IMG/VR virus record: IMGVR_UViG_2897369580_000001
Reading direction: 5' to 3' (one strand)
Length of the DNA stretch: 42,873 nucleotides
Source of the DNA: a virus
Lineage: Duplodnaviria; Heunggongvirae; Uroviricota; Caudoviricetes
Shown: in pieces, positions 1-42,873 of the stretch
How the letters are laid out: each line of letters opens with the position of its first letter
How positions within the stretch are numbered: position 1 is the stretch's first letter
Notes under the pieces: model-generated
The model's input: only the letters and a program-made list of their open reading frames with translations
What the model was told of the DNA's origin: nothing
Database searches by the model: none
Translations under genes and position numbers: made by a program

Positions 1-20170: not shown

Positions 20171-20650
20171 CTACGCTTCTGAGATAGATTTCTCAGCATT
20201 CACCAATGGAAGTGATTGTGGAACATCCGTTTGACCTGCTGGCCAGCGGTAGCCTGTTACGCGGGAACGAGGAAAAGCTTTGATATTTACTTCATCTGCC
20301 TGGTTGCCCCCCAAAATCATTAAATCCCCGGCGGCATTTTTCCCGACAACAAAGCCGACGTGACCACCGCCAGACCGAGACAGAATAGCAATGCATCCAT
20401 AGGCGGGTTCCTTCAGTTCATTACCCCAATCGAGATAAGAATTCGCAGACTCAAAACGCGTTGAGCGAATACCCGCACGTTCCAGCATTGCCCCGGTGAA
20501 AGCAGCGCACCACGGTGTTTCGTCATCCTTAATGCCGCCGCGTTTGATATCTTTCCAGTACTGCACAATTTCTGCAGCATGTTGCTTCCCTTTCATTTCC
20601 CGAATGCCGAGGTTTTTTCGAGCCTCGATTAGCCATTTAGGATCCGTCAT
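20171..20650 (-). CDS. Putative endolysin (TIGR02594-like Cys-His peptidoglycan hydrolase)
   Basis: 159 aa; motifs ...PWCAAFTG... and ...GGHVGFVVG...; follows two membrane-protein genes. Confidence 0.6.
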   Translation of the reverse strand: MTDPKWLIEARKNLGIREMKGKQHAAEIVQYWKDIKRGGIKDDETPWCAAFTGAMLERAGIRSTRFESANSYLDWGNELKEPAYGCIAILSRSGGGHVGFVVGKNAAGDLMILGGNQADEVNIKAFPRSRVTGYRWPAGQTDVPQSLPLVNAEKSISEA

Positions 20651-20922
20651 TACCTGTCTCCTGTTATTTTTGAAATATTCCCTCGTGCCCGCCAGACAGC
20701 AATACAGATGGTGAGGTTGAGAAAGAACTCTGCGGGATCAACCTGCGTATATTTCCCGTAAAAAATTCGTAGGGCTATCCACGCAGCAGACAGAATCGCG
20801 AGGTAAGCAGTTAGTGAGATGAAAAAACGATAGCGGCCTGTTTTTTGAAAAAACATCAACCGTAGTGCCAACATCAGACAAATAATTGCATTGGCATTGA
20901 TGAGGACAGAGTGCAGGGTCAT
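20650..20922 (-). CDS. Small membrane protein (holin/antiholin candidate)
   Basis: 90 aa with about three hydrophobic helices; between holin and endolysin. Confidence 0.45.
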   Translation of the reverse strand: MTLHSVLINANAIICLMLALRLMFFQKTGRYRFFISLTAYLAILSAAWIALRIFYGKYTQVDPAEFFLNLTICIAVWRARGNISKITGDR

Positions 20923-21305
20923 TATTTCATCCCCTTATCTGATTTCCATAAACGAGCTTGTGACATGATCCGCAACAGTGATGTAACGCTGATTACTGAT
21001 GCAACCAGTGCACCAATGGCGGGAGAGACTTTTACTGTTACGGGAGGGTTCAGGTGACTCAGCACCGCGTTCAGAATACCGGTAATGATGGCTGACGCTG
21101 TCTCAGCGCAATACACACCGCCAACAAACGAAATGAGTGCGAAAATAACCTGCTTCCAGAATCGATGCTGCCCGGACGACAACACATAGAGAGCTGCGCC
21201 TGCCAGCGCACAGATCATCACTGCAGGTGTTGCCTCAGGAAATAACGCAGCAAACGTCACCCCCGCCGAGCCAGCAGCAACGCCAGCGGTTAGAGGTTCA
21301 GACAT
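20922..21305 (-). CDS. Putative holin
   Basis: Likely ATG at 21305 preceded by AGGAAA; three hydrophobic segments and charged C-terminus; first gene after Q and the tR'-like hairpin. Confidence 0.55.
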   Translation of the reverse strand: MSEPLTAGVAAGSAGVTFAALFPEATPAVMICALAGAALYVLSSGQHRFWKQVIFALISFVGGVYCAETASAIITGILNAVLSHLNPPVTVKVSPAIGALVASVISVTSLLRIMSQARLWKSDKGMK

Positions 21306-21319
21306 GATTTTTCCTGATT

Positions 21320-21350
21320 CAGAAACGACAAAACCCCGCCGTGGCGAGGT
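21320..21350 (-). terminator. tR'-like intrinsic terminator between Q and lysis genes
   Basis: Minus strand CCUCGC-cacg-GCGGGG followed by UUUUGUCGUUUC. Confidence 0.45.
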
Positions 21351-21417
21351 TCTTAGAAATTTGGCAACATACCAAATTAGCGTCAAATATGGCCTATTTT
21401 GTTCGTTTTTGCAAGCA

Positions 21418-22089
21418 TTATACGCAAACGTCGTCTAAATGGTTCTGATAATGATGCAAAGTTGCAAGAAGTGCCACTTCATCAAGTGCTCTCACCGCCT
21501 CTTTCATTCCTACCCAGTGCAGGGAGTATGTTTCGCACCAGGTGGAACGAGAAACCGACAGCATTCCTGCTAGGGTAGATCCGGCCATCTCCTTAAAATC
21601 CTCGCGTTTATTTGCTGCTGCGACCGCCTGCACGGACAACCACACCAACGAAAGCAGGCGCTTAACTACTTTTCTCTGAGTTGACGCGGGGATGTTTCCT
21701 TTATAGCGACTCCAGACAGCCTCACAAATAGCTGTTTGGTGTTTGAATGCCAGGTTACCACCGTAGCAATAACGCAACCACGCTTGCTGACTTGCATCCA
21801 GCGAGTTCACAGAACGCCGCCAGGATGAATCAGCAAATTCAAAATCACTCATCGGCGGCGCGGGGCGACGTCTGCTGAAACTTTCCAGAGCGTAAACTGG
21901 CGTAACCAGAGCATCAACGGTCCGGTCCTCCAGCTGCACACGGTGAATATGTTTGCGTGGGTATGCGTTTTTGTCTGCCGGTGGGTGCTCACACAATGCT
22001 TCCAGTTGCCCCTTAGAACCACCAGACAAATCCCGCAATGCAGCGCGCAGTTTTATGCGGGTATATTCCAATAAATACTCGTTACTCAT
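21418..22089 (-). CDS. Late-gene antitermination protein Q (putative)
   Basis: 223 aa; immediately upstream of late promoter-terminator region and lysis cassette; downstream of nin-like genes. Confidence 0.5.
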   Translation of the reverse strand: MSNEYLLEYTRIKLRAALRDLSGGSKGQLEALCEHPPADKNAYPRKHIHRVQLEDRTVDALVTPVYALESFSRRRPAPPMSDFEFADSSWRRSVNSLDASQQAWLRYCYGGNLAFKHQTAICEAVWSRYKGNIPASTQRKVVKRLLSLVWLSVQAVAAANKREDFKEMAGSTLAGMLSVSRSTWCETYSLHWVGMKEAVRALDEVALLATLHHYQNHLDDVCV

Positions 22090-22382
22090 CAGATAAACTC
22101 CTCATCGCGCCAGATAGCCAGTGTTCTGAAAACTCCCTCAGCGTGCATCAACAACAATGAGTCGTGCTCGTAATCCGTTTTTGTACGTCCGTCGATGGCA
22201 TCGTGACACGCACTGCAGGCGATAGCGCCCTGCATATCGTGAGGTTTGATGGCTGTGCCGCACGTTCCGGCGAGACGATAATGAGCCAGTACGCTGGTTT
22301 CAGGATTGTGATTGCACACACCGGGGATACGCACAGTACAAGCGCGACTGCGTGCAGCTTTTCTCAGGTCGATTTTTTTCAT
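22089..22382 (-). CDS. DUF1364 family protein (YbcO-like, Cys-rich putative nuclease)
   Basis: 97 aa; ...LRKAARSRACTVRIPGVCNHNPETSVLAHYRL...ACSACHD... resembles DLP12 YbcO. Confidence 0.6.
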   Translation of the reverse strand: MKKIDLRKAARSRACTVRIPGVCNHNPETSVLAHYRLAGTCGTAIKPHDMQGAIACSACHDAIDGRTKTDYEHDSLLLMHAEGVFRTLAIWRDEEFI

Positions 22383-22975
22383 GATGTGTAATCCAGCAGC
22401 TGCGCGGCGGCATTTTCAGCGGCCTCCTGAGAGGCAAATGTGCGGAACAAAATATAATTCCACAGCACATCTAAAACGGCTGAATACAGTTGACCGAACT
22501 CAAGATCGTCCATCGCTGCAAACGAGATTGAACGAGGTACGCGCATCAAACTGCCGTCTGGCATCTGATGAACGTCATAAAACCCAGCTTCCATAATCGC
22601 CCATGCGCGAAACGCCTCGAACGACTTCACCGCACTGATACTCCCCGCGCGCTTTTCCGACTCATCGAGAAGATACTGATCAGCCAGCTCTGCCATGACA
22701 TCACCGTGTCCACCGTAATACGCCAGTAACTTAACGTAGCCGTGAACCAGTTCGCGCTCCGCAGGAGAAATAGCCCCTCCGGACGGATGCCAGTAATCAA
22801 AGCCCAGGTTGAGAAGTGAGAAAAATTTACGATGAAACGCGGGATTACGCGCCTGTTTGAAATCTGCATACACAACAGCACCTGGTTTGACTCGTTCAGT
22901 CAACCAGCGTTGCGTGTCTGGTGTCGCGGGTATTAGCGAACCGCCGGATACCCTGATAAATGAATGCTGCGCCAT
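22379..22975 (-). CDS. DUF1367 family protein (YbcN-like), nin-region protein
   Basis: 198 aa; position upstream of the YbcO-like gene as in DLP12; family call from memory. Confidence 0.45.
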   Translation of the reverse strand: MAQHSFIRVSGGSLIPATPDTQRWLTERVKPGAVVYADFKQARNPAFHRKFFSLLNLGFDYWHPSGGAISPAERELVHGYVKLLAYYGGHGDVMAELADQYLLDESEKRAGSISAVKSFEAFRAWAIMEAGFYDVHQMPDGSLMRVPRSISFAAMDDLEFGQLYSAVLDVLWNYILFRTFASQEAAENAAAQLLDYTS

Positions 22976-23052
22976 GGTTAACTCCAGGTGGCGCGGCAGT
23001 GTTCAGAAAATGATGCCGGGTGTTCAATCCAGCACCGATATTATACCGTGTT

Positions 23053-23232
23053 TTACGCGTCAGGGGGTGTAATAGTATATCCAGCTATTTCTGCCAACTC
23101 GAGAAACGCCATCAGGCTGGCAATCCGCTCATCATCGGTCAGAACACGCACACCAACGATGTGTCCGTCCTTACGCTTGATAACAGCCCGGCATGTTTCC
23201 GGTAGTTCGCCTATAGATTCTTGAATATTCAT
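23053..23232 (-). CDS. Small protein under a LexA-box promoter (SOS-inducible; antirepressor candidate)
   Basis: 59 aa from ATG at 23232 with GGGGGGAAG RBS; promoter and LexA box directly upstream. Confidence 0.5.
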   Translation of the reverse strand: MNIQESIGELPETCRAVIKRKDGHIVGVRVLTDDERIASLMAFLELAEIAGYTITPPDA

Positions 23233-23254
23233 GTCTTCCCCCCAATGCCACAAC

Positions 23255-23270
23255 CTGTATATTTATACAG
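23255..23270. promoter_or_regulatory. LexA (SOS) box overlapping a sigma70-like promoter
   Basis: CTGTATATTTATACAG fits CTGT-N8-ACAG with AT-rich spacer; on minus strand -35 ATGACA, 17-nt spacer, -10 TATAAA inside the box. Confidence 0.7.
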
Positions 23271-23383
23271 TATTTTATGGCATTTGTCATAACGCCAAAT
23301 ACAATGAGGGAATAATGAACAATTATATTCACGTCGTGAATTTTATTAAACGGTTTTATAGGGGATTAAACCGTTTATGGTCA

Positions 23384-24025
23384 TTATTTATCACTCCTGT
23401 AAATTGGAATTAACCATTTTCTAATCGTCGACGCTGCAGGTGGGTCAGAGTATTTCGCCACAAAAATACCGGATATGTATTGCACGCCACGCGATAATGG
23501 CGCTGTCGGGTTTTCAGTAAAAAAACGATCAGCCAGTTCAATGGCTTCGCTTTTTAATCTGTGCTGTGGTCGTCCTCCGCCCTTTGTTCCCAGGTATCGC
23601 GCCAGTTGTTTGAAACGGTAGGCGATGATTAACGGTCGCATCATCATATTGAAAAAATCGCGGGCATCGTTGTCAGCGCCTTGCGCTATCAACAGTGCAA
23701 AAAACAGATACGGGATTATGTACACTTCAGGAGATATACGAACCCGTTCACAAGTTGGTGGAGCCAACTCAATAAGTAAGTCAGCCAGCGGATTCCCCTT
23801 TTCTCCACGTTTGTAATAGCGATACAGCGGCCCGATATCAAGTTCACTCACGTCGATTTCAGGATGCCCGGCAACGACTGTACGTATCTCTTCTGCCAGA
23901 GCGTCAAATATTGCCCCGGTCCGTTCAAGATAGAGCCTCCGGGTCGAACCGCGATCATCCAACGCCCGTAACATATCTAACCGGCTAACGAAAGTTTCAG
24001 GCCAGTCCTCATAGAAGGTTTTCAT
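23384..24025 (-). CDS. Hypothetical protein (accessory gene)
   Basis: ATG at 24025 with GAGGT RBS; 213 aa; no family recognised. Confidence 0.55.
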   Translation of the reverse strand: MKTFYEDWPETFVSRLDMLRALDDRGSTRRLYLERTGAIFDALAEEIRTVVAGHPEIDVSELDIGPLYRYYKRGEKGNPLADLLIELAPPTCERVRISPEVYIIPYLFFALLIAQGADNDARDFFNMMMRPLIIAYRFKQLARYLGTKGGGRPQHRLKSEAIELADRFFTENPTAPLSRGVQYISGIFVAKYSDPPAASTIRKWLIPIYRSDK

Positions 24026-24268
24026 AATTACCTCGAATAATAAAAACTGCACTATTTGCACAATTTATTATTCGTTTTCACGCCGCTGAGTTCTATAAAA
24101 AAGAAAAAACCTCCGAGGCAGGGTTTTGTTATGGCTCGTTAAATCATCATCCAACTTTTTAGACTGAACGGTGATACTTGCAAATATTTGAAAATATGGG
24201 CTGGAACCCTATCTTATGATGTGCCTGGTAATTTATATTGTTGGGTCTTTATATCATGAGGAATCACT

Positions 24269-24502
24269 ATGGGTACGTTAGGCAACCAGCCGTGCAGAAG
24301 TCGTTATGAGTTCGATGATTTTAATTTAGCCAATCGAGCTGCGGCTCTTACTAAGTTAGCAAAAGAAACTGGTGTATCGGTGGATACCTTAATCAAACTT
24401 GAAATTGCTATGCAACTGAATCGGCTCAACTCCATCCTTATCGAAAACGGTGACAAGATGGACGAGAATCTGGCAGGTATTGGCGAGATACTGCAGAAGT
24501 GA
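24269..24502 (+). CDS. Small putative HTH DNA-binding protein
   Basis: 77 aa; GAGGAA RBS; helix-turn-helix-like AALTKLAKETGVSVDTLIKLE; followed by terminator hairpin. Confidence 0.5.
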   Translation: MGTLGNQPCRSRYEFDDFNLANRAAALTKLAKETGVSVDTLIKLEIAMQLNRLNSILIENGDKMDENLAGIGEILQK

Positions 24503-24508
24503 GAGTAG

Positions 24509-24524
24509 CCCCTCTTCTGAGGGG
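24509..24524 (+). terminator. Intrinsic terminator-like hairpin
   Basis: CCCCTC-ttct-GAGGGG perfect stem, then TTGCACATTT. Confidence 0.45.
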
Positions 24525-24802
24525 TTGCACATTTAAAATATTAAGGGCGGTCTTCTTCACGTACACAGTCACCTGGTCGAATCGTTCACGCATACTGAGT
24601 ACAAAAAATCTCAACGATAAGATCAGGTTAGACCTGTATTTTCCAGAAACATATAGACGCCTAAAAAAACACTAAACTCATGATTATCATGTATGTTTTT
24701 ACTGGAAACATTGAACCATCCACAATACAGCGTAAAAAGCAAGCAATTCACAAGATTTTAAAGTGATTTATCTGGAAGACTTTACTACTAACAGTTAATA
24801 TC

Positions 24803-24845
24803 GTACCAGAAGTGCAGAATTTGCACTTTTACAGGAATGTGGTAC
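24803..24845. promoter_or_regulatory. Nested palindromes (operator candidate) upstream of ImmA-like gene
   Basis: GTACCA...AGTGCA-gaattt-TGCACT...TGGTAC about 60-100 bp upstream of the ATG at 24901. Confidence 0.4.
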
Positions 24846-24900
24846 GGAACATGCTGTCTATATTTCAACCAATAATCGTAATGCAGTAACTGGAGGAGCT

Positions 24901-25389
24901 ATGGCTACCAACCCAAGAGAGCACGCCCGGCGAGTGCTGGACACGTTCTGGTGCGGGCGTGGTTTCCCTGTTGATCCAGCGAAAATTGCTCACGACATGG
25001 GATTAGATGTTTTTATTACCGATCTTCCTGGGAAAGTTTCTGGCGCACTGATTAAACAAAAAGATCAAGATCCAGCGATCTTTCTAAACAGTGATGACAA
25101 CAAAGTTCGTCAACGTTTTTCATGTGGGCATGAGTTGGGGCATTACATCGCCCGGCAAGCATCGCATAGCGATGAATATGAGTACGTTGATTTACGTGGC
25201 GAAACCGCAAGCGCCGGAACGCATCCTGATGAAATTTTTGCAAACAAGTTCGCAGCAGAACTTCTGATGCCGGTAGATGAGGTCAGAAAACTGCACGCTG
25301 ACGGTCAACCAAGTTATATAATGGCGCATTATTTTGGCGTATCTGACGATGCGATGACTTATCGTTTAAAGAACTTGAGGTTGGGGTAA
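24901..25389 (+). CDS. ImmA/IrrE family metallo-endopeptidase (DUF955/COG2856-like)
   Basis: 162 aa; GGAGGAG RBS; HEXXH in ...SCGHELGHYIARQ... typical of ImmA/IrrE zinc peptidases. Confidence 0.8.
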   Translation: MATNPREHARRVLDTFWCGRGFPVDPAKIAHDMGLDVFITDLPGKVSGALIKQKDQDPAIFLNSDDNKVRQRFSCGHELGHYIARQASHSDEYEYVDLRGETASAGTHPDEIFANKFAAELLMPVDEVRKLHADGQPSYIMAHYFGVSDDAMTYRLKNLRLG

Positions 25390-25398
25390 CGCTTTAAA

Positions 25399-26004
25399 AT
25401 GCCATCGGATGACGATTTTAACAGCCGTTTCAAACAGGAAGTAGCACGCAGACTGAAGGATTCCCTCAACCTACACCGTCAGTTAGCAGAAGAGGTTGAG
25501 CCGGAGGACGATGAAACTCCGGTTCAGTCTCCTGACGAAGCTTCACCTCAGCCAAAGGTTTCGCACGCCCCCAAAAAAACGGCTGTCCGTATTCGCGGAA
25601 TAGCCAGAAAAAGAGCTGCCGAAGCTCGCAAAATGGCTGTAGCTGCGTCTAGCAAAAGAATTCCAACTGCTACACCCTCTCAACAAGTCACCCGTACTGA
25701 GAGTAAAATCTTGACCGAGTTCACATCTGTGAAACAGGTGAATTCACTTGATACCGAGCATGAGCGCAAACAACTCAACAACAAAGATTTTGAAGCAGAA
25801 ATCGCTCTAAAAAAACGATACGGGAAATGGTTCCTGATTATCCTTGCTTTCCAACTTCTGATAATGAATGGTGTATTTATTGCCGACGGCGCAGGTAAGC
25901 TGGAATTTGAGGATTTAACACTACAGTTGTACATGGGCGGTACTTTGACAGAGGTATTCGGCCTCGTGCTGGTCGTGACAAAATACCTTTTTAAACGCAA
26001 GTAA
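25399..26004 (+). CDS. Membrane protein with charged N-terminal region and two C-terminal TM helices (putative effector)
   Basis: 201 aa; starts 9 bp after peptidase stop; C-terminal hydrophobic helices; last 72 bp duplicated at 29355..29426. Confidence 0.65.
   Translation: MPSDDDFNSRFKQEVARRLKDSLNLHRQLAEEVEPEDDETPVQSPDEASPQPKVSHAPKKTAVRIRGIARKRAAEARKMAVAASSKRIPTATPSQQVTRTESKILTEFTSVKQVNSLDTEHERKQLNNKDFEAEIALKKRYGKWFLIILAFQLLIMNGVFIADGAGKLEFEDLTLQLYMGGTLTEVFGLVLVVTKYLFKRK
25933..26004 (+). repeat. Direct repeat copy 1 (3' end of membrane-protein gene)
   Basis: 72 bp, about 90% identical to 29355..29426; encodes MGGTLTEVFGLVLVVTKYLFKRK*. Confidence 0.9.
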
Positions 26005-26028
26005 CTCTCTCGGTCCAACAGTCTTTCG

Positions 26029-26050
26029 AAGGCCCTGATCAAAGGGCCTT
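26029..26050 (+). terminator. Terminator-like hairpin after membrane-protein gene
   Basis: AAGGCCCT-gatcaa-AGGGCCTT. Confidence 0.45.
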
Positions 26051-26248
26051 GATAAATTAGCAGTGCGTTGAAAACAGATAGTTATTCCCATCAGTTCCAA
26101 CGTAATACACATCAAAAAAATCACCATTCTTTTGCTCTAACGTCAACACCTACCCTTAAAAAAATAATTCTCCAAGAATGAGAAAGTTATTGTGTGTATT
26201 AGATAAGATATGAGCTGACACATCTATGGCGTGGAGCCAAATTTAATA

Positions 26249-26282
26249 TGACAGTCCGCTCTGTGCCATAAGCGGACTGTCA
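26249..26282. terminator. Perfect 12-bp inverted repeat hairpin between convergent genes
   Basis: TGACAGTCCGCT-ctgtgccata-AGCGGACTGTCA. Confidence 0.5.
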
Positions 26283-26466
26283 ATAAACAGATTCACTTGT
26301 AAATCTTGAAGCTATACATATTTACTTTCAATGATAAATAAAAGAACTATCCAAAAATCACTGAGAGCATATTTTAACTAACCCTCCGCTACTATTAACA
26401 TAAATTTCACCCAACCATAATTAAATTGATACATATAGCAACTTACCTTGATACGAATCATCTGGG

Positions 26467-27165
26467 TTATATTTTTCCATATTTTTTTCCGTCAAATCGA
26501 ATCATGCCAGGATCAAGAAAATTAATTAAATCGATTAACGCGTGCTGTATTCTGATTAGCCTTTCTTTATAAATTCCGATATCTCTTGTCATATTTATCA
26601 CTTCATTGTTTAAATCTAAAAAAAATGGCTCATTGATAAAGCAATTTTCCTTTGTGAAACTGCCGTAACCTATGCAATCAAATCCAGTATCTGTTGATAT
26701 CAGCATCTTTTCTGCAATAGCTCTCTGCTCTCCTATGAAAAACATAAAATACTGACCAAAGACGTCTGTTTGGATTAATGAGTTAATATTGTTCTGTAAT
26801 CTAATAAACTCCCTCATTTTTTTATTTTTTTCTAGGCTAAGGTATTGAATGTCTATGCGGGCAGCTTCTGTCCATGCAAAAAACTGGGAAAAAAGAAAAA
26901 CAGTATTGTTGATAACATAATCTTGTTGGCGCTTATTCCCATTATGATAAAACTCTTCAATGAACCCCAATTCTAATATATTATAAATACGGCTTTGTAA
27001 GTCTGAAGCTGAGCGAATTAACGGTTCAATATAGTACTGATGTTTTCTCCTTACATCCAGTGATTCATTGAGCTTGTTTATTCTATTCTGATTATAAGTA
27101 GATATAGCAATAGAGATTATAGCTATTGCACCACTAATAAAGCTTGAAATTAATGCCGTACCCAT
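26467..27165 (-). CDS. AT-rich membrane-anchored protein of unknown function (defense/exclusion candidate)
   Basis: 232 aa; N-terminal TM helix ALISSFISGAIAIISIAISTY; Asn/Ile/Lys-rich; sits in visibly AT-rich cassette. Confidence 0.6.
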   Translation of the reverse strand: MGTALISSFISGAIAIISIAISTYNQNRINKLNESLDVRRKHQYYIEPLIRSASDLQSRIYNILELGFIEEFYHNGNKRQQDYVINNTVFLFSQFFAWTEAARIDIQYLSLEKNKKMREFIRLQNNINSLIQTDVFGQYFMFFIGEQRAIAEKMLISTDTGFDCIGYGSFTKENCFINEPFFLDLNNEVINMTRDIGIYKERLIRIQHALIDLINFLDPGMIRFDGKKYGKI

Positions 27166-28352
27166 CTAAAAGTCCTTTGATTCTTGCTTGGTTAACAAAA
27201 TGACATAATTTTATTTAATGCCATAACAACTTAACAATATATCATAATATGATTATTATGGTGTAGCTTGTCGCATCTACGCTCCATTACAAACAGATGT
27301 AAGATATAACCTATATGTTTTAGCCAGCAAATTCGAAAGCATTCAAAGTAGTCTCATCGAACTCTCGAAACCCTATGTCTTCGGGTATAAAATATTTAAA
27401 TCCATTTGCATAATATCGACTCATGTTTATTATATTCTCCCCATTCACCATTAAGATTTGACATTATTTTCAACAATCGGTTATTGCAAGATTGAAATAT
27501 ATTTTTACTTGACACAATATTCCATGTAGCCCAGCGATTCGACTTACCCCCAACTATACGGACAATCTAAATTAAATCGATGATTTTTTGATACATTCTC
27601 CTCTCTCCATTACTTTATGTTTTTGTTCCCCAAAAATACCTTGCTCTCTAAAAAATAATTGTTCTTTAAGTTCAAAATCGAGATCTACATGAGCGTTAGA
27701 TACAAAGCTAATATGTTGAAATGTCTTTCCCCCCCCATAACGGCATTGTTATCTAAACTATGTTACACAAATATAATATTACCCTTTCAACGTAATCCAA
27801 GAATAAGATTAATGCCATTATATATATCATAAATATGATATTTTGTATATTTTTATCATTTAGCCTTGATTGTACTAGGTGTACTCTCAACGAAGTAGGG
27901 AAAGTCTGTTCCTCGCTCACAGCTGCCCTTCAGTAAGCGAAAAAATGCCTACTCGGTGCCATATACAGCCATTGTTATTAACAGCAGGGAATAATTCAAA
28001 ACTGAAATTAAATATCTACCTTTTACAGTAGAAATAGTTCCTCCAGGACACTATCCATTGCCGGGCACAATCACTCGGGGTATAACGATATAAAATATGT
28101 TCATGATAGTGCAGGTTCGTATATTAAGTTCAGCAGCGAAAACATGCCTTACAGGTTTCCGGTTTTGGGAGCGTCGTTACAGGATCCTGCGCATACCGTT
28201 CCCATCTGTTGAATTAAAGGTTTCACAGCCTTTGCCGATATCACCTTTTACCTTACCTGTGATGCGTTCAGTGCTCAGCGTTGTTTACTGTAGCTCTCGG
28301 GACTGATTACAGACCGCGTCTTAAAAACCAATCCTTACTCTAAAGGGAATTC

Positions 28353-29276
28353 ATGAGATTAAAATACTCAGTACTCTTACTCGCCATTGCCCTTACAGGC
28401 TGTGATAACAAAAAAGATGAGATCGGTTGTTCTTCGGAAATAACCCAGTCAGCTCTCATGGATTTATTAAAAAAATCTGCTTATGAAGGACTCTCTGAAC
28501 AGGTCGATAAATACCCTGATGTCACTAATCAGACCAAACGAAGCACACTGGACAAGATCAAACTAGCCATCTCTGAGATCTCCACAACATCAAGTGACAC
28601 GGGCAGCACAATGAAAACTTGTGAAGGGACCGTGACGATGACTCTATCTGCGAACGAGTACGTCCAGCTTTCAGATGCTTACAGAAAGAATTTTAATCGT
28701 AATCTCGATAAGCAAATGGAAAGCCTGTTTTTGGAGAACAACGCAAACGCCTTTTCAAAACGTATCACCTACACCGTGCAGGCGACCGACGATCAGAAAA
28801 ACGTTTTTGTAAAAACCTCTACTGATAATCCGATATCAGTGGGCGCCGCTTTACTGACATCGCTTTCCATTATCACCCCGATCGTTGAGCAGCAGAAAAT
28901 CCAGCAGGCTAAGGATGCCCAACAGAGTCAAATTGAAGCGGAACAACAGGTGCAACTCAGGGCGCAAGAACAGGCTAAGTATGAGGCGGAGAAGCAAATA
29001 GAGAGACAGGCACAACTTCAGCCGCAAAAAGCTGACAACCTTGATCAGTCCCGAATGGCATTTGCGAATGCCGACTCTGATTTGAGTACCGTCTGGAGCA
29101 AGTTAACCCCGGCGAAGAAAAAAGATTTGCTGCCTTCTCAGCGTCAGTGGATCAAAACTAAGGATGCTATGTGCGGTAAAGTTTCAATGCAGGGAACAGA
29201 TGCTGAAGTCAAGAAAATGGTCGACTGCCAGACGCAAATGACCCTTTCAAGAATCGCTTTCCTCAGAAACCAATAA
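28353..29276 (+). CDS. Lipoprotein with C-terminal DUF1311 (LprI-like) domain
   Basis: 307 aa; signal peptide with lipobox LTGC; Gln-rich coiled-coil middle; C-terminal ...QRQWIKTKDAMCG...DCQTQMTLSRIAFLRN two-Cys motif. Confidence 0.6.
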   Translation: MRLKYSVLLLAIALTGCDNKKDEIGCSSEITQSALMDLLKKSAYEGLSEQVDKYPDVTNQTKRSTLDKIKLAISEISTTSSDTGSTMKTCEGTVTMTLSANEYVQLSDAYRKNFNRNLDKQMESLFLENNANAFSKRITYTVQATDDQKNVFVKTSTDNPISVGAALLTSLSIITPIVEQQKIQQAKDAQQSQIEAEQQVQLRAQEQAKYEAEKQIERQAQLQPQKADNLDQSRMAFANADSDLSTVWSKLTPAKKKDLLPSQRQWIKTKDAMCGKVSMQGTDAEVKKMVDCQTQMTLSRIAFLRNQ

Positions 29277-29291
29277 CTGAAGTCTCCTTCA

Positions 29292-29323
29292 AGCTGGCGC
29301 CAGGTGTTAACCTGGTGCCAGCT
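29292..29323 (+). terminator. Terminator-like hairpin after lipoprotein gene
   Basis: AGCTGGCGCCAGG-tgttaa-CCTGGTGCCAGCT, 13-bp stem with 1 mismatch. Confidence 0.45.
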
Positions 29324-29354
29324 TAGTCATCAAGTGCATATGTAACTGTTTTAT

Positions 29355-29426
29355 ATGGGCGGTACTTTGACAGAGGTATTCGGTCTCGTGCTGGTCGTGG
29401 TCAAATACCTTTTTAAGCGCAAATAG
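29355..29426 (+). repeat. Direct repeat copy 2 (orphan 3' gene end; 23-codon ORF)
   Basis: About 90% identical to 25933..26004; preceded by in-frame stop; encodes MGGTLTEVFGLVLVVVKYLFKRK*. Confidence 0.9.
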
Positions 29427-29450
29427 AGTATTTCCGCCCCAAACAACCTG

Positions 29451-30269
29451 TCAAAATGCTGAATTAGCAACGGATATAGCCGACTTTTTCCCCATTACCA
29501 TCAATTTATCCAGTGTCATACTTCGCAGATTGTCGCTGTGGATCACCAGATACCCTGCCCGCTCAGCGATCTCTTTGAAAGCGTCAAAGGTCATCAGATG
29601 TTCGCCTTTGGCAACATGGCGCATCCCGGTCACTTTTCCATTTTTGATAGTGGTGATAAAAGAAAAATCTGGAATGGTTGGGTGATTTTCATCGAGTAGC
29701 AGGCAGTGGATGTATTCAATCGCCTCTAACATTTGCGTCTGTGACAGTTGTTCTATGTGAGAGACGGCGAAGCGTTGATGAATCATGGTGTAGGCATCGG
29801 GATACATCATGCCTTTCTTGCCGACCAGTATATTAACGGCATCACGCAAGGGAGTACGGTCATCGGTAGTTGTACTCCGCCTCTCTGGACGCTGGCTAAA
29901 ATAACAATCTTCCAGCTTTTCGAAAACTTCCCAGGCCTGTTCTGTTTCCAGCATTTTGGCATGGCGAGCTGCGCCGCGTTCTGTCCAGAGAATGAGGGAT
30001 CGGGTATGTTTAGCAACTGACTGACTATCTGTCAGTCTGTTTTTGAAGTCGCGTAATTCATTACCTTCCAGCTTAAAAAAATGCTTTCCTACGACAAATC
30101 TGGCGATGTTGCGCTTGAAGTTTTGCTGGATACCATTTACTTCCGTGCCATACAAACTGGCAAGCAATTCAGTAGTGATGACGGGAAGTTGGTTATGATG
30201 TAGCGGAGAAAGGGATTCCGCAGATATTTGGACTGTCATCGCAGTGGCCTCACTTAGTGTTTTTTTCAT
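29451..30269 (-). CDS. Phage antirepressor-like protein (ORF6N/Ant N-terminal-like domain)
   Basis: 272 aa from ATG at 30269; N-terminal ...LPVITTELLASLYGTEVNGIQQNFKRNIARFVVGKHFFKL... resembles Ant/ORF6N regions. Confidence 0.55.
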   Translation of the reverse strand: MKKTLSEATAMTVQISAESLSPLHHNQLPVITTELLASLYGTEVNGIQQNFKRNIARFVVGKHFFKLEGNELRDFKNRLTDSQSVAKHTRSLILWTERGAARHAKMLETEQAWEVFEKLEDCYFSQRPERRSTTTDDRTPLRDAVNILVGKKGMMYPDAYTMIHQRFAVSHIEQLSQTQMLEAIEYIHCLLLDENHPTIPDFSFITTIKNGKVTGMRHVAKGEHLMTFDAFKEIAERAGYLVIHSDNLRSMTLDKLMVMGKKSAISVANSAF

Positions 30270-30301
30270 CACCACCAGCGACGCCAATCATCTGGTGGTG
30301 A
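30269..30301. promoter_or_regulatory. 10-bp inverted repeat abutting antirepressor start codon
   Basis: TCACCACCAG-N13-CTGGTGGTGA; 3' arm contains the probable RBS. Confidence 0.4.
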
Positions 30302-30511
30302 GCTGTGCAGGGTTGGCGTAACCGGCTAAGTGAACCCGGCGCTTCCACAGAAGCCCCCACACAGCCCACCATAATGCGAATGTGGCCGTGCCTAACACAT
30401 AAAAAAACCGCTAACGCGGCTATGCGTCACTTAGATATCCGGGACGCCAATCCCGGCAACCGATTTTGCGGCTGCGCGGAAACTATAGCCCCGGACTTTT
30501 TCTAAGTCAAT

Positions 30512-30733
30512 TCAATCAACTTCAAACCTCCGGTGTTCACATTCCATACACTCAACGGGAACATCATCGCGATGCAAGTCCACATATCCGACCCGCTTAT
30601 ACAACTCAATAATGTCCGGTAACGTGACCAGATGTTTTTCCGGTTCCAACACCTCAGCCCGGGTTACTTTGTAATCTGAAATATAGAGCACTATCCGCCC
30701 GTTCCGTGGTAACTCCAGTTTATCGCCAAACAT
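30512..30733 (-). CDS. Hypothetical small protein
   Basis: 73-aa ORF co-oriented with early-right operon. Confidence 0.35.
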   Translation of the reverse strand: MFGDKLELPRNGRIVLYISDYKVTRAEVLEPEKHLVTLPDIIELYKRVGYVDLHRDDVPVECMECEHRRFEVD

Positions 30734-30920
30734 GTCCTTTCCCTCCGGGAAACCAATGATATTGACGATATTACACCCACAACGATTCGTTTTACGTCAC
30801 TCCGCAATCACCATACATCCGTACCAATCCGTACATTCCCACCACAAAAACGATATTTGACAGGCACTGGTAATAGATTTTTAACGCGTGCTATTGCCTT
30901 GCGACGTATTTTCAATTCAC

Positions 30921-31145
30921 TCATACAGCCTCCCTGCTCTCAAACGGACGAATATTGGTTGGTTCTCCACACGGAATAGCCCAACCCAGCCAGGTAAATA
31001 TTTTCAGGTCACACATCGCGTCATACCGTTCGCCAGGATTCACATCCACCATGCTGCAGGCAATTTCATATTGTTCACCATTATCAGTCAGTGCGATCTG
31101 GTCATTAATAAACCGGGGCACAAATGCAAGAAAAAGTTCTTTCAT
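30921..31145 (-). CDS. Hypothetical small protein
   Basis: 74-aa ORF; stop overlaps start of upstream gene. Confidence 0.35.
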   Translation of the reverse strand: MKELFLAFVPRFINDQIALTDNGEQYEIACSMVDVNPGERYDAMCDLKIFTWLGWAIPCGEPTNIRPFESREAV

Positions 31146-31453
31146 GAAATTCTCCGCTCAAAATAAACAAACTGATTCACCGCTCCGATCGGCATTTCGA
31201 GTTTTTCTGCGATATCCTGGCGATTAATACCCGACTGATGTAATTCCCTTGCCAGCTCGATATCTTCCTGGAGGTATTTCACTGACTGGTGATAATTACC
31301 CCGCAGATACATACAGATTTTCAGCTCGCGCGCTTTTGTGCGTACCGCTGCACCGGTTCTGCCAATAAGCTGCCCTATACGTTCAACTGTCATGCTGCCC
31401 GCACATTGTTTGATGATTACGACTTCCGCACGCACCCACCGTTTGTATTTCAT
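31142..31453 (-). CDS. Putative DNA-binding protein (HTH-like)
   Basis: 103 aa; HTH-like segment INRQDIAEKLEMPIGAV; overlapping stop/start with neighbours. Confidence 0.4.
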   Translation of the reverse strand: MKYKRWVRAEVVIIKQCAGSMTVERIGQLIGRTGAAVRTKARELKICMYLRGNYHQSVKYLQEDIELARELHQSGINRQDIAEKLEMPIGAVNQFVYFERRIS

Positions 31454-31686
31454 TGTTCCATCACCCCTCTCCAGTAGTTCAGACGCTCTCTGAAAAATTC
31501 CCGGTACGTATCTGGCGTCATTCCGATTTGCTCAATCACGCTTCCCCTCGGAATACGTTTCTCAAAGAGTTGGCGGATCAGCGCCGCCGCTCGCATGTCG
31601 TAGTGCTCTTTAAGCTGGTATTCCTGGGGCCATTTGGCGCGGTTGTGTGGTAAGCCGGGCGGCAGGTAATCTGATTGCCCGGCCAT
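31450..31686 (-). CDS. Hypothetical protein
   Basis: 78-aa ORF translationally coupled to neighbours. Confidence 0.4.
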   Translation of the reverse strand: MAGQSDYLPPGLPHNRAKWPQEYQLKEHYDMRAAALIRQLFEKRIPRGSVIEQIGMTPDTYREFFRERLNYWRGVMEQ

Positions 31687-31687
31687 A

Positions 31688-32098
31688 TCACGCCCCTTTC
31701 TTTGCTATCGGAGTGATGGAACTCAGCAGCAGGCGGCAGCGACCAGGCGCGCCAATGCGCTGCCCGGTTATCTTGTCGTAAGTTTCATGCGGTGAGGCAC
31801 ACCAGGTTGTCGCTGTTTCGTGGAGTTTCACTTGCCGCTCACCATTTCTGCGAATCGCGATCCCGGTGTGCGTTTTGCCCTTACGTTTCACTGCTGGCGC
31901 TGCGGCTACGGATGCCTGACGGGCAGGCTTAGCAGGGGTTGAAAAATTGCCTGCTTTAGGTCTTGGCACAAAAACCGCGCGAGTGCGCGCACGTGGCCCG
32001 ACGTTCATATTCCACAAAATGACGTCGAGATAGTTTTTACCGTCGTCTATGTGTCCTTTGTCCGACGGGTACTCTAATTTGCCTGGAGTGGTGGTCAT
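31688..32098 (-). CDS. Hypothetical protein (nin-like region)
   Basis: 136-aa ORF downstream of helicase gene. Confidence 0.4.
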   Translation of the reverse strand: MTTTPGKLEYPSDKGHIDDGKNYLDVILWNMNVGPRARTRAVFVPRPKAGNFSTPAKPARQASVAAAPAVKRKGKTHTGIAIRRNGERQVKLHETATTWCASPHETYDKITGQRIGAPGRCRLLLSSITPIAKKGA

Positions 32099-32136
32099 TG
32101 GTCTTTCCTCGGTTATTTCACGCTGGTCAGGCGTGG

Positions 32137-33552
32137 TTAAAATTCATTTGTGCGAGAATTATCGCTACGGGAATAACGTTTATTTTTTTCTGAGCGGTCG
32201 TTGGTAAGGCGATAAACCTCCTCATCGCTGATATCAATAACTGAGCCATTTTTCATCAGGGCATAGGCTGTTCCCGATGGTCCTTCGCGGTTCAGACGTA
32301 GCAACATTTCCATGAGATTTGGGTCGGCATTTTCGTTATAAACAGCATCACGATAGAGGCCAATCCAGACATCGCAATCTTGTTCGATCTGCCCGGTATC
32401 TTTACTGTCGCTCGGGTTAGGCCGCTTATCGGCACGTTCTTCAAGCTTTCGGTTGAGTTGCGTCAGCAGGACCACAACACAATCCAGCTCTTTTGCCAGG
32501 TTCTTCAAACCGGTTGTGATATCGCCATACGCAATATCCCTACGCTCTGCCGATTCGGTCTTCATCAGCGTCAAATAGTCAATTGCCACCAGGCCAACCG
32601 AGCCACGCATCCGTTTAACTTTTCGACATTCAGCGACAATATGCGCAAGGGTTACACCTGCCGTGCTGTCAATCATCATGTTGGATTCGGCAATCTCCCC
32701 CGCCTTTGCTATTGCGAGACTCAATTCAGATTCATCGTTAGGGCCAAGATAAAAAATCTCCGAATTGACCTTTGCTTCCTGCGCAACCATGCGTTCAATG
32801 AGACTTCTGTCAGTCATTTCCAGGCTAAATACCAGCGTCGGCAAACGATGATTCAGAGCAAAATGCACCGCAATTTTATTAAACGCGGCTGTCTTGCCCA
32901 TTTTTGGCCGGGCACCAATAACGACCAATGAACCTCTTAACGCCTGCTTTGGTGCCATTAAGCGATCAAGGCTTTCGATTCCGAGCGTTAGTCCGGCTGC
33001 ATGTGCTGGATCATTGAAACGGCGCTCAAGGTCATCTATCCAGTCATCGACGACTTCACTTGCCGGACGCAAACCGCCCTTATGCCCGGTACGGGAATGT
33101 TCGGCCACCTGCCCAATCACTTGCTGAACGGCGGTGATCCTGTCAGTAGCAGTCATATCTGCAGGCTGGATCATAATCTCCAGACAAGAATTCAACTTTT
33201 CCACGGCATAACGAAGAATGGCTTTTTCACGTACAATTTTCGCGTAGTTGACCATTGAGGCCGGAATCGCCGCCTTACTCATTTCAGCCAGGTATGCGAA
33301 TCCCCCCACGCGCTCATACAGCCCCTTCGATTCCATCAGTTCGGTCAGTGTTATCAGGTCAGTTGGTTTATCAGCTTGAAATAATCCTTTGATCTCCCGG
33401 TAGATAACCTGATGCGCATTGATATAAAACGTTTCCGGTTTCAGTAACGCAAATACCGCATTGGTTCTGTCGTGGTCGGTATTCAGCATCAGACAGCCCA
33501 GAACAGCCTGTTCTGCGTCAACGCTGTACAGTGCAATCGCGTTATTTATCAT
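32137..33552 (-). CDS. Replicative DNA helicase (DnaB family)
   Basis: About 471 aa from ATG at 33552; Walker A GARPKMGKT; DnaB-like N- and C-terminal domains. Confidence 0.9.
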   Translation of the reverse strand: MINNAIALYSVDAEQAVLGCLMLNTDHDRTNAVFALLKPETFYINAHQVIYREIKGLFQADKPTDLITLTELMESKGLYERVGGFAYLAEMSKAAIPASMVNYAKIVREKAILRYAVEKLNSCLEIMIQPADMTATDRITAVQQVIGQVAEHSRTGHKGGLRPASEVVDDWIDDLERRFNDPAHAAGLTLGIESLDRLMAPKQALRGSLVVIGARPKMGKTAAFNKIAVHFALNHRLPTLVFSLEMTDRSLIERMVAQEAKVNSEIFYLGPNDESELSLAIAKAGEIAESNMMIDSTAGVTLAHIVAECRKVKRMRGSVGLVAIDYLTLMKTESAERRDIAYGDITTGLKNLAKELDCVVVLLTQLNRKLEERADKRPNPSDSKDTGQIEQDCDVWIGLYRDAVYNENADPNLMEMLLRLNREGPSGTAYALMKNGSVIDISDEEVYRLTNDRSEKNKRYSRSDNSRTNEF

Positions 33553-34297
33553 TTGCGCGTTCTTCCTTGACCGAAACATAGCAGCGTTCGGTAATCAGAT
33601 AATCAAGATTTTTACGCCGCCAGAATCCTCCCCTGCCATTTGGCCTGTCCTCCAGCATCCAGCGACAATTGCCACCGATAAATTCCAGATAGGCCCGCCA
33701 ACGGGACTCATTGAAATTGAATTTTTTCCAGAAAGTGCGAAGGTGTTTTTTTCTGCCGTCAGTGAGGATTTTCACTGGTGGCATCTCTGGCAAAATCTCG
33801 TGATAGGTATCGAGTATCACCTGATAATTTATTCTCTGGTCGGCAGGTTGTTGGGTGTCGGCGTCAGCCGATTCACCATCAGTAATAATCTCTGTAGTAT
33901 TCTCTGTAAGAATGTTTGTTGGTTTTCCACGTACAGGCCTGGTGGTTTTCCCCTCACCTGTATGTGGTTTTTCCGCATCCTTGTATGCGGACGTAAGTAG
34001 CTGGCACAACACATCATTATCGATTTTGTAGTACAGCCTGGCAGGCAAGCCCTGTTTACGTTCCAGCAAGACGCCGAGACCACGTAGTTTTTTGCGCGCG
34101 CCCTCCTGCTCGTATCGTGAAAGCCCTGTTTCCTCTTCCCACTCATCCTGGGTTTTATATACCCAGCCGTCGTCAGTTGTTCTGTTTGTCCAGTACGTCA
34201 ACTGCGACAGAAACAATGCGGCAGTCACGCCCATTTCAAGACGGATAAAACTTCTCTGGAAGGCTATGGGTCTATCAAGTAACGGGAGGATGTTCAT
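33542..34297 (-). CDS. Phage replication initiation protein (replisome organiser, lambda O-like role)
   Basis: 251 aa immediately upstream of helicase gene; N-terminal winged-helix-like region. Confidence 0.55.
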   Translation of the reverse strand: MNILPLLDRPIAFQRSFIRLEMGVTAALFLSQLTYWTNRTTDDGWVYKTQDEWEEETGLSRYEQEGARKKLRGLGVLLERKQGLPARLYYKIDNDVLCQLLTSAYKDAEKPHTGEGKTTRPVRGKPTNILTENTTEIITDGESADADTQQPADQRINYQVILDTYHEILPEMPPVKILTDGRKKHLRTFWKKFNFNESRWRAYLEFIGGNCRWMLEDRPNGRGGFWRRKNLDYLITERCYVSVKEERANDK

Positions 34298-34518
34298 ATG
34301 CCCAAAGCCTCTGAGAGAACGCGACAGCCAGCCTCATAGGCAGCGCCAGAGAGATTTTGCTCACGCAGTTTCGCTTTTTCTTCTTCGTACTTTTCCCATA
34401 CAGAACGTGCAGCTGCGACGCGGCCATCGAATATGGGGCGGATCTCTGCAACATGTGCCGGGCGTCCATTCAGGTGCCAGCCGTTACGCCAGGTAATGCG
34501 GTCAATATGTCTTAACAT
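34294..34518 (-). CDS. Hypothetical protein
   Basis: 74-aa ORF between YdaT-like and replication genes. Confidence 0.35.
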   Translation of the reverse strand: MLRHIDRITWRNGWHLNGRPAHVAEIRPIFDGRVAAARSVWEKYEEEKAKLREQNLSGAAYEAGCRVLSEALGI

Positions 34519-34557
34519 CGGTCTTTCCTCGGTATAAGTTAAACGCTGGTCAGGCGC

Positions 34558-35034
34558 TCATGCATGGTGGTCTTGCGCAGTGCGTATCACTGCTCCTCGC
34601 GTCGCTACCAGCGCCGCTATTGCTTCGTCAATTTCCTGAATAGTTAACTCTGGCGCGAAGTGGAGATGTACAGCGTTAATCGCTTCCACCCCTTCTTTTG
34701 CCGCCAGCGTTGCCAGCAAAACGGGATCGCCCGGCGACTCCAGACGTGCCCGCCGTTCTGCGGGTAGCACGGCTTTCATCACACTGGCCAGCACCTGAGT
34801 TTTTCGGCGCGCCGCCGTTGTCTCGCCACGTAACCAGCGAAAGATTTTCTGCCGATTGTTGTTGATGGCTCTCCAGTCCACGTTGCCGTCCGCGTCCTCA
34901 AATTCATGTAGTCTCAACTCATCATTGCGTCCCTGACTGAACCAGGCCCGGCAGATTTCAATCGTGACGAGTTCCTGCCCTGCCCTTGCCGCCCAGGTCA
35001 AAATCTCTTTTTGTAATTCCTCTTGGTTTTCCAT
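34558..35034 (-). CDS. YdaT-like protein (putative CII-like regulator)
   Basis: 158 aa; ...QKIFRWLRGETTAARRKTQVLASVMKAVLPAERRARL... resembles Rac YdaT; directly downstream of Cro-like gene. Confidence 0.55.
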   Translation of the reverse strand: MENQEELQKEILTWAARAGQELVTIEICRAWFSQGRNDELRLHEFEDADGNVDWRAINNNRQKIFRWLRGETTAARRKTQVLASVMKAVLPAERRARLESPGDPVLLATLAAKEGVEAINAVHLHFAPELTIQEIDEAIAALVATRGAVIRTAQDHHA

Positions 35035-35092
35035 AGCGTCTCCTGTCGCTAAAAATTGATTACGCTTAATCAGATTTGGGGCTCACCAACAG

Positions 35093-35323
35093 TTAAGCTG
35101 CTTCCGTTTTAGGCAAGCTGTCATCTGGGTTTGGGTAAAGATCCGGTCTAAGATCATGAGGGGTCACGCGCCATTCAAGAGCTTCAGATGTGCGCAAAAC
35201 CTCTTCACCGGGAACCCGTCCTTTGAACCAGAGGCTTACCGTTTGTGGTTTTTTCCCTAATCGCCGCCCTAACTCGGATTGACTCATTACGGAAAGAATT
35301 TTGTCTTGCAGTTGTTTATCCAT
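35093..35323 (-). CDS. Cro/DicC/YdaS-like HTH regulator
   Basis: 76 aa from ATG at 35323 with AAGGAG RBS; HTH SQSELGRRLGKKPQTVSLWFKGRVPGEE; divergent from repressor gene. Confidence 0.65.
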   Translation of the reverse strand: MDKQLQDKILSVMSQSELGRRLGKKPQTVSLWFKGRVPGEEVLRTSEALEWRVTPHDLRPDLYPNPDDSLPKTEAA

Positions 35324-35348
35324 ATGGACTCCTTGTGTCCGCGTCATC

Positions 35349-35388
35349 ATTACAAACAATAACTGTAATTACAAATTATATTTGCAAT
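35349..35388. promoter_or_regulatory. Operator cluster in divergent immunity promoter region
   Basis: ATTACA-N9-TGTAAT (35349..35369) overlapping ATTACAAAT-N3-ATTTGCAAT (35368..35388). Confidence 0.5.
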
Positions 35389-35421
35389 GCTCCCTACAAT
35401 TAAACCTTGTATCCTTACGGT

Positions 35422-35835
35422 ATGAACACAAAAACGAAAAACATGGCTTTTGCTAGCCGACTACAACGGATTCTAAAAGACTTAGGCTGGTCTCAATCTG
35501 AGTTAGCTCGCCATATTGGGGTTACGGCTCAATCAGTTCAGGCATGGTGTAATGGGGTAACTCCAAGAAAAGATAAATTAGACAAGCTAGCAAAAGTGAC
35601 CGGATACCCTGTTCATTTTTTCTTCATGAATGAAGGGGAATATTTGGATGAATCCACACTACACCCGGGTAATTACAATCAAGAACTAACCCCGCAAGAA
35701 CAGGCTCTACTGCAACTATTCAGAGGACTGCCTGAGAGCGAAAAAAATAAATTAATCAATGAGCTAAAAGAAAAAAGAGAGCACTTCGATCTACTGCTAA
35801 AAGAACTACTTGAAGCCAAAAACCAGACAAAATAG
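35422..35835 (+). CDS. Prophage repressor, DicA-like (N-terminal XRE HTH, no S24 peptidase domain)
   Basis: N-terminal HTH SQSELARHIGVTAQSVQAWCNG; C-terminal ...LTPQEQALLQLFRGLPESEKNKL...LLKELLEAKNQTK resembles DicA C-terminus. Confidence 0.7.
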   Translation: MNTKTKNMAFASRLQRILKDLGWSQSELARHIGVTAQSVQAWCNGVTPRKDKLDKLAKVTGYPVHFFFMNEGEYLDESTLHPGNYNQELTPQEQALLQLFRGLPESEKNKLINELKEKREHFDLLLKELLEAKNQTK

Positions 35836-35953
35836 TTCAGTTCAAATTTCCAGGCCAGCCGCTGCTGGCATGCAACTTTCCCCTAACACAAAAACACCTT
35901 TACACAGTGAATATTTTTTTGCCCCTCACTACAAATTATTTTTTAAAAACACA

Positions 35954-35982
35954 TTGACCATTACAAATACAAATTGTAAAGT
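35954..35982 (+). promoter_or_regulatory. Early-left promoter candidate with operator-like palindrome
   Basis: -35 TTGACC (35954), 17-nt spacer holding TTACAAAT-ACA-AATTGTAA, -10 TAAAGT (35977). Confidence 0.4.
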
Positions 35983-36318
35983 CACTTTCATCAACAACGC
36001 TTACCCAGCGGCAGTTGTTCAGAAACACGTTCTGACAGCCGGAAAGACGGCACCAAATTTTGCGCGTCGGCGCCAACACGGTGACAGAGGGAAAGACTTC
36101 ACCGGCATATGGCACATGTGTCGAAGCGGTCTGGATGGAAGCGGAGCCTTAACGCGTTGTCTCCATAGCAGGTAGCCGGAATGTGCAAGCCACAGCCAGG
36201 TATGAGCGATTGATTCACCATCAAGGCGATACGGTGTGACCACCAGGGAAGAGTCCTGGCTACAACACGAGAGCGCACTTCATCGACTCAACTTTGAGCT
36301 TTGTCGTTAAATTTTGAA

Positions 36319-36404
36319 ATGGCGGAGTGCGCTCCCGGTTGTGGTGAACAGGTGTTTAACGGGAACTCCCTGCCCGTTACCCGGTTCGATTCCGGGCGCC
36401 CATC
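36319..36404 (+). other. tRNA-like element (T-arm signature; unverified)
   Basis: CCCGG-TTCGATT-CCGGG (36380..36396) is a canonical T-stem/loop; acceptor pairing imperfect. Confidence 0.2.
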
Positions 36405-36519
36405 ATCAATTTGCTGTGTTTAGTCTTTGCCCAGTCCGCACGATGGGCCATTTTTTCACACAGCCAGGTTTTATCGCTGTGCCTGAGTCCCCAACAGGAG
36501 AGGCCAAACCCGCAGCGTG

Positions 36520-36620
36520 ACACCAGGGAAAGACCGGAGGAAGTACCACGCCTGACCAGCGTTGACCATGAGCCTGACCAGCTCAAAACAGGAAAGACCA
36601 GCCCGGGCCTGACCAGCCCT
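36520..36620. repeat. Short direct-repeat array (CCTGACCAGC x3; GGAAAGACC-like x2)
   Basis: GACC cores at 36532, 36554, 36564, 36576, 36596, 36611; more copies downstream. Confidence 0.5.
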
Positions 36621-36845
36621 GTACGGTCGTAATGGAAACATAACGACGCCGGAAACGTAACCGGCACCCTTTAGATAGCAAAAGACCCGCACAAGGCGGG
36701 CCAGTTACCCCGAACGGCGACCAAACCATTCGGATTTATCACAAGTGACCAAACTTGTGATGAGGAAAGACCAACGACACTGACGCTATGGAAGCTGATC
36801 AATATTCGCTGATCGGCTCTGAGTATACATTACCAAGGAGTCGCT

Positions 36846-37166
36846 ATGGAAGCGCGCACCATCCCAGTAACACTCTTTATTCATTATGCAACTTCAACTT
36901 TCAGCCACGAAAAGCTGCTTGTTGCGACTGTTGATATGTCAAAAAATTTTCCAGACAGGTACATCCTTCTGGAAAGCCGCGAAATTGAAATTACCGTTAA
37001 CCAGCCCGAGCCAATCGACATCATCGGTTTACAGGTCGAGCAACTGCGTGAACAAAAACAGAAAACAGTCGCCGACGCCCAACAGCGTATTGCTGCTATC
37101 GATGACAAAATCCAGCAGTTACTTTGCATCGAATACACGCCAGATACCGATGAGCTCCCCTACTAA
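36846..37166 (+). CDS. Hypothetical early-left protein
   Basis: 106 aa; AAGGAG RBS 7 nt upstream; coiled-coil-like C-terminus. Confidence 0.5.
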   Translation: MEARTIPVTLFIHYATSTFSHEKLLVATVDMSKNFPDRYILLESREIEITVNQPEPIDIIGLQVEQLREQKQKTVADAQQRIAAIDDKIQQLLCIEYTPDTDELPY

Positions 37167-37196
37167 AAACCACTGACCTGTAATGAGGAAAGACCA

Positions 37197-39413
37197 ATGA
37201 CCATTTTTAACGGCTTGTTAGAAGCGAAAAAAGGCGCGCTCAAAAACGGCGCGATCCCGGCGCTGGCCATCGCCATCGCCGCCCCTAACAAAAAAGTTGC
37301 CGAGAACATCATCATCGGCAAATTGTGGGAAGCCTACCCTGACCACGGCGACAACTATTTCAAACCTAAAATCTGGGAAGATGCCCCGGGCCAACCGCGC
37401 CCAGGCGTCGGTGAGTTTGATGAGACGTTTGCCACAGAACACAGTTTTGATGGCGAAAAATGGGTAGTTAACACTCCTGTTGATTCAGATTGCAGTTCAG
37501 CAGATATCTCACAGGTTAGCGACCTGATGAAACTGCCGGCTCGTGAACGATTCGCCGCCGTTCTGCTGTTCAGCCACGACGCCAACGAAGTCGACAGTGA
37601 ATTGCTTGTGCAGACGCGTGAATACCTGGAGATGCTCGATAACAGTGATACTGACAGTGAGGATGAGGTTGACGCGTTTAACCGCATCGTTCTTGATGCC
37701 ATGGTGGCGTGTAAGCCCATCGAGTACATGCATATTGCTGGATTGAATAATCTGGTACATGCAATTTTGGCAAGTTGCGATACCCAGGAACAAAACCCGA
37801 CCAGTTGGACTATCTCCAAATTTATAAAAAAATGGGTAGAGAATCCCGGTAAACGAGATGAAATGCTGCCGGAGGTAAAACCAGAAACAGCATCCGCACG
37901 TCCTTACAAACAGACTCACGCCACTCTGGATCGTGAAATTGCCTGCGCCCTGTTACCTGTTGCCCCGGAAAAAATCACCCCCAGCATCCTGAAAGCGGCA
38001 GACGAAATAATCAGTCAGGACAGGGAAGATTTTAAACGCTGGTCAATGGCCTTGCGCACAACGGATCAGATCCTTGCCTATGACCGCGCATCAGTATTCG
38101 GTGTTATTCAGAGCGCCCCCGCAAAAGACACGTACCACTTCCCACAATCCCTGCGCAGTCACATCGACAACTGGCTGCAAGCTAACGGGCAGCGTGATGC
38201 AAATGCTGTTGAAGAGAAGCCAAAGGAAGCAGCACCCAAGGATGATGTAAAAGTCACCAACCACGGCGGCGGACGATTCTCAATTGATGGGATGATGTCA
38301 GAAACACCCTCAAATCAGGGCGAAAAAAGCGAAGCTGCAAATGCTGGAGAACGTAGTTTGCAGCAGTTGCGTGAGCAGTTTGTCACGCCTCGCCATGTGT
38401 ATGACGTACCTGAAAATAACGCCGTATCACAGAGGGAACCTGCAGCTATTACCCTGGCAGAAGAGACTCCTCCACAAGAACAACTTAGCGAGCAGGTAAA
38501 GGATCTGGTGCAGAACGTTGACGCGCTGGTTGAGCGGATCCATGCCGAAGAGCACAAGCGGCAGAATGCAATCTCAGCTATCGAAACGGAGTTAAAGGAC
38601 TCAGATGACACGGATAACCTGGCATTGTGGAAGAACGTATTCAAAACCGATGAGCGCTTCACCAGTGCTTTCTCTCAGAATGGCGGCGGCACATCCATCA
38701 ACGGCACTTATATAGCGATGAAAGCGACTCGCGAATTTGGGCCATTTGGTATTGGCTGGGGGGTAGAGGTGCTGGAGGAGCGCTTTGATAAAGGCGCACC
38801 AATAGTTCGCAAAAAACAGGTTGGTGAAAAAATAGAATGGGATCTGATTCAAGACGGTGTTGGCGGGTACCTATGTGAAATGCACCACACCATGAAAGTG
38901 AGAGTCTGGTACATATTGAATGGGGTACGCGGTGAGTCCGAGGCTTACGGATGCACACCTTATATCTACGACACTAAATACGGACCAACAAGCGACGGCG
39001 AAGCACCGAAGAAATCCTGGACGGATGCTGTTAAGAAAGCGCTATCCCCTCTCGGATTCAGCGCCGATATTTTCATGGGCCTGTACGACAATCCGGAATA
39101 CCGCCAGAGGAATAAAGCTGAGTTTGATATCAAGAATGCCAGCGAGAATGCGGAAGATGCTACCCGTCTGCGTAAGGAACTGGATGAGAAGCTTATCAAC
39201 GTTGCCAATACGCTGGCCGCCGCGGTAACCGCCAACGAAGTAAACAAGGTATTTGGCCTCATCGCCCGCGAAGTGGATGTACACAGGAAAGCAGCGGAAA
39301 CCAAAGGCGATAAAGAATATTCATCGTATCTGGGATCACGTCTGCGCCGTATCACCGACATTAAAACTGAACGCCTCGCCGCCCTTACCGCTGCACAGGA
39401 GCAAACAGCATGA
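37197..39413 (+). CDS. Large recombination protein with C-terminal Rad52-like annealase domain
   Basis: 738 aa; ...KKSWTDAVKKALSPLGFSADIFMGLYD... resembles the Rad52/Sak signature; conserved RBS motif. Confidence 0.55.
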   Translation: MTIFNGLLEAKKGALKNGAIPALAIAIAAPNKKVAENIIIGKLWEAYPDHGDNYFKPKIWEDAPGQPRPGVGEFDETFATEHSFDGEKWVVNTPVDSDCSSADISQVSDLMKLPARERFAAVLLFSHDANEVDSELLVQTREYLEMLDNSDTDSEDEVDAFNRIVLDAMVACKPIEYMHIAGLNNLVHAILASCDTQEQNPTSWTISKFIKKWVENPGKRDEMLPEVKPETASARPYKQTHATLDREIACALLPVAPEKITPSILKAADEIISQDREDFKRWSMALRTTDQILAYDRASVFGVIQSAPAKDTYHFPQSLRSHIDNWLQANGQRDANAVEEKPKEAAPKDDVKVTNHGGGRFSIDGMMSETPSNQGEKSEAANAGERSLQQLREQFVTPRHVYDVPENNAVSQREPAAITLAEETPPQEQLSEQVKDLVQNVDALVERIHAEEHKRQNAISAIETELKDSDDTDNLALWKNVFKTDERFTSAFSQNGGGTSINGTYIAMKATREFGPFGIGWGVEVLEERFDKGAPIVRKKQVGEKIEWDLIQDGVGGYLCEMHHTMKVRVWYILNGVRGESEAYGCTPYIYDTKYGPTSDGEAPKKSWTDAVKKALSPLGFSADIFMGLYDNPEYRQRNKAEFDIKNASENAEDATRLRKELDEKLINVANTLAAAVTANEVNKVFGLIAREVDVHRKAAETKGDKEYSSYLGSRLRRITDIKTERLAALTAAQEQTA

Positions 39414-39979
39414 GCACTGCTATCGCTATTGCAAAAGAATATGCCAGTCTGATTGACCTGTTAGAAACCGCCGATGAACTGACGCCAGAGATGATCGCCG
39501 ACACGCTTGAAGGCATGGAAGGAGAACTGGGAGACAAACTGGACGCCATGATGGTCATCTGCCGTAATTTACAGGGCAATGCCAATACCTGCGCTGAAGA
39601 AATGTCTCGCCTGGCAACCCGTAAGACGTCCTTTGAAGGCAAGGAAAAAGCAATTCGAAAGCATATGCTCACCTGCCTGCAAGCTGCTGGCCTGGATAAA
39701 CTGAAAACCGCAAAAAACACATTTACTGATGCACAGGGGGCTATCCGGGTAATTATCGATAGCAAAGATAAGATCCCGGATGAGTATGAGGGCGTGTCAC
39801 TTGTTGATGTAGAAACGGTTATTACACCAAACAAGCGAGCCATTAAAGAAGTGATTGAATCTGCGGAGGCGGTTGCCGCCGAAATACTGGCGCGTGGAGA
39901 AACACCACCAGCCGAGTTATTAAACCCGGTACCAGGCGCACATCTGGAACGCGGCGAACGGTCACTGAGGATACGCTAA
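39410..39979 (+). CDS. Gp157-like protein (Sipho_Gp157 family candidate)
   Basis: 189 aa overlapping stop of upstream gene; family call from memory. Confidence 0.4.
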   Translation: MSTAIAIAKEYASLIDLLETADELTPEMIADTLEGMEGELGDKLDAMMVICRNLQGNANTCAEEMSRLATRKTSFEGKEKAIRKHMLTCLQAAGLDKLKTAKNTFTDAQGAIRVIIDSKDKIPDEYEGVSLVDVETVITPNKRAIKEVIESAEAVAAEILARGETPPAELLNPVPGAHLERGERSLRIR

Positions 39980-40045
39980 TGCTTAAACTCACATTAAAGC
40001 GTGGTGACGCGGTTCTGAAGTGGTCAACAAAAACTGGCCACCGAG

Positions 40046-41193
<1,148 letters not shown>

Positions 41194-41464
41194 TATGGCA
41201 CCTGTGTTGTTCTGAGGTGAGCATATCACCTCTGTTCAGGTGGCCAAATTCAGTAAACCACTTCAGTTCACCTGGTACTTGCCGATGGTACCAATGGCAT
41301 TATTGAAGCACGGAGCCGCTGCGAACTTGGGCTACACCTGCCAGAAAACATTAAGGTCACTCGGGAGAAATCGGCATTCACCCCACAAGAACTGATTACG
41401 CCTAATCAGAAATAAAAACTCACCATCGCTAGCATTGCGATTCACCAGACACCGGAGGATCACA

Positions 41465-41689
41465 ATGCTGCGATGGCAACCGGGAGCAACTCTGCTCTCC
41501 GCATTTGATATCAAAATTGGTCGACTGTCGGCCAGCGTCAGGAAACAGACTTTGACCGAGTCTGATATTGCCCGTGCCTGCCAGAAGGCAGATGACGCAA
41601 TAAGCTACATAATGAGGAAAGACCATGAAAAGCGATCACGACATAATCACCAGAGAAGAAATGGTCGAGCTGACGGGAAGCCCACTTAA
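41465..41689 (+). CDS. Hypothetical small protein (uncertain; overlaps excisionase-like gene)
   Basis: ATG at 41465; overlaps 41625..41888 in another frame. Confidence 0.2.
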   Translation: MLRWQPGATLLSAFDIKIGRLSASVRKQTLTESDIARACQKADDAISYIMRKDHEKRSRHNHQRRNGRADGKPT

Positions 41690-41888
41690 ATCAAAGCAAT
41701 GTGAGGCTCTTCGCCGGGCTGGAATTTTCTTCATGGAAAGGGCTGACGGACACCCAAAAACAACCTGGGGCCATTTCATGAACCCAATAAAATTTCGCAA
41801 TTTACAGGAGGTGACGACGCGAAAAGATGATGAACCTGATTTTGGAGCAATATTTAATGGCCGGAAAGAGAAAGAACCCAGCAGATAA
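41625..41888 (+). CDS. Excisionase-like protein (putative Xis)
   Basis: 87 aa; conserved RBS motif before ATG; overlaps integrase start; winged-helix-like ...ITREEMVELTGSPLKSKQCEALRRAGIFF... Confidence 0.5.
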   Translation: MKSDHDIITREEMVELTGSPLKSKQCEALRRAGIFFMERADGHPKTTWGHFMNPIKFRNLQEVTTRKDDEPDFGAIFNGRKEKEPSR

Positions 41889-42873
41889 CTGGATGCCGCC
41901 TCGTGTTTACCAGGGCAAAGCGGCCTACGAATTCAGGAATAAAGATAACAAAGCGATACGCCTGTGCGCATTGGATGCACCACGATCAGCCGTATGGCTG
42001 GCATATGAAAAAGCGGTCGGTGACGAAAAAGAAAGAAATACTTTTCAGGCGCTCACGGAACAATTCATGACCTCCCCTGATTTTATGGATTTGGCAGTCG
42101 AAACCCGGAAAGACTACACAAAATATTCCGGAAAAGTTCTGCCTGTCTTCGGGAAGATCGACCCGGATAAAATCAAACCTGAACATATTCGGCGCTATAT
42201 GGATCAACGCGGTTTATCAAGCCGAACTCAGGCAAACAGGGAAAAAAGCTTTATGTCCCGGGTATTCCGTTGGGGTTATGAACGAGGTTATGTTCAGAGG
42301 AATCCTTGTCAGGGAGTTAAACAGTTTAAAGAGAAAGCTCGCGAACGTTATATTACGGATGAAGAATATCAGGCCGTTTATGAAGTGTCTCCTGATGTTG
42401 TTCGCGTAGCAATGGAGATTGCCTACTTATGCGTGGCCAGACAGAGTGATGTACTTTCATTGCAGAAAGACCAGCTGTTCGATTCCGGGATCTACATTCG
42501 TCAGGGAAAAACCGGCGTTAAGCAAATCAAAGCCTGGTCGCCTCGTCTGCAGAAAGCGATAGCTCTGGCTCGTTCTCTGCCATTAAAAACGGGAATCAGT
42601 AGCCTGTTTGTGATTCATCAAACTACCGGTGGCAAGTATACCCGTGATGGTTTTAACTCTCGTTGGCGTGATGTCAAAGCGGCAGCACAGGAAAAATATC
42701 CTCATCTGCAAATAGACTTCACATTTCATGATCTGAAAGCAAAAGGTATCTCTGATCTGGAAGGCAGCCTGGAAGAGAAGCAAGCAATTTCCGGGCATAA
42801 GAACCCGCGACAGACAGCAGCATATGACCGGAAAGTTAAAGTAGTGCCCGTAGTTGGTGGCCAGAGAAAATGA
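41827..42873 (+). CDS. Tyrosine-type phage integrase
   Basis: About 338-348 aa (likely start 41857); N-terminal SAM-like and C-terminal catalytic domain with ...HDLKAKGISDL... and terminal ...AAYDRK; ends at window edge. Confidence 0.9.
   Translation: MMNLILEQYLMAGKRKNPADNWMPPRVYQGKAAYEFRNKDNKAIRLCALDAPRSAVWLAYEKAVGDEKERNTFQALTEQFMTSPDFMDLAVETRKDYTKYSGKVLPVFGKIDPDKIKPEHIRRYMDQRGLSSRTQANREKSFMSRVFRWGYERGYVQRNPCQGVKQFKEKARERYITDEEYQAVYEVSPDVVRVAMEIAYLCVARQSDVLSLQKDQLFDSGIYIRQGKTGVKQIKAWSPRLQKAIALARSLPLKTGISSLFVIHQTTGGKYTRDGFNSRWRDVKAAAQEKYPHLQIDFTFHDLKAKGISDLEGSLEEKQAISGHKNPRQTAAYDRKVKVVPVVGGQRK

Follow-up and report, generated by a model that had tools for sequence, protein, structure and literature searches.

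The window analysed here (the whole stretch of DNA under study, 42.9 kb in length) comes from a prophage of Escherichia coli O25b:H4-ST131, and is likely to carry an SOS induction module of the Gifsy type, in which a small antirepressor gene is held under the control of host LexA. The quality, uniqueness and conservation of the operator, the family membership of the small protein, the synteny, the class of the prophage repressor and the family-wide linkage to LexA boxes have all been established in silico. According to the mechanism proposed, in a lysogen LexA would bind in vivo the operator at 23253-23272, which overlaps the putative -10/start region of a minus-strand promoter, and by such occupancy would keep a gene encoding a 59-aa protein silent. 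Upon DNA damage, RecA-stimulated self-cleavage of LexA would let the promoter fire, and the small protein would accumulate. The 59-aa protein would then bind the 130-aa prophage repressor, a HTH-only protein of the GtgR/DicA class that is not self-cleaving, and release it from its operators, so that early operons would open and lytic development would follow. The same transcript probably continues into the DUF1367/irsA, YbcO and Q genes.

The 1.3 kb surrounding the box and the 59-aa ORF are 100% identical in EC958, JJ1886 and many other strains. The locus has been found in 450 of 5,426 complete E. coli genomes, and is chromosomal in every case; 415 of the 450 carrier genomes are at least 99% identical, and the top matches are O25b:H4-ST131 strains (e.g. 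EC958, JJ1886). Given this distribution, the prediction concerns the prophage of a pandemic clone, and the locus predicts how the prophage of this multidrug-resistant clone would respond to DNA-damaging antibiotics. A literature search for induction data on the ST131 prophage or on phage vB_EcoM-705R4 gave nothing useful. In EC958 the element adjoins tRNA-Leu/Cys/Gly, pgsA and uvrC, and integrase, immunity region, replication genes, accessory island, Q-lysis block and myovirus-type structural genes follow each other in this order; coordinates of the EC958 locus (L001) are converted into window coordinates by adding 2899. The small gene and its operator are located as follows.

23253..23272, no strand assigned: predicted LexA (SOS) operator ACCTGTATATTTATACAGTA, 24.7 bits, the sole LexA-like site of the window
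23255..23270, inside the 20-mer ACCTGTATATTTATACAGTA: palindromic core CTGT-N8-ACAG, CTGTATATTTATACAG
23053..23232, minus strand: 59-aa protein of the GfoA/FsoA/Rem family (PHROG 340), predicted SOS-induced antirepressor, RefSeq WP_001025459.1

The initial annotation had read an SOS box, CTGTATATTTATACAG, at 23255..23270, and the box is found exactly there. The bare core motif by itself is not significant, being present once against 0.38 copies expected, and at least once in 34 of 100 shuffles. The 20-mer ACCTGTATATTTATACAGTA has 3 mismatches to the consensus TACTGTATATATATACAGTA, and sequences at most 3 mismatches away from the consensus occurred in none of 100 shuffles. Scoring against a LexA weight matrix, which had been proposed as a check, was carried out with a symmetrised, approximate matrix built from 27 E. 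coli operators. On this approximate matrix the box scores 24.7 bits and surpasses 25 of the 27 known operators, whose leave-one-out scores have a median of 18.5; the second-best site of the 42.9 kb reaches 10.4 bits, and 200 Markov surrogates all stay below the box (maximum 20.5, mean 11.2). The heterology index of the box, calculated on the same matrix, is 2.44, the 27 known sites spanning 1.18-9.71. In form the box corresponds to E. coli LexA operators, TACTGT-(AT)4-ACAGTA; its score falls among those of known ones, and it ends 21 nt before the start of the 59-aa ORF. Among predicted LexA operators it ranks in the top tier, and the 42.9 kb contain no other.

Promoter elements were sought around the box, and the following have been identified.

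23285..23290, minus strand: putative -35 hexamer ATGACA, read from the sequence, invariant in three alleles
23262..23267, minus strand: putative -10 hexamer TATAAA, inside the LexA box, 17-nt spacer to the -35
23235..23243, minus strand: Shine-Dalgarno GGGGGGAAG, read from the sequence
23322..23349, minus strand: alternative sigma-70-like promoter P1, TTAATA-16-TATAAT, called by a promoter scan, 60 nt upstream, a better match
23347..23377, minus strand: hairpin with a 10-bp stem, without a U-tract, just after an upstream 213-aa ORF and before the promoter region

The description of this region as a near-consensus promoter holds in part. The elements are as described, since ATGACA (23290..23285), a 17-nt spacer, TATAAA (23267..23262), GGGGGGAAG (23243..23235) and the ATG of the 59-aa ORF at 23232 follow each other on the minus strand, and the operator overlaps the putative -10. 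Yet, the hexamer is imperfect, and a better promoter match lies upstream. The ATGACA-17-TATAAA promoter escaped the consensus scan because its -10 is missing the T that is highly conserved at the end of the hexamer (position 6). The stronger sigma-70 match located 60 nt upstream, P1, would give rise to transcripts crossing the LexA box; LexA could accordingly work as a roadblock to them, or repress in part. The spacer of P1 contains the palindrome ATTCACGACGTGAAT; its interpretation as a repressor operator is unsupported, as it is unlike the ATTACAA-type repeats of the immunity region. The 75-nt segment including the hairpin folds at -13 kcal/mol (z -3.2), and the stem is not kept in other alleles. 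Terminator-like palindromes also precede the LexA box in Gifsy phages (PMC3121763).

Two further alleles of the ORF have been found in E. coli, with 73-76% identity at the protein level, ~81% at the DNA level, and dS of 0.63-0.71. When promoter and ORF are aligned (alleles L003 and L005), ATGACA and both half-sites of the operator are kept while spacer and 5'UTR have diverged, and in the three alleles the -35 hexamer is invariant next to a diverging spacer. The -10 hexamer reads TATAAA or TATATA, one allele carries the perfect consensus TACTGTATATATATACAG, and the centre of the box is TA-rich, with a 2-bp TA slippage in one allele. The GGGGGAAA of the Shine-Dalgarno is also kept among alleles. 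A 2-nt indel found between box and ATG shows that this stretch is non-coding, and an upstream TTG start of the small ORF is thereby ruled out. The dN/dS ratio of the ORF, calculated from the diverged E. coli alleles, is 0.17-0.19 (about 0.18), and the 59-aa ORF is therefore a real gene under purifying selection.

The 59-aa protein has no match in Pfam, and belongs to PHROG 340 (E 1.6e-20), a family labelled "unknown function"; a profile HMM of the family retrieves it with E 1.3e-27. It falls in the size range of small stand-alone members (about 55-85 aa), and in the alignment it exhibits the hairpin-helix core G-R-V-V .. N-G .. D-E-H-I-A-S-L .. E-L-A .. A-G-Y. The AF2 model (pLDDT 88.9) consists of a short helix, a beta-hairpin at residues 16-30 and a helix at residues 40-49; Foldseek retrieved no informative neighbour of this model from PDB (best E about 1). 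A word-indexed protein search gave 7 close relatives, and tblastn of phage records 3 matches. The extent of the family was then determined by an exhaustive profile search, which retrieved 126 cluster representatives. The majority stand alone as proteins of 55-70 aa (about 100 stand-alone clusters) and conform to the pattern LP..GRVVI...NG.V.S.RVL.DDEHIASL..F.ELA..AGY; in some members the module instead forms the C-terminus of a larger protein (176-294 aa), the N-terminus being of the ORF6N, Bro-N/KilA-N-like or P22-AR-like type. Named members come from Salmonella, Pseudescherichia, Edaphovirga, Rouxiella, Pantoea and Winslowiella.

PHROG 340 contains three experimentally proven antirepressors, an orthologue of GfoA (Gifsy-1 type), FsoA and Rem; the assignments to the family are based on profile scores, and GfoA, FsoA and Rem have been shown to relieve repression by repressors of the GtgR/GfoR/DicA type (PMC3121763, PMC10448788). 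Rem of the Qin prophage, which relieves DicA repression (Ragunathan et al. 2023, PMC10448788), matches PHROG 340 with E 4.4e-21, and the family profile in hhalign at 93.6%. FsoA of Fels-1, which inactivates the Gifsy-2 repressor GtgR (PMC3121763), corresponds to the Fels-1 ORF 3494..3730(-), whose two ends, MNSQQMM at the N-terminus and EAGIRFEEISNVG at the C-terminus, are encoded by the published fsoA primers; it scores E 1.1e-26 against PHROG 340 and E 1.1e-14 against the family HMM. GfoA of Gifsy-1 is a LexA-controlled antirepressor (PMC3121763), and Lemire et al. observed that GfoR and GfoA associate in A2B2 complexes. Exact-DNA searches of viral contigs did not find gfoA, and Salmonella phage SEN34 was located by megablast of a gfoA primer against phage records. 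The SEN34 orthologue is a small ORF between dinI and irsA, identified by the published gfoA primers (start TTG AGT AAT TCA GCT TTG CAA AAG; C-terminus RRLGYRVTPPSD). It matches PHROG 340 with E 6.2e-21, the family profile in hhalign at 96.6%, and the 59-aa protein by BLASTP with 33% identity over 51 aa (E 5e-10). The identification of the 59-aa ORF as an antirepressor gene of the Gifsy-type, LexA-controlled class, predicted by homology and context, is well supported. Homology to the family is not claimed for GftA (PHROG 4847); BLASTP found nothing, hhalign gave 3-13%, and weak reciprocal profile hits in the same register (E 0.015-0.23) are accompanied by other comparisons in which the register changed. 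The family HMM detected no member in positions 20000-46375 of the N15 record. As a separate observation, membership in the family guarantees neither SOS control nor action on the cognate repressor.

The association of family genes with LexA boxes was examined at 48 IMG/VR loci, retrieved with a sub-alignment of divergent members whose identity to the window protein is about 35-42%; deduplication reduces these loci to 31 distinct proteins. For 28 of the 31 distinct proteins, the start codon is preceded in these viral contigs by a LexA box that scores at least 16.7 bits and whose end is 15-55 nt away, and 22 different box sequences are represented. The distance from box to start has its mode near -20 (-21 in the window), and the remaining 369 kb contain just 5 further sites that reach 14 bits or more. 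Among the three exceptions, one representative is cut by the end of the contig, and its duplicates are boxed; another has a 25.9-bit box at -170. The IMG/VR loci share the same design, a TTTGCA -35, a TATA(T/A)A abutting the box, the box, a Shine-Dalgarno and the start codon. In the lineage of the window, by contrast, the conserved hexamers place the -10 inside the box; with either placement, bound LexA would block access to the promoter or to the transcription start. Because the family includes proven antirepressors, and the box is found at a fixed distance in 28 of 31 distinct viral members, PHROG 340 genes can readily be annotated as SOS-induction switches.

The target predicted for the antirepressor is the following.

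35443..35835, plus strand: prophage repressor, 130 aa, HTH_3 only (Pfam), GtgR/DicA class

A DicA-like repressor devoid of an S24 autocleavage domain had been postulated on first reading, and this is borne out. Full-length similarity is observed both with GtgR (33% identity, E 5e-23) and with DicA (31% identity, E 1e-15), HTH_3 is the only domain, and no S24 match was obtained in the window by tblastn, for which two S24 repressors plus a UmuD-like protein served as queries. Repressors of the GtgR/GfoR/DicA type are not cleaved on induction, and are inactivated by small antirepressors (Lemire et al., PMC3121763). A relative of the prophage, found in a pig-derived E. coli, carries an identical repressor (WP_000853106.1) and the boxed small ORF (the 76% allele, with a box of 25.2 bits), and is devoid of the other two copies of the family domain present in the window and of an M78 peptidase, all described below. 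Since this reduced relative has kept the boxed ORF alone of the three copies, the boxed small ORF is the component that travels along with repressor WP_000853106.1.

The 59-aa ORF is located outside the immunity region, between replication genes and Q, about 12 kb from the repressor. The genes that follow it in the predicted operon are listed below.

22379..22975, minus strand: DUF1367 (Pfam; YbcN/NinB-like), homologue of Gifsy irsA, next gene of the predicted operon
22089..22382, minus strand: DUF1364/YbcO gene, start overlapping the DUF1367 stop
21418..22089, minus strand: antiterminator Q gene, start overlapping the YbcO stop

The DUF1367 product is 56% identical to Gifsy-2 STM1020 (irsA; E 5e-82). 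The order of genes is LexA box, dinI, gftA/gfoA, irsA, NinG, Q in Gifsy-2 and SEN34, and LexA box, 59-aa ORF, irsA homologue, YbcO, Q in the window. The match indicates that the 59-aa ORF occupies the antirepressor slot of the Gifsy phages, without dinI; neither DinI-like nor gftA sequences were found in the window by tblastn (best DinI E 0.3). No terminator-like site was found on the minus strand from the ORF to Q, including the 77-nt gap before DUF1367. This, together with the overlapping stop and start codons, suggests that the LexA-controlled transcript could also deliver Q, and in silico data thus sustain the early suggestion of a transcript reaching YbcN, YbcO and Q. Read-through from the LexA-controlled promoter into DUF1367/irsA, YbcO and Q is probable.

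That the small ORF may encode an SOS-triggered antirepressor had been suggested by analogy with Tum of coliphage 186. The predicted role is strengthened by the presence of the protein in PHROG 340 with the GfoA orthologue, FsoA and Rem, whereas the analogy has to be revised. Tum and AntC of N15 do illustrate the same principle, LexA repressing the antirepressor of a non-cleavable repressor. However, Tum is described as a protein of about 146 aa with a DinI-like C-terminal half (PMC3121763), while the 59-aa protein is small, and no DinI-like sequence occurs in the window. Because the 59-aa protein lacks such DinI-like half, GfoA and GfhA of Gifsy-1 and Gifsy-3 (Lemire et al. 2011, PMC3121763) are closer precedents. 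They share with it PHROG 340, the genomic place immediately upstream of irsA/DUF1367 and Q, an operon whose first start codon is preceded at ~20 nt by a LexA box, and a short non-cleavable repressor of the GtgR/GfoR/DicA type. They differ because in the window, which lacks dinI, the antirepressor gene is the first and not the second after the box, because the -10 is at the left edge of the box in the GfoA/GfhA system and apparently inside it in the window, and because GfoA measures about 82 aa and starts with TTG, the window protein 59 aa and starts with ATG. The host phage differs as well, being a myovirus-like prophage of E. coli ST131. GftA of Gifsy-2 resembles the 59-aa ORF in position (dinI-gftA-irsA), LexA control and function (the latter predicted for the ORF), but has no significant sequence similarity to the family. 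Rem is a PHROG 340 protein encoded upstream of Q-region genes, and acts on a DicA-class repressor, as the window repressor is (31% identical to DicA itself); yet, rem in K-12 lacks a LexA box, and the 83 aa of Rem include an additional hairpin-like segment at the N-terminus. FsoA is likewise a member of PHROG 340, and GtgR, which it inactivates, is 33% identical to the repressor of the window. It is encoded in the left operon, governed by the repressor of Fels-1 and not by LexA, and is dispensable for Fels-1 induction (PMC3121763), thus resembling an unboxed 73-aa paralogue found in the window more than the boxed 59-aa gene. The LexA-controlled small-antirepressor switch that wakes a prophage after DNA damage is known from the Gifsy phages since 2011, and as the mechanism was established then, the present example will not surprise the specialist. 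What is new here is another Gifsy-type case, one without dinI, and the occurrence of two extra copies of the domain under other controls. These, and a peptidase that has to be weighed as an alternative inducer, are listed below.

30512..30733, minus strand: 73-aa family paralogue, in the early rightward operon, without LexA box, just upstream of the isrK/C4 element
30291..30488, minus strand: isrK/C4 antisense RNA/a1b1 target element, directly upstream of the ORF6N gene
29451..30239, minus strand: ORF6N-domain AnrP/Ant-like protein, whose C-terminal residues 197-238 are the third copy of the family domain
24901..25389, plus strand: M78 peptidase, CapP-like (Pfam Peptidase_M78 E 7.7e-18; PADLOC CapP E 2.4e-25)

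The 73-aa paralogue matches PHROG 340 with E 3.5e-21 and the family HMM with E 1.3e-20. The ORF6N protein matches Pfam ORF6N (E 8.9e-22), PHROG 340 on aa 197-238 (E 4.2e-12) and, by BLASTP, the 59-aa protein (37% over 38 aa, E 4e-07). All the RNA elements exceed the gathering scores of Rfam (isrK 80.4 bits, C4 75.2, c4-a1b1 52.9), and it is the ORF6N gene, not the 59-aa ORF, that has a C4/IsrK-type RNA immediately upstream. The arrangement recalls P1 immI (c4-icd-ant) and Gifsy-1 isrK-orf45-anrP (PMC4825925), systems that are gated by RNA and not by LexA; the element is separate from the 59-aa gene.

Explanations other than a Gifsy-type switch can be envisaged for these data. The palindrome might be a chance AT-rich sequence, or a (TA)n tract, devoid of LexA function; the recurrence of the bare core in 34% of the shuffles, the TA-rich centre and the TA slippage of one allele would be in line with this. 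Such an accident is nonetheless exceedingly improbable, as the full 20-mer outscores all 200 surrogates, the half-sites are kept across diverged alleles, and independent LexA boxes are found at the same distance in 28 of 31 distinct relatives. If the box is functional, the real inducer may still be another protein. The ORF6N/AnrP-like protein might wake the prophage through the isrK/C4 RNA switch, and the 59-aa protein might be redundant or a decayed fragment. The ORF6N protein has a match to the PHROG 'anti-repressor' label with E 2.7e-163, isrK/C4 elements are located directly 5' of its gene, its C-terminal domain is common to the 59-aa protein, and expression of AnrP induces the Gifsy-1 prophage (PMC4825925). 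But no LexA site is near the gene, the next-best site of the window scoring 10.4 bits, the gene is missing from the relative with identical repressor, and the 59-aa ORF is under purifying selection and has a length typical of about 100 stand-alone clusters. On balance, we regard this alternative as quite improbable.

A metallopeptidase of the M78 type (CapP/ImmA/IrrE-like) could also sense damage and cleave the HTH repressor, as in the ImmR/ImmA, DdrO/IrrE and CapH/CapP pairs, the LexA-boxed ORF being secondary. The gene at 24901..25389, which matches Peptidase_M78 and CapP, would be the candidate, and the repressor combines a HTH with a C-terminal helical region, an architecture typical of the substrates of such proteases. 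In ImmR/ImmA-type systems the peptidase gene is adjacent to, and co-inherited with, that of the repressor; here some 10 kb separate the two, the peptidase gene belonging to a variable accessory island and being missing from relatives carrying identical repressor and boxed ORF. Gifsy repressors of the same class, moreover, remain uncleaved on induction (PMC3121763), and proteolysis by this enzyme seems very unlikely to be the trigger. A further scenario accepts the LexA promoter, but assigns it mainly to DUF1367-YbcO-Q, as SOS licensing of late genes, while the 59-aa protein would act in trans on the repressors of co-resident prophages, and not on its own. In its favor, the stretch from the ORF to Q lacks terminator-like sites and the three downstream genes overlap at stop/start codons; between Q and the early operon there is an accessory island of about 6 kb, with genes on the opposite strand; alleles of the protein are 24% different next to an identical repressor; and the case of FsoA shows that a member of the family can act on a repressor other than its cognate one (PMC3121763). 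In contrast, GfoA and GfhA, which are LexA-controlled and occupy the same slot, induce their own prophages (PMC3121763), and the box-ORF pair is the sole family member kept beside the identical repressor in the reduced relative. The roles in late-gene expression and on the own repressor are, in turn, not mutually exclusive. We hold the scenario unlikely as formulated, and prefer a LexA-controlled antirepressor acting on the resident repressor.

The presence of the PHROG 340 module at the C-terminus of many large Ant-type proteins, a by-product of this analysis, suggests that this domain is the repressor-binding part of many large "Ant" proteins. A broader view can be advanced tentatively, though we think it rather doubtful in its entirety. 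The ~45-residue module might be a general repressor-targeting unit of enterobacterial prophage antirepressors, used either as a stand-alone protein or at the C-terminus of Ant/AnrP proteins of the ORF6N, Bro-N/KilA-N and P22-AR types. In the window it would be deployed three times, under LexA, in the early operon and behind the isrK/C4 gate, forming a multi-input circuit for induction and crosstalk, and the LexA promoter would also be the main driver of Q. Were this true, late genes would be licensed by the SOS response alongside derepression. A second by-product is a functional label for PHROG 340, a family annotated until now as of "unknown function".

An element of the type known for antirepressor control immediately precedes the anti-repressor-like ORF6N gene, and the prophage hosts, away from the 59-aa ORF, two more copies of the PHROG 340 domain, the family which groups small antirepressors such as FsoA and Rem:

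29526-29651, minus strand: PHROG 340 copy, making up the ORF6N protein's C-terminal domain
30291-30488, minus strand: isrK / C4 antisense RNA / a1/b1 targets (Rfam, all above gathering scores)
30512-30733, minus strand: PHROG 340 copy, a stand-alone 73-aa ORF with the Cys-rich tail ECMECEH

Rfam scores were 80.4 bits for isrK, 75.2 bits for the C4 antisense RNA and 52.9 bits for the C4 a1/b1 targets. Judged by sequence, the element and the ORF6N gene look like an RNA-gated antirepressor module of the P1 immI / Gifsy-1 isrK-orf45-anrP type, residing in an E. coli ST131 prophage. The LexA box is absent at both extra PHROG 340 copies. The best match of the family profile was P0008, a protein of 5,655 aa in which 24 separate stretches were recognized, all covering the beta-hairpin half alone (profile positions 5-27); P0008 is probably an unrelated repeat protein.

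The LexA box itself varies in nature. In one natural allele (locus L006, ~5965-5985) an internal 2-bp TA deletion changes the box into CTGT-N6-ACAG, which should be bound more weakly by LexA; the deletion may denote a deregulated or defective prophage, or be an assembly error. In Fels-1 a strong LexA-like site, CACTGTATTTATTTACAGTA (L060 5796-5815; 23.2 bits), falls within the repressor gene fsoR.

Further elements were noted around the LexA promoter and in the immunity region:

23315-23413, plus strand: unannotated ORF of 32 codons, MNNYIHVVNFIKRFYRGLNRLWSLFITPVNWN; its SD, GAGGGAATA, is good
23327-23341: palindrome ATTCACGACGTGAAT, within the spacer of P1, the sigma-70-like promoter lying upstream
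35348-35389: overlapping ATTACAAA / TTGCAAT-type repeats, between the repressor and the cro-like genes

The repeats at 35348-35389 include a 22-nt palindrome and a 19-nt direct repeat, and are likely operators for the 130-aa HTH-only repressor. The palindrome in the P1 spacer, both arms of which are kept among alleles, is unlike the ATTACAA-type repeats found in the immunity region. The 32-codon ORF is divergently oriented relative to the LexA promoter, and diverged alleles (MSNYIHRVNLIKRFIPGKNGLWLLFFISINMG) keep it in frame, at the same length and with a hydrophobic C-half; it could encode a toxin or a small membrane peptide, or else be coincidental.

Two additional loci carry accessory genes:

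24901-26004, plus strand: M78 metallopeptidase, CapP/ImmA/IrrE-like (PADLOC capP, E 2.4e-25), and after it a 201-aa protein
26467-27165, minus strand: 232-aa protein, weak PADLOC match to RTasTM (DRT), E 1.8e-05

The 201-aa protein has a hydrophobic C-terminus, and no HTH partner gene was detected adjoining the pair, which sits in an accessory island occupied in related prophages by GmrSD/DUF262-type genes instead. The 232-aa protein, encoded within an AT-rich, low-complexity island, may be a defence-related moron.

Follow-up and report, generated by a model that had tools for sequence, protein, structure and literature searches.

Induction by way of an antirepressor is widespread in prophages of E. 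coli and Salmonella. Repressors of the GtgR class are non-cleavable; what inactivates them are small antirepressors under LexA control whose genes lie in the nin region (Lemire et al., 2011, PMC3121763), and which also work in trans on non-cognate repressors (PMC3121763). In the phages Gifsy-1, -2 and -3 the antirepressor belongs to the operon dinI-gftA/gfoA-irsA (PMC3121763): a LexA box lies over the -10 element of the nin-region promoter, two GC-rich intrinsic terminators insulate this promoter, the operon opens with dinI, and the small antirepressor gene stands directly 5' of a DUF1367 gene, as does gftA of Gifsy-2 with STM1020. Another arrangement is found in immI of P22, where the gene of a dedicated DNA-binding protein (Mnt/Arc, small ribbon-helix-helix proteins) lies beside the antirepressor gene ant, and where the operator overlaps the antirepressor promoter as an extra lock beyond the main repressor; ant of P22 is not LexA-controlled. 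In the SaPI/PICI satellites of Gram-positive bacteria, the master repressor Stl (Rpr) combines a conserved DNA-binding module with a fast-diverging second domain, and it adjoins int, ahead of the genes that start the satellite cycle. As for PICIs in general, AlpA is the activator with which their cycle starts. For the Gram-negative PICIs, the literature knows neither a master repressor nor the route by which a helper brings about alpA expression (PMC6092414).

How does the present locus compare with these systems? The window, that is, the whole stretch of DNA that was analysed (42,873 nucleotides), is a lambdoid prophage. In phage orientation (minus strand), its early region begins with genes for a short HTH repressor (35407-35835), a cro-like protein and a YdaT/CII-like protein. 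Replication genes, which include one for a DnaB-type helicase, are followed by a variable block (24269-30287) with genes for ORF6N, LprI and a 232-aa protein and, on the opposite strand, for a 201-aa TM protein, ImmA/IrrE and a 77-aa ORF in which no significant HTH match was found. After the block come the gene under study, called gene X here, a 130-nt regulatory region, a 59-aa ORF, DUF1367 (22379-22975), DUF1364, Q, and the lysis and structural genes. The features around gene X are as follows, in the order in which the phage would read them.

24097 to 24127, minus strand: terminator-like hairpin with a U-run 5' of gene X, from RNA folding, tentative
24034 to 24074, no strand: long palindrome CGAATAATAAA..TGCA-N5-TGCA..TTTATTATTCG, from inverted-repeat analysis and RNA folding
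24030 to 24034, minus strand: RBS of gene X, GAGGT, 4 nt 5' of the ATG, read from the sequence
23384 to 24025, minus strand: gene X, an ORF and RefSeq CDS (WP_000847617.1) with a 213-aa product of family phrog_5215
23366 to 23378: site 1, 13-bp palindrome ATAAAC-G-GTTTAA (phage sense), 6 nt past the TAA stop codon of gene X
23346 to 23358: site 2, 13-bp palindrome TAAAAC-C-GTTTAA, 20 bp from site 1
23322 to 23349, minus strand: P1, sigma-70-like promoter TTAATA-16-TATAAT, from a promoter scan (10/12 matches), directed toward the antirepressor gene
23255 to 23290, minus strand: P2, SOS promoter with -35 ATGACA (23285-23290), a 17-nt spacer and -10 TATAAA (23262-23267), the -10 lying inside the LexA box CTGTATAAATATACAG (23255-23270)
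23053 to 23232, minus strand: 59-aa ORF, candidate small antirepressor of GftA/GfoA type (phrog_340, E 6e-21)

Two components of a Gifsy-type switch can be recognised here. The prophage repressor is 33% identical to GtgR of Gifsy-2 over its whole length (E 6e-23), and the 59-aa ORF, with the LexA box just 5' of it and DUF1367 after it, occupies the place that gftA has in Gifsy-2. The Klebsiella orthologue of the 59-aa ORF matches GftA of Gifsy-2 (E 3e-7) as well as phrog_340 and the GftA family phrog_4847. From this place, the phrog_340 membership and the GftA match, P2 appears to be the promoter of a Gifsy-type antirepressor. The LexA box itself, CTGTATATTTATACAG, is perfect; no other CTGT-N8-ACAG occurs in the window, and the box lies 113 nt past the stop codon of gene X, so that the original prediction was right to place the gene immediately upstream of a LexA-controlled promoter. 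Since a GtgR-like repressor is thus combined with a LexA-controlled antirepressor adjoining DUF1367, the prophage is, as read from its genes, one that uses Gifsy-type induction. The likeness extends to the LexA box over the -10 of the nin-region promoter and to the small antirepressor directly 5' of the DUF1367 gene. However, dinI is missing, and instead of the insulating terminators of the Gifsy phages the window prophage has gene X, a pair of palindromes and the extra promoter P1.

Gene X had been predicted as a solid 213-aa ORF with a GAGGT RBS, and both the ORF, at 23384-24025 on the minus strand, and the RBS hold up. The longest possible frame would begin with GTG at 24061 and encode 225 aa; the ATG read from the sequence at 24025-24023 is the start annotated in RefSeq (213 aa, 'hypothetical protein') and is conserved in homologues, and in homologous loci the RBS position is occupied by GAGG or GGGG. 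Of 5426 complete E. coli genomes, 442 (about 8%) contain DNA more than 95% identical to the gene, always on the chromosome and always in one copy. Among 50,697 phage records the sole tblastn match is an identical copy in phage vB_EcoM-705R4, a search of a plasmid collection gave no match, and species-representative genomes yielded one locus, a frameshifted copy in E. whittamii. Homologues of 60-72% identity exist in Klebsiella and Salmonella. Taken with the 54 family representatives described below, these copies and homologues make it clear that gene X is a real and conserved gene, more than a chance ORF. Literature searches with its accession and PHROG id found nothing.

The 5' side of the gene carries two structures of its own. 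The palindrome at 24034-24074 spans the 5'UTR of gene X together with a putative -10 (AATAAT) and is partly conserved 5' of its homologues; it is a candidate for either an operator or a 5'UTR hairpin, and its core, as TGCA-N5-TGCAC, is found again at 24812-24826, 5' of the ImmA gene. The hairpin at 24097-24127 was not called by a consensus scan; in Klebsiella a canonical terminator stands at the equivalent place, and the hairpin would tentatively make gene X its own transcription unit. No Rfam match was found within 22800-25100.

The original prediction could not place the protein in any family. This stands for Pfam and NCBIfam (no family at E of 1 or better), for the PADLOC-DB 2.0 defence models (likewise none at E of 1 or better) and for the PDB searched by sequence, but it does not stand for PHROGs: protein X matches phrog_5215, a family of unknown function, over its full length (E 1.1e-150, residues 1-213 of the 213-position profile), and 41 of 41 aligned relatives match phrog_5215 and no other PHROG. 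Searches of curated libraries with the 41 relatives, like profile searches with the C-terminal domain, gave matches at noise level only, the best PDB matches being de novo designed helical repeats; single-protein scans of viral contigs with P0015 and P0017 gave no match. The family is small, with 14 relatives, all from Enterobacteriaceae, in a word-indexed search of 5.8 billion proteins and 54 representatives (at 50% identity) in an exhaustive profile search of 1.84 billion protein representatives.

AlphaFold2, with a shallow alignment, gives an all-helical model of protein X (pLDDT 81 for the best model, 53-81 over the five), and in the structure-based search that had been proposed, which was run by Foldseek against PDB and BFVD, nothing significant was matched. 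Along the chain, an all-helical N-terminal domain (about residues 1-147) comes first, then the arm GGGRP (149-153), then three helices at the C-terminus (154-205). It is in the C-terminal part that the family has its conserved core, G-x-x-G-G-R-P-x-H-x-x-K-x-E-A-L followed by three helices ending with P-x-x-x-T-I-x-x-W-L, and the arm, GGGRPQHRLK at residues 149-158 of protein X, is basic and stands directly N-terminal to the helical bundle; among 41 sequences G151 is invariant and G150, R152 and P153 are conserved at 90% or more. A GRP arm ahead of a three-helix bundle is the layout of the DNA-binding domains of Hin recombinase, Tc3/mariner and paired type, and of AT-hooks. The Pfam matches of the C-terminal domain (HTH_32, DUF4817, HTH_48 and HTH_Tnp_Tc3_2) are all sub-threshold, and the structural and Pfam hints, Mos1, SETMAR, Tc3 and HTH_32, are weak ones to transposase-type HTH domains. 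The C-terminus of X only weakly resembles HTH domains of the Hin/Tc3/mariner type; unlike in these, no significant sequence or Foldseek match joins it to Hin or Tc3, no catalytic domain of a recombinase or transposase is present in X, and the loop between its helices 2 and 3 (KYSDPPAA) is longer than a canonical HTH turn. The two halves of the protein evolve at different rates, with a mean pairwise identity of 18-19% over the N-terminal 145 residues and of 33% family-wide, or 57% among satellite members, at the C-terminus. A fast N-terminus with a conserved C-terminus is the pattern that would be expected of a sensor or partner-binding domain fused to a DNA-binding module.

What could such a module bind? 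In the whole window, a paired site of the kind formed by sites 1 and 2 occurs only after gene X. The lambdoid lineages compared were close ones, namely the window, a Salmonella lineage (L003), a Klebsiella lineage (L005) and a lineage at 69% identity (L018-L020), and deep ones, L026 (30% identity) and L111 (39%). In the close lineages the AAAC-N-GTTT motif and the exact 20-bp spacing are kept while the loop between the copies varies, and in Klebsiella the intergenic region is unrelated to that of the window apart from the motif, the spacing and the LexA box. Family-wide, the element can be written as (AT)ATAAA(C/G)-N1-3-GTTTAT(AT) in two copies; in 13 of 15 lineages, at about 20-100% protein identity, ATAAA(C/G)-N1-3-GTTTAT, or a looser form of it, stands twice past the stop codon. 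The first copy begins 6-10 nt past the stop codon in all but one of the lineages where the strict motif was scored, and 18-29 bp separate the two copies in most lineages, about 36 bp in L111. L102, L109 and the close lambdoid lineages have them as direct repeats, L022-L024, L026 and L103 as inverted ones. The strict motif gives 16 matches in the 15 x 73 nt past the stop codons, where 0.28 would be expected judging by the remainder of the loci; a P-value from this is inflated by the post hoc definition of the motif, although the enrichment is clear in spite of it. Among 2.9 million viral contigs (IMG/VR), AAACNGTTT-N11-AAACNGTTT occurs in 75 stretches: all 10 occurrences in enterobacterial prophages abut a homologue of X, and the other 65 are scattered over unrelated, mostly AT-rich contigs.

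Palindromes past a stop codon naturally call to mind a terminator. For the RNA of the 65 nt past the stop codon, folding is significantly stable in the window, with z at -3.7, and at three satellite loci, where z is -4.6 to -6.3, but it is no better than that of shuffled sequences in L003, L005, L018/L020 and L026 (z +0.6 to -1.3); in L102 and L109 the element consists of direct repeats of an 18-bp quasi-palindrome, and the G-rich cores of L102 (GGGG) are unable to pair together. A simple intrinsic terminator is ruled out in this way for the lambdoid lineages and for L102 and L109, and may apply to some satellites. Since sequence, copy number, spacing and offset are kept without kept pairing, the conservation argues for a protein-binding site, and the parsimonious binder would be X because X is the sole constant neighbour. 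Lineages that share the same third helix of X carry unlike GC cores, GGGG, CCGG or GCCGG, so that recognition by X would rest mainly on the AT arms; such recognition would fit a minor-groove arm of GRP type. Two other candidates were rejected: the prophage repressor as the binder, for its immunity operators, TTRCAAA-N5-TTTGTAA, are unrelated to the palindromes, and an integron attC-like site, for the R''/R' consensus is not matched and IntI is not found.

In three deep lambdoid lineages (30-100% identity) X is co-oriented with the early operon and lies directly 5' of a LexA-box promoter and a small ORF; conservation across related prophages had been proposed as a check. The small ORF is of phrog_340 in the close lineages and L026 and of phrog_10889, 'anti-repressor', in L111 (E 7e-8). 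Beyond X, on its far side, each lambdoid lineage has genes of its own: an ImmA module in the window, a DnaJ/NikA-like module in Salmonella, genes for an AcrIF11-like ADP-ribosyltransferase and pol III theta in Klebsiella, and nin-type genes in L026. That X stands at the edge of an accessory island is thereby borne out, the genes at 24269-30287 being replaced by others in related prophages. The ImmA/IrrE gene of the window is 0.9 kb from X on the other strand, and its product matches capP at 2e-25; X as an effector controlled by CapH/CapP or ImmR/ImmA is ruled out, since no ImmA neighbour exists in Salmonella, Klebsiella, L026 and L111. Because X keeps its LexA promoter and antirepressor while the cargo changes, it seems tied to the SOS-antirepressor switch and not to the cargo; with this fixed neighbour and conserved paired DNA sites of its own, it behaves like a part of the regulatory module of the switch. 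The original prediction had seen a defence or host-modulating role as plausible from a position in a cargo hotspot. The position at the border of cargo was correct; that X is itself defence cargo is the less likely reading, X being fixed beside the SOS promoter and antirepressor and matching nothing in PADLOC.

Distant homologues of X, at about 17-25% identity, are found in PICI-like satellites of other Enterobacterales. The order is a P4-type int, X and an AlpA gene in 10 of 10 satellite loci examined, and after alpA come Bro-N or AntA, DUF4222, Ash or ORF6N, and a DUF927 primase. Thus, in int-X-alpA satellites, X is placed comparably to Stl in Gram-positive ones.

Our main reading, to which we give a probability of roughly 0.4 from comparative and structural evidence, is that X is a sequence-specific DNA-binding regulator, presumably a repressor of P1 that gates the gene of an induction switch. 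The -10 of P1 is at consensus, and its -35 matches at 4/6, in the window, L003 and L018; P1 is kept in L003 and L018, weaker in L020 (-10 TGTAAT) and missing in L005, and a palindrome TTCAC-N3-GTGAA (23328-23340) lies within its spacer. The T-arm of site 2 overlaps the -35 of P1. Repression is proposed because so near-consensus a promoter would need a repressor for stable lysogeny and because the centre of site 2 is at about -37, on the -35 hexamer, a position typical of occlusion. The N-terminal helical domain would be a dimerising, fast-evolving and possibly sensing domain, and the C-terminal module, a minor-groove GRP arm with a three-helix HTH, would bind the two AT-armed palindromes past its own stop codon. 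Occupancy of site 2 would then occlude the -35 and repress P1, whose transcripts would otherwise read through P2 into the antirepressor gene and, past it, into ninB-like genes and Q. With P1 repressed, the antirepressor would be left under LexA alone, made only upon LexA cleavage, and would then inactivate the non-cleavable GtgR-like repressor. X might also act in trans and silence the antirepressor promoter of incoming related phages, which would matter since antirepressors of Gifsy type work in trans on non-cognate repressors. In the PICI-like satellites the same cassette, placed between int and alpA, would gate the alpA promoter. Directly visible in the data are the ORF, the two sites, the promoters and the LexA box as features of the sequence, the synteny and the linkage of sites with gene; binding of DNA by X, the sign of its regulation and its biological role are inferred.

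Taken so, X would add a second lock to the induction switch, much as Mnt/Arc in the control of ant in P22: a gene for a dedicated DNA-binding protein beside an antirepressor gene, with an operator overlapping the antirepressor promoter. This is a working analogy and not a family relation. The P22 proteins are small ribbon-helix-helix proteins, whereas X is predicted to be a 213-aa all-helical protein with an HTH-like module at its C-terminus; its model is all-alpha without the N-terminal beta-strand, so a ribbon-helix-helix fold was not found, and an RHH_1 match in one distant family member at E 0.18 is noise. The antirepressor here, unlike ant, also has a LexA-box promoter. With Stl, X shares the combination of a conserved DNA-binding module and a fast-diverging second domain. 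However, Stl has an N-terminal HTH of XRE type and is divergent from its target, whereas X carries its HTH-like module at the C-terminus and reads in the same direction as its presumed target; no similarity in sequence or fold connects the two, and no HTH_3 (XRE) match was obtained in X or its 41 relatives, which sets it apart from Stl/Rpr. X would therefore work like Mnt/Arc or Stl while being a member of neither family. For phrog_5215 as a whole, the reading that we find best supported by the comparisons, if still a tentative one, is that its members regulate MGE switches through cognate sites in pairs and form a new family. It is tempting to go further and see phrog_5215 with its paired 3' palindromes as a portable switch-guard cassette: a master repressor and sensor of satellites, which would keep alpA off until a helper product engages its N-terminus as with Stl, and which Gifsy-type prophages would have recruited as a second, possibly phage-sensing, input to their antirepressor. 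We consider this extended scenario unlikely.

There are other ways to look at the same locus. X may be autonomous cargo, a moron for defence, superinfection exclusion or host modulation with its own promoter, the palindromes serving as a terminator or insulator and the SOS adjacency being a favoured recombination junction. X borders a variable cargo island, the terminator-like hairpin and promoter-like block 5' of it suggest an independent unit, and the strong hairpins past the stop codon in the window and satellite loci would suit a terminator; against the last, the motif is kept in sequence, in number and in distance from the stop codon where hairpin stability is not, and direct repeats as in L102 cannot form an inter-copy terminator stem. 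In two outliers, L113 and L115, X and a 60-aa ORF are at the ends of the element beside host genes, a classic moron position, what Gifsy-2 has in the corresponding place, after its replication genes and before its LexA box, is other genes and terminators and no X, and the slot after int in Gram-negative PICIs is reportedly a known accessory hotspot. Yet no PADLOC model matches X, and over a range of 20-100% identity it retains its neighbour, be it alpA or an SOS antirepressor, as true cargo changes, by which we judge plain cargo to be rather unlikely, though it deserves to be kept in mind.

If X does bind the paired sites, the sign of its action is a separate matter, and activation instead of repression is a serious alternative. 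X might activate transcription of the downstream switch gene or make it termination-resistant, like Q at pR' of lambda or activators of AlpA type, regulators whose genes stand just 5' of the promoters that they act on. The order gene-sites-promoter is that of Q/pR', and CII of lambda is an activator that straddles a -35 element; moreover, the satellites show no strong constitutive promoter between the sites and alpA, which needs activation by an unidentified helper-dependent route (PMC6092414). However, P1, with the matches given above in the window, L003 and L018, would need no activator, the centre of the site near -37 speaks for occlusion, and a constitutive activator of an antirepressor would destabilise lysogeny. 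As a whole, a positive regulator appears quite improbable to us. X and the palindromes could also serve another DNA transaction, such as mobility or recombination of the cassette, for which an HTH derived from a transposase would act on terminal repeats, recombination directionality, or a replication or packaging site. The weak hints of a transposase-type HTH would agree with this, and so would the joint movement of gene and sites as a cassette among lambdoid phages, satellites and other elements and the position of X next to int in satellites. But X lacks a catalytic domain, the repeats stand on its 3' side only with no matching copy 5' of it, it is far from int and att in lambdoid prophages, and the window encodes its replication and packaging functions elsewhere; a role of this kind is very hard to credit.

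In prophages of this kind, no silencer of the antirepressor promoter is known besides LexA. Even if X turned out to be ordinary cargo, a false lead to a defence gene would have been removed and a well-defined cassette of a protein with its site documented. Standing at both switch promoters, X would be a concrete candidate for the silencing of the antirepressor and for the control of alpA, as far as their sequences tell, and the interest of the family would be higher still if phrog_5215 supplied a class of Gram-negative satellites with their missing repressor or sensor.

Among species-representative genomes, the sole copy of X, the 213-aa putative DNA-binding regulator of phrog_5215, was found in Escherichia whittamii (L008 6001-6638), where it is 96% identical and interrupted. 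As its translation ends after 111 aa, this copy is probably a pseudogene. At two outlier loci, the GRP motif, the conserved arm in the C-terminus of X, is degenerate, the paired palindromes past the stop codon of X are not evident, and after X comes a helical ORF of 60 aa that is conserved:

L113 1109-1291, phrog_8959 ORF
L115 6766-6948, phrog_8959 ORF

The pair of X and phrog_8959 lies at the element end, beside smpB at one of these loci and after Mu-like tail genes at the other.

In the PICI-like satellites with the order int-X-alpA, a nested hairpin is found in the alpA leader:

L022, about 7745-7800
L024, about 2305-2362

Its outer stem covaries (CCCTGAC/GTCAGGG versus CCTAAC/GTTAGG), and since the stem takes in the Shine-Dalgarno sequence, the hairpin is a candidate for translational or attenuation control of alpA.

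On the strand opposite to X, the prophage carries an ImmA module, and a further protein is encoded in the cargo block:

24269-26004, plus, ImmA module, containing:
77-aa ORF, plus, phrog_5550
ImmA/IrrE metallopeptidase, plus, PADLOC capP 2e-25
201-aa protein with a hydrophobic segment at the C-terminus, plus, phrog_5346
26467-27165, minus, 232-aa protein with a hydrophobic segment at the N-terminus, phrog_5606

No XRE-type partner repressor is evident in the module, and a 400-nt gap within it holds neither a convincing ORF nor an Rfam match. The X leader holds the palindrome TGCA-N5-TGCAC (24048-24061), as does the region upstream of ImmA (24812-24826), a hint that the module and X might be under one common regulator. 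The 232-aa protein weakly matches RTasTM of PADLOC (E 1.8e-5), which serves a DRT system as its TM partner; it is thus a possible candidate for stand-alone defence or abortive infection.

How might this prophage be induced? The elements concerned are as follows:

23053-23290, minus, Gifsy-type SOS switch
23255-23270, LexA box; the promoter whose -10 it encloses has ATGACA as its -35
23328-23340, palindrome TTCAC-N3-GTGAA in the spacer of P1, the sigma-70-like promoter toward the antirepressor
35407-35835, GtgR-like non-cleavable repressor (33% identity, E 6e-23)

The promoter with the LexA box drives the 59-aa phrog_340 ORF, the candidate antirepressor, directly followed by DUF1367, DUF1364 and Q. 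The P1 palindrome is kept in L018 and L020 of the 69% lineage and in part in Salmonella L003 and the deep lambdoid L111, and this conservation suggests that another regulator may act on the antirepressor region. In some E. coli genomes, ISEc53 (ISL3-like), with a ClbS/DfsB gene aboard, is inserted between X and the 59-aa ORF, within the LexA box and -10 of the antirepressor promoter (L116, E. coli Ecol_AZ162, NZ_CP019015.1, 1715-3472; seen also in H59 and H60). Probably, SOS induction of the prophage is crippled there. Because the Gifsy-type SOS switch and the GtgR-like non-cleavable repressor occur together, antirepressor-mediated induction is predicted for this prophage, widespread in E. coli.

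Follow-up and report, generated by a model that had tools for sequence, protein, structure and literature searches.

The window, that is, the whole 42,873-nt stretch of prophage DNA analysed here, carries a zinc peptidase gene followed by a gene for a membrane protein, and it is this two-gene operon, peptidase first, that constitutes the conserved unit. Overall, we consider it, with a probability of roughly 70%, to be a prophage-borne toxin-antitoxin (TA) cassette of the RosmerTA kind, whose depolarising toxin would be restrained by the peptidase and would serve abortive defence. The reading builds on gene structure, domain identity and conserved pairing, all seen here, and on homology to a pair of genes from Gordonia phage Kita: by sequence the two pairs are related, and that of Kita has already been tested as a TA phage-defence system. 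The finding broadens known biology without altering it, and gives a predicted function to a cassette now annotated as "ImmA/IrrE peptidase + hypothetical protein".

The conserved pair and its genomic setting

The original prediction had described three co-directional genes opposite to the surrounding phage genes. Indeed, all three ORFs are genuine and lie on the plus strand (Table 1), while the flanking phage genes, namely Q, DUF1364, DUF1367, a 225-aa gene, ORF6N and the replication genes, occupy the minus strand. The pair lies in a low-GC island (33-45% GC), surrounded by phage sequence of about 46-52% GC, and a GmrSD_N gene occupies this site in a related prophage. A direct repeat of the 3' end of the toxin-like gene, also listed in Table 1, is all that the related prophages L037-L045 retain of an rmrT-like gene; derived from a second rmrT-like gene, it is the scar that cassette turnover has left here. 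In some strains, IS1 is found beside the module, within the downstream intergenic region, and leaves the module intact. An Rfam scan of positions 23000-29500 returned just two sub-threshold chance matches.

Table 1. Features of the locus, with coordinates in the window
Feature	Coordinates	Strand	Description
orf77	24269..24502	+	77 aa, phrog_5550; neighbour gene outside the conserved module
Leader of the pair	24503..24900	+	398 bp, non-coding; holds hairpin, palindrome and ribosome-binding site; promoter presumed
rmrA-like	24901..25389	+	162-aa single-domain M78 (ImmA/IrrE) zinc peptidase; predicted antitoxin or controller
rmrT(D5)-like	25399..26004	+	201 aa, phrog_5346; predicted membrane-depolarising toxin
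rmrT-like 3'-end remnant	29345..29425	+	81 nt, 89% identical to 25923-26003 (direct repeat)

The pairing of peptidase and membrane-protein genes goes far beyond chance, since each locus sampled by way of the membrane protein had the two side by side. Specifically, the peptidase gene lay immediately upstream in 10/10 genome loci, with the two genes overlapping by up to 23 nt or separated by up to 10 nt, and the pair was likewise adjacent in 13/13 viral loci with a full-length membrane gene, in Klebsiella and Cronobacter prophages, and in all four distant representatives of the membrane-protein family that were inspected. When sampled from the peptidase side, three of four homologues had the membrane protein downstream. 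Conserved adjacency supports the proposed coupling of peptidase and membrane protein as a functional pair.

The pair ranges from Enterobacteriaceae to Desulfuromonas and Rhodococcus, and the membrane-protein family (683 cluster representatives) spans Proteobacteria, Desulfuromonas, Actinobacteria and a prophage with Gram-positive-type lysis genes. Its members reside in prophages, P4-like satellites and integrase islands, beside TA and restriction genes. Among complete E. coli genomes, 410 of 5,426 carry the cassette (2.2-kb query, coverage of 80% or more). The Kita-type Rosmer pair is thereby placed in a large, multi-phylum family, strictly paired in the loci sampled from the membrane-protein side. 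A literature search with the RefSeq accessions of the three proteins found no mention of them.

The neighbouring gene orf77 and the leader of the pair

The upstream gene orf77 had been counted as the HTH-like member of a three-gene module; neither part of this proposal survived. No HTH match was obtained in Pfam or NCBIfam even at E 0.1, the AF2 model consists of two helices only (residues 17-34 and 38-76; pLDDT 82), and a Foldseek search of this model against the PDB gave nothing with an E below 4. A ribbon-helix-helix fold, suggested by eye, was likewise unsupported, Arc and CopG appearing only at E 7-9 in Foldseek. Moreover, the 398-bp leader, with a hairpin at about 24508-24527 directly 3' of orf77, separates this gene from the pair, and the two are not co-conserved. 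Thus, orf77 is absent from loci L002-L017, and no locus with the pair outside E. coli has it, including that of E. whittamii, where the membrane protein is 91% identical, yet no orf77 is present; it occurs without the pair in two other loci (L037 and L038); and its sole divergent homologue stands alone in another prophage (L018). Nearly all orf77 homologues come from E. coli or from metagenome contigs. We conclude that orf77 is an unrelated neighbour and that the module comprises two genes.

It is on the same grounds that we regard as very unlikely a three-gene system in which orf77 would be the DNA-binding regulator of the pair. Such an arrangement could draw on the co-directional, adjacent position of orf77 in E. 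coli and on a 7-5-7 palindrome (AAGTGCA-GAATT-TGCACTT, 24810-24828) upstream of the peptidase gene, but it is at odds with the two-helix model, the missing DNA-binding domain match and the separate distribution of orf77, and the palindrome is not kept beyond E. coli and E. whittamii. The leader as a whole is conserved only in these two species; other genera share just the part near the ribosome-binding site (GGAGGA). Because of this confinement we do not claim the palindrome as an operator. An alignment of peptidase upstream regions across six genera revealed no conserved operator, and a promoter and terminator scan did not rise above shuffled expectation.

The peptidase, its relatives and the RosmerTA class

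The 162-aa protein matches the Pfam family Peptidase_M78 (PF06114; E 7.7e-18; score 64.9 bits, cut-off 22), and the residues of its HExxH motif (H77, E78 and H81), together with the third ligand Glu111 (E111), are unchanged across 27 homologues that are 42-88% identical. This bears out its earlier designation as an ImmA/IrrE-type peptidase. Pfam and profile searches detected the M78 domain only, and neither an HTH nor a GAF nor another sensor domain. Among PADLOC profiles it matched CapP best (2.4e-25) and also RmrA (up to 5.8e-12), in both cases through the peptidase core only: the match runs from position 3 to 151 of 242 in the CapP profile and from about 145 to 290 in the RmrA profiles, which are 357-400 positions long. 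The length of the latter is consistent with the fusions of an Xre-HTH to a peptidase described in the literature, whereas the protein of the window is core only. CapP is also the best PDB sequence match (residues 79-152 of the 291-aa chain 7t5t). Within PADLOC, the peptidase scores higher on the CapP than on the RmrA models, and the membrane protein goes unrecognised.

The M78 catalytic domain is common to CapP/CapH, IrrE/DdrO and ImmA/ImmR, and ImmA is similar to the window peptidase in its single-domain organisation. In contrast with these switches, the partner here is a membrane protein, with no HTH substrate next to it. Neither hallmark of CapP/CapH is found: nothing follows the peptidase domain, the C-terminal GAF domain that forms an ssDNA-binding groove with it being absent, and there is no adjacent HTH repressor CapH controlling a downstream immune operon. 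CapP-like ssDNA sensing was therefore rejected for want of a GAF domain.

ImmA, IrrE and CapP all cleave HTH repressors, and the CI-like protein of this prophage contains an HTH_3 domain only, without an S24 self-cleavage domain. Both observations would suit an ImmA-type prophage switch, in which the peptidase cleaves the short CI-like repressor or another regulator to permit induction, with the membrane protein as a modulator. We nevertheless judge this highly improbable. The CI-like gene (35407-35835) lies about 10 kb from the pair, and no HTH or repressor gene was linked to the pair in any locus examined; instead, in loci sampled from the membrane-protein side, the peptidase is coupled to the membrane protein. 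The pair also moves independently of immunity regions, at varied positions and in varied orientations, and enters satellites and islands with unrelated regulatory systems. In addition, a perfect LexA box precedes a 59-aa gene of the prophage, which thus has a candidate SOS route of its own. The likeness to the ICEBs1 ImmR/ImmA switch drawn by the original prediction is hence inapplicable, as the neighbouring ImmR-like repressor partner is absent.

A different kinship emerged from a search of 50,697 phage records, in which the peptidase matched gp32 of Gordonia phage Kita (E 5e-31; 43% identity over 157 aa, pairwise E 1e-41). The gene of gp33 overlaps that of gp32 by 4 nt, and gp33 in turn matches the HMM of the membrane-protein family (43.8 bits, E 4e-12) in a scan of 3723 ORFs that produced no false positives. 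The family profile was needed for this remote link: tblastn with a single membrane-protein sequence found no match in cultured phages, and hhalign of the enterobacterial profile alone against gp33 was weak (probability 53%, E 1.4e-4). A Rhodococcus homologue bridges the E. coli and Kita membrane proteins (E 4e-10).

These two Kita proteins are RmrA_D25 (gp32, YP_009301393.1) and RmrT_D5 (gp33, YP_009301394.1) (Ernits et al. 2023, SI of PMC10440598), a pair characterised by NetFlax as RosmerTA, with the peptidase RmrA(D25) as antitoxin and RmrT(D5) as toxin (PMC10440598). Gene order, tight spacing and a phage-borne location are common to the Kita pair and that of the window, as is a single-domain M78 peptidase without an HTH (178 aa in Kita). 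Both membrane proteins have a C-terminal hydrophobic hairpin with a T-x-x-E-V-x-G and a terminal L-F signature. They differ in host phylum and in length, the E. coli toxin having 201 aa against 119 aa in Kita, with an extra N-terminal helix and about 85 additional linker residues that are charged and disordered.

As to class, the window holds a zinc-peptidase (M78/ImmA) component in antitoxin position and a co-oriented, conserved two-gene operon, both features of RosmerTA; the third, toxin homology to a validated RmrT (RmrT_D5), is given by the family HMM, the enterobacterial profile alone being weak. An N-terminal Xre-type HTH, common but not universal on RmrA, is absent from the window peptidase; it cannot be a requirement, since Kita RmrA also lacks it. 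Given the homology to the Kita RmrA/RmrT pair, the module is most likely a prophage-borne RosmerTA of the NetFlax RmrA(D25)/RmrT(D5) subtype, so that a named system does fit where the original prediction saw none that could be assigned. Its suggestion of a TA-like anti-phage role is likewise the best reading, because the homologous Kita pair is a tested system. An M78 component is likewise joined to a toxin in canonical RosmerTA (Millman et al. 2022) and in PD-lambda-2 (Vassallo et al. 2022), which also behave as TA modules and protect against phages; their toxins, in contrast, are unrelated to the membrane protein of the window.

The membrane protein and its proposed control

The 201-aa protein has neither a Pfam match nor a match among PADLOC 2.0.0 models, those for RmrT included. 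Its AF2 model comprises helices at residues 4-32, 119-164 and 172-198, with residues 33-118 disordered, which yields a layout of N-terminal helix, charged disordered linker, juxtamembrane helix and C-terminal hydrophobic helical hairpin. Of the features predicted earlier, the charged low-complexity N-terminal half and one transmembrane segment (TM1, 144-162; Kyte-Doolittle 2.26) are clear, whereas the proposed second transmembrane helix corresponds to the less hydrophobic helix 172-198. The juxtamembrane helix bears a conserved D-x-x-x-[DE]-x-x-L-K-K-x-Y motif at about residues 130-141. Within the hydrophobic helices, four polar residues (Q152, N157, T182 and E185) are kept in 86-95% of 132 divergent members, a pattern more in keeping with an oligomeric pore or channel than with a passive anchor. 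The N-terminal part of the family is variable and shortens to about 30 residues in many members, while the extra N-terminal helix of the E. coli protein is conserved in Enterobacteriaceae. A holin role was rejected: the two genes stand apart from the lysis cassette in this prophage and face the other way, and in satellites and islands the pair occurs without lysis genes in the flanks examined.

For toxicity, depolarisation, partial neutralisation and defence, our model draws on the Kita experiments. There, RmrT rapidly depolarised and permeabilised E. coli membranes and was toxic alone, RmrA neutralised it in part only, and the defence conferred by the pair was narrow, extending to some BASEL myoviruses (PMC10440598). 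By analogy, the 201-aa protein would insert into the inner membrane via its C-terminal hairpin, with its N-terminus in the cytoplasm, and, if unrestrained, would depolarise and permeabilise that membrane; the cytoplasmic M78 peptidase, made from the same tightly spaced operon, would hold it in check. Upon infection by certain phages this control may be lost, whereupon the toxin would collapse the membrane potential, abort the infection and so protect neighbouring lysogens. Within this model, we infer that neutralisation is proteolytic, that infection is the trigger, and that the pair serves defence in E. coli.

The original prediction had spoken of a protease-gated effector. In its activating sense, an infection-sensing peptidase would cut the N-terminal part of a zymogen-like membrane protein and free a pore-forming hairpin. 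The N-terminal part, being variable and disordered, could serve as a removable inhibitor, the catalytic residues of the peptidase are invariant, M78 enzymes such as CapP are signal-activated, and defence systems are known to license pore-formers by proteolysis (10.1101/2025.11.14.688446). Even so, we find this version improbable: the Kita toxin is active without its peptidase, which lowers the toxicity; the N-terminal part contains no conserved folded inhibitory domain and can be as short as noted above; and the peptidase carries no sensor domain. The gasdermin, Pepco and EACC1 modules do resemble the window pair, in that a protease gene on a defence locus accompanies a small effector that damages membranes, but their proteases are sensor-fused serine or cysteine enzymes, not M78, and cleavage activates the effector (10.1101/2025.11.14.688446). 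Neither a homologous effector nor such a protease is present in the window, whose sensor-less M78 enzyme would most likely restrain a self-active toxin.

Since the Kita membrane toxin is toxic alone and counteracted by its peptidase, the peptidase of the window most likely restrains its effector and does not activate it. The roles of toxin and antitoxin should not be taken for granted, as in PD-lambda-2, another M78-containing system, the peptidase fusion itself is the toxic part (PMC9519451). As for how a restraining peptidase might work, we envisage catalysis and not stoichiometric binding, with the cut falling in the cytoplasmic N-terminal or juxtamembrane part of the toxin. In its specific form, this idea is tentative: the peptidase would be a catalytic antitoxin that continuously cuts a pore-forming toxin at a defined site in its cytoplasmic juxtamembrane segment, until a phage blocks or out-competes the cleavage. 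For the Kita toxin/antitoxin complex, modelling gave no reliable structure (pDockQ 0.05; PMC10440598). If true, proteolytic toxin neutralisation, distinct from classical binding antitoxins, would apply to the large, strictly paired family of 683 representative clusters, for which there is no Pfam or PADLOC model. The pair would also offer an E. coli-native, tractable model for the control of a membrane toxin by an M78 peptidase and for the phage cue that releases it.

Alternatively, a TA pair might serve only to stabilise its element by addiction, or fulfil some other prophage function, and have no anti-phage role in E. coli. Its TA-like architecture on mobile elements would agree with this, and the narrow Kita defence was assayed with expression driven by a Ptet promoter in a heterologous host (PMC10440598). 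We consider addiction alone unlikely relative to the defence reading, however, given that Rosmer systems defend against phages in several studies and that the pair occupies variable cargo sites beside defence-type genes.

A conserved peptidase–membrane protein pair

Three co-directional ORFs had been proposed to form one module, and all three are present as described. The ImmA/IrrE-type assignment of the 162-aa protein was borne out by Pfam, which finds a Peptidase_M78 domain (E 7.7e-18) and no other domain. The protein belongs to PHROG 87 ("metallo-protease") and in PADLOC scores highest with CapP (2.4e-25), many RmrA models matching more weakly and every match being confined to the peptidase core. 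Its sole sequence match in the PDB is CapP 7t5t (residues 79-152 of 291). Since none of H77, E78, H81 and E111 varies among 27 aligned homologues (42-88% identity), catalysis is, as judged from sequence, under selection.

Features of the peptidase–membrane protein locus and its prophage surroundings
Feature	Coordinates	Strand	Remarks
59-aa gene	23053-23232	-	phrog_340, weak anti-repressor match
LexA box	23255-23270		perfect consensus CTGTATATTTATACAG; 23-38 nt upstream of 59-aa gene
225-aa gene	23384-24061		island boundary
orf77 (77 aa)	24269-24502	+	upstream neighbor of pair
Palindrome	24810-24828		perfect 7-5-7, AAGTGCA-GAATT-TGCACTT; 73 nt upstream of peptidase start
M78 peptidase gene (162 aa)	24901-25389	+
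Membrane-protein gene (201 aa)	25399-26004	+
81-nt repeat, first copy	25923-26003		last 81 nt of membrane-toxin gene
232-aa protein	26467-27165	-	phrog_5606; N-terminal hydrophobic stretch; lowest GC of the window (about 33%)
307-aa predicted lipoprotein	28353-29276	+	signal sequence ending LTGC; C-terminal LprI lysozyme-inhibitor domain PF07007, E 4e-7
81-nt repeat, second copy	29345-29425		89% identity; 3.4 kb downstream, just before ORF6N
ORF6N gene	29451-30287		island boundary
CI-like repressor	35407-35835		HTH_3 domain only

The 201-aa protein has no family match in Pfam, NCBIfam or PADLOC. Its AF2 model, built on a 20-sequence alignment (mean pLDDT 62; 75-85 in helices), comprises helices at 4-32, 119-164 and 172-198, with disorder at 33-118. 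Of the two C-terminal TM helices originally proposed, the first contains a strong TM segment by hydropathy (144-162), the only one in the protein; the second is less hydrophobic and bears T182 and E185. Because basic residues flank the hydrophobic hairpin at both ends and its short connecting loop is acidic, the positive-inside rule points to an N-in, C-in topology, in which the first ~140 residues would be cytoplasmic and accessible to the peptidase. Across 132 divergent members, the family signature consists of a juxtamembrane D-x-x-x-[DE]-x-x-L-K-K-x-Y helix, the polar residues Q152, N157, T182 and E185 within the hydrophobic helices (86-95% conserved) and a terminal L-F. Length and sequence both vary freely in the N-terminal part.

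A word-indexed search for the membrane protein returned 48 clusters, and an exhaustive profile search 683 representatives at E <=0.001. Approached from this side, every locus examined carries an M78 gene directly upstream: the Klebsiella and Cronobacter prophages, 10/10 species-representative genomes (among them Leclercia, Buttiauxella, Thalassotalea, Gallibacterium, Microbulbifer, Desulfuromonas and a Rhodococcus MAG), 13/13 IMG/VR loci with a full-length membrane-protein gene, and 4/4 distant family representatives, down to E 4.5e-12. From the peptidase side, the membrane-protein family lies downstream in three of four homologues (45-56% identity). At the extremes of spacing, the two genes overlap by 23 nt or stand 10 nt apart. 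The pair travels on mobile elements, occupying prophage cargo sites and P4-like satellites with primase, AlpA and integrase, as well as islands adjoining restriction and TA genes.

The conserved unit is this two-gene pair and not the three genes originally grouped, orf77 being a neighbor outside the module. orf77 is missing at the E. whittamii locus, though the membrane protein there is 91% identical, is retained in two related prophages (L037 and L038) that have lost the pair, and is separated from the peptidase gene by a 398-bp gap and a hairpin. Its homologues come nearly all from E. coli or metagenome contigs; one, 53% identical, stands alone close to the integrase of another prophage, with no neighboring peptidase. 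Nor does the label "HTH-like" hold for its product, which has no HTH or other DNA-binding match at E up to 0.1; the AF2 model (pLDDT 82) consists of two helices (17-34 and 38-76), and Foldseek against the PDB returned no match with E <4. The palindrome upstream of the peptidase gene is conserved in E. coli and E. whittamii only.

Homology to RosmerTA and the proposed mechanism

Among 50,697 cultured phage genomes, the best non-E. coli match of the peptidase by tblastn was to near-identical Gordonia phages, including Kita gp32 (44% identity, 93% coverage, E 5e-31); pairwise BLASTP with gp32 gave 43% over 157 aa (E 1e-41). The next Kita gene, gp33 (119 aa), overlaps gp32 by 4 nt. Single-sequence tblastn of the membrane protein against the cultured phages did not match gp33, and a narrow enterobacterial profile matched it weakly (hhalign probability 53%, E 1.4e-4). 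Searched with the broad family HMM, 3,723 ORFs yielded gp33 at 43.8 bits (E 4e-12), all other matches being peptidase-linked partners, and a Rhodococcus family member bridges the 201-aa protein and gp33 (BLASTP E 4e-10 to gp33). In their supplement, Ernits et al. 2023 (PMC10440598) tabulate gp32 (YP_009301393.1) as RmrA_D25, "Peptidase_M78 (ImmA/RmrA)", and gp33 (YP_009301394.1) as RmrT_D5, "Transmembrane". RosmerTA as defined by Millman et al., who could not achieve an rmrA deletion, is a zinc-peptidase antitoxin with a toxin of unknown function; our pair fits this description and has a validated member as its homologue. While the original prediction could assign no named system from sequence alone, by homology to Kita gp32/gp33 the module, native to an E. 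coli prophage, is most likely a D25/D5-type RosmerTA.

Ernits et al. report that RmrT_D5 brings translation, transcription and replication to a rapid halt and that it depolarizes and permeabilizes the E. coli membrane; RmrA neutralizes it only partially, and their complex yields no reliable AlphaFold model (pDockQ 0.05). In E. coli, the Kita pair protects against a few BASEL myoviruses (PMC10440598). The present analysis shows the operon structure, a cytoplasmic M78 enzyme whose active site is intact, a membrane hairpin protein whose N-terminal region is predicted to be cytoplasmic, strict pairing and mobile-element carriage. By homology to the Kita experiments, the membrane protein would be a depolarizing toxin counteracted by the peptidase. 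We infer that neutralization would be proteolytic, because the catalytic residues do not vary, modeling gave no stable Kita complex, and the juxtamembrane helix, the sole cytoplasmic element conserved in the toxin, could plausibly serve for recognition or cleavage. Phage infection would then free the toxin, and infection would be aborted. As a caveat on these roles, the Xre-M78 fusion is the toxic component in PD-lambda-2 (PMC9519451). One form of the protease-gated effector originally suggested, in which the peptidase switches the membrane protein on, would work along the general lines of gasdermin, Pepco and EACC1, but is contradicted by the toxicity of the Kita toxin without its peptidase and by the absence of a sensor domain. 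Less probably, the pair may be purely an addiction module. Its interest is modest, its main value being as a native model for the neutralization and trigger mechanism.

Single-domain M78 peptidases at greater distance (31-45% identity to the 162-aa protein) are found in the P2-like E. coli phage OU784750.1, mycobacteriophage Che9c, Burkholderia phage Carl1 and Pseudoalteromonas phage ACA1, where the enzyme is annotated "antirepressor". In all four, the gene annotated next downstream, which is adjacent or at most ~210 nt away, encodes a small membrane protein that is different, non-homologous and without a match to the RmrT_D5 family; these are probably further peptidase–membrane toxin pairs. 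By eye, the three of these membrane proteins that come from P2-like phages have a C-terminal motif of their own in common. Because different membrane proteins follow M78 in these phages, the combination of an HTH-less M78 peptidase with a downstream membrane protein is a recurring arrangement with long-range partner swapping, in agreement with NetFlax, which describes hub behavior of the ImmA node (PMC10440598).

Prophage setting and cargo island

The window is occupied by an E. coli prophage inserted next to the tRNA-Leu/Cys/Gly genes and pgsA-uvrC. Its early region is lambdoid and its tail contractile, and the - strand carries the immunity, replication, nin-like, Q, lysis and structural genes. 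The perfect LexA box before the 59-aa gene, together with a CI-like repressor that lacks an S24 self-cleavage domain, suggests SOS induction via a small LexA-controlled antirepressor, as in the Gifsy phages. A role for the peptidase as an induction switch of the ICEBs1 ImmR/ImmA type, the analogy first drawn, is unlikely given this candidate route, the lack of a linked repressor and the movement of the pair independently of immunity regions.

The three ORFs fall within a mixed-orientation island of 33-45% GC, compared with about 46-52% in the phage DNA on either side. Its 2.2-kb segment 24000-26200 is covered to at least 80% in 410 of 5,426 complete E. coli genomes, nearly always at >=99% identity, and the match also extends to the end of the deposited phage record vB_EcoM-705R4. 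The repeated 3′ end of the toxin gene, its copies separated by the 232-aa and LprI genes, looks like the scar of a cassette exchange by recombination at this conserved end; related prophages (L039-L045) keep the downstream remnant alone. At the equivalent site between orf77 and the remnant, the related IMG/VR prophage L037 carries different cargo (2976-7008), including a 352-aa GmrSD_N (DUF262) protein and three proteins without a family, and the site thus behaves as a swap-in hotspot for defense-type genes. The 232-aa protein weakly matches RTasTM, the transmembrane partner of DRT reverse transcriptases (PADLOC, E 1.8e-5); the neighborhood contains no reverse transcriptase gene, and the 232-aa gene may be another stand-alone cargo or defense gene. 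The lipoprotein gene, whose product also has a Q/E-rich coiled segment, is a prophage moron. A Cronobacter prophage (L005) clusters several toxic cargo genes: there the pair directly follows a hok/gef-family gene (5089-5244) upstream of Q, and an LT-II-like enterotoxin A/B gene pair (9958-11076) lies downstream of Q.

Follow-up and report, generated by a model that had tools for sequence, protein, structure and literature searches.

Why does the 3' end of a phage gene occur twice in the same prophage, with 3.35 kb of other DNA between the copies? The window, by which we mean the whole 42,873-nucleotide stretch analysed here, is a prophage of E. coli ST131 (EC958, JJ1886). We argue that the repeat is the scar of modular recombination at a cargo hotspot of this prophage, and we put the probability of this reading at roughly 0.8. 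The repeat is real but is an ordinary leftover of gene-module swapping. The discovery is modest, since mosaic scars and cargo hotspots in phages are already well known.

The locus

The repeated end belongs to gene X (25399..26004, + strand), which encodes a 201-aa membrane protein (phrog_5346) without a known family. Its hydropathy profile has two hydrophobic segments at the C-terminus. Directly 5' of X, RefSeq annotates an ImmA/IrrE (Peptidase_M78, CapP-like) metallopeptidase gene (24901..25389, + strand), which matches Pfam PF06114 (E 7.7e-18) and PADLOC capP (E 2.4e-25). The 3' flank of X (26005..26210) contains a GC-rich hairpin at 26029-26052, and this flank is common to two relatives, L010 and L013, whose cargo differs. 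Beyond the cargo, convergent with X, is an antirepressor gene with an ORF6N domain (29451..30239, - strand). It is annotated as such, is an anti-repressor by PHROG and matches Pfam PF10543 (E 1e-21). Upstream of it is a C4 antisense RNA gene (30291..30376, - strand; Rfam RF01695, 75.2 bits, E 5.9e-14), and in the immI region of phage P1 a C4 RNA gene is likewise found upstream of an antirepressor gene. The cargo site is therefore flanked by two convergent transcription units, the ImmA-like protease gene with X on one side and the C4-RNA-regulated antirepressor gene on the other. It is a variable moron or defence-gene hotspot in a prophage of the pandemic ST131 clone. No tRNA genes were found in the window, so a tRNA-type attachment site is ruled out.

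The repeat

The first-pass annotation described a 72-bp direct repeat, and it is indeed there: 25933-26004 and 29355-29426 are identical at 65 of 72 positions and differ by 7 substitutions. If some mismatches are allowed the similarity extends 10 nt upstream, giving 81 nt at 89% identity (25923-26003 against 29345-29425), which is by far the longest direct repeat of the region. The similarity stops precisely at the stop codon. Copy 1 (25923..26004, + strand) is the functional 3' end of X and has the same sequence in every X-bearing relative examined. Copy 2 (29345..29426, + strand) contains a 23-codon ORF at 29355-29426. As the annotation had it, both copies encode MGGTLTEVFGLVLVV(T/V)KYLFKRK*.

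Three of the substitutions fall in one codon (ACA -> GTC, Thr -> Val), three are synonymous, and one converts TAA to TAG. Four of the five altered codons are thus silent, which agrees with the claim that the differences are mostly synonymous. When 7 random substitutions were simulated the ORF stayed intact with at most one amino-acid change in only about 0.1% of trials. The differences look selected, and their silent bias fits two alleles that would have diverged while both were functional. This is the source the annotation proposed for the two ends, and the simulation supports it.

The DNA between the copies is two modules

The cargo was described as an AT-rich cassette with two genes and a long stretch without convincing ORFs. 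The two genes are there (26467-27165, - strand, 232 aa; 28353-29276, + strand, 307 aa), and about 1.65 kb is without an annotated ORF. The AT-richness holds for 26001-28000 (GC 0.32-0.35), but 28001-29500 has a GC content of 0.41-0.46, near that of the flanks at about 0.45-0.50. Similarly, the locus is a scar as proposed, but not that of a single inserted or replaced cassette, since the 3.35 kb is composite. We read it as two modules, A (26211-27966) and B (about 27944-29344).

Module A can be identified as P2-EC58 ORF1, an AT-rich gene already known as cargo at the Z/fun site of phage P2, and it still has inverted hairpin flanks of the P2 type. Positions 26211-27933 match P2-EC58 (AJ512683) at 87% nucleotide identity over 1.7 kb. 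The gene itself, ORF1 (26467..27165, - strand), encodes a 232-aa 'lysogenic protein' with an N-terminal membrane segment (phrog_5606), and is 87% identical in nucleotides and 93% in protein to ORF1 of the P2-EC58 Z region. Its only PADLOC match is a weak one to RTasTM (E 1.8e-5). The region upstream of ORF1 (27166..27901, - strand) is about 81% identical to P2-EC58, and we consider it non-coding because the indels between the two are of lengths not divisible by three. In the P2-EC58 record the ORF1 promoter is annotated within the counterpart of this region; a promoter scan gave matches no more numerous than chance. Besides P2-EC58 there were no phage-database matches to the cargo in near DNA, distant DNA or protein searches. 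An Rfam search of 25300-30400, judged by E-value, found nothing in the cargo, and its sole real match was the C4 RNA outside it.

The left boundary element (26211..26282) is of the P2 Z/fun type, with a core palindrome TGACAGTCCGC...GCGGACTGTCA at 26249-26282 that doubles as the terminator-like hairpin of ORF1 (z = -5). The right element (27902..27966) is a diverged inverted copy, and its outer part is common to relatives with other cargo. Aligned directly with each other within the window, the two elements are not significantly similar (245 of 2,000 shuffles score equally well). We pair them because both are the best matches to the P2 consensus: when the whole window is searched with the P2 boundary 35-mer, the two best hits are on either side of ORF1 and inverted relative to each other, at 26245 (- strand, 26/35) and 27902 (+ strand, 24/35).

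Module B carries an LprI/DUF1311-family lipoprotein gene (28353..29276, + strand; RefSeq annotation; 307 aa; Pfam PF07007, E 4e-7), for whose product PADLOC gave no match. It is followed by a hairpin with a 15-bp stem (29291..29324). This gene adjoins copy 2 in most relatives.

Cargo turnover among relatives

If the locus is a hotspot then related prophages should carry other cassettes, and they do. At least five other cargo sets occur between X and the antirepressor gene on the same backbone, in L004, L006, L007, L010, L012 and L013. These prophages retain X and the remnant yet hold other cargo. That of L010 includes the defence gene PD-T4-3 (PADLOC E 1.7e-137), and that of L013 a SMEK-domain protein. 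A second cargo, in L010, is also found on a P2-like contig at 94% identity. Relatives that are 1-9% diverged have both copies of the repeat. The scar is older than this prophage, since it is also found in relatives at 3-9% divergence. The DNA between the copies, as these comparisons show, has been exchanged repeatedly since the scar formed. We regard the cargo itself as dispensable. IS elements sit inside it in two strains, and ORF1 is split in another.

How do the cassettes move? In this prophage family the X-antirepressor hotspot has arrays in which the boundary elements stand between one single-gene cassette and the next, in the pattern <><><>< in L010/L104. The same ORF1 cassette is bounded by them in a genomic island of strain M21816, and at the P2 Z/fun locus the same hairpin elements are found at the edges of dozens of different cargos. 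The left core is present in exact form in 118 viral contigs, where one side is conserved and the other falls into 55 sequence clusters. One can imagine from this that the elements, of about 35 nt, are the recombination sites of a dedicated, integron-like cassette-exchange system that works across unrelated mobile elements. We consider this rather doubtful. We know of no recombinase for such elements, and homologous recombination over the shared 35-70 nt is simpler. It must be said that scanning species-representative genomes for the left core gave 18 matches where about 17 are expected by chance by our own calculation; likely only the six or seven in Enterobacterales are real, and the scan carries no information on breadth.

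The stranded tail

The left edge of copy 2 is the same in the window and in L004, L006, L007, L010 and L012, so copy 2 comes from one old event. It is a defunct gene end, displaced from what would have been an older allele of X. The annotation noted that the 23-codon ORF resembles small membrane toxins but called it more likely a remnant, and the relatives bear this out. A 1-nt deletion in L004, L007 and L012 causes a frameshift and a premature stop, and in L013 copy 2 is down to 13 nt. The 25 nt ahead of the ORF contain no Shine-Dalgarno sequence. We therefore reject a small membrane toxin gene, because the ORF has decayed in relatives and has no ribosome-binding site. A type I toxin-like peptide in particular fails on both its reading frame and its signals, since the ORF is not intact across the relatives and there is neither a Shine-Dalgarno sequence nor, as a sign of an antisense RNA partner, any Rfam match over the remnant.

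Could copy 2 have been retained for some function, either as a toxin-like hydrophobic peptide or as a 3' UTR or terminator of the antirepressor operon? The window, L006 and L010 do have an intact ORF, its product is a membrane helix followed by a basic tail, and the remnant follows immediately after the stop codon of the antirepressor gene. However, the frameshifts and the near loss just described are not what a functional element would show, and neither a terminator-like site nor an Rfam family was found inside copy 2. We consider retention for function extremely improbable. The pattern of decay shows copy 2 to be decaying junk.

A probable natural deletion product

Recombination across the repeat predicts junctions in which the cargo is gone, and strain GPEC172 has one. 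There X is fused to the copy-2 tail with nothing between. With this, both conditions that the first-pass annotation named as refuting, a lack of cassette polymorphism and a lack of recombinant junctions, have come out in its favour, and its interpretation is supported. The prophage is at the same chromosomal site, with 47.5 kb that is 99.983% identical to EC958, and it is otherwise near-identical but without exactly 3,422 bp. Upstream of the junction the sequence is that of copy 1, and downstream of it all seven variants are those of copy 2. A crossover in the 29-nt identical block (25933-25961 with 29355-29383) would remove these 3,422 bp and leave a chimeric but intact X. The copies thus seem to remain substrates for homologous recombination; the product is at hand in GPEC172, and the mechanism is what we infer from it. 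GPEC172 is the sole genome of such structure among 5,426 complete genomes.

It is worth considering the opposite direction, that the empty site of GPEC172 is ancestral and that the cargo of the ST131 prophage is a recent gain by recombination with a donor phage. The structure of GPEC172 is, after all, the one expected of the ancestral arrangement of X and the antirepressor gene. However, its flanks match the window except for 1 SNP in about 14 kb. With flanks this similar, an import would need its left crossover to fall within the same 30-40 nt or so, despite about 20 kb of homology on offer. Both copies are also already present in the relatives that are 1-9% diverged, and the Val tail is absent from every other full-length X sampled. 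A full-length X ends in the Val tail only in a protein that is one residue, that one, off the ST131 X. This protein (WP_134241516.1) was seen on 23 contigs, while the ST131 form is encoded on at least 1,000. We take the Val tail of full-length X to be a derived state. Recent gain is unlikely. The difference in GPEC172 is most simply read as a deletion between the repeats, with parsimony giving its direction.

How the scar probably arose

We argue for the following route. In the ancestor the end of X would have been about 24 bp from the antirepressor gene. Foreign DNA would have joined illegitimately within X, 81 nt ahead of the stop codon, and the old tail, copy 2, would thereby have been cut off next to the antirepressor gene. 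Copy 1 would have come with an intact X of a different allele, either in the same event or by a later homologous exchange. Against this route, no full-length X with a copy-2 tail was found in a diverged background.

A site-specific integrative element could produce the same picture. The 3.35 kb would be a present or former element that integrates at the 3' end of X and supplies a substitute for it, which we think quite improbable. The topology does fit exactly, with an intact gene with a foreign tail, then cargo, then the displaced native tail. The corollary that the repeats are attL and attR and GPEC172 an attB-like excision product has as little going for it in our estimate, even though an empty site with the native tail exists and its crossover lies within the 29-nt identical block. 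Among the relatives examined and in the window itself, the cargo has no integrase or other recombinase gene; IS transposases and nucleases were all that was found. What lies between the repeats varies among relatives, so it is not one element, and homologous recombination gives the same product as excision would.

The scar of modular exchange thus remains our preferred explanation. No recombinase was linked to any step of the scar's history or to the deletion. As to phage recombination functions, PHROG calls a 738-aa protein an 'exonuclease' but Pfam has no match for it, and no annealing protein was identified; for these reasons we do not claim that the recombination is phage-encoded.

What the locus is good for

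The locus gives a base-by-base view of cargo-gene turnover in a prophage from a pathogen clone of global importance. A gene-end leftover that is short and diverged suffices for a precise 3.4-kb deletion of cargo that keeps the gene intact. Cassettes have been exchanged between this site and unrelated P2-like phages, with at least two in common. Because of this turnover and exchange the site is a good hunting ground for new anti-phage or host-conversion genes. It is also a tractable system for studying how hairpin-bounded cassettes move.

Comparison with known systems

Morons and the mosaic junctions of temperate phages are products of modular exchange, and are reportedly a subject of work by Hendrix, Juhala and colleagues. 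The cargo here is like morons in several ways. It differs in base composition, though this applies to module A and not to the LprI part. It has a putative terminator of its own in the terminator-like hairpin and sits between convergent transcription units. Among collinear relatives it is present, absent or replaced, with at least five alternative sets and one empty site. As in phage mosaic junctions, one junction is exactly at a gene boundary. Unlike with typical morons, a gene end was left behind here as a diverged 81-nt duplicate, and a probable natural deletion between the copies can be pointed to.

The elements e14 and phage 21 integrate in the 3' end of icd and carry a replacement end. 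The likeness to these is close: an intact gene with a substituted tail, mostly synonymous differences, and a displaced pseudogene tail beyond. In end-regenerating integrative elements generally, direct repeats are likewise the gene end and its displaced remnant. Unlike e14 and phage 21, there is no integrase between the repeats here and the cargo varies among relatives. An integron gene-cassette array was considered separately and rejected, as no integrase is annotated beside the arrays and the boundary consensus ATGTCCGCTCCTCGCTCAAAGCAGACTGTCAGATT is without GTTRRRY.

This site has the cargo gene (AJ512683 ORF1) and the inverted boundary elements in common with Z/fun, a variable locus of P2-like coliphages (Nilsson et al. 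2004, Mol Biol Evol 21:1, as cited in PMC9122126). Z/fun has the tail-fibre assembly gene G on one side and the sheath gene FI on the other, whereas the backbone here is an unrelated one and the cassette is in its early region, between X and the ORF6N antirepressor gene, with a right element that has diverged (24/35).

Finally, Rousset et al. 2022 (PMC9122126) described anti-phage defence hotspots in P2-like and P4-like elements. They analysed the cos-proximal old/tin locus of P2, which is neither Z/fun nor this prophage family. Here ORF1 and the LprI-family protein would at most be candidate defence proteins. The organisation is nonetheless the same, a fixed backbone position with many alternative short systems that include known defence genes such as PD-T4-3.

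Phage mosaicism at a cargo hotspot

The repeat is a well-documented example of the mosaicism ordinary in phages, here at a cargo hotspot. The first-pass annotation read it as a recombination scar, and this is supported by the hotspot itself, by a remnant that is non-functional and by the existence of a product equal to recombination between the repeats. The finding is of modest interest, with a further, more speculative lead in the hairpin elements of the cargo.

The two repeat copies

The 72 bp at 25933-26004, the 3' end of the membrane-protein gene X (25399-26004, plus strand), match 29355-29426 at 65 of 72 positions, as first noticed. If a few mismatches are allowed the repeat extends 10 nt further upstream, to 81 nt at 89% identity, and is the longest direct repeat of the region. 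Similarity ends exactly at the stop codon. The differences were said to be mostly synonymous and to separate selected alleles. Five codons differ: three synonymously, one as TAA to TAG, and one as Thr/Val, which takes up three of the seven substitutions. When seven substitutions were placed at random, about 0.1% of trials preserved the ORF and altered no more than one amino acid, which means the tails diverged under purifying selection, within working genes.

Copy 1 is identical across all X-bearing relatives examined. Copy 2 has the same left edge wherever it is found. The window and the related prophage loci L006 and L010 have it intact, a frameshift and a premature stop interrupt it in L004, L007 and L012, and L013 retains only 13 nt; no Shine-Dalgarno sequence was found for its 23-codon ORF. 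This decay and the missing Shine-Dalgarno sequence rule out copy 2 as a gene. Together with the common left edge they make it an old, shared, decaying scar, the remnant that had been considered more likely from the start.

The site without cargo

Chromosomes of ST131 E. coli, among them those of EC958 and JJ1886, contain 24200-30400 at 100% identity; out of 5,426 complete genomes of the species, 403 have the stretch in full. When the two flanks were joined in silico and queried against all complete E. coli genomes there was exactly one continuous match, strain GPEC172 (chicken, USA). Here the antirepressor gene begins 24 bp after X, and the tail of X follows copy 1 as far as the ATG region, then carries every one of the seven copy-2 variants. 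This is a recombinant junction, X fused to the copy-2 tail with no cargo, and it places the exchange point inside the 29-nt identical block 25933-25961. The GPEC172 prophage occupies the same place in the chromosome. Over 47.5 kb the sequence matches EC958 at 99.983% identity, and with the repeat excluded a single SNP in about 14 kb separates the prophage from the window.

One can imagine the reverse, where the cargo was imported into a GPEC172-like ancestor. This would require a crossover in one short block although about 20 kb of homology was available, and relatives that are 1-9% diverged already have both copies. Import is therefore less economical, and deletion between the repeats is the economical reading. 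The GPEC172-type protein, which is ST131 X carrying Val in place of Thr, is recorded in 23 contigs; the parental form is in at least 1,000, and none of the other full-length X proteins sampled has the Val tail.

We suggest that an illegitimate join inside X would have produced the remnant. A different allele of X, intact, would have come to lie upstream, through that homology-plus-illegitimate event itself or through a later exchange. The deletion would have arisen by homologous recombination. It may instead have been site-specific excision, but none of the cargo versions examined has a recombinase gene.

Other cargo at the same site

Related prophages share the backbone but differ in the cargo at this site, a cassette polymorphism. 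Between X and the antirepressor gene, L006 (strain Z0117EC0036) combines IS1 with a GIY-YIG nuclease, L007 (strain C41) has a 266-aa protein next to what is left of a transposase, L012 has a T5orf172/GIY-YIG protein, and L013 has a methyltransferase as well as a SMEK-domain protein. L010 has four small cassettes, one of them PD-T4-3 (PADLOC E 1.7e-137). In L004 (strain TUM13936) ImmA and X, the pair at 24901-26004 of the window, are both missing; the LprI-family gene, remnant and antirepressor gene are present.

The cargo of the window

There is 3.35 kb of cargo between the repeats as claimed, but it is a composite of two modules and not a single cassette. Its AT-richness holds for 26001-28000 (GC 0.32-0.35) but not for the right-hand 1.4 kb. 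Module A (26211-27933) matches the Z-region of phage P2-EC58 (AJ512683) at 87% identity, and its gene ORF1 (26467-27165, minus strand, 232 aa) encodes a protein 93% identical to its counterpart there. Module B (about 27944-29344) consists of a lipoprotein gene of the LprI/DUF1311 family (28353-29276, plus strand) and its 400-nt leader. The non-coding DNA, put at about 1.6 kb before, comes to 1.65 kb, with no RNA family and no convincing further gene. A 43-codon ORF upstream of ORF1 (27320-27451, minus strand) is probably a decayed gene fragment, since our reading of the alignment puts a stop codon in the P2-EC58 copy. IS1A and IS3-family elements are inserted within the cargo of strains S9 (NZ_CP107122) and BCE-1 (NZ_CP188314), and a third strain has ORF1 split into 116-aa and 114-aa halves (L155 8069-8767), so the cargo is dispensable.

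Module A alone, 99.5% identical and with the same boundary elements, is found in a genomic island of strain M21816 (NZ_CP133923; L005 4001-5696). Its neighbours are dynamin-family and GTPase genes plus IS100, and no prophage context is visible in the locus.

It must be noted that CRISPR spacers match this region. In the sampled arrays, one type I-E spacer matches the opening 32 nt of the LprI-family gene without any mismatch (28353-28384; PAM ATG). In a spread sample of 60 from 572 matching E. coli genomes, 13 matched solely through this spacer, so many more genomes are likely to have it; we put the carriers at about 120, judging by the 123 records in the 90-95% identity band. Strain JX21CE8 has two adjacent spacers that perfectly match the ImmA gene (25109-25140; PAM ATG) and the X tail (25955-25986; PAM AAG). 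The latter target lies within repeat copy 1 and has 4 mismatches versus copy 2.

Boundary elements and the P2 Z/fun locus

The P2-EC58 GenBank record carries annotated left and right inverted repeats. The best two matches to the P2 boundary 35-mer on both strands of the window are at 26245 (26/35) and 27902 (24/35), inverted to each other with ORF1 between. The consensus is a hairpin of about 35 nt, ATGTCCGCTCCTCGCTCAAAGCAGACTGTCAGATT, and its inverted form. Elements lie at 26245-26282 and 27902-27966 in the window, L010 8847-11923, L004 660-3630, L013 13942-14011 and the IMG/VR loci L016-L132. The left core is a palindrome with a 13-bp stem, and looks like it doubles as the ORF1 terminator.

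The exact left core was found in 118 viral contigs, most of which look P2-like by conserved flank and size; in the one checked for genes it lies between the tail-fibre assembly and sheath genes. Surrounding sequence forms 5 clusters to the left versus 55 to the right. The 35-mer scan shows a single left and a single right element in 67 of 117 loci and several elements in about 20. In a stricter BLAST search, roughly half of the loci have an inverted copy at a distance of 0.7-5.8 kb downstream. At the P2 Z/fun locus these hairpins mark the ends of cargo cassettes, and in arrays they do so at the X-antirepressor hotspot as well: the four L010 cassettes are separated by right-left pairs 13-18 nt apart. 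The first of them is 94% identical to a cassette of a P2-like contig. With the ORF1 match to P2-EC58, this makes at least two cassettes common to P2 Z/fun loci and the unrelated prophage family of the window. Hairpin-bounded cassette exchange is a speculative explanation. The inverted repeats and their spread beyond P2 were reportedly noted already by Nilsson et al. in 2004, as the title and record of that paper indicate. A large survey exists, but of the other P2 hotspot, not Z/fun (Rousset et al. 2022, PMC9122126).

The flanking genes

The prophage has a tail of the sheath type, and its early genes resemble those of lambda: antiterminator Q, a DnaB-type helicase, cI/Cro-like regulators and an integrase. 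IS3-family ORFs with an rve domain (40046-41229, minus strand) lie near its exonuclease and Gp157 genes. X (201 aa, phrog_5346) belongs to no known family and has two C-terminal hydrophobic segments, the second encoded by the repeat. It starts 10 nt past the gene for a CapP-like ImmA/IrrE protease, and the protease and two-helix X could be a regulated effector pair. Across the cargo, convergent with X, is an ORF6N antirepressor gene (29451-30239, minus strand). Directly upstream of it is a C4 antisense RNA gene (30291-30376, minus strand; Rfam RF01695, 75 bits). This is the same arrangement as in the immI region of phage P1, and the window prophage has an immunity module of that type.

What the first reader, a model, noticed from the sequence alone, without database searches (positions are those of the whole stretch)
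26467..27165. AT-rich, membrane-anchored 232-aa protein of unknown function
The protein has one N-terminal TM helix and an Asn/Ile/Lys-rich soluble domain. It sits alone on the minus strand, flanked by long AT-rich non-coding DNA and a perfect 12-bp hairpin (26249..26282). Composition and context mark it as horizontally acquired cargo; single-gene abortive-infection or exclusion proteins often look like this. No family recognised.
Basis: partly seen in the sequence, partly recalled or inferred. Interest (0 to 1): 0.6.

Follow-up and report, generated by a model that had tools for sequence, protein, structure and literature searches.

The report
Stand-alone relative of RT-defence membrane protein
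This prophage gene encodes a membrane-anchored protein of a very large uncharacterised family, here linked by remote homology to the membrane partner needed by a reverse-transcriptase anti-phage system, so it is probably a one-gene phage-exclusion factor, though no phenotype has been measured.

Summary
The ORF (26467-27165, minus strand, 232 aa) is real, has a good RBS and is under purifying selection (dN/dS 0.10-0.25). It has one N-terminal TM helix, predicted N-out/C-in, and a confidently modelled cytoplasmic helical domain (pLDDT 87). It lies in a ~1.7-kb AT-rich cassette (about 26210-27945) inside a lambdoid prophage of E. coli ST131. The same cassette sits at the Z/fun lysogenic-conversion locus of P2-like phages, where P2-EC58 ORF1 is named 'putative lysogenic protein'.

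The protein matches phrog_5606 full length and belongs to a family of about 1,900 clusters (50% identity) across many phyla, nearly always single-domain with no conserved neighbour. The new result is solid remote homology to the 1TM partner of the validated UG5-large RT-nitrilase + 1TM system: hhalign 96%, E 1.5e-9; reciprocal HMMs hit 29/29 and 260/268; the order of secondary-structure elements matches. No RT is encoded here.

The upstream 'non-coding' DNA is a dead 150-aa PD-(D/E)xK-like gene. The hairpin is real and marks the cassette's left end.

Best reading: an autonomous membrane phage-exclusion or abortive-infection protein. This is inferred, not shown.

The parts
26467..27165 (-). Gene for a 232-aa single-pass membrane protein: TM helix at about residues 3-24, a long stalk helix to residue 65, and a cytoplasmic helical domain with a small beta-hairpin at 155-164. 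It is a stand-alone member of the 'lysogenic protein'/phrog_5606 family.
   Evidence: ORF. phrog_5606, E 7e-163. 24 invariant columns among 44 homologs. AF2 pLDDT 87.1, pTM 0.80. dN/dS 0.10-0.25. TM and K/R distribution. Homology to the RT-associated 1TM family.
27173..27178 (-). Shine-Dalgarno sequence AAAGGA, 7 nt upstream of the ATG.
   Evidence: Read from the sequence. It corresponds to the RBS annotated in P2-EC58.
26249..26282 (.). Stable hairpin (13-bp stem, 8-nt loop) 185 nt downstream of the stop codon, at the left end of the cassette. It could act as a terminator for the minus-strand gene, although the U-tract is weak. It is part of the 'left inverted repeat' annotated in P2-EC58.
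   Evidence: (-28.6 kcal/mol, z -5.3). In viral contigs the exact hairpin is found only together with this cassette. P2-EC58 has a related hairpin at the other cassette end; in the window the right-end copy is truncated.
26210..27945 (.). AT-rich mobile cassette (GC 0.324) shared with the Z-region of P2-like phages. It consists of the left hairpin, the 1TM gene, the pseudogene and a remnant of the right repeat. Boundaries are approximate.
   Evidence: megablast to AJ512683, 86.7% over window 26211-27923. Pairwise alignment. Viral contig L113. P2-like prophage context in L117.
27320..27733 (-). Pseudogene of a 150-aa PD-(D/E)xK-like family (motif FDLG...VECK in intact copies). It is a decayed passenger of the cassette, not a partner of the 1TM gene.
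   Evidence: Three-frame reading. The reconstruction from L012 finds 1,551 intact homologs, up to 87% identical. tblastn places it at window 27730-27335, E 7e-18. Intact copies are solitary. It is absent from the other loci held that carry a family member; its only matches outside its own loci are the E. coli cassette copies.
25923..26003 (+). Left copy of an 81-nt direct repeat, which is the 3' end of ORF 25399-26004. Together with the right copy it brackets the 3.4-kb accessory block made of the cassette and the LprI-family gene.
   Evidence: 89% identity; right copy at 29345-29425. Also seen in viral contigs L114 and L115.
29345..29425 (+). Right copy of the 81-nt direct repeat, an orphan 3' gene end left as a recombination scar.

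Best explanation
The ORF encodes an autonomous, membrane-anchored phage-exclusion or abortive-infection protein carried as a lysogenic-conversion 'moron'.

Shown:
- It is a real, selected gene on an AT-rich cassette that moves between P2-like phages (Z/fun locus) and a lambdoid prophage of ST131.
- It has one N-terminal TM helix with a predicted cytoplasmic helical domain.
- It belongs to a very large family that almost always occurs as a lone gene.
- That family is homologous over its conserved core, and matches in the order of secondary-structure elements along the whole length, to the 1TM protein that the UG5-large RT-nitrilase defence system is reported to need for immunity.

Inferred:
- The cytoplasmic domain has a cluster of invariant polar residues (R59, Y83, T88, Q94, W98, R103, E146-Q147, C164, Y167, all shared with the RT-associated family). 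This domain senses a trigger: a phage product, or a perturbation that the RT-nitrilase supplies in trans in the two-gene system.
- On triggering, it drives the N-terminal helix to oligomerise and compromise the inner membrane, or to block phage DNA entry, which stops phage growth in the lysogen.
- Because the stand-alone family is about 65 times more diverse than the RT-linked one (roughly 1,900 against 29 clusters), the RT-nitrilase systems probably recruited a member of this family, not the reverse.
For: - Gene reality and selection.
- Topology: all 44 members of this family and all 17 RT-associated proteins have one N-terminal TM, with 0 K/R before it and 4-5 after it.
- Homology to the RT-associated 1TM protein: PADLOC RTasTM E 1.8e-5. 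hhalign of the profile against the E101 protein gives 95.6%, E 1.1e-8. Profile against profile gives 96.4%, E 1.5e-9 over 131 columns, with invariant residues coinciding. The reciprocal HMMs hit 29/29 and 260/268, up to 58 bits. The distant member P0129 matches RTasTM nearly end to end. The two AF2 models have the same order of helices and hairpin.
- The RT-associated 1TM protein belongs to a validated defence system and is reported as necessary for it (PMC9122126 Table S2A; PMC9226505).
- Autonomy: no neighbour family is shared by more than 7 of 72 loci, and the recurrent ones are housekeeping synteny. No RT-like sequence is found in the window.
- Mobile and defence contexts: the P2 Z/fun locus, which the literature treats as a P2 defence locus (PMC13586616); a P2-like remnant in Providencia; a P4-like remnant at smpB; an ICE; next to SIR2-HerA; toxin-antitoxin modules; type I R-M, JukAB and PDC candidates among the +/-2 neighbours.
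Against: - There is no experimental phenotype for any stand-alone member, and I found no literature on it.
- PADLOC gives only the weak RTasTM hit, and Pfam and NCBIfam give nothing.
- Defence association is modest. Only a minority of about 45 diverse loci have a recognised defence gene within +/-2 genes. Several clades (Acidobacteriota, Cyanobacteria, Heliomicrobium MAGs) keep the gene beside housekeeping genes with local synteny.
- Rare fusions to a serine protease or a LuxR HTH suggest the conserved domain may be a sensor or adaptor and not itself a killing device.
- The mechanism of the RT-associated homolog is unknown as well.
Confidence: 0.45

Rival explanations
1. It is a non-lethal superinfection-exclusion protein. 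The membrane-anchored protein blocks DNA injection or receptor function of incoming phages at the envelope, without killing the host. This would resemble other prophage Sie proteins and the fun(Z) function that occupies the same P2 locus.
For: The gene occupies the P2 Z/fun locus on the opposite strand to the tail genes, as expected for a gene expressed in the lysogen. It is a single-pass inner-membrane protein. It is stably kept at >=99% identity in 407 of 5,426 complete E. coli genomes, which suggests low toxicity. That fun(Z) excludes T5 is from my own knowledge of P2 biology, not from a tool.
Against: Nearly all of the conserved mass is predicted to be cytoplasmic, which is unusual for a protein acting on incoming DNA at the periplasmic face. 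Its homolog works together with a cytoplasmic RT-nitrilase. The family is widespread outside prophages.
Confidence: 0.2
2. It is not an immune gene. It is a membrane-anchored sensor, adaptor or stress protein with a cellular role, for example signalling or envelope homeostasis, that is occasionally captured by mobile elements. The RT-nitrilase system merely co-opted one lineage.
For: The family has about 1,900 clusters across many phyla. It shows conserved local synteny with housekeeping genes (hemB, ychF, acyl-CoA carboxylase) in several clades. Fusions to a LuxR-type HTH and to a serine protease look like sensor-output architectures. Only a minority of neighbours are defence genes.
Against: The distribution is patchy (268 hits among 185,579 species genomes with the patterns used). 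In Enterobacterales it sits repeatedly on phages, satellites, ICEs and islets. Its composition is AT-rich and foreign. Its only homolog with functional data is a defence component.
Confidence: 0.2
3. It is an orphaned component. The gene is what remains of a two-gene system, either with the dead upstream nuclease-like gene or with an RT-nitrilase lost from the cassette, and is inactive or works only with a partner encoded elsewhere.
For: A decayed 150-aa PD-(D/E)xK-like gene lies directly upstream on the same strand in every E. coli copy of the cassette examined. The homologous 1TM protein functions with an RT-nitrilase.
Against: The 150-aa family is solitary where it is intact, and apart from the E. 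coli cassette copies it is absent from the other loci held that carry a 1TM-family member. The 1TM gene remains under purifying selection while its neighbour decays. No conserved partner exists across 72 loci. No RT-like sequence is found in the window.
Confidence: 0.1
4. It is a toxin, addiction or lysis-type membrane protein (holin-like, or a type I/V toxin-like function) that stabilises the cassette or aids prophage lysis.
Against: The prophage already has its own holin/endolysin cassette elsewhere. The gene lies outside the late operon, on the opposite strand. No antitoxin candidate is conserved. At 232 aa with a large conserved soluble domain it is unlike holins or small toxins. The ClyA similarity is generic for long helical bundles.
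Confidence: 0.05

Closest known systems
1TM partner of the UG5-large RT-nitrilase system (E. coli E101, pFR76 'RT-nitrilase + 1TM', Rousset et al. 2022; 'cluster 1858' of Mestre et al. 2022; PADLOC model RTasTM, PDLC03799)
   Same: Both have the same architecture: about 230 aa and one N-terminal TM with the same K/R polarity. The cores are homologous (hhalign 96.4%, E 1.5e-9; reciprocal HMM hits 29/29 and 260/268). They share invariant residues in the motifs Y-x-[IV]-x-x-T-x-F-x-x-x-Q-[FY]-[FL]-x-W-x-x-x-x-R, E-Q-[RK]-x-I-G-[ED] and C-[IM]-x-[YF]-x-x-F. The predicted helices and hairpin come in the same order. Both are carried in phage or satellite hotspots of Enterobacterales.
   Different: No RT-nitrilase is encoded next to it or anywhere in the window. 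Pairwise identity is only about 21-25%. The DLQSR..N motif of the stand-alone family is N-G-x-x-G-R in the RT-linked family. The RT-linked family is tiny and confined to Enterobacterales (29 clusters), while the stand-alone family is huge and spans many phyla.
P2-EC58 Z-region ORF1, 'putative lysogenic protein' (CAD54907, AJ512683; Nilsson et al. 2004)
   Same: It is the same family and the same cassette: 94% nucleotide and 91% amino-acid identity over the ORF, with the flanking hairpin and the decayed upstream gene also shared. This record is the source of the NCBI name 'lysogenic protein'.
   Different: The host element differs: the P2-like Z/fun locus there, a lambdoid prophage accessory region here. 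The right-hand inverted repeat is intact in P2-EC58 and truncated here. The name carries no functional evidence, and the paper itself could not be read.
P2 fun(Z) and other P2 lysogenic-conversion genes (old, tin)
   Same: It occupies the same locus (between G and FI) and has the same logic: an AT-rich, opposite-strand gene expressed from the prophage. The literature treats the Z/fun locus as a P2 defence locus (PMC13586616).
   Different: I did not test sequence relatedness to fun(Z). That fun(Z) acts against T5 is from my own knowledge. old and tin lie at a different locus (PMC9122126).
Drt1b ('cluster 85'), the TM partner of some DRT1/UG1 and UG5-large RT-nitrilases, and Hailong HalA
   Same: These are membrane proteins proposed as effectors of nucleic-acid-synthesising defence enzymes. 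A DNA-gated channel role like that of HalA has been speculated for Drt1b (PMC13275509).
   Different: Homology to cluster 85 was not tested because no sequence was at hand. No HalA-like or channel fold appeared among the PDB matches listed (libraries to April 2026).
ClyA-type alpha-pore-forming toxins
   Different: Scores are in the generic helical-bundle range (FliD, talin and designed bundles score alike), sequence identity is 8%, and ClyA has no N-terminal membrane anchor. I treat this as a lead only.

Membership tests
'Lysogenic protein' family / phrog_5606 (P2-EC58 ORF1-like) | Full-length sequence match to the family profile | tested here: met
   phrog_5606 E 7.1e-163, residues 1-232 against profile 1-232 of 232. 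91% amino-acid identity to P2-EC58 ORF1. 290 homologs, with 24 invariant columns.
'Lysogenic protein' family / phrog_5606 (P2-EC58 ORF1-like) | Single N-terminal TM helix plus a helical domain of about 200 aa | tested here: met
   All 44 aligned members have exactly one TM at the N-terminus. AF2 model with pLDDT 87.
RT-associated 1TM protein (PADLOC RTasTM / cluster 1858 of UG5-large systems) | Sequence homology to the RTasTM profile | tested here: met
   PADLOC E 1.8e-5 (22.4 bits, partial). hhalign 95.6-96.4%. Reciprocal HMM searches. The homology is remote: this protein is a sister family, not a member of the narrow RTasTM cluster.
RT-associated 1TM protein (PADLOC RTasTM / cluster 1858 of UG5-large systems) | Encoded immediately downstream of a UG5-large RT-nitrilase gene | tested here: not met
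   The neighbours are an ImmA/CapP-like peptidase with a 2TM protein, a dead 150-aa gene and an LprI-family gene. tblastn with the first ~430 residues of the E101 UG5 RT (its RT region) finds nothing in the window (best E 3.6). The RT's nitrilase domain was not searched. None of the 72 related loci has a conserved RT neighbour.
RT-associated 1TM protein (PADLOC RTasTM / cluster 1858 of UG5-large systems) | Required for anti-phage immunity of the system | not testable with these tools
   Reported for the E101 system in the literature (PMC9226505 citing Rousset 2022). No data exist for the window protein.
DRT / UG-Abi reverse-transcriptase defence system (as a system) | Presence of a UG/Abi-class reverse transcriptase | tested here: not met
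   No RT-like ORF or YxDD-containing long ORF in the window. The EC958 annotation of +/-8 kb lists none.
Single-gene abortive-infection / superinfection-exclusion proteins of prophages | Prophage-borne accessory gene outside the core modules, with foreign composition | tested here: met
   GC 0.32 against 0.48. It lies in the accessory block bracketed by 81-nt repeats. It sits at the P2 Z/fun locus in other phages.
Single-gene abortive-infection / superinfection-exclusion proteins of prophages | Protects the lysogen against other phages; expressed in the lysogen | not testable with these tools
   This needs plaque, burst and survival assays and transcript data. None were found in the literature searched.
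Known single-gene defence families in PADLOC 2.0 (Abi*, PD-*, HEC-*, Rst_* and others) | Significant match to any such model | tested here: not met
   The only hits are RTasTM (E 1.8e-5) and a chance-level Cas3 hit (E 0.012).

The most novel reading that the evidence does not exclude
The 'lysogenic protein' family is a widespread, autonomous one-protein immune module: an N-out/C-in membrane anchor plus a cytoplasmic sensor domain. It has about 1,900 clusters across at least seven phyla. UG5-large RT-nitrilase systems borrowed their essential membrane component from it, and other lineages fused the same module to a serine protease or an HTH. If so, it would be a new, very common single-gene defence family. 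It would also give a simple handle on the unknown effector step of class 3 DRT systems.
Probability: 0.3. Interest if true: 0.7.

Novelty: new variant of a known kind. Interest (0 to 1): 0.5.

Why it matters
1. It gives a testable function to a gene present in the pandemic ST131 lineage (407 of 5,426 complete E. coli genomes at >=99% identity) and to a family of about 1,900 protein clusters that no domain database describes.
2. The membrane partner of class 3 RT-nitrilase defence systems is reported as necessary in the E. coli E101 UG5-large system, but how it works is unknown. Showing that it is a narrow offshoot of a much larger family that works without any RT suggests the module carries its own activity. 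It also offers simpler one-gene models for studying that activity.
3. It documents a small AT-rich cassette that moves between unrelated temperate phages (P2-like and lambdoid). One of its two genes decays while the other is kept, which is a clear example of selection acting gene by gene inside phage accessory loci.

Tried and rejected
- Pfam, NCBIfam and PDB sequence searches gave nothing for the protein, its profile or the reconstructed upstream product.
- Rfam on 25900-28400 gave no credible RNA, so I dropped the idea that the upstream conserved DNA is an ncRNA once it proved to be a pseudogene.
- I tested a two-gene system (150-aa nuclease-like gene + 1TM) and rejected it. Intact copies are solitary, and the pairing is seen only in the E. 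coli cassette.
- The hairpin as a general hotspot or recombination site flanking varied cargo: the exact-pattern scan of viral contigs found it only with this cassette. Degenerate versions were not searched, so this stays open.
- One PADLOC hit to RT_UG29 among the neighbours of related loci could not be located by motif or BLAST checks. That model also spans primase and nitrilase domains, so I put no weight on it.
- The original P2-EC58 paper (Nilsson et al. 2004) is not held. Supplementary tables of the two P2/P4 hotspot papers contain no member of this family, or are not held.
- I looked for the prophage's name in the EC958 genome paper and did not find one for this locus.
Full report
**1. 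The observation**

The ORF at 26467-27165 on the minus strand exists, starts with ATG and encodes 232 aa. An AAAGGA Shine-Dalgarno sequence lies 7 nt upstream of the start.

The region is compositionally foreign. GC is 0.32 for the ORF and 0.324 for 26210-27945, against 0.482 for the window.

The protein has one strongly hydrophobic N-terminal segment (residues 3-21, Kyte-Doolittle 2.16) and no second one. It is rich in Ile (14.2%), Asn, Leu and Phe (8.2% each), but not in Lys (5.2%).

The hairpin at 26249-26282 is real. It has 12 perfect pairs and folds with a 13-bp stem at -28.6 kcal/mol, z = -5.3. It is unique in the window, and no chance match is expected.

The gene is the only minus-strand gene between 24901-26004 (+) and 28353-29276 (+).

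**2. Where the window comes from**

The DNA is 100% identical to a lambdoid prophage of E. coli ST131 (EC958, JJ1886 and others). There the ORF is EC958_RS10645 / WP_000536231.1, annotated 'hypothetical protein'.

The ORF occurs in 412 of 5,426 complete E. coli genomes, always as one chromosomal copy. In 407 of them it is at least 99% identical.

**3. The gene is part of a small mobile cassette**

Window 26211-27923 is 86.7% identical to GenBank AJ512683, 'Bacteriophage P2-EC58 proviral Z-region, ORF1'. In that record the ORF is called 'putative lysogenic protein' and is flanked by annotated left and right inverted repeats.

The pairwise alignment puts the shared block at about 26210-27945. 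The hairpin is part of the left repeat. In P2-EC58 a related hairpin closes the right end, with 12-nt termini AATCTGACAGTC / GACTGTCAGATT. In the window the homology breaks inside the right repeat, so that end is truncated.

In a complete P2-like prophage (E. coli GDAR2-2) the gene lies on the opposite strand between the tail-fibre assembly gene and the tail-sheath gene. That is the classical Z/fun lysogenic-conversion locus, which the literature counts among P2 defence loci (PMC13586616).

In viral contigs the exact hairpin occurs only together with this cassette.

The whole accessory block of the ST131 prophage (the cassette plus an LprI-family gene) is bracketed by an 81-nt direct repeat. 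The repeat duplicates the 3' end of ORF 25399-26004, and I read it as a recombination scar.

**4. The 'non-coding' upstream DNA is a dead gene**

Reading three frames of the upstream region in the window, in P2-EC58 and in a third cassette copy (L012) revealed related peptide fragments.

Joining two frames of L012 gives a 150-aa product with a PD-(D/E)xK-like signature (FDLG...VECK). That product finds 1,551 intact homologs of about 150 aa, up to 87% identical.

The window copy (about 27320-27733, minus strand) has no start codon, at least two frameshifts and at least four in-frame stops, and its ECK motif has become GGK.

Intact copies elsewhere are solitary. The family is not found next to the 1TM gene in any other locus I held. 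I therefore treat it as a decayed passenger and not as a partner.

The 1TM gene, in contrast, is under purifying selection. dN/dS is 0.25, 0.14 and 0.13 against orthologs at 94%, 87% and 75% nucleotide identity.

**5. The protein family**

- The protein matches phrog_5606 over its full length (E 7e-163, function unknown). It finds 290 homologs in the word-indexed search.
- The exhaustive profile search finds 1,912 cluster representatives at 50% identity, of which 419 have E below 1e-30.
- Members come from Proteobacteria, Acidobacteriota, Cyanobacteria, Actinomycetota, Bacteroidota, Nitrospirota and Firmicutes. The family is patchy: 268 relatives were confirmed among 185,579 species genomes with the patterns used.
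- An alignment of 44 members has 24 invariant columns, mostly polar: D55, Q57, S58, R59, N62, R79, Y83, Q94, W98, E100, R103, E146, Q147, R148, Q207 and D218-P219.
- Every member has one N-terminal TM, with no K/R before it and a median of 4 K/R in the next 20 residues. This predicts an N-out/C-in topology with a cytoplasmic domain.
- AlphaFold2 gives a confident model (pLDDT 87.1, pTM 0.80). A helix spans residues 3-65 (TM plus stalk). A helical bundle follows, with a small beta-hairpin at 155-164.
- Pfam, NCBIfam and PDB sequence searches are empty.

**6. The link to a known defence system**

PADLOC gave one weak hit: RTasTM of the DRT group, E 1.8e-5. I took the actual protein from Table S2A of Rousset et al. 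2022. It is the 229-aa '1 TM' protein 2 of the validated 'RT-nitrilase + 1TM' system of E. coli E101, plasmid pFR76.

- hhalign of my family profile against that protein gives 95.6% probability, E 1.1e-8.
- After building a profile of its own family, profile against profile gives 96.4%, E 1.5e-9 over 131 columns. That family has 29 clusters, all from Enterobacterales.
- The residues invariant in both families coincide: R59/R83, Y83/Y98, T88/T103, Q94/Q109, W98/W113, R103/R118, E146-Q147/E160-Q161, I150-G151/I164-G165, C164/C174, Y167/Y177 and F170/F180.
- The stand-alone family HMM hits 29 of 29 RT-associated proteins. The RT-associated HMM hits 260 of 268 stand-alone proteins, up to 58 bits.
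- A distant fused member (P0129) matches the PADLOC model almost end to end.
- An AF2 model of the RT-associated protein (pLDDT 85.9) has the same succession of elements: TM, long stalk, three helices, a beta-hairpin after the EQ+xIGE helix, then three helices.

I regard the homology as established and the two groups as sister families.

According to the literature, this TM protein ('cluster 1858') is necessary for immunity by the UG5-large system, and its mechanism is unknown (PMC9226505; PMC13436386). For the analogous partner of DRT1, a DNA-gated channel role has only been speculated (PMC13275509).

**7. Autonomy and context**

No RT-like sequence is found in the window or annotated within 8 kb in EC958.

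Across 72 loci from diverse species, no neighbour family recurs in more than 7 loci. The recurrent ones are housekeeping genes (acyl-CoA carboxylase subunits, HemB, YchF, LysR) and reflect clade-level synteny.

In Enterobacterales the gene rides on:
- the P2 Z/fun locus;
- a P2-like remnant in Providencia;
- a P4-like remnant at smpB;
- an ICE;
- a small islet between ytjB and serB.

Elsewhere it is found next to SIR2-HerA and among toxin-antitoxin modules, but also between ordinary metabolic genes.

A PADLOC scan of 138 immediate neighbours from about 45 loci found scattered defence genes: type I R-M, HerA, JukA/JukB, PDC-S14 and PDC-S05. The association is real but modest, and I could not compute a controlled enrichment.

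Rare members are fused to a C-terminal chymotrypsin-fold serine protease (P0129 and P0131; best PDB match 1hpg, E 3e-6) or to a LuxR-type HTH (P0205). The module can therefore be coupled to different outputs.

**8. Interpretation**

What is shown:
- a selected, mobile, AT-rich single gene for an inner-membrane-anchored protein;
- membership of a huge family that is autonomous in nearly all genomes;
- homology to the membrane component of an experimentally validated RT-nitrilase defence system;
- residence in a phage locus known for lysogenic-conversion and exclusion genes.

What is inferred:
- that it protects the lysogen against other phages;
- that its cytoplasmic domain senses a trigger;
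- that the TM helix executes membrane damage or blocks entry.

I give the defence reading as a whole about 0.65. That splits into 0.45 for a triggered membrane effector and 0.20 for non-lethal exclusion. I give about 0.20 to a non-immune sensor or adaptor role, 0.10 to an orphaned component and 0.05 to a toxin or lysis role.

The size contrast (about 1,900 against 29 clusters) suggests that the RT-nitrilase systems recruited a member of this family, not the reverse.

**9. Novelty and score**

The gene has been in GenBank since 2003 under an uninformative name, and the family is unannotated in domain databases. In the papers I could search, I found no description of its relation to the UG5-large TM protein or of its stand-alone nature.

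I classify it as a new variant of a known kind: a stand-alone relative of an RT-associated defence membrane protein. Interest is 0.5. This is a well-supported and testable lead touching an open mechanistic question, but it has no phenotype and no specific fold assignment.

Noticed in passing
window 27320-27733 (-); intact relatives P0269-P0388; loci L015-L024: The pseudogene belongs to an unannotated family of about 150 aa with a PD-(D/E)xK-like signature (FDLG...VECK). The family has 1,551 homologs, about 60% identical across Gamma- and Betaproteobacteria, and no Pfam, NCBIfam or PADLOC match. Intact copies are solitary. In E. coli TA054 one lies beside a UvrD-helicase + Cap4-nuclease + 550-aa gene cluster. 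It may itself be a small single-gene accessory or defence nuclease.
   Followed up: partly
window 24901-25389 (+) and 25399-26004 (+): An ImmA/IrrE-type metallopeptidase matches the PADLOC CapP model (E 2.4e-25) and RmrA models. Ten bases downstream lies a gene for a 201-aa protein with a low-complexity N-terminal half and hydrophobic, probably membrane-spanning, segments near the C-terminus; it has no family match. This looks like a peptidase-regulated membrane effector pair directly left of the cassette.
   Followed up: partly
window 25923-26003 and 29345-29425: An 81-nt direct repeat (89% identity) duplicates the 3' end of ORF 25399-26004. It brackets a 3.4-kb accessory block made of the cassette and the LprI-family lipoprotein gene at 28353-29276. 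This is a scar of modular recombination.
   Followed up: yes
window 29451-30287 (-): An ORF6N/antirepressor-like protein gives weak hits to the PADLOC candidate family PDC-S05 (E 1e-9). It is probably a generic KilA-N/ORF6N domain match.
   Followed up: no
E. coli genomes S9, R10, R13, MSB1_4E, 1162T7 (hits H2-H4, H35, H52): In several ST131 isolates an IS1 element is inserted within or beside the cassette. In MSB1_4E the ORF match is split into two pieces by IS1. The gene is therefore dispensable in at least some clinical isolates.
   Followed up: no
P0129, P0131, P0205 (relatives from the exhaustive search): Rare members of the family are fused at the C-terminus to a chymotrypsin-fold serine protease with a GDSGS motif, or to a LuxR/GerE HTH. 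The TM + helical module can therefore be coupled in cis to different outputs.
   Followed up: partly
neighbours of related loci L025-L073 (alignment A5): One +/-2 neighbour matched the PADLOC RT_UG29 model (E 1.4e-54), but I could not identify which ORF. It may be a primase or nitrilase homolog and not an RT.
   Followed up: partly
L012-L014 (85%-identical cassette copy): This cassette copy sits in a genomic island with an AlpA-type regulator and a DUF4238 gene. DUF4238 is a domain validated as a T7-defence protein in Rousset et al. 2022.
   Followed up: no

Follow-up and report, generated by a model that had tools for sequence, protein, structure and literature searches.

What does the lipoprotein gene at positions 28353-29276 of the window do (the window being the whole 42,873-nucleotide stretch of Caudoviricetes DNA analysed here, IMG/VR record IMGVR_UViG_2897369580_000001), and does its database name describe that function? 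The gene is real and, by sequence, encodes a membrane-tethered periplasmic lipoprotein, which an E. coli prophage carries as optional cargo. Among cell-envelope genes it is ordinary, though poorly understood, and the name 'lysozyme inhibitor' rests only on a shared domain whose own function is unproven. Annotation of the gene by this domain was already known; new are the kinship with ScwA of Salmonella Typhimurium, an unnamed N-terminal domain, a repeat-bracketed module with an empty-site counterpart, a cassette shared between genera and matching CRISPR spacers. The findings hold little surprise for a specialist. A preliminary description of the locus did not mention the large conserved N-terminal domain, the ScwA relationship or the CRISPR spacers.

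The gene and its protein

The preliminary description had reported a prophage-borne lipoprotein with a C-terminal DUF1311/LprI domain, which proved correct, and the boundaries given for the ORF (28353-29276, plus strand, 307-aa product) were exact. The product corresponds to RefSeq WP_001237642.1, which is annotated in E. coli as 'lysozyme inhibitor LprI family protein'. In the PHROGs collection the cassette gene is contained in PHROG 5094 (function unknown), a family that was built from an ORF truncated to residue 36. The 307-aa protein gave no NCBIfam model above threshold and, in PADLOC, no match to a defence-system family at E<=0.01. The layout of the protein (lipobox signal peptide, N-terminal alpha/beta domain, Gln-rich stalk and C-terminal DUF1311 domain) was derived from an alignment of 29 homologues with 43-92% identity and is as follows:

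28343-28348, plus strand: ribosome-binding site AAGGGA, 5-10 nt 5' of the ATG
28353-29276, plus strand: lipoprotein ORF, 307 aa (WP_001237642.1; PHROG 5094)
28353-28403, plus strand: signal peptide ending in the lipobox L-T-G-C (Cys17), as seen in the sequence itself
28428-28832, plus strand: N-terminal alpha/beta domain, aa 26-160, with invariant Cys26 and Cys90 and no Pfam family
28833-29030, plus strand: Gln/Glu/Lys/Ala-rich helical stalk, aa 161-226, modelled by AlphaFold2 as a single helix (aa 160-222)
29031-29273, plus strand: C-terminal DUF1311/LprI three-helix bundle, aa 227-307, with invariant Cys274, Cys292, W248 and Q265-W266

The protein starts with MRLKYSVLLLAIALTGC, a lipoprotein signal peptide whose LTGC satisfies the lipobox pattern [LVI][ASTVI][GAS]C. 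Its presence had been claimed before and is corroborated by the relatives, as 105 of 111 close homologues and 71 of 77 distant representatives with a complete N-domain have a lipobox too. The predicted mature N-terminus is Cys-Asp-Asn, i.e. with Asp at position +2, a residue which was found in 92 of the 105 close homologues; across the wider family the +2 residue is variable. Asp at +2 is a Lol-avoidance signal that retains lipoproteins in the inner membrane of Enterobacteriaceae ('+2 rule'), and under this rule inner-membrane retention would be predicted for the protein.

The segment between the two domains had been described as a Gln-rich coiled coil. Its Gln-richness (17 Gln in 50 residues, 34%) and its long helix were both recovered, but the coiled coil was rejected, because no heptad register was found and at most 6 of 19 a/d positions were hydrophobic. 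'Gln-rich (polar) helical stalk' is therefore the accurate description. Among the homologues the stalk is rich in indels, with 53-88 residues between the fixed motifs.

For the C-terminal part, a two-Cys motif resembling DUF1311/LprI had been noticed, and the Pfam HMM check suggested for it was positive: PF07007 (LprI, formerly DUF1311) matched aa 225-304 with 30.8 bits against a curated gathering threshold of 22. Both C274 and C292 are invariant in the 29 homologues and in 28 distant C-domains, and the basic bundle (pI 9.4) has the helical-bundle fold of DUF1311 seen in 3GI7. The beta-barrel inhibitor domain PF09864 (MliC/PliC) was not matched anywhere in the protein even at E<=1, nor did the AlphaFold2 model contain a beta-barrel. 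Direct PDB sequence searches with the whole protein and with the C-domain profile returned nothing significant beyond a weak match to 3GI7.

The most conserved part of the protein in the 29-homologue alignment is the N-domain, which comprises 135 aa and carries the motifs TTSxD..S..K.C and Y..Q.TDD.K. None of the 30 members checked gave a Pfam family for this domain, and no convincing fold match was found in the PDB. AlphaFold2 modelled the full-length protein with a pLDDT of 82.8 as an alpha/beta N-domain followed by a long helix and a C-terminal bundle of three helices; for the N-domain on its own, with distant homologues included, the pLDDT was 93.8 and the pTM 0.87. A profile search against 1.84 billion representatives yielded 515 relatives (226 at E<1e-10), mostly of 290-330 aa and in most cases matched in both the N and the C region. 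The combination of N-domain and DUF1311 is by far the commonest architecture among them, while a minority of distant relatives join the N-domain to SH3-, TPR-, cytochrome c- or GspG-like C-terminal domains, as judged by eye from the sequence tails and not by a Pfam scan. With such varied C-terminal modules, N-domain and stalk form a reusable display platform. Conversely, in a separate eight-Cys family of 277-300 aa a closely similar DUF1311 subtype is attached to another N-terminal part. Since the unnamed and well-folded N-domain is common to ScwA and several hundred lipoproteins, its definition as a family and its structural study would be worthwhile.

A moron-like cargo unit in a prophage accessory hotspot

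Many E. coli chromosomes, mostly of ST131-type clinical isolates, contain the region at 100% identity, and the prophage setting that had been proposed for it was confirmed. The host element is a lambdoid prophage whose integrase adjoins tRNA-Leu/Cys/Gly-pgsA-uvrC and which comprises tail, head, terminase and holin genes, a CHAP-type endolysin, Q, a replication module and the cI/cro region in addition to the integrase. The lipoprotein gene is oriented opposite to the flanking phage genes and points away from them. Its surroundings contain the following elements:

25923-26003, plus strand: left 81-nt direct repeat, the 3' end of a 201-aa ORF (25399-26004)
28124-28352, plus strand: non-coding upstream region which moves with the gene between genera; the inter-genus identity begins at 28124
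29292-29323, plus strand: 14-bp G+C-rich hairpin, 16 nt 3' of the stop codon (-32.8 kcal/mol, z -7.0), at the cassette end
29345-29425, plus strand: right 81-nt direct repeat, a remnant of the same ORF end that shares 89% identity with the left copy

The two direct repeats bracket a 3.4-kb cargo module that includes the lipoprotein gene. In E. coli GPEC172 a near-identical prophage shows the repeat-to-repeat junction without the module, in one alignment at 99.3%, so that the gene lies in a discrete insertion absent from a near-identical phage, as is characteristic of phage morons. The GPEC172 junction is either the ancestral empty site or a later deletion; whichever its origin, it shows that the phage can do without the module. 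Sister prophages of bovine and swine E. coli carry the gene at 95-98% nucleotide identity, and in these the left-hand cargo is replaced by DUF262-domain and other genes, IS elements or remnants. Across human, bovine and swine E. coli the gene is intact in the prophage lineage at 95-100% identity. The neighbouring genes resemble defence genes; they encode a CapP-like ImmA/IrrE protease and a TM protein with a weak DRT-associated match and, in a sister prophage, DUF262. Taken together, these data show that the gene is a separately oriented, dispensable and moron-like unit of cargo in an accessory hotspot of the prophage.

Within the module, a 1.2-kb cassette (28124-29322) consisting of the upstream region, the ORF and the hairpin shares 88-90% nucleotide identity with loci of Citrobacter and Yersinia rohdei. 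At least 80% of the cassette was present in 438 of 5,426 complete E. coli genomes, always on the chromosome; a nucleotide search of 50,697 phage records gave no match. The conserved upstream region of ~230 nt revealed neither a sigma-70-like promoter in a sigma-70 scan nor a match in Rfam, and the hairpin is not a canonical intrinsic terminator, as it lacks a U-tract. Small minus-strand ORFs called upstream of the gene in Citrobacter look spurious.

The copies in Citrobacter and Yersinia rohdei are stand-alone chromosomal genes without phage genes nearby. In many Citrobacter genomes the locus occupies one and the same position, flanked by the fec operon and an MFS transporter gene; the Morganella homologue is monocistronic and downstream of yfhM (alpha-2-macroglobulin) and pbpC, and a distant homologue of another lineage, likewise monocistronic, sits between fdhE and a yejM-like gene. 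The cassette moves between the chromosomes of other Enterobacterales. In all six contexts examined the gene was monocistronic, with neither a partner enzyme nor a T6SS gene nearby. For E. coli, Citrobacter, Yersinia, Morganella and one further context, the absence of effector and T6SS genes extends over ~8 kb. The preliminary description had proposed a lysogenic-conversion factor, which is plausible in so far as the gene is dispensable and separately oriented cargo. A phage-specific function, however, does not hold, since Citrobacter, Yersinia and Morganella carry it as an ordinary gene of the chromosome. If the prophage copy alters cell-wall turnover or muramidase resistance, it would count as a trait that the pandemic ST131 lineage owes to lysogenic conversion.

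Furthermore, two stretches of the ORF are identical to type I-E CRISPR spacers of E. coli:

28353-28387, minus strand: protospacer 1 (28353-28384) plus CAT, 32/32 to a type I-E spacer of the iap-cas2 array in many E. coli
28826-28860, minus strand: protospacer 2 (28826-28857) plus CAT, 32/32 to a spacer of the ygcE-side array in E. coli 3CM

Both protospacers are followed by CAT, which reads as ATG on the minus strand and is the correct type I-E PAM. In ~137 genomes the spacer-sized match was the only one, and 119 of these were of the protospacer 1 type. A third spacer of the same array matched the portal gene of the prophage at 27 of 29 positions. The perfect spacers together with the portal-gene spacer indicate that CRISPR-bearing E. 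coli met the gene on an invader, and this invader was probably the present phage lineage.

ScwA and a proposed function

The closest, and only enterobacterial, studied relative of the protein is ScwA (SL1344_0490), the 'cell wall-related regulator A' of Salmonella Typhimurium, a periplasmic, DsbA-dependent and disulfide-stabilised protein of 275 aa with four conserved Cys (PMC7933661). ScwA raises the level of MltD, Slt, AmiC and others change in level when it is lost, and its overproduction lyses the cells (PMC7933661); the effect on MltD concerns the protein level and is not a demonstrated interaction. The ScwA sequence used here was rebuilt from primer-derived fragments and a frameshifted allele (L017), with one residue undefined. 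Scans of genome contigs with patterns derived from the scwA primers gave no match, and a synthetic query of the primer-encoded peptides matched fragments of ScwA alone. The rebuilt sequence has 275 aa and Cys at positions 30, 100, 237 and 259, in agreement with the published length and Cys positions. It was matched by the N-domain profile at residues 26-169 (38.5 bits, both Cys aligned) and by the C-domain profile with 74 bits, and in a pairwise BLASTP comparison of the C-domains the window protein and ScwA were 33% identical (E 6e-10).

Both proteins consequently share the two-domain plan with four conserved Cys, of which C30/C100 of ScwA correspond to C26/C90 of the window protein in the N-domain and C237/C259 to C274/C292 in DUF1311. 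Both genes are, furthermore, monocistronic, horizontally acquired and low in G+C. As to differences, ScwA carries an ordinary signal peptide (…SYA|G) and is a soluble periplasmic protein, where the window protein has a lipobox; the interdomain linker of ScwA is short, in contrast to the Gln-rich stalk of ~60 residues; ScwA and its relatives measure 275-278 aa compared to 307 aa; the overall identity amounts to ~21-33%; and scwA is chromosomal (ybaP-copA), while the window copy resides on a prophage. Since both ScwA domains match the family profiles, ScwA is a soluble short-stalk member and the window protein a putatively lipidated long-stalk member of one two-domain superfamily.

With respect to these properties our preferred reading, which we hold tentatively and give slightly less than an even chance, is that the gene encodes a periplasm-facing two-domain lipoprotein of the ScwA/DUF1311 type that binds or modulates a cell-wall glycosidase of the lysozyme fold. 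Asp at +2 would confine the lipidated protein to the inner membrane, in whose outer leaflet it would sit, and DsbA would make its two disulfides. The helix of ~60 residues (up to ~9 nm if straight) would lift the basic DUF1311 bundle off the membrane towards the peptidoglycan, where the bundle could bind a lysozyme-superfamily glycosidase that acts on peptidoglycan. This may be a lytic transglycosylase of the cell itself, for instance MltD by analogy with ScwA, or a muramidase arriving from outside, and binding would limit or tune the cleavage of glycan strands. The prophage copy would then be an envelope-protecting factor expressed in the lysogen; expression there is assumed, since no promoter was identified in the conserved 230 nt upstream.

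In favour of this glycosidase-binding reading we count the architecture and its conservation, the broad family, the homology to ScwA in both domains and the properties of ScwA itself, as well as the link of other DUF1311 proteins to lysozyme-fold enzymes, the frequency of Asp+2 among the close homologues (92/105) and the status of the gene as cargo. The endolysin of the prophage is of the CHAP type and not of the lysozyme fold, so that an inhibitor of lysozyme-fold enzymes would not block lysis by the prophage, a point that is compatible with the reading and weak as evidence. Against it stand the absence, in the cited reports, of a demonstrated enzyme complex or binding partner for any DUF1311 domain, the lack of lysozyme protection by ScwA, the monocistronic gene and the variable +2 residue of the wider family. 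Moreover, the strongly conserved N-domain has no role in the model and may harbour the real activity.

The last point can be extended to an alternative in which the protein is a general envelope protein whose activity (ligand binding or scaffolding at the membrane) resides in the N-domain, with DUF1311 as an accessory and the prophage copy as a hitch-hiking chromosomal gene that has no role for phage or lysogen. The occurrence of the N-domain with several unrelated C-terminal domains would make it, rather than DUF1311, the constant functional core, which argues against our preferred reading, and the highest conservation is likewise found in the N-domain. The stable chromosomal position in Citrobacter, the absence of the gene from the 50,697 phage records and the near-identical prophage without it point in the same direction. 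On the other hand, the gene has been kept intact at 95-100% identity in the prophage lineage while the neighbouring cargo was swapped, N-domain plus DUF1311 is by far the commonest architecture, and ScwA has clear peptidoglycan-related phenotypes (PMC7933661). We regard this alternative as unlikely, though worth keeping in mind.

Comparison with other DUF1311 proteins

The name in Pfam (PF07007) and in RefSeq derives from LprI (Rv1541c) of M. tuberculosis, a lipoprotein lysozyme inhibitor that combines DUF1311 with an MliC domain (PF09864), and the MliC domain was reported to be sufficient for lysozyme resistance (PMC7933661). The window protein shares with LprI the lipoprotein nature and the PF07007/DUF1311 domain; it lacks MliC, and LprI in turn lacks the N-domain and the stalk. 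A role in lysozyme protection, as implied by the preliminary description, has the domain name as its sole support: the MliC domain (PF09864) is missing, and ScwA confers no lysozyme protection, its deletion leaving the sensitivity to lysozyme/EDTA unchanged (PMC7933661). The idea is kept alive by SDE5 of Liberibacter, a protein with a reported LprI domain that cuts the activity of hen lysozyme by 86% in vitro (PMC12744762). An SGA-type motif is said to be essential in SDE5 (PMC12744762), and this motif is absent from the sequence of the window protein.

These reports bear directly on the reading which the RefSeq name implies, i.e. that the protein is a genuine inhibitor of host c-type lysozyme which guards the lysogen in an animal host. 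The origin of the name in LprI, the effect of SDE5 (PMC12744762) and the fact that most carriers are human clinical isolates of the ST131 type speak for it. It is countered by the missing MliC/PliC domain and SGA-type motif and by the unchanged lysozyme/EDTA sensitivity of the ScwA deletion (PMC7933661); in addition, an inner-membrane tether would be poorly placed to intercept lysozyme entering from outside, and homologues are frequent among Pantoea and Erwinia associated with plants and soil. Host-lysozyme inhibition is the least probable of the functions considered here. The name 'lysozyme inhibitor LprI family protein' occurs in hundreds of clinical E. coli genomes, yet the protein lacks MliC and its real relative is ScwA, a peptidoglycan-hydrolase modulator linked to Salmonella virulence. 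PP_0307 of Pseudomonas putida (PDB 3GI7), a single-domain secreted DUF1311 protein with 16% identity, is functionally uninformative.

In Pantoea, LprI-domain genes were found downstream of T6SS effectors with lysozyme-like and pesticin domains (PMC9796082; bioRxiv 10.64898/2026.08.01.741415). The LprI-domain T6SS immunity candidates of Pantoea agglomerans occur as orphan genes in an hcp island, and one of them, Psi15, adjoins the pesticin-domain effector Pse15. Compared by description only, these candidates and the window protein have in common the periplasmic location and the DUF1311/LprI domain, and the Pantoea proteins are linked to enzymes that cleave peptidoglycan glycan strands. They adjoin effectors or sit in T6SS islands, whereas the window gene had neither an adjacent effector nor a T6SS island in any of the contexts seen.

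By analogy, the gene might provide orphan immunity or exclusion against incoming muramidases, either the peptidoglycan-cleaving T6SS effectors of competitors or the tail lysozyme or transglycosylase of superinfecting phages. We consider this to be rather improbable, with some chance of being correct. The Pantoea genes, which lie beside lysozyme-like and pesticin effectors and also form orphan immunity arrays, are consistent with it, and so are the CHAP-type endolysin of the prophage itself and the accessory hotspot with its defence-like neighbours (CapP-like ImmA/IrrE protease, weak DRT-associated match and DUF262). However, an effector gene was near the gene in none of the contexts examined, PADLOC gave no match, and the cited Pantoea work did not assay the immunity of the LprI-domain protein separately. 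The logic of exclusion by blocking a tail lysozyme would be analogous to that of T4 Spackle.

A bolder combination of these elements would see in the protein a muramidase blocker that is delivered by the prophage and tethered to the inner membrane, giving ST131-type lysogens T6SS orphan immunity or superinfection exclusion, with the N-domain as a new fold that positions or regulates a DUF1311 'warhead'. This we regard as quite unlikely; if it were true, the spacers in CRISPR-bearing E. coli would be a record of past encounters with the phage lineage.

For the preferred, glycosidase-binding reading the comparison with known systems can be condensed as follows. ScwA resembles the window protein in both domains, LprI and PP_0307 in DUF1311, and the Pantoea candidates in DUF1311/LprI and their periplasmic location. 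Drawn from heterogeneous reports, the common thread of the DUF1311 proteins would be a tie to lysozyme-superfamily enzymes, which cleave between MurNAc and GlcNAc.

CRISPR spacers matching the prophage

Two spacers from type I-E CRISPR arrays of E. coli (positions 1501-1532 of locus L015 and 1501-1532 of locus L016) were identical to the lipoprotein ORF over 32 of 32 nucleotides. Together with their PAMs, the protospacers are located in the window as follows.

28353-28387: first protospacer with PAM; ATG PAM on the complementary strand
28826-28860: second protospacer with PAM; ATG PAM on the complementary strand

For about 137 complete genomes such a spacer-sized match was the sole match, and gene and spacer could be present together in at most six genomes. 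Furthermore, 27 of 29 positions in the portal gene of the prophage (window 15227-15255) were matched by a third spacer of the L015 array, suggesting that the array keeps a record of contacts with this lineage of phages. The portal-matching spacer sits two units from the ORF-matching one.

Cargo module and accessory region

A 3.4-kb cargo module was found between two 81-nt direct repeats, which are 89% identical to each other. The repeats and the neighbouring genes are listed below in window coordinates.

24901-26004 (+): ImmA/IrrE (Peptidase_M78) protein, followed by a 201-aa tail-anchored protein
25923-26003: 81-nt direct repeat, left copy
26467-27165 (-): protein of 232 aa, TM helix at the N-terminus; PHROG 5606 (function unknown)
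29345-29425: 81-nt direct repeat, right copy
29454-30242 (-): ORF6N (antirepressor-like) protein, neighbour of the ORF

The 201-aa ORF has left a remnant of its C-terminal TM tail in the form of the right repeat copy, and the module-free junction is present in E. coli GPEC172. Comparison with the PADLOC defence-system models revealed a strong CapP-like match for the ImmA/IrrE protein (87 bits); the 201-aa protein belongs to PHROG 5346, a family of unknown function, and the two genes, which share this accessory region, may be a pair serving regulation or defence. The 232-aa protein, whose gene lies in a stretch of 31-34% G+C, weakly matched a PADLOC model for a TM protein associated with DRT (22 bits) and may represent defence or abortive-infection cargo. 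For the ORF6N protein, the N-terminal 85-90 residues matched the PADLOC candidate family PDC-S05 with about 36 bits.

Upstream of the ORF, about 1 kb of AT-rich DNA (window 27166-28123) contained several sigma-70-like sites and no credible ORF. Conservation with the sister prophages starts at about 27917, and in some ST131-type genomes (H1-H3) IS1 and ISEc52 insertions were placed to within window 28000-29500.

Family entry and homologues in other genera

PHROG 5094, the family of the ORF product (28353-29276), begins at residue 36, indicating that the underlying phage-derived gene calls missed the signal peptide and the lipobox.

In Morganella (L009-L011, 5332-9002) the homologue is located 300 nt downstream of yfhM (alpha-2-macroglobulin)-pbpC, a periplasmic defence/repair pair, on the same strand; this placement may or may not be meaningful. 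In a Salmonella sample (L017, 3001-3818), taken from the Logan assembly of publicly available sequencing reads from one run, a frameshift divides scwA, the gene of the periplasmic relative ScwA, into ORFs of 81 and 170 aa; this allele was found on nine contigs.

Follow-up and report, generated by a model that had tools for sequence, protein, structure and literature searches.

In the segment from position 30510 to 29451 on the minus strand of the analyzed window (the whole stretch of 42,873 nucleotides), an E. coli prophage very probably carries an antisense-RNA cassette of the immI type, which gates an antirepressor gene. The cassette is homologous to the isrK-'orf45' (C4/STnc1160)-anrP cassette of Gifsy-1 and analogous to c4-icd-ant of P1 and P7. 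The assignment to the module type of P1 immI and Gifsy-1 isrK-anrP follows from cognate complementarity and the presence of the same hairpin in 17 of 17 loci. The locus joins the already known IsrK/C4 system, of which it is an ordinary new example. A palindrome ahead of the gene, for which a preliminary description had proposed a protein operator or a translation-blocking mRNA hairpin, is a stem that displays the antisense target a2 in its apical loop, as a1 is displayed in the Rfam c4-a1b1 motif. This hairpin is an RNA-level control element, and the ribosome binding site (RBS) is covered by a separate b'/b2 duplex. The cassette consists of the following features:

30482..30510, minus strand: promoter-like site P_isrK, TTGACT-17-TATAGT, 10 of 12 consensus matches, predicted start at about 30475
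30475..30401, minus strand: isrK sRNA, Rfam RF01394, 80.4 bits (gathering cut-off, GA, 50)
30488..30436, minus strand: c4-a1b1 motif, Rfam RF03163, 52.9 bits (GA 46.7), overlapping isrK
30450..30444, minus strand: a1 UUGGCGU, loop portion of a CCGGG/CCCGG hairpin
30434..30427, minus strand: b1 CUAAGUGA, exact complement of b'
30421..30406, minus strand: intrinsic terminator of isrK, followed by a U7 run
30376..30291, minus strand: C4 antisense RNA, Rfam RF01695, 75.2 bits (GA 45), model positions 1-87 of 87
30371..30355 with 30312..30296, minus strand: closing stem of C4, 17 bp, also found by the repeat search
within C4, minus strand: internal hairpin GCUUC-UGUG-GAAGC, part of the C4 fold
30333..30326, minus strand: loop b' UCACUUAG of the second C4 hairpin, complement of b1 and b2
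30320..30313, minus strand: junction a' UACGCCAA of C4, complement of a1 and a2
30250..30372, minus strand: upstream frame, counterpart of Gifsy-1 'orf45', 40 codons, from AUGG at the C4 5' end to UGA in b2/Shine-Dalgarno
30269..30301, minus strand: a2 stem-loop (the palindrome), exact inverted repeat TCACCACCAG-N13-CTGGTGGTGA
30301..30292, minus strand: 5' arm of the palindrome, formed by the last bases of C4
30287..30281, minus strand: target a2 UUGGCGU, inside the 13-nt loop
30278..30269, minus strand: 3' arm of the palindrome, CUGGUGGUGA
30257..30250, minus strand: target b2 CUAAGUGA, overlapping the Shine-Dalgarno sequence GAGG (30251..30248)
29451..30239, minus strand: antirepressor gene, 262 aa plus stop, most likely starting at ATG 30239

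Three curated Rfam RNAs were identified directly upstream of the antirepressor gene, on the same strand, in the right order and all above their gathering cut-offs. The Rfam match of isrK starts at 30475, which is also the transcription start predicted from the promoter-like site. Judged by its consensus match, P_isrK is a candidate promoter which looks constitutive. No LexA box was found near P_isrK, and LexA control of the cassette was rejected, the sole perfect LexA box of the window being located at 23255..23270. A repressor operator at P_isrK was rejected as well, since no operator-like repeat was found there; a repeat of this kind common to P_isrK and the immunity intergenic region was not found. 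The C4 RNA shows the features of the C4 fold, i.e., a long closing stem, two internal hairpins and single-stranded a' and b'. Its tRNA-like acceptor stem is followed by ACCACC, and the 3' tail reads ..UCACCACC(AG). The closing stem forms in the minimum free energy (MFE) fold (z=-3.4). a1 is an exact complement of a'. The upstream sites repeat the downstream ones, a1 having the sequence of a2 and b1 that of b2. Both the repeat search and the complementarity comparison showed that b2 can pair with the b' loop over 8 nt without a mismatch.

The alignment comprised 17 loci, namely the window, 15 relatives and P1. In the search of the phage collection megablast returned no locus, and the relatives were obtained by the distant mode of blastn; the examples from Acinetobacter and Haemophilus were taken from the supplementary alignment of Weinberg et al. 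(2010). A pattern scan of viral contigs gave 38 stretches, just two of them with a true C4. Among the matches listed for genome contigs one was a true C4, the others being tRNA-gene complements and GC-rich chance matches. The pair of isrK and C4 is present in all 15 diverged loci and also in Gifsy-1. In each of the 17 loci a' and a2 are exact complements over 7 nt, as are b' and b2 over 7-9 nt, and the complementarity of a1 and b1 is like that of a2 and b2 in most loci. When b' and b2 were compared in a cross-matrix, for 16 of the 17 rows no match exceeded the own-locus one in length; chance matches at other places in the downstream stretch were rare. The a' elements fall into six shared specificity classes and match within their class only. 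In P1, a2 starts 3 nt past the mature 3' end of C4; in the other 16 loci it starts 3-6 nt after the last base matched by the Rfam C4 model. Roughly one in two complete E. coli genomes has a related cassette, Stx phages included. The prophage itself was found with 100% identity over the 1.4-kb query among the matches listed, and the complete E. coli genomes in which it is at least 99% identical number about 450. CDSs annotated as 'ash family', N-terminally extended 'Rha' or 'Icd-like' extend over the isrK and C4 RNA genes and show where protein annotation errs.

The 10-bp inverted repeat with its 13-nt spacer is exact (10/10 complementary bases), as had been described. Perfect inverted repeats of at least 10 bp with a loop of at most 20 nt seldom arise by chance, with 0.75 expected per window from 200 dinucleotide shuffles compared to 7 distinct ones observed. 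The hairpin was found in all 17 loci and its covariation was equalled in 0 of 500 shuffles; RNAalifold returned the same helix with five compensatory pairs. Compensatory changes were observed in the relatives L003 (UCGCCACC/GGUGGCGA) and L006 (CCUC/GAGG), in P1 (CCUGCCACCU/GGGUAGCAGG) and in Haemophilus (UCUACCGC/GCGGUAGA), and pairing is retained solely via G-U in L004, L008, L013 and A. baumannii. The architecture is repeated in P1 and likewise in Gifsy-1, Acinetobacter and Haemophilus, where the hairpin differs by compensatory changes and G-U pairs. The a2 hairpin lies outside the Rfam C4 and c4-a1b1 models. Conserved across gamma-proteobacteria yet unmodelled, this hairpin overlapping the C4 3' end marks a small gap in a known system.

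These changes bear on the proposed protein operator, i.e., a DNA site for a dimeric protein such as the prophage repressor, which would control transcription of the antirepressor gene. A perfect 10-bp repeat measuring 23 bp from centre to centre fits such a site, and symmetric arm changes between phages could suit operators of differing specificity. However, one arm is C4 sequence and is under the constraints of this RNA gene, the arms are 9 to 22 nt apart depending on the locus, and G-U pairs can maintain an RNA stem but leave no DNA palindrome. In addition, there is a single promoter-like site, which the palindrome follows at a distance of about 175-205 nt, within the transcribed leader, and the immunity intergenic region has no similar sequence. 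An operator is therefore extremely improbable. For several genomes, Weinberg et al. (PMC2864571) labelled hairpins of this kind predicted terminators, and in L002 the stem is followed by GUUUUAU, which would fit an intrinsic terminator or attenuator stopping read-through after C4. In the window, UGAAAAAAACA comes after the stem, without a U run, the U tract is missing in most relatives too, and the terminator scan does not call the hairpin, which makes termination at this position highly improbable.

For the antirepressor gene, the ORF list gives a minus-strand frame spanning 29451..30287. The RefSeq protein WP_001531776.1 (262 aa) begins at ATG 30239, which is preceded by the Shine-Dalgarno sequence GAGG with a spacer of 8 nt. 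The N-terminus MT(V/T)QIS..LSP encoded from this codon is kept in L002, L003 and Gifsy-1 AnrP. According to the preliminary description, the palindrome abuts the ATG and its 3' arm contains the likely RBS. Both statements have to be revised, since the palindrome ends 29 nt upstream of the conserved start and about 17-18 nt upstream of its Shine-Dalgarno sequence; the present analysis thus corrects the start codon. The ATG at 30269..30267 shares its A with the palindrome arm, has just GGTGG upstream, 2 nt away, and is out of frame or missing in most relatives.

The hairpin might also be self-contained, hiding an RBS or start codon and blocking ribosomes alone. The in-frame ATG sharing a base with the 3' arm points in this direction, and the MFE fold of the long RNA lets the 3' arm and a2 pair around the real AUG. 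On the other side, the conserved annotated start has its own Shine-Dalgarno sequence 17 nt past the hairpin, and the arm-adjacent ATG is absent from Gifsy-1, L002, L003, L006, L007 and L009. Since the genes downstream differ between loci, the pairing around the AUG would not be retained, and this fold was set aside as dependent on the downstream gene sequence. As the hairpin holds neither the Shine-Dalgarno sequence nor the start codon, translational blocking via the RBS is not supported in the form in which it had been proposed, and a hairpin acting on its own is very unlikely.

The encoded protein, here termed Ant, can be divided into three parts:

aa 14-96 of Ant: ORF6N domain, N-terminal
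aa 104-183 of Ant: segment homologous to P22 Ant, central
about aa 197-238 of Ant: phrog_340-like domain, C-terminal

The Pfam domain ORF6N (PF10543) was detected with E=1e-21 and 77.5 bits (cut-off 27.8), and PHROG 4792 'anti-repressor' aligns to the whole length of Ant (E=1.5e-165). AnrP of Gifsy-1 shares 66% identity over 137 aa (E=4e-63), and residues ~111-192 of P22 Ant are 52% identical to the central segment. The C-terminal half matches PHROG antirepressor families and phrog_340. KilA-C/ANT (PF03374) and ORF6C domains were not found by Pfam even at E<=1; a PDB sequence search with Ant and an NCBIfam scan gave no match. Of the two domains named in the preliminary description, ORF6N was thus recovered and KilA-C was not. 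The description of the gene as antirepressor-like is supported by these protein similarities, and by homology to AnrP and P22 Ant the ORF6N protein would be expected to have antirepressor activity. In Gifsy-1, expression of AnrP leads to induction of the prophage (PMC4825925). The gene had been regarded as a second antirepressor gene, but no other one was found among the 21 early-region ORFs scanned or in the RefSeq annotation of the window.

In the proposed circuit, P_isrK would drive a short IsrK RNA of about 75 nt which carries the decoys a1 and b1 and is ended by its own terminator. Read-through would give a long RNA containing C4, then a2, then b2 with the Shine-Dalgarno sequence, and then the antirepressor gene. 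C4, whose 5' end in P1 is reportedly matured by RNase P (a finding attributed to Hartmann, 1995, a reference listed in PMC11143913), would act as a tRNA-like RNA of ~77 nt, pairing by a' with a2 and by b' with b2. The b'/b2 duplex would mask the Shine-Dalgarno sequence, so that the antirepressor would not be translated and the prophage repressor would remain active. This repressor (130 aa, 35443..35835) has an HTH_3/DicA-like domain only, without a self-cleavage domain. Surplus IsrK may titrate C4 by a1/b1 or remodel the long RNA and thereby turn translation on, as for Gifsy-1, where IsrK activates anrP translation in trans (PMC4825925). C4 stops ant translation at the RBS in the account of Citron and Schuster (1990) as cited in PMC12197685 and PMC8198154, and the supplement of PMC2864571 presents the c4-a1b1 motif together with the idea of a1/b1 as decoys. 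The prophage hereby gains a concrete, testable control circuit in which IsrK and C4 RNAs gate an antirepressor.

Since the 5' arm of the hairpin is the 3' strand of the C4 closing stem, formation of the hairpin excludes pairing of the outer 6 bp of this stem, and vice versa. It is possible, though rather doubtful, that the hairpin is half of a conserved RNA switch which captures the 3' strand (..UCACCA) of the closing stem and opens the stem base. Opening of the stem could expose the AUGG of the 'orf45'-like frame, or hiding of the CCA tail could block maturation by RNase P, and the leader fold would then decide Ant synthesis beside antisense binding. The two structures have 6 nt in common, and their overlap is retained from Enterobacteriaceae to Acinetobacter and Haemophilus. 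In L003, three strands covary, with U>C in the 5' strand, A>G in the 3' strand and U>C in the 3' arm. Hairpins overlapping the 3' half of P1, with a possible cis-regulatory role, were noted by Weinberg et al. (PMC2864571). In Gifsy-1, translation of orf45 and anrP needs 'helix d-II' to be opened (PMC4825925); d-II is taken here to be the closing stem of C4, since d-II holds the orf45 RBS and the AUGG is located at the C4 5' end. Against a switch, the full closing stem is transcribed first, and thermodynamic modelling of the unprocessed RNA favours it over the complete 10-bp hairpin (16/16 loci, by 0.8-11.5 kcal/mol). The Gifsy-1 study modelled nt 1-180 only, with the 3' arm outside. Excision of C4 would take the 5' arm along; as the inner part of the hairpin needs no C4 bases, this part alone would surely be available.

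The upstream frame has points on both sides. It stops at a UGA within the Shine-Dalgarno sequence, 10 nt before the ant ATG, and orf45 of Gifsy-1 begins at the corresponding AUGG. However, it comprises only 8-16 codons in L002, L015 and P1 and forms in-frame fusions elsewhere. The frame is open to near the start of the cargo gene in 12 of 18 loci, compared to 7 and 5 for the other frames, and this bias is no more than suggestive. A conserved coding uORF through C4 ('orf45') was rejected, since a length of 8 to 261 codons is not that of a frame conserved as a protein. Translation of the 40-codon frame in the window is uncertain. That the a2 stem-loop is a third conserved structural element of C4 cassettes and acts as a switch is consequently a tentative proposal, in which, through competition for the ..UCACCA strand, accessibility of the antisense target would become linked to C4 maturation or to the AUG at the C4 5' end being exposed. 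If true, the cassette would be a self-timing RNA device, beyond a simple pair of antisense RNA and target.

A conserved LexA box is located ahead of a 59-aa paralogue of the C-terminal domain of Ant (23232..23053), whose putative promoter is at about 23300..23233. The 59-aa ORF was rejected as a homologue of GfoA from Gifsy, no significant link being found by tblastn of phages or by the PHROG scan. BLASTP of the GfoA candidate against AnrP likewise gave no significant link, and the C-terminus of AnrP matches phrog_340 with just E=0.094. If the switch exists, an RNA-gated Ant would, in this prophage family, stand beside this SOS-gated C-terminal paralogue, and one repressor would receive two inputs. 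Layered control or cross-talk between prophages, as suggested earlier, is plausible by analogy to Gifsy-1, where LexA-controlled GfoA (PMC3121763) and IsrK-controlled AnrP (PMC4825925) are combined. Shared a' and b' specificities could allow co-resident prophages to cross-regulate their antirepressors.

Several known systems can be compared with the antisense-RNA cassette described here. In the P22 sar/ant system, an antisense RNA restrains an antirepressor with the homologous central segment (52% identity). By annotation, sar is cis-encoded on the opposite strand across the ant RBS, the proteins Arc and Mnt take part too, and the system has neither a C4-like trans-acting RNA nor a/b target pairs. 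The CI RNA of P4 acts via premature transcription termination of replication genes and not by occlusion of an antirepressor RBS. As proposed for C4, it is a small RNA processed out of the leader of its own target operon, and sites complementary to it lie on both sides. With its seqA and seqC targets it was cited as a structural analogue of IsrK (PMC4825925).

The immI region of P1 and P7 shares the C4 fold, the position of a1/b1 upstream and a2/b2 downstream, and the regulation of an antirepressor. In P1 (NC_005856), a2 is also the first element after C4 and is presented by a hairpin loop, the C4 3' end serving as 5' arm of this hairpin, and the annotated distance of 10 nt between b2 and the icd start codon equals that between b2 and ATG 30239. 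In contrast to P1, where the icd RBS is targeted and ant is coupled, ant is the direct target here and adjoins b2, with no icd gene in between. The P1 promoter has a C1 operator (Op51), whereas none is evident at P_isrK. The upstream a1/b1 RNA has its own terminator here, and IsrK is therefore a separate sRNA. The Ant proteins do not belong throughout to the same family.

The isrK-orf45 (STnc1160)-anrP locus of Gifsy-1 was described in Salmonella Typhimurium (Hershko-Shalev et al., 2016; PMC4825925). It differs in the b' specificity (CGGUGAU in Gifsy-1, UCACUUAG here) and in the C-terminal half of the antirepressor, AnrP having 187 aa compared to 262 aa with a P22-Ant-like segment here. The upstream frame has 45 codons and an ATGA overlap in Gifsy-1, and 40 codons with a stop 10 nt before the ATG here; the upstream neighbor here is other than the antiterminator Q gene. 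In both cassettes, isrK, its terminator, C4, the a2 hairpin (TCACCACC...GGTGGTGA in Gifsy-1), b2 over the Shine-Dalgarno sequence and an ORF6N antirepressor gene follow each other in the same order and on the same strand, and both prophages have a short repressor without a cleavage domain.

The flagged ORF is located on the minus strand (29451..30287, counted from the first TTG) and aligns over its full length with PHROG 4792 'anti-repressor' (E=1.5e-165). Its 137 N-terminal amino acids share 66% identity with AnrP (E=4e-63), which induces Gifsy-1 when expressed (PMC4825925), and residues 104-183 share 52% identity with residues ~111-192 of P22 Ant. Of the domains proposed beforehand, ORF6N was found by Pfam (E=1e-21) and KilA-C was not; ORF6C was not detected by Pfam in Ant either. 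ORF6N, PHROG 4792 and the homology to AnrP and P22 Ant thus bear out an antirepressor-like gene. It had been called the second one, but no other recognisable antirepressor gene was found within the window, either among the 21 early-region ORFs scanned or in the RefSeq annotation.

In RefSeq, the corresponding protein of 262 aa (WP_001531776.1) begins at ATG 30239, which is preceded by GAGG at 8 nt. The N-terminus read from this codon, MTVQISAESLSP, is kept in diverged relatives, and its counterpart in Gifsy-1 AnrP is MTTQISVETLSP. The start assumed in the preliminary description, ATG 30269..30267, begins with an A that also belongs to the palindrome's 3' arm and has no properly spaced SD; most relatives lack this codon or have it out of frame. 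ATG 30239 is most likely the real start, and therefore, contrary to the earlier claim, the palindrome neither abuts the start codon nor contains the RBS; the SD GAGG (30251..30248) lies outside it.

Three curated Rfam families, each above its gathering score, were identified in the 270-nt leader on the strand of the gene.

Features of the ant leader (coordinates in the window)
30510..30482, minus strand: promoter-like TTGACT-17-TATAGT (P_isrK)
30488..30436, minus strand: c4-a1b1 (Rfam, 52.9 bits)
30475..30401, minus strand: isrK (Rfam, 80.4 bits)
30450..30444, minus strand: a1, same word as a2, in a hairpin loop in IsrK
30434..30427, minus strand: b1, same word as b2, in IsrK
30421..30406, minus strand: intrinsic terminator of IsrK, then a U7 run
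30376..30291, minus strand: C4 antisense RNA (Rfam, 75.2 bits, full length)
30371..30355 with 30312..30296, minus strand: C4 closing stem, 17 bp (Rfam alignment)
30333..30326, minus strand: b' loop of C4, UCACUUAG
30320..30313, minus strand: a' junction of C4, UACGCCAA
30287..30281, minus strand: a2, UUGGCGU, exact complement of a', within the 13-nt loop of the palindrome
30257..30250, minus strand: b2, CUAAGUGA, exact complement of b', overlapping the SD GAGG

The position of P_isrK fits the location required by the isrK 5' end. Besides the closing stem, C4 has two internal hairpins in the Rfam alignment. An upstream 40-codon frame (30250..30372) spans C4 and terminates at a UGA inside the SD; its coding sequence is not kept across loci. 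The SK1144 record has no ncRNA annotation for isrK or C4. In five RefSeq E. coli loci (L006, L007, L008, L013 and L014) protein CDSs are drawn across isrK and C4, named 'ash family protein', N-terminally extended 'Rha family' or 'Icd-like', and here RNA genes appear to have been annotated as protein.

For comparison, 15 diverged loci were fetched and P1 and Gifsy-1 were added. Rfam detected isrK and C4 in 15/15 diverged loci and also in Gifsy-1. In all 17 aligned loci (window, diverged loci and P1), a'/a2 (7 nt) and b'/b2 (7-9 nt) are exact complements, and b2 is found at the RBS or the beginning of the following gene. The own-locus b'/b2 match was longest or tied in 16 of 17 rows of a cross-matrix, with rare chance matches elsewhere; a' falls into six shared specificity classes. 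The a2 site starts 3 nt past the mature C4 3' end in P1 and 3-6 nt past the end of the Rfam C4 match in the 16 other loci. The cassette is followed by a modular gene, which may be ORF6N, Ant, BRO-N, Rha, P22AR-C, Icd-like or unknown. In a UTI89-type P2/186-like E. coli prophage (L015, 1209..1696), an isrK and C4 cassette with its own a'/b' specificity is located upstream of a 76-aa hypothetical gene, beside a P2-type replication endonuclease; this arrangement suggests that small unknown proteins of P2-like phages, too, are gated by C4 cassettes. A degenerate pattern derived from the conserved positions of C4 hit, among the matches listed, mostly tRNA-gene complements of alpha- and beta-proteobacteria (e.g., L059, L078 and L116), which shows how closely the C4 sequence resembles a tRNA.

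The palindrome is the a2 target stem-loop of this IsrK/C4 antisense cassette. As described before, the 10-bp inverted repeat TCACCACCAG-N13-CTGGTGGTGA at 30301..30269 is exact; perfect repeats of such size are ~10-fold enriched in the window (7 observed, 0.75 in shuffles). The hairpin is present in every locus compared. Its outer stem is usually UCACCACC/GGUGGUGA, and the inner stem beside a2 varies (GCGA/UCGC, CUGA/UCAG, GAGA/UCUC, CCGA/UCGG, GAAA/UUUC). L003 (UCGCCACC/GGUGGCGA), L006 (CCUC/GAGG) and P1 (CCUGCCACCU/GGGUAGCAGG) show compensatory changes. Among 18 aligned sequences, pairing holds in 88.6% of cells and both sides changed in 5 of 11 pairs, a value reached by 0/500 shuffles (slid controls 30-67%); RNAalifold independently predicted the same helix. 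In the C4 alignment of Weinberg (2010), Acinetobacter baumannii shows UGCCACC...GGUGGUG with a2 UUGGUCU in the loop, and the Haemophilus rows show UCUACCGC...GCGGUAGA around a loop whose a2 is GUGGAAA or GUGACAA. In the window, the a2 stem-loop mirrors the a1 stem-loop of Rfam c4-a1b1; the apex GA-UUGGCG-UC is found in both. Some pairs are G-U and arm spacing ranges from 9 to 22 nt between loci, which favours an RNA helix and speaks against the protein operator considered earlier; the DNA operator reading was rejected. The other early proposal, an mRNA hairpin hiding the RBS, was judged wrong, since neither the SD nor the real start lies within the palindrome.

The C4 match ends with the ten bases of the a2 stem-loop's 5' arm (30301..30292), of which six are also part of the C4 closing stem. 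In ensemble calculations, the full closing stem was favoured over the full hairpin in 16/16 loci by 0.8-11.5 kcal/mol, and the 5' arm should leave along with mature C4. The outer stem is nonetheless kept, and in L003 it covaries with both closing-stem strands. The hairpin may act as a switch, in C4 maturation or upstream-AUG exposure. In the supplement of PMC2864571, Weinberg et al. called hairpins overlapping the P1 3' half predicted terminators and raised a possible cis-regulatory role; in the window, sequence and terminator scan gave no U tract after the palindrome stem.

In P1, untranslated ant RNA is also prematurely terminated. RNase P matures C4, as Hartmann is said to have described in 1995. 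In P1, C4 bound to a2 and b2 blocks translation at the RBS and prevents antirepressor synthesis (Citron and Schuster, 1990, according to the accounts in PMC12197685, PMC8198154 and the PMC2864571 supplement). The long read-through RNA of Gifsy-1 stays untranslated, and it is activated by short IsrK acting in trans (PMC4825925). There (L182, 34076..34214), 'orf45' starts at the AUGG with which the Rfam C4 RNA (STnc1160) begins, and what was published as 'helix d-II' seems to be the C4 closing stem. From these two mechanisms we read the window cassette as IsrK/C4 antisense control of ant, most likely of the P1/Gifsy-1 type. P_isrK would drive IsrK, acting as decoy or activator, and the read-through RNA would carry C4, the a2 hairpin, b2/SD and ant in this order. 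C4 would repress ant via a b'/b2 duplex across the SD, with a'/a2 as first contact and a2 offered in the loop.

The whole window is E. coli prophage sequence, spanning tail genes to integrase. The SK1144 prophage adjoining tRNA-Leu/pgsA is 99.99% identical, one insertion aside: ~1.25 kb extra in the window near the integrase end (40016..41265), which carries a transposase ORF (40046..40864, phrog_157) and is therefore an IS element. The prophage repressor (35443..35835, 130 aa) has a DicA-like HTH, and no S24 peptidase domain was found in it. Repressors of this non-S24 class are inactivated by antirepressors, not by self-cleavage (Lemire et al., PMC3121763), and the window's repressor belongs to this class.

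A near-consensus LexA box (TACTGTATAAATATACAG, 23271..23254, minus strand), which overlaps a promoter-like region, lies 21 nt upstream of a 59-aa ORF (23232..23053, minus strand, MNIQESIGELPETCRAVIKRKDGHIVGV...). Related prophages keep the box in front of their homologues of this ORF (75% identity). This ORF, a 73-aa ORF (30733..30512) and Ant residues ~197-238 are members of phrog_340; the 59-aa ORF is paralogous to the C-terminal domain of Ant (pairwise E=4e-07), and the 73-aa ORF is homologous to Ant residues ~198-238 (pairwise E=3e-05). The latter, unannotated in some RefSeq genomes, ends on the minus strand 1 nt before the isrK promoter -35 element. The 59-aa ORF could encode a small, SOS-controlled antirepressor directed against the prophage's non-cleavable DicA-like repressor. 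Elsewhere, 78-bp direct repeats (~90% identity; 25926..26003 and 29348..29425, the second directly downstream of the ant stop codon) flank a 3.4-kb segment with an LprI-family lipoprotein gene (28353..29276) and a phrog_5606 gene (26467..27165), which may be a moron insertion or recombination scar. An accessory two-gene module (24901..26004, plus strand), read in the direction opposite to that of the early genes around it, consists of an ImmA/IrrE-type metallopeptidase gene (Peptidase_M78, E=8e-18) followed by a 201-aa phrog_5346 gene.

The IsrK/C4 antisense cassette is of a known, very common kind. By blastn, 2704 of the 5426 complete E. coli genomes carry the isrK-C4 leader, as do many Stx phages; a 1.4-kb stretch round the feature occurs at at least 99% identity in ~450 complete E. 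coli genomes (most of it in ~440). The curated P1 annotation puts b2 10 nt ahead of the icd ATG, and in the window b2 is equally far from the ant ATG. Only two points are new. One is the LexA box with its 59-aa ORF: by analogy with Gifsy-1, where GfoA is under LexA and AnrP under IsrK (PMC3121763, PMC4825925), this prophage may hold an SOS-gated and an RNA-gated antirepressor with one domain common to both. No homology to GfoA was detected for the 59-aa ORF. The other point is the conserved a2 hairpin, which is absent from the Rfam C4 and c4-a1b1 models; the Gifsy-1 structural model spans nt 1-180 only and stops before the 3' arm of this hairpin (PMC4825925).

Follow-up and report, generated by a model that had tools for sequence, protein, structure and literature searches.

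The immunity locus at positions 35093–35982 of the 42,873-nucleotide stretch of DNA analysed here (the window) is probably the lysis-lysogeny switch of a lambdoid prophage of the Gifsy/DicA type, comprising lysogenic repression, LexA-linked induction, takeover by Cro and a YdaT arm. By its predicted components, the switch is a new heteroimmune relative of the Gifsy, DicA and CP-933P systems. The prophage context is lambdoid and complete, with O-like and DnaB replication genes, ninB, Q, lysis genes, structural genes, xis and int. The prophage looks intact, resides in E. coli and is integrated beside a tRNA-Leu/Cys/Gly cluster. Among 5,426 complete E. coli genomes, about 470 have it in near-unchanged form, including many human clinical isolates and one labelled O25b:H4-ST131. 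As induction probably goes by way of LexA and a small antirepressor and not by self-cleavage of the repressor, the antirepressor gene is the one to delete or follow in studies of how DNA-damaging antibiotics mobilise this prophage. The features discussed below are listed in Table 1.

Table 1. Features of the predicted switch and of other loci that bear on its induction (positions in the window).
Feature	Position	Strand	Remarks
Rem-family protein, candidate SOS-controlled antirepressor	23053..23232	-	59 aa
LexA box (predicted)	23255..23270	.	CTGTATATTTATACAG; - strand reading TACTGTATAAATATACAGGT
SOS-type promoter (predicted)	23262..23290	-	ATGACA-17-TATAAA; -10 overlapped by LexA box
ImmA/IrrE/CapP-type M78 metallopeptidase	24901..25389	+	Peptidase_M78 7.7e-18; PADLOC capP 2.4e-25
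ORF6N-type Ant	29451..30239	-	262 aa; PF10543 8.9e-22
RNA elements directly upstream of ant	30291..30488	-	Rfam, above gathering score
C4 antisense RNA	30291..30376		75.2 bits
isrK	30401..30475		80.4 bits
a1b1 target	30436..30488		52.9 bits
Second Rem-family ORF	30512..30733	-	73 aa; PR-operon strand, end of early genes
YdaT-family CII analogue	34558..35034	-	158 aa; PF06254 2e-15, 57.4 bits
Candidate YdaT binding site	35056..35073	.	TTGATTACGCTTAATCAG; in cro-ydaT gap
Cro analogue, YdaS family	35093..35323	-	76 aa; ATG at 35323, AAGGAG 6 nt upstream
Operator Oa (putative)	35349..35369	.	ATTACAAACAATAACTGTAAT; position kept in 5 relatives
Operator Ob (putative)	35368..35388	.	ATTACAAATTATATTTGCAAT; position kept in 5 relatives
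cro promoter (PR analogue), best candidate	35375..35404	-	TTTAAT-18-TATAAT; lenient hexamer scan
cro promoter, alternative	35374..35346	-	TTGTAA-17-AATGAT
Prophage repressor	35422..35835	+	137 aa; HTH ORF ending at 35835
OL2 half-palindrome (putative)	35928..35948	.	ACTACAAATTATTTTTTAAAA; 32 bp upstream of OL1
PL analogue	35954..35982	+	TTGACC-17-TAAAGT; just 3' of repressor gene; kept in relatives
Operator OL1 (putative)	35960..35980	.	ATTACAAATACAAATTGTAAA; occupies PL spacer

The repressor is annotated by PGAP in a shorter form that starts at 35443. At the 35443 position the Salmonella relative has a Leu, which speaks for the upstream ATG, and the protein is most likely 137 residues long. 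It consists of a 434-like XRE HTH domain followed by a disordered linker and, at the carboxyl end, a helix-turn-long-helix. The XRE-type amino terminus is matched by HTH_3 (1.7e-12, Pfam) and finds its best PDB sequence match in the DNA-binding domain of the 434 repressor (4e-5; residues 4–60 of the 130-aa form). The AlphaFold model is all helical, with a five-helix HTH domain connected by the disordered linker (residues 75–86) to a carboxyl terminus of two helices; Foldseek searches of the model matched generic XRE HTH domains only. The XRE fold and DicA-like carboxyl terminus proposed in the initial annotation are borne out: the repressor aligns with DicA over its full length (31% identity, E 1e-15) and with Gifsy-1/2 GtgR over 98% of the query (33% identity), and an LLxLFxxLPE(S/A)E motif close to the carboxyl end is common to the three proteins. 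Its score against the NCBIfam DicA model (NF007257) is 72.6 bits over 131 of 135 model positions, to be compared with a curated cut-off of 101 bits and with 234 bits for DicA itself. On these scores it is a predicted heteroimmune relative of DicA, below the DicA cut-off, and not a DicA orthologue.

The absence of an autocleavage domain, also claimed previously, holds in sequence and in model. Pfam searches of the repressor gave HTH families only and no S24 domain at E up to 0.1, there is no Ala-Gly or Cys-Gly dipeptide within the 137 residues, and the carboxyl-terminal S24 domain, Ser/Lys dyad and Ala-Gly site that distinguish Lambda CI/LexA-type repressors are missing. Lacking an S24 protease domain, the repressor would therefore not respond to RecA by self-cleavage. 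Its XRE HTH domain, its shortness without S24 domain or Ala-Gly site and its full-length homology to DicA and GtgR are the features of Gifsy/DicA/RacR-type repressors. The Gifsy members of this family, in which DicA and RacR are named, are not cleaved but inactivated by LexA-controlled antirepressors (PMC3121763).

Three 21-bp palindromic sites with half-site ATTACAAAT were found in the window, exclusively at the immunity locus. Oa and Ob lie between the divergent regulator genes at a spacing of 19 bp and have 2 bp in common, which agrees with the overlapping palindromes noted earlier in this region. OL1 fills the 17-nt spacer of the PL analogue, as had been read for a related palindrome inside a promoter downstream of the repressor gene. 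Allowing up to three mismatches, ATTACAAATNNNATTTGTAAT has three matches in the window (Oa, Ob and OL1) against 0.02 expected from whole-window shuffles, while TTACA-N9-TGTAA is found twice against 0.07 expected. In a local control, with shuffling confined to the two AT-rich noncoding stretches, none of 20,000 shuffles yielded two or more sites. The putative OL2 is retained in the Salmonella, Klebsiella and Serratia relatives.

The PL analogue is the only sigma-70-like promoter reported by a scan of positions 35000–37000. It is predicted to drive a leader and an exonuclease-like gene, then to continue onward to xis and int. A strict scan of the cro/repressor gap gave no promoter and a lenient scan gave candidates only. 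Among these, the TTTAAT-18-TATAAT pair is the preferred PR; a perfect TATAAT lies on the - strand at the centre of Ob, and the Serratia relative has this candidate too. Either PR candidate is covered by Oa and Ob. Strict and lenient scans gave no convincing candidate for the promoter of the repressor gene itself, and a PRE-like promoter was likewise not placed.

A protein search gave five usable relatives of the locus and a scan of genome contigs gave one. The five relatives come from Salmonella, Klebsiella, Serratia and a metagenome, with repressors 66–87% identical. All five retain the number of operators, their 19-bp spacing, their position and their overlap with promoters, and have in common the recognition helix GVTAQSVQ(A/S)WC. 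Different palindromes are found at the same positions in the family members with other helix-3 residues, namely DicA, GtgR, the Klebsiella phage ST16-OXA48phi5.1 and the JX2 sibling, an E. coli phage. Megablast of the immunity locus against the phage collection gave no match, and no sequenced phage in it has this immunity type.

The initial annotation connected induction to a LexA-controlled ORF at 23.2 kb, a link that gains support here. Apart from the LexA box, no CTGT-N8-ACAG occurs in the window, and the box agrees with the 20-nt LexA consensus in 17 of its 20 positions. The 59-aa ORF behind it is some 12 kb away from the repressor gene; its location, flanked by the replication genes on one side and ninB/Q on the other, is outside the immunity region. 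The box is kept upstream of homologous genes, including one at 75% identity whose flanks have diverged; a homologue group at 42% identity has no LexA box. The ORF product matches phrog_340 (1.6e-20), the PHROG that also holds Qin Rem (4.4e-21). Rem is an experimentally shown antirepressor of DicA that derepresses dicBp 165-fold (PMC10448788). Pairwise BLAST of the 59-aa protein with Rem and with GftA gave no alignment, and Pfam, NCBIfam and PDB sequence searches with it were empty. Its connection to Rem is made by the shared profile family, with the 73-aa paralogue as a bridge, and it was aligned with Rem and with the carboxyl terminus of Ant. As judged from these profiles, it is in the same sequence family as Rem. 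The arrangement is, at the sequence level, that of a small antirepressor gene under direct LexA control outside the immunity region.

Two further Rem-like modules are present in the prophage. The 73-aa ORF matches phrog_340 (3.5e-21) and is similar by BLASTP to Rem (1e-4) and to the 59-aa ORF (5e-5). The other module is formed by residues 197–238 of Ant (phrog_340, 4.2e-12), a protein that matches phrog_4792, annotated 'anti-repressor' (2.7e-163). The stretch with C4, isrK and a1b1 elements upstream of ant, in which a promoter TTGACT-17-TATAGT was read, is by its RNA families a P1 immI-type RNA gate. The occurrence of the phrog_340 module in the three proteins, the match of Ant to an anti-repressor PHROG and the RNAs that precede its gene would fit a switch built as described whose inducer is the C4/IsrK-gated Ant or the 73-aa paralogue from the early operon, with the 59-aa protein maybe acting mainly on the repressors of other resident prophages. 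Lemire et al. reported antirepressors that are active on heteroimmune repressors, as well as FsoA, which is under phage-repressor control and does not contribute to the induction of its own phage (PMC3121763). In strain JX2 the same 59-aa gene accompanies a different, heteroimmune repressor, and its product may therefore be promiscuous or not immunity-specific. However, the SOS input is found only at the 59-aa gene, and a phage whose repressor has no S24 domain needs such an input for induction by DNA damage. The placement and control of the 59-aa gene also copy the Gifsy arrangement, while the 73-aa gene lies behind a repressed promoter and therefore could not start induction. An inducer other than the 59-aa protein is considered rather unlikely, although the two other Rem-like modules and an M78 peptidase of the prophage could also be inducers in addition to it.

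A wider scheme is conceivable, though doubtful, in which the three Rem-type modules, under LexA, the early operon and the C4/IsrK gate, respectively, would all act on DicA-type carboxyl-terminal helices to integrate signals and to induce heteroimmune prophages, and in which a small RNA from the PL transcript would copy the conserved 3' module of the host sRNA RprA. RNAduplex gave no informative pairing of the RprA-like element with the rpoS leader; on visual inspection, the segment of RprA conserved in the phage element is different from the one that pairs with rpoS. No tRNA was recognized by ARAGORN at a tRNA-like stretch (36370–36405).

Cleavage in trans offers another route to induction, in which the M78 peptidase would cut the XRE repressor within its disordered linker after DNA damage, in the manner of ImmA on ImmR or CapP on CapH. 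The assignment of the peptidase to Peptidase_M78 and capP and the linker of the repressor model would suit such a reaction. Nevertheless, ImmA-type peptidases are normally encoded next to their substrate repressor, as in ImmR/ImmA (CapH/CapP) pairs, whereas the M78 gene is found 10 kb from the repressor gene in a separate, oppositely oriented cassette of three genes that has the look of an accessory module. Together with the finding that Gifsy-family repressors are not cleaved on induction (PMC3121763), this makes trans cleavage very unlikely.

The rightward-type early operon begins with the gene for the Cro analogue, which is divergent from the repressor gene. The Cro analogue had been described as 'DicC/YdaS-like', of which the YdaS part stands: it matches PF15943 (YdaS) at 35.7 bits, above the Pfam gathering cut-off of 30, and phrog_35 at 2.7e-24. 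The DicC part does not stand, as DicC gives no BLAST alignment with the Cro analogue and itself belongs to PF14549 (P22_Cro, 44.1 bits), a family that the Cro analogue does not match. The YdaT-family protein matches phrog_163 'CII-like' (7e-42) and PDB 8bt1, the YdaT of CP-933P (1.2e-4). The YdaT binding motif TTGATT-N6-AATCAA was defined in PMC9986795, and TTGATTACGCTTAATCAG is its sole match in the window, with one mismatch. Since 30 of 100 shuffles yield one match, the single match alone is not significant; the site is a candidate backed by its position at the cro/ydaT boundary and not by match statistics. A toxin-antitoxin or addiction module, in which YdaS and YdaT would be the toxins and the HTH protein an antitoxin-like repressor, is suggested by the Pfam names YdaS_toxin and YdaT_toxin and by weak NCBIfam matches of the repressor to HTH antitoxins, but is extremely improbable in view of the complete lambdoid prophage context, of the second operator set at a PL-like promoter and of the experiments that identified YdaS and YdaT as Cro and CII analogues, not a toxin-antitoxin pair (PMC8630535, PMC9986795).

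The Gifsy/DicA-type switch is thus proposed to work as follows. In the lysogen the repressor, most likely a dimer, would bind the 21-bp operators through their ATTACAAAT half-sites, Oa and Ob over the cro promoter and OL1 and OL2 over the PL-like promoter, and its occupancy would keep both early operons silent. Once LexA is inactivated by DNA damage, the ATGACA-17-TATAAA promoter at 23.26–23.29 kb would become active. The 59-aa Rem-family protein, the probable cognate inducer, would then bind the repressor, leave it uncut and take it off the DNA. Gifsy GfoA/GftA, and Rem on DicA, have been shown to act in this way. Following derepression, the YdaS-type Cro would take over the shared operators. 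During infection, repressor synthesis may be promoted by YdaT, the CII analogue, from the TTGATT-N6-AATCAG site in the cro-ydaT gap. The core reading of the initial annotation is supported at the level open to sequence analysis. The YdaT/CII arm, the fourth site OL2, the two additional Rem-like modules and the ImmA/IrrE-type peptidase, which represents a rival induction route, were absent from it.

Likeness to known systems varies from one component to the next. The operator core of phage 434 is ACAA-N6-TTGT. The DNA-binding domain of the 434 repressor is the best PDB match and the operator core here, ACAA-N7-TTGT, resembles that of 434, with half-sites separated by one more base pair; helix 3 has Ala in place of its first Gln, and the carboxyl-terminal domain is a short helical hairpin and not of the S24 protease type. 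As in P1/P7 immI, where C4 RNA controls icd-ant, and in Gifsy-1 IsrK-AnrP, the C4, a1b1 and isrK elements are found directly upstream of an ORF6N Ant gene. The difference is that Ant here has a carboxyl-terminal Rem-like module and is encoded in a phage that also has a LexA-controlled small Rem-like gene.

The regulators downstream of PR resemble those of the PaaR2/YdaS/YdaT system of CP-933P (PMC8630535, PMC9986795), in which YdaS acts as the Cro analogue (PMC8630535). Both have a YdaS-type Cro, a YdaT-type CII, a TTGATT-N6-AATCAA-type site at the cro/ydaT boundary, OR-like and OL-like operator sets and a repressor without peptidase motif. CP-933P differs in having four 18-bp repeats in OR, against two 21-bp sites here, and the paaA2-parE2 toxin-antitoxin pair 3' of the repressor gene, where no gene separates the repressor from PL in this prophage.

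The Qin DicA/DicC/dicBp system (PMC10448788) has a TTGACC-17-TAnnnT promoter 3' of the repressor gene with an operator in its spacer (dicBp, TTGACC-17-TAATCT), as found here, and a repressor 31% identical to the present one; the candidate antirepressor is in the PHROG of Rem. The Cro partner is of the YdaS family here, whereas DicC is of the P22_Cro family. Qin is cryptic and this prophage looks intact. Qin rem is without a LexA box, none being found when one was looked for in its vicinity, and its inducing signal is unknown (PMC10448788), in contrast to the strong box at the 59-aa homologue. Rem-type antirepressors thereby gain a clear predicted SOS input that is absent from Qin rem.

The general organization is that of Gifsy-1/-2/-3 (GfoR/GtgR/GfhR, with LexA-controlled GfoA/GftA/GfhA; PMC3121763). 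These phages likewise have a short HTH repressor without cleavage site, Cro and CII analogues transcribed divergently, a PL-like promoter with an operator after the repressor gene and a small gene behind a LexA box outside the immunity region, between replication and nin genes, a placement described by Lemire et al. (PMC3121763). Here the small SOS gene falls into PHROG 340, whereas GftA is in PHROG 4847; no dinI homologue is found beside the SOS gene, and two extra Rem-like modules are present. The mechanism itself is already known, having been published in 2011 and extended in 2021–2023. The operator sequence and the recognition helix are unlike those of Gifsy and the phage is therefore predicted to be heteroimmune, which would bring to the DicA/Gifsy family a new pair of operator and recognition helix.

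The genes of the element, a prophage, follow the order typical of lambdoid phages. On the minus strand the cro-like gene is followed by genes coding CII-like, O-like and DnaB proteins, accessory genes, ninB, Q, and the lysis and structural genes. On the plus strand the repressor gene precedes a promoter (PL), ~850 nt without annotated gene, orf106, the gene of a 738-aa exonuclease-like protein, xis and int. In strain SA186 the end of the element is formed by xis and int adjoining tRNA-Leu/Cys/Gly, pgsA and uvrC. More than 400 complete E. coli genomes, most of them of human isolates, carry the 1.9 kb around the immunity locus in the chromosome at 100% identity, and the total is 473 of 5,426 genomes. 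A DNA-level search of the phage collection with the locus yielded no similar record.

The initial annotation described the repressor as an XRE HTH protein with a DicA-like carboxyl terminus and no autocleavage domain, and this description holds. Only HTH families are found in Pfam, the protein has neither an Ala-Gly nor an S24 domain, for which there is no room, and it can be aligned over its whole length with DicA (31% identity, E 1e-15) and with GtgR (33%). The alignment with the NCBIfam DicA model takes in 131 of 135 positions, but its 72.6 bits fall short of the cut-off of 101. Judged by sequence, the repressor is of the DicA/Gifsy kind, yet not DicA. Its AlphaFold model (mean pLDDT 80) features five helices (residues 3–68), then a disordered linker (75–86) and two more helices, the first short and the second of 30 residues. 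Foldseek retrieved XRE HTH domains only; the only two longer alignments (113–129 columns, rmsd 9–10 Å) pair it with SinR from the SinR/SinI complex (rank 4) and with a phage repressor to which a small protein is bound (rank 21), which amounts to no more than an analogy of architecture. Translation probably starts at ATG 35422 and not at 35443, annotated by RefSeq (PGAP) 21 nt too far downstream, because the second Met is Leu in the Salmonella relative and the longer amino terminus MNTKTKN parallels METKN of DicA.

The sequence ATTACAAATNNNATTTGTAAT is matched with 1–3 mismatches by three 21-bp sites, while 0.02 are expected in 42.9 kb, and no other such site exists in the window. As the DNA around the sites is AT-rich, local shuffles were added: when two local noncoding stretches only were shuffled, none of 20,000 trials had even two sites. 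Oa and Ob lie between the divergent genes and OL1 exactly fills the spacer of PL (TTGACC-17-TAAAGT), the sole promoter-like site reported in a scan of 35000–37000. The palindromes previously proposed between these genes and inside a promoter 3' of the repressor gene are present. A fourth, half-palindromic site (OL2) is found 32 bp upstream of OL1. When the sites of the window and of one relative are pooled, the half-site consensus is ATTACAAATA. The closest solved relative of the repressor is the 434 repressor DNA-binding domain, and the 434 operator core is ACAA-N6-TTGT, while that found here, ACAA-N7-TTGT, is one base pair longer. On the minus strand a perfect TATAAT sits centrally in Ob and is preceded at 18 nt by TTTAAT, a pair also found in the Serratia relative, and a second candidate promoter of the gap, TTGTAA-17-AATGAT, holds Oa in its spacer. 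Occupation of Oa and Ob would block either candidate minus-strand promoter. A search for the repressor gene's own promoter gave no convincing candidate.

Relatives of the repressor are few (Salmonella, 87% identity; Klebsiella, 66%; Serratia, 67%; metagenome, 68%), and the recognition helix GVTAQSVQ(A/S)WC is common to all. The 19-bp start-to-start spacing of the two intergenic sites is kept in 5/5 loci, and the upstream half-site and the promoter whose spacer contains a site are kept in all relatives with long enough sequence. DicA, Gifsy-2 GtgR and the repressors of Klebsiella phage ST16-OXA48phi5.1 and of the E. coli JX2 sibling phage have other helix residues and other palindromes in the same places. 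Qin dicBp is built alike, from TTGACC, a spacer of 17 nt with a DicA-type palindrome, and TAATCT. A constant architecture whose operator appears to change along with helix 3 is the pattern expected of real operators, in a sample too small for statistics. A 157-aa ORF of unknown function, absent from the window, separates the repressor gene from PL in every relative with sufficient sequence, in the place of rexAB in lambda and paaA2-parE2 in CP-933P.

The protein coded divergently from the repressor scores above the Pfam threshold for the YdaS family and has no similarity to DicC, a P22_Cro family member; of the earlier designation "DicC/YdaS-like Cro", the YdaS part is therefore right and the DicC part wrong. 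The motif recognized by YdaT, TTGATT-N6-AATCAA (PMC9986795), has one match in the window, with one mismatch, in the 58-bp cro/ydaT gap. In CP-933P, YdaS and YdaT are analogues of Cro and CII and not toxins (PMC8630535), so that the switch has all three classical players.

Coordinates of features in the window and in compared loci
Feature	Position	Strand	Remarks
Repressor, 137 aa	35422..35835	+	HTH protein; probable start
Cro-like ORF, 76 aa	35093..35323	-	AAGGAG before ATG
YdaT-family protein	34558..35034		Neighbour of cro-like gene; related to crystallised YdaT of CP-933P
Oa	35349-35369		Operator-like
Ob	35368-35388		Operator-like
OL2	35928-35948		Half-palindromic
OL1	35960-35980		Operator-like
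PL	35954..35982	+
PL transcript start	35988-36060	+	L003 7438-7505; L002 6743-6675 (-); L035 3017-3085; L051 (JX2) 28094-28160
GGAAAGAC copies, ORF-free stretch	36041, 36090, 36527, 36591, 36764	+	No start codon after them
157-aa ORF, relatives only			L004 (Serratia) 2910-3383; L036/L037 2927-3400; L038 (Klebsiella)/L039 2931-3404
LexA box	23255-23270
59-aa ORF	23053..23232	-	PHROG 340, 1.6e-20
73-aa ORF	30512..30733	-	Early-operon strand, end of early genes; PHROG 340, 3.5e-21
ORF6N antirepressor, 262 aa	29451..30239	-	Rem-like module, residues 197-238 (C-terminal part)
M78 metallopeptidase, ImmA/IrrE/CapP type	24901..25389	+	Pfam 7.7e-18; PADLOC capP 2.4e-25
Three-gene cassette	24269-26004	+	Opposite to early genes

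The window holds exactly one CTGT-N8-ACAG, which matches 17/20 LexA consensus positions and overlaps the -10 of the minus-strand promoter ATGACA-17-TATAAA leading to the 59-aa ORF. This box is kept in ten viral contigs with homologues of the ORF (75–100% identity), one with diverged flanking bases, and is absent from a more distant group (42%). The 59-aa ORF has no match in Pfam, NCBIfam or PDB, and direct BLAST against Rem and GftA gave nothing. It belongs to PHROG 340, which is also matched (4.4e-21) by Rem of Qin, the DicA antirepressor that derepresses the DicA-controlled dicB promoter 165-fold (PMC10448788). The replication genes lie on one side of its gene and ninB/Q on the other, a placement comparable to that of the antirepressor genes of Gifsy phages, which are under LexA control and outside the immunity region (PMC3121763). 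The LexA box, the shared PHROG 340 and the placement therefore make the proposed link between the repressor and this ORF, which relies on family-level homology, the best available explanation of induction.

Two more Rem-like modules, missed by the initial annotation, are found in the prophage. The 73-aa ORF has direct BLAST matches to both Rem and the 59-aa ORF. The second belongs to the ORF6N antirepressor, found, likewise to P1 immI, directly behind a C4 antisense RNA, a1b1 target and isrK. The JX2 sibling phage (NZ_CP173160.1) has the same backbone and keeps Ant, YdaT and the 59-aa gene (97% nucleotide identity), which is predicted to be LexA-controlled as in the window. Its immunity module is swapped (L051 27309-28100): the repressor shares 52% identity with DicA and only 33% with that of the window, another protein, of 65 aa, takes the place of Cro, and the operators also differ. 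Since the 59-aa gene is kept with a differing repressor, its product would not be immunity-specific. The conserved part of the two repressors is the carboxyl-terminal LLxLFxxLPESEK region, a hint that it may be the antirepressor target; the pattern fits the cross-reactivity reported for Gifsy antirepressors (PMC3121763).

Induction by cleavage of the repressor in trans has low probability: the prophage does encode an M78 peptidase that could act so, but its gene is not adjacent to that of the repressor, and Gifsy repressors stay uncleaved on induction (PMC3121763). The peptidase shares its cassette with a 77-aa ORF and with a 201-aa ORF of unknown function; the cassette may serve as an accessory or defence module, or provide a protease acting on an XRE repressor. 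Antirepression by the Rem-type protein is the preferred reading.

Downstream of PL, 35990–36845 lacks both a convincing ORF and any RefSeq annotation. The beginning of the PL transcript (CATCRACA, then a hairpin) is common to the window phage, its relatives, Gifsy-2, ST16-OXA48phi5.1 and Qin dicBp despite different immunities; it may represent a conserved RNA element of the leader. The hairpin stems are AACAAC/GUUGUU in the window, GACAAC/GUUGUC in Gifsy-2 and AACACC/GGUGUU in Qin, followed by AAACGUUCCGCU in four of the heteroimmune phages and by ACGUUCUGAC in the window. The octamer GGAAAGAC has 11 copies versus 1.2 expected, on the transcribed strand every time. At least four of the six copies outside the ORF-free stretch precede start codons by 1–2 nt (34518, 32098, 37197, 41625), as a Shine-Dalgarno region would. 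Three copies of GCCTGACCAGC lie at 36550–36617.

A sub-threshold Rfam match to RprA spans 36348–36458 (+; 37.4 bits, gathering score 70). Its 3' half (~36405–36458; AAUUUGCUGUGUUUAGUCUUUGCCC, terminator hairpin and U-run) very closely resembles the conserved single-stranded stretch and terminator of E. coli RprA. The element UUGCUGUGUKUAGU is also found in the Klebsiella (L038 ~3655-3703; 41.2 bits) and Serratia (L004 ~4354-4410) relatives, followed by terminator hairpins of different sequence in each, and is absent from the Salmonella relatives. A literature search for an RprA-like phage RNA found no paper describing one; in the Qin dicB operon its position is held by DicF. CCCGGTTCGATTCCGGGCGCCCATCA (36370–36405, +) resembles a tRNA T-arm and 3' acceptor strand and may be what is left of a former attachment site; ARAGORN found no tRNA there and the tRNA-Sec model gives 19 bits only. 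Several terminator-like minus-strand hairpins occupy 36594–36702, such as GGCCCGCCTTGTGCGGGTC followed by a T-run (36702–36684), and one is a weak isrK-like match (14 bits).

The probable mechanism is already known and holds no surprise for the specialist, some novelty lying only in the multiple Rem-like modules and the side observations. The immunity region is of the Gifsy/DicA/CP-933P type in its build and probable mechanism; what appears to be new is its operator specificity and a putatively SOS-controlled small protein of Rem type, not GftA type.

Follow-up and report, generated by a model that had tools for sequence, protein, structure and literature searches.

Structured RNA elements in the noncoding early-left leader of a lambdoid prophage

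What lies between the early-left (PL) promoter of a lambdoid prophage and its first early-left gene, when no protein appears to be encoded there? In the 42,873 nt of viral DNA analysed here (IMG/VR record IMGVR_UViG_2897369580_000001; hereafter, the window), the PL transcript has an untranslated leader of about 860 nt (35990-36845). A preliminary description of the region had reported a PL-like promoter followed by about 850 bp with no convincing ORF, rich in short repeats, and had offered three readings: a cis-acting antitermination RNA, a small RNA, or phased protein-binding sites.

Coding potential and the start of the leader

A σ70-like promoter (TTGACC-17-TAAAGT, 35954-35982) is the only plus-strand promoter-like site found by a promoter scan within 34900-37400. 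An operator-like palindrome (TTACAAATACAAATTGTAA, TTACAA-N7-TTGTAA, 35961-35979) lies between its hexamers. In relatives, promoter and operator sequences vary with immunity type, but the spacing between the -10 and the start of the conserved leader stays constant. At its other end, the leader runs into the RBS (AAGGAG) and ATG (36835-36848, plus strand) of the first early-left gene, ORF1 (36846-37166, 106 aa).

No CDS is annotated between 35835 and 36846, nor has RefSeq/PGAP annotated one in identical E. coli copies; an ST131 strain is one carrier of the identical prophage. The mechanically called ORFs of 48-121 aa in the leader have no Pfam or PHROG family, with the exception of one weak PHROG match (phrog_6855, E=0.017) to a minus-strand ORF that lies over the RNA element X described below. 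This minus frame is open in 20 of 32 X variants. However, the variants differ in length by non-multiples of three, their variation has no 3-nt period (no codon periodicity was found in X), and the variable positions are the base-paired ones; therefore, we do not consider the open frame or the phrog_6855 match to represent a gene, and small proteins over X were judged to be spurious ORF calls. The homologous leader of phage BUCT708, which is 72% identical, has many indels with lengths that are not multiples of three. The leader does not code for protein and contains no conserved ORF. The preliminary description was correct on this point, and the conserved coding gene across the region that it had named as grounds for abandoning its reading was not found.

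The leader begins with a 5' module (35989-36100, plus strand) that starts at the inferred +1. Conservation and folding predict five stem-loops: SL1, with an A/C-rich loop (35993-36019), SL2 (36019-36035), SL3 (GCCG-GAAAGA-CGGC, 36038-36051), SL4 (36062-36073), and SL5, with GGGAAAGAC in its loop (36080-36103). The module is kept from the inferred +1 in all 50 of 50 syntenic loci and in BUCT708, regardless of operator type, and a homologue is found at the start of the Gifsy-2 PL transcript.

HK022 putL likewise begins at the start of the PL transcript (PMC9378689), and the preliminary description had suggested a put-like element. Under this reading, the 5' module or the leader would be a put-type cis-acting antitermination RNA, or a nut site used by an N-like factor that has escaped recognition, and PL transcription would thereby pass the RprA-like terminator described below and later ones. 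The constancy of the module across immunity types is consistent with this, as is the presence in every relative of an intrinsic terminator after the module, through which transcription must read before it arrives at the early-left genes. Where put has an element of about 70 nt right after the early promoter, the leader has a stem-loop module whose structure and sequence are unrelated to putL. Comparison of the leader with putL by BLAST and by reading revealed no sequence similarity, and the window contains no second copy of the module, whether putR- or nutR-like, including downstream of PR. There is no sense-strand boxA and no arginine-rich N-like ORF in the leader, the latter as previously described, and ORF1 has no arginine-rich motif. 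Furthermore, antitermination leaves the repeats, X and the antisense gene unexplained; only 35989-36035 shares the +1 position of put, and the repeat-rich part does not. We therefore regard a put- or nut-like element as not supported by sequence comparison. The reading is limited to 35989-36035, where it is compatible with our main model but unlikely.

Sense-strand RNA elements

Element X (36101-36267, plus strand) is a structured RNA domain supported by covariation and a covariance model, with helices P1 (36103-36123), P2, P4 (36210-36224) and P5 (36243-36259). Across 32 distinct sequences, 96.7% of cells are paired, compared to 25-45% when the alignment is slid. Ten pairs show double changes, and many G.U pairs are valid only on the plus strand. 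Two pseudoknots are proposed, one between a GCAC loop and GUGC of the invariant GGUAGCCGGAAUGUGCAAG at 36171-36189, the other between a CACC loop and GGUG at about 36233-36236. RNAalifold on the raw alignment favoured an invariant GCACAU/AUGUGC pairing over P1; having no covariation support, this pairing is treated as a pseudoknot or an alternative pairing. X is a conserved RNA with strong covariation support, for which pseudoknots are proposed. The window has a single copy (covariance model R1, 143.9 bits, E=5e-43). The Rfam scan that had been recommended returned no family for X, for element Y or for the 5' module, either at gathering thresholds or at E<=10, and gave the sub-threshold RprA and isrB matches described below. 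A literature search with the X core sequence found no relevant paper by sequence, and MFE folding of the 474-nt RNA in its entirety told us little.

Element Y (36262-36342, plus strand), recognised from inverted repeat I6 and from alignments, is a long hairpin with ends ACAACACGAGAGCGCACT (36262-36279) and AGTGCGCTCCCGGTTGT (36326-36342) and a variable apical part. Other phages keep the helix through different sequences, with cognate duplexes averaging -24.3 kcal/mol vs -18.9 kcal/mol for non-cognate ones. Y is followed by a degenerate tRNA-like domain (36341-36407, plus strand), identified by Rfam and folding, which comprises an acceptor-like GUGGUG/CAUCAU pairing, an arm at 36357-36379 and a canonical T-arm (CCCGG-UUCGAUU-CCGGG, 36380-36396). 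It scores 19.3 bits (E=0.9) against Rfam tRNA-Sec, below 47. ARAGORN detected 0 tRNA genes in the window and none in 10 relatives. Identity as a tRNA was rejected: neither ARAGORN nor the Rfam tRNA models gave a cloverleaf, and the T-arm alone is canonical. In other phages, the position of this domain is taken by a real tRNA-Arg(UCU) or by a domain closed by GUUGUGGUG/CACCACAAC, and in BUCT708 the domain is deleted.

The next module (36408-36458, plus strand; terminator scan and Rfam) resembles the 3' end of the host sRNA RprA. It consists of UUUGCUGUGUUUAGUCUUUGCCC, a hairpin (36429-36448) and a U-run, and in combination these make an intrinsic terminator. The Rfam RprA model (RF00034) scores 37.4 bits (E=0.016) in the window and 42-50 bits in relatives, with a gathering score of 70. 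Full RprA membership was rejected, since the score over the 108-nt model is below 70 bits and the convincing alignment is limited to the 3' 48 nt. Compared to K-12 rprA, about 24 nt preceding the terminator are identical in two relatives (L158 and L165), and the terminator stems co-vary. A 16-mer of the module occurs in at least 120 viral contigs. No self-target of the tail was found within the window, and a search for literature on RprA-like or homologous RNAs in phages returned nothing.

X, Y and the tRNA-like domain make up a unit of about 310 nt (36101-36407; about 360 nt with the tail). Because relatives with the same flanks lack X, we call this unit an insertion, and its sequence distribution indicates that it is mobile among unrelated enterobacterial phages. 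In the relatives without X, leaders are about 400 nt long, with 78-133 nt separating the 5' module from the RprA-like tail; across relatives, the slot between module and tail (78-911 nt) holds nothing, hairpins, other RNAs or an ORF. At least 130 X variants were found; they come from unrelated phages of enterobacteria and from P1-like plasmids, and tRNA-Arg(UCU) or tRNA-Met(CAU) is often their neighbour. X is present in at least 120 viral contigs and in 664 of 5426 complete E. coli genomes (~12%), including 196 places on plasmids. Species-representative genomes contain 24 loci, all from Enterobacterales with the exception of two MAG bins. Among 132 distinct X units, 23 have tRNA-Arg(UCU) downstream, 14 have tRNA-Met(CAU) upstream and 33 have an RprA-like tail. 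A strong consensus promoter lies just upstream of X in only 26 of 130 units, mostly from one lineage, so autonomy of the unit holds for a subset only. A protein partner was also considered and dropped: the ORFs that come first downstream are of mixed kinds (ban-type helicase, N4 gp49-like and DUF2829-like among them), and many of them are spurious. As an RNA this widespread in phages and E. coli that has no Rfam family or annotation, X is a target for structure and function work, with a possible link to tRNA biology or anti-defence.

The repeats and a predicted antisense IsrB-like RNA

Downstream of the tail, an A/C-rich array (36459-36676, plus strand) contains small hairpins and orphan copies of an RBS-associated motif. 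Its hairpins are ACGC-CUGACCA-GCGU (36548-36562), GAGC-CUGACCA-GCUC (36570-36584), GGGC-CUGACCA-GCCC (36605-36619) and GCCGG-AAACGUAA-CCGGC (36648-36665). The preliminary description had noted a motif present three times and GACC cores 10-22 bp apart, and both hold. GCCTGACCAGC has three exact copies, at 36550, 36572 and 36607 (0.00 expected from dinucleotide shuffles), and GACCA occurs nine times vs 1.8 expected, with spacings of 10, 12, 20 and 15 nt in the second half. GGAAAGAC has five copies in the leader (36041, 36090, 36527, 36591 and 36764; 0.03 expected) and 11 in the whole window (1.2 expected). GGA alone is not enriched (20 vs 16.3 expected). The array is about 85% identical to that of BUCT708 and folds no better than shuffled sequences (z=+1.7). 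The array-equivalent hairpins H1 and H2 co-vary in relatives; for these and for the three CUGACCA hairpins, G.U pairs carry no strand information. Loss of the repeats from related phages had been named as a second ground for doubt; the motifs are present again in syntenic relatives, in which the first early-left protein shares only 52-59% identity.

The leader repeats are copies of the RBS-associated motif of this phage, GAGGAAAGACCAA, often with a preceding YUGACCA-loop hairpin and, in the leader, with no start codons. One orphan copy (GAGGAAAGACCAAC, 36762-36775, plus strand; repeat D2, invariant in 31 relatives) has ACG in place of the ATG seen at genes and falls within a 26-nt repeat (88% identical) of the ORF2 RBS region (37176-37201). 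At genes, which lie on both strands, the motif is always sense-oriented and sits 1-2 nt ahead of the start. Outside the leader, 68 of 71 copies in relatives have ATG or GTG within the following 5 nt, in both operon directions, whereas 123 of 124 copies inside leaders have no such start codon. Orphan copies are kept in 35 of 35 diverged relatives, at about 3.5 per leader, although copy number varies. The repeats far exceed chance and are RNA features rather than phased DNA sites, given their position in hairpin loops, their co-varying stems (ACGC/GCGT, GAGC/GCTC and GGGC/GCCC), their irregular spacing and the use of the same motif as RBS context.

The preliminary suggestion of phased protein-binding sites is thus not borne out. 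Under that reading, CCTGACCAGC/GGAAAGACC would be DNA sites along the helix for a protein (iterons, a recombination directionality factor, an IHF-like protein or repressor), as might be expected for short motifs 10-22 bp apart in a region that adjoins the immunity region. Besides the uneven spacing, the compensatory changes in the stems around the motifs and the sense-only placement before start codons on both strands, the true operators differ in sequence, and we consider DNA sites extremely improbable. A second reading takes the repeats as scars: a hairpin-plus-RBS cassette would have served as a recombination boundary in mosaic phages, and gene loss would have left functionless tandem orphans. 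The very different cargo of the module-to-tail slot, the variable copy number and the insertion of X itself are in keeping with such a history, which we nonetheless consider unlikely, since orphan copies persist in every diverged relative, the hairpin stems co-vary, and the second half of the leader is more conserved with BUCT708 than the flanking protein genes would suggest. Lastly, the orphan copies might bind something else: 30S subunits, as standby or decoy sites that shield the leader from Rho and RNase E, or a translational regulator, be it CsrA or a motif-recognising phage protein. The motif has a Shine-Dalgarno core (AGGA), GGA lies in hairpin loops, and 36500-36640 is poorly structured (z=+1.7). 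However, with GGA alone not enriched, a conserved unit much longer than a CsrA site and no candidate regulator identified, we consider this very unlikely.

The remaining part of the leader points to a different partner for the motif. On the minus strand, Rfam matches in relatives, covariation and folding predict an IsrB-family antisense sRNA of about 130 nt (36680-36812). Its elements are a -10 (TATACT, plus coordinates 36822-36827), a single strand GUUGGUCUUUCCUC, two hairpins with UUGGUC hexaloops, H4' (36738-36761) and H3' (36710-36733), and a G+C-rich terminator hairpin found by scan (GGCCCGCCTTGTGCGGGTC+TTTTGCT, 36684-36702), which in relatives is a bidirectional terminator (A-run, hairpin, U-run). 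The inverted repeat that had been reported at 36739..36760 is present with 9-bp arms (36738-36746 / 36753-36761) and belongs to this putative gene. Covariation comprises 20 pairs with double changes (117 cells). G.U pairs of H3, H4 and T favour the minus strand, and the terminator helix T' is 98.2% paired on the minus vs 93.1% on the plus strand. The fold has z=-6.7, and the -10 shows no variation across 31 sequences.

Against the Rfam isrB model (RF01386, gathering 35), minus-strand sequences from relatives score 36.1 (L149), 33.1 (L150), 32.4 (L174) and, in another relative, 25.8 bits; the window (36680-36764, minus strand) scores 15.2 bits (E=9.8), below gathering, compared to 99.3 for true IsrB-1. 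The window copy is the weakest member, with about 15 bits, a TATACT -10 with a poor -35 and a short U-run. It has the IsrB layout on the strand that does not carry the early-left genes: a hairpin whose loop contains UUUGGUC, then a Rho-independent terminator. Validated Gifsy-2 IsrB-1 has the same layout, terminator, hairpin with the GACCAAAG complement, and promoter overlapping a downstream RBS; neither IsrB of Gifsy-2 nor its neighbours use the GGAAAGACC motif. The UUGGUC loops and the single strand GGUCUUUCCUC are complementary to the RBS-associated motif, and the top predicted duplex of the antisense RNA in the window is with the ORF2 RBS. It should be noted that complementarity to the motif is automatic from the antisense overlap with one copy, and is not independent evidence of trans action.

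Of the readings originally offered, the one in which the region encodes small or structured RNA is supported. X itself, the tRNA-like T-arm, the RprA-like terminator and the IsrB-like gene had been missed in the preliminary description.

A model for early-gene control and its relation to known systems

As the best explanation, we propose that the leader is a mosaic of RNA elements on both strands, with several structured RNAs and no protein gene, in which an antisense sRNA keeps early-gene RBSs repressed, with the leader repeats serving as its cis targets or decoys. We give this explanation, taken whole, about an even chance of being right. On derepression, PL transcripts would for the most part stop at the RprA-like terminator, giving an RNA of about 470 nt. 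An RNase P-type cut at its tRNA-like domain might then yield a stable X-Y RNA and a short Hfq-type sRNA with RprA 3' sequence, and read-through RNA would carry the orphan motif copies. The IsrB-like sRNA, transcribed convergently from a promoter of its own that overlaps the ORF1 RBS, would pair with the motif via its two UUGGUC loops and GGUCUUUCCUC (proposed pairings UUGGUC/GACCAA and GGUCUUUCC/GGAAAGACC). It would thereby block early-gene RBSs of both operons, at starts 37197, 41625, 34518(-) and 32098(-), while titration of the sRNA by the orphan leader copies would place a threshold on early expression. If true, this would suggest a function for IsrB, an orphan prophage sRNA since 2008, as a repressor of early-gene RBSs, and an RNA layer of lysogeny control beside the repressor.

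More tentatively, and with rather low confidence, the X-Y-tRNA-like-tail unit may belong to an undescribed class of composite ncRNA genes in enterobacterial temperate phages and phage-plasmids, with interchangeable structured 'heads'. Members would be cut at the tRNA or tRNA-like domain into a stable pseudoknotted RNA and an Hfq-type sRNA whose RprA 3' sequence acts on host targets; host rprA would possibly be a domesticated relative, and the IsrB family would be anti-RBS sRNAs gating early prophage genes with PL leader decoys. That phages widely carry the 3' sequence of a host sRNA suggests that the phage sequence mimics a host stress regulator or shares its ancestry. The phage module shares the last ~48 nt of RprA (AAUUGCUGUGUGUAGUCUUUGCCC, terminator hairpin and U-run), with near-complete identity in several relatives, but lacks the 5' two-thirds with the rpoS and hdeD pairing regions; the hdeD seed is in the 5' part of RprA that is absent from the phage module (PMC5861431). 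RprA is a host Hfq-dependent sRNA, whereas the phage module forms the 3' terminus of phage transcripts that are much longer.

GOLLD and ROOL are large structured ncRNAs of prophages with no assigned function (PMC5737381). Like X, they are pseudoknotted and often lie beside tRNA genes (PMC5737381). However, X-Y with its tRNA-like domain is smaller (~310 nt), restricted to Enterobacterales and modular, and has an sRNA-like tail; the Rfam covariance models of GOLLD and ROOL gave no match even at E<=10. With HK022 put and lambda nut-N, the leader shares a conserved structured element at the PL transcript start, upstream of terminators (PMC9378689), but not the sequence, a PR-side copy, boxA or N, and antitermination here would be by analogy.

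For the proposed antisense RNA, the closest parallel is IsrB, which was experimentally mapped in Salmonella as a prophage sRNA with a detected transcript of ~90 nt (PMC2330248). Like IsrB-1 and IsrB-2 (Gifsy-2 and Gifsy-1), it lies on the minus strand within the early-left region of its lambdoid prophage and runs against PL, with a ..UUUGGUC.. loop hairpin before a (bidirectional) terminator and a promoter that overlaps the RBS of the early gene downstream. It differs in length (~130 vs 88/94 nt), in having two UUGGUC hairpins, in carrying GGUCUUUCCUC, complementary to a recurrent RBS motif not employed in Gifsy-2, and in its location, ahead of the first early-left gene and not of sbcA. To our knowledge, IsrB has no known function. 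The start-associated sequences (SAS/ESAS) of cluster K mycobacteriophages are motifs longer than a Shine-Dalgarno near the starts of some genes, sometimes with an upstream inverted repeat. They are likewise long, conserved and a few bases before the start codons of a gene subset; motif and host differ, and here there are orphan copies in a leader and a complementary sRNA gene. The P1/P7 c4 antisense RNA, of which the Rfam scan found a true cassette elsewhere in the window, is unrelated in sequence and structure and is processed from the strand of its targets rather than being convergent. Nevertheless, with its a/b repeats, c4 offers an arrangement similar to that of our model, in which loops pair with short repeated sites, some in a leader and some at an RBS.

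Architecture of the leader

The window, a lambdoid E. coli prophage, has on its minus strand genes for a DnaB-type helicase (32137-33579) and a replication protein, as well as YdaT-like and cro-like (35093-35359) genes. The plus strand carries an HTH repressor (35407-35835; Pfam HTH_3) and the early-left operon: a 106-aa ORF at 36846 (ORF1), a 738-aa ORF at 37197 (ORF2), a Gp157-family gene, an IS3-family insertion, a DUF4224-like gene and the integrase. The sole plus-strand σ70-like site is the PL-like promoter TTGACC-17-TAAAGT (35954-35982), with an operator-like palindrome between its hexamers. The insertion (~40046-41229; orfA 40891-41229 and orfB 40046-40864, both minus strand) splits the operon between a 63-aa ORF and the DUF4224-like and integrase genes; the SA186 copy of the prophage does not contain it. 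Rfam also finds a complete P1/P7-type immI cassette at 30291-30488 on the minus strand (C4 antisense RNA 75 bits, a1/b1 targets 53, isrK 80), which implies that the prophage carries an antirepressor module.

The preliminary description saw the leader as ORF-poor, and three observations bear this out. Of 5426 complete E. coli genomes, 474 contain a near-identical copy of 35850-36900, and RefSeq places no gene between the repressor and ORF1. ORFs called mechanically in the leader (48-121 aa) find no Pfam or PHROG match beyond a single weak one to phrog_6855. The syntenic leader of phage BUCT708 (OM816834) is 72% identical, with numerous indels of lengths not divisible by three. BUCT708 and BUCT709 (OM816835) were deposited as Stenotrophomonas phages; both carry the whole leader at 72% identity, an enterobacterial-type immunity region and the same early-left genes, and their host assignment looks doubtful.

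Using the 106-aa protein as bait, we fetched 50 syntenic viral loci. Leader pieces are shared in unchanged order even where the homologue of this protein is only 52-59% identical. First comes a 5' module of stem-loops (35989-36100), which starts ~7 nt after the -10 hexamer, exactly at the expected transcription start. It is followed by a variable slot (78-911 nt among relatives); an RprA-like tail (relatives' consensus AUUGCUGUGUGUAGUCUU, then a hairpin and U-run); short hairpins with loops AUGACCA/CUGACCA and GAAAGA; a G+C-rich hairpin between an A-run and a U-run; a pair of hairpins whose loops read GACCAA or AACCAC; GAGGAAAGACCAAY, invariant in relatives; and a GATC-containing hairpin, then RBS and ATG. 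Since the 5' module is conserved from the expected start while the promoter and operator immediately upstream differ completely between immunity types, we consider it a feature of the transcript. In the window, the slot includes ~310 nt absent from most relatives. The slot can also take an ORF as cargo: in the close relatives L137 and L145 (~1250-1770), a protein gene that starts ...GGAGAAGAGATGGAACTTCGT... separates the 5' module from element X. Pectobacterium phage ZF40 carries the 3' part of the leader (2501-2653, 70% identity) between its exonuclease operon and cI repressor, where it overlaps the annotated, and perhaps mis-called, start of gp08. The leader is a real, non-trivial RNA locus, and very probably a mosaic in which both strands encode structured RNA elements and neither encodes protein.

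Element X, hairpin Y and the RprA-like tail

Element X (36101-36267) lies within a stretch (36103-36274) that is 70-77% identical to unannotated intergenic DNA of unrelated phages, including the Uetakeviruses SPN1S, Tyrion and PAT1 (terminase-portal gap, opposite strand), the P1-like phage-plasmids D6, SJ46 and Ro157c2, and Klebsiella phages. Its invariant 19-mer, GGTAGCCGGAATGTGCAAG, is present in at least 120 viral contigs, with 114 distinct variants among the viral-contig and phage matches listed. It also occurs in 664 of 5426 complete E. coli genomes (196 of the places on plasmids), annotated in none, and at 24 loci in species-representative genomes, all from Enterobacterales genera save two MAG bins.

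We aligned 32 X sequences more than ~5% apart. The fold has four helices and two loop-helix pseudoknots, with 96.7% of cells paired compared to 25-45% with slid partners. Compensatory double changes occur at ten pairs (70 cells), for example pseudoknot CACC/GGUG to AACC/GGUU. Many pairs are G.U, which would be C.A on the opposite strand, indicating that the RNA has the same orientation as PL transcription. With a covariance model derived from these sequences, the window copy reaches 143.9 bits; the model detects no second copy in the window and none in short-leader relatives or ZF40. Covariation and an Rfam scan were among the checks proposed in the preliminary description: X covaries across its variants, and the Rfam scan matches it to no family, even at E≤10. 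A literature search with the core sequence of X found no paper containing it.

A minus-strand frame across X (36102-36278) is open in 20 of the 32 variants and gives the weak match to phrog_6855, a family with no assigned function. We judged these ORF calls spurious because lengths differ by non-multiples of three, variation lacks a 3-nt period, and it falls in the paired columns. phrog_6855 was probably built from such calls on a conserved RNA. The viral contig L090 has a terminator after its X copy and, beyond that, a perfect rrn-type boxA, TGCTCTTTAACAA (~3350-3420); this suggests that the phage has a site for NusB/E-type antitermination on the 3' side of X.

Directly 3' of X is a long hairpin, Y (36262-36342), whose closing helix is kept through differing sequences among phages (cognate duplexes -24.3 kcal/mol, non-cognate -18.9). 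The next domain (36341-36407), closed by GUUGUGGUG/CACCACAAC, is tRNA-like; it is degenerate in the window and retains a canonical T-arm, GGUUCGAUUCC. Among the matches listed, which comprise 132 distinct X units, a genuine tRNA-Arg(UCU) begins right after Y in 23, tRNA-Met(CAU) lies immediately upstream of X in 14, and the RprA-like tail is downstream in 33.

In the window, the tail (36408-36458) aligns to the last 48 nt of E. coli RprA. Loci L158 and L165 are identical to RprA across the ~24 nt preceding the terminator, and the terminator stems co-vary. The 5' two-thirds of RprA are missing, which keeps the Rfam scores of the window and relatives (37-50 bits) under the threshold of 70. The tail 16-mer TGCTGTGTGTAGTCTT is found in at least 120 viral contigs and follows other structured "heads" in 79 of 126 distinct loci among the matches listed. 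These units often include a Y-type hairpin and tRNA-like domain, and are unannotated in E. coli RefSeq genomes. They include L219, L208, L220, L090 and at least ~75 more IMG/VR loci; the heads differ (e.g. ..CCACCGAGCCTGANGTGGTGAAAAGACAGGCA..). A PL RNA that stops at the intrinsic terminator of the tail would be ~470 nt long in the window and ~125-180 nt long in most short-leader relatives. From this architecture we infer that RNase P may cleave at the tRNA or tRNA-like domain, releasing a stable X-Y RNA and an Hfq-type tail sRNA.

A predicted antisense gene of the IsrB family

On the minus strand at the leader end, Rfam isrB matches relatives L149 (36.1 bits; threshold 35), L150 (33.1) and L174 (32.4); the window's own copy (36680-36812) scores only 15.2. 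Across a 31-sequence alignment, 93.6% of cells in the antisense hairpins are paired, with double changes at 20 pairs (117 cells). The three helices closest to ORF1 fit the minus strand better than the plus strand, both in pairing and in G.U counts: hairpin H3, 81.5% versus 68.9% paired and 24 versus 5 G.U; hairpin H4, 99.3% versus 97.0% and 7 versus 1; terminator helix T, 98.2% versus 93.1% and 12 versus 1. An invariant minus-strand -10 hexamer, TATAAT (TATACT in the window), overlaps the ORF1 RBS region. In the window, the predicted fold of this RNA (z=-6.7) comprises two hairpins with a UUGGUC hexaloop apiece, then the terminator. An inverted repeat reported earlier at 36739-36760 was recovered as 9 bp (36738-36746/36753-36761) and is H4.

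IsrB-1 and IsrB-2 are experimentally mapped sRNAs (88 and 94 nt) of Gifsy-2 and Gifsy-1, antisense to neighbours and induced by starvation (PMC2330248). We located IsrB-1 in Gifsy-2 (locus L314) at 5993-6080 (99 bits), antisense to the sbcA 5'UTR. Its layout is equivalent to that of the predicted antisense gene: a terminator, a UUUGGUC-loop hairpin and a promoter that covers the RBS of sbcA, the early-left gene that follows. In the same prophage, the PL transcript starts with a homologue of the 5' module (6700-6760; CATCGACAACAAGCGCATCGTTGTCAGG...GTTCCGCTGGCCGGCGATAAGGCAAA). Synteny, architecture and the relatives' scores indicate that the predicted antisense RNA belongs with IsrB, with the window copy below the score threshold.

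Repeats, RBS motif and possible roles

All the repeats described earlier are present and non-random. GCCTGACCAGC occurs three times in the leader; GGAAAGAC occurs five times there (0.03 expected) and 11 times in the whole window (1.2 expected); GACCA occurs nine times (1.8 expected). The three copies of CCTGACCAGC form hairpins with a common CUGACCA loop on differing 4-bp stems (ACGC/GCGU, GAGC/GCUC, GGGC/GCCC), and several GGAAAGAC copies form GAAAGA loops, such as GCCG-GAAAGA-CGGC. Outside the leader, GGAAAGAC is a ribosome-binding-site context. Early genes of both operons repeatedly use GAGGAAAGACC(N0-2)ATG as a "start-associated" RBS context: it occurs at the 738-aa ORF (37183-37199) and DUF4224-like gene (41612-41627) on the plus strand and at two rightward-operon genes (34518-34532 and 32098-32112) on the minus strand. 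A CGC-CUGACCA-GCG hairpin (DNA CGC-CTGACCA-GCG) also precedes the motif of both rightward-operon genes. Across 35 relatives, 68 of 71 copies outside the leader, in both operon directions, have ATG/GTG within 5 nt downstream, while 123 of 124 copies inside leaders do not. Start-less copies of this phage's RBS cassette have thus built up in the leader.

Two loops of the predicted antisense RNA read UUGGUC, and an unpaired segment holds GGUCUUUCCUC; since both sequences are complementary to GAGGAAAGACCAA, the RNA could block early RBSs. Its best predicted duplex in the window is the ORF2 RBS, a region 88% identical to the leader sequence lying antisense to it (repeat D2). We tentatively propose that it would occlude the ribosome-binding sites of four or more early genes across both operons, with the start-less leader copies and CUGACCA loops (complementary to UGGUCA) as cis targets or decoys; this is possible, at somewhat under even odds. 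The A/C-rich stretch bearing these copies is not stably folded (z=+1.7), as expected if they are accessible sites.

Other explanations are less probable. The small RNA option of the preliminary description agrees with the structured elements and the predicted antisense gene; its HK022 put-like proposal is not supported for the repeats. We retain an antiterminator of put or nut type, as an unlikely reading, for 35989-36035, because the terminator at 36458 must be passed by some means. The 5' module's position fits, but nothing else does: it lacks similarity to HK022 putL and a PR-side copy in the window, and the leader contains neither boxA nor N, in line with the earlier failure to see an N-like ORF. 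Recombination scars, which the variable slot cargo would suit, are slightly less likely still, given the ~3.5 orphan copies per leader retained in all relatives and the co-varying stems. Phased protein-binding sites on the DNA are likewise unlikely, as hairpins co-vary and the motif serves as an RBS on the sense strand. We give low probability to orphan copies binding the ribosome or a protein.

We found no description in the literature of X, of phage RprA-like tails or of the RBS-motif/anti-motif arrangement. The phage tail resembles RprA in its 3' end only. GOLLD and ROOL are large, pseudoknotted, prophage-borne RNAs near tRNAs (PMC5737381), and the X-Y-tRNA-like unit is alike in kind only. 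The leader combines elements of two known kinds, phage structured noncoding RNA and a predicted prophage antisense sRNA.
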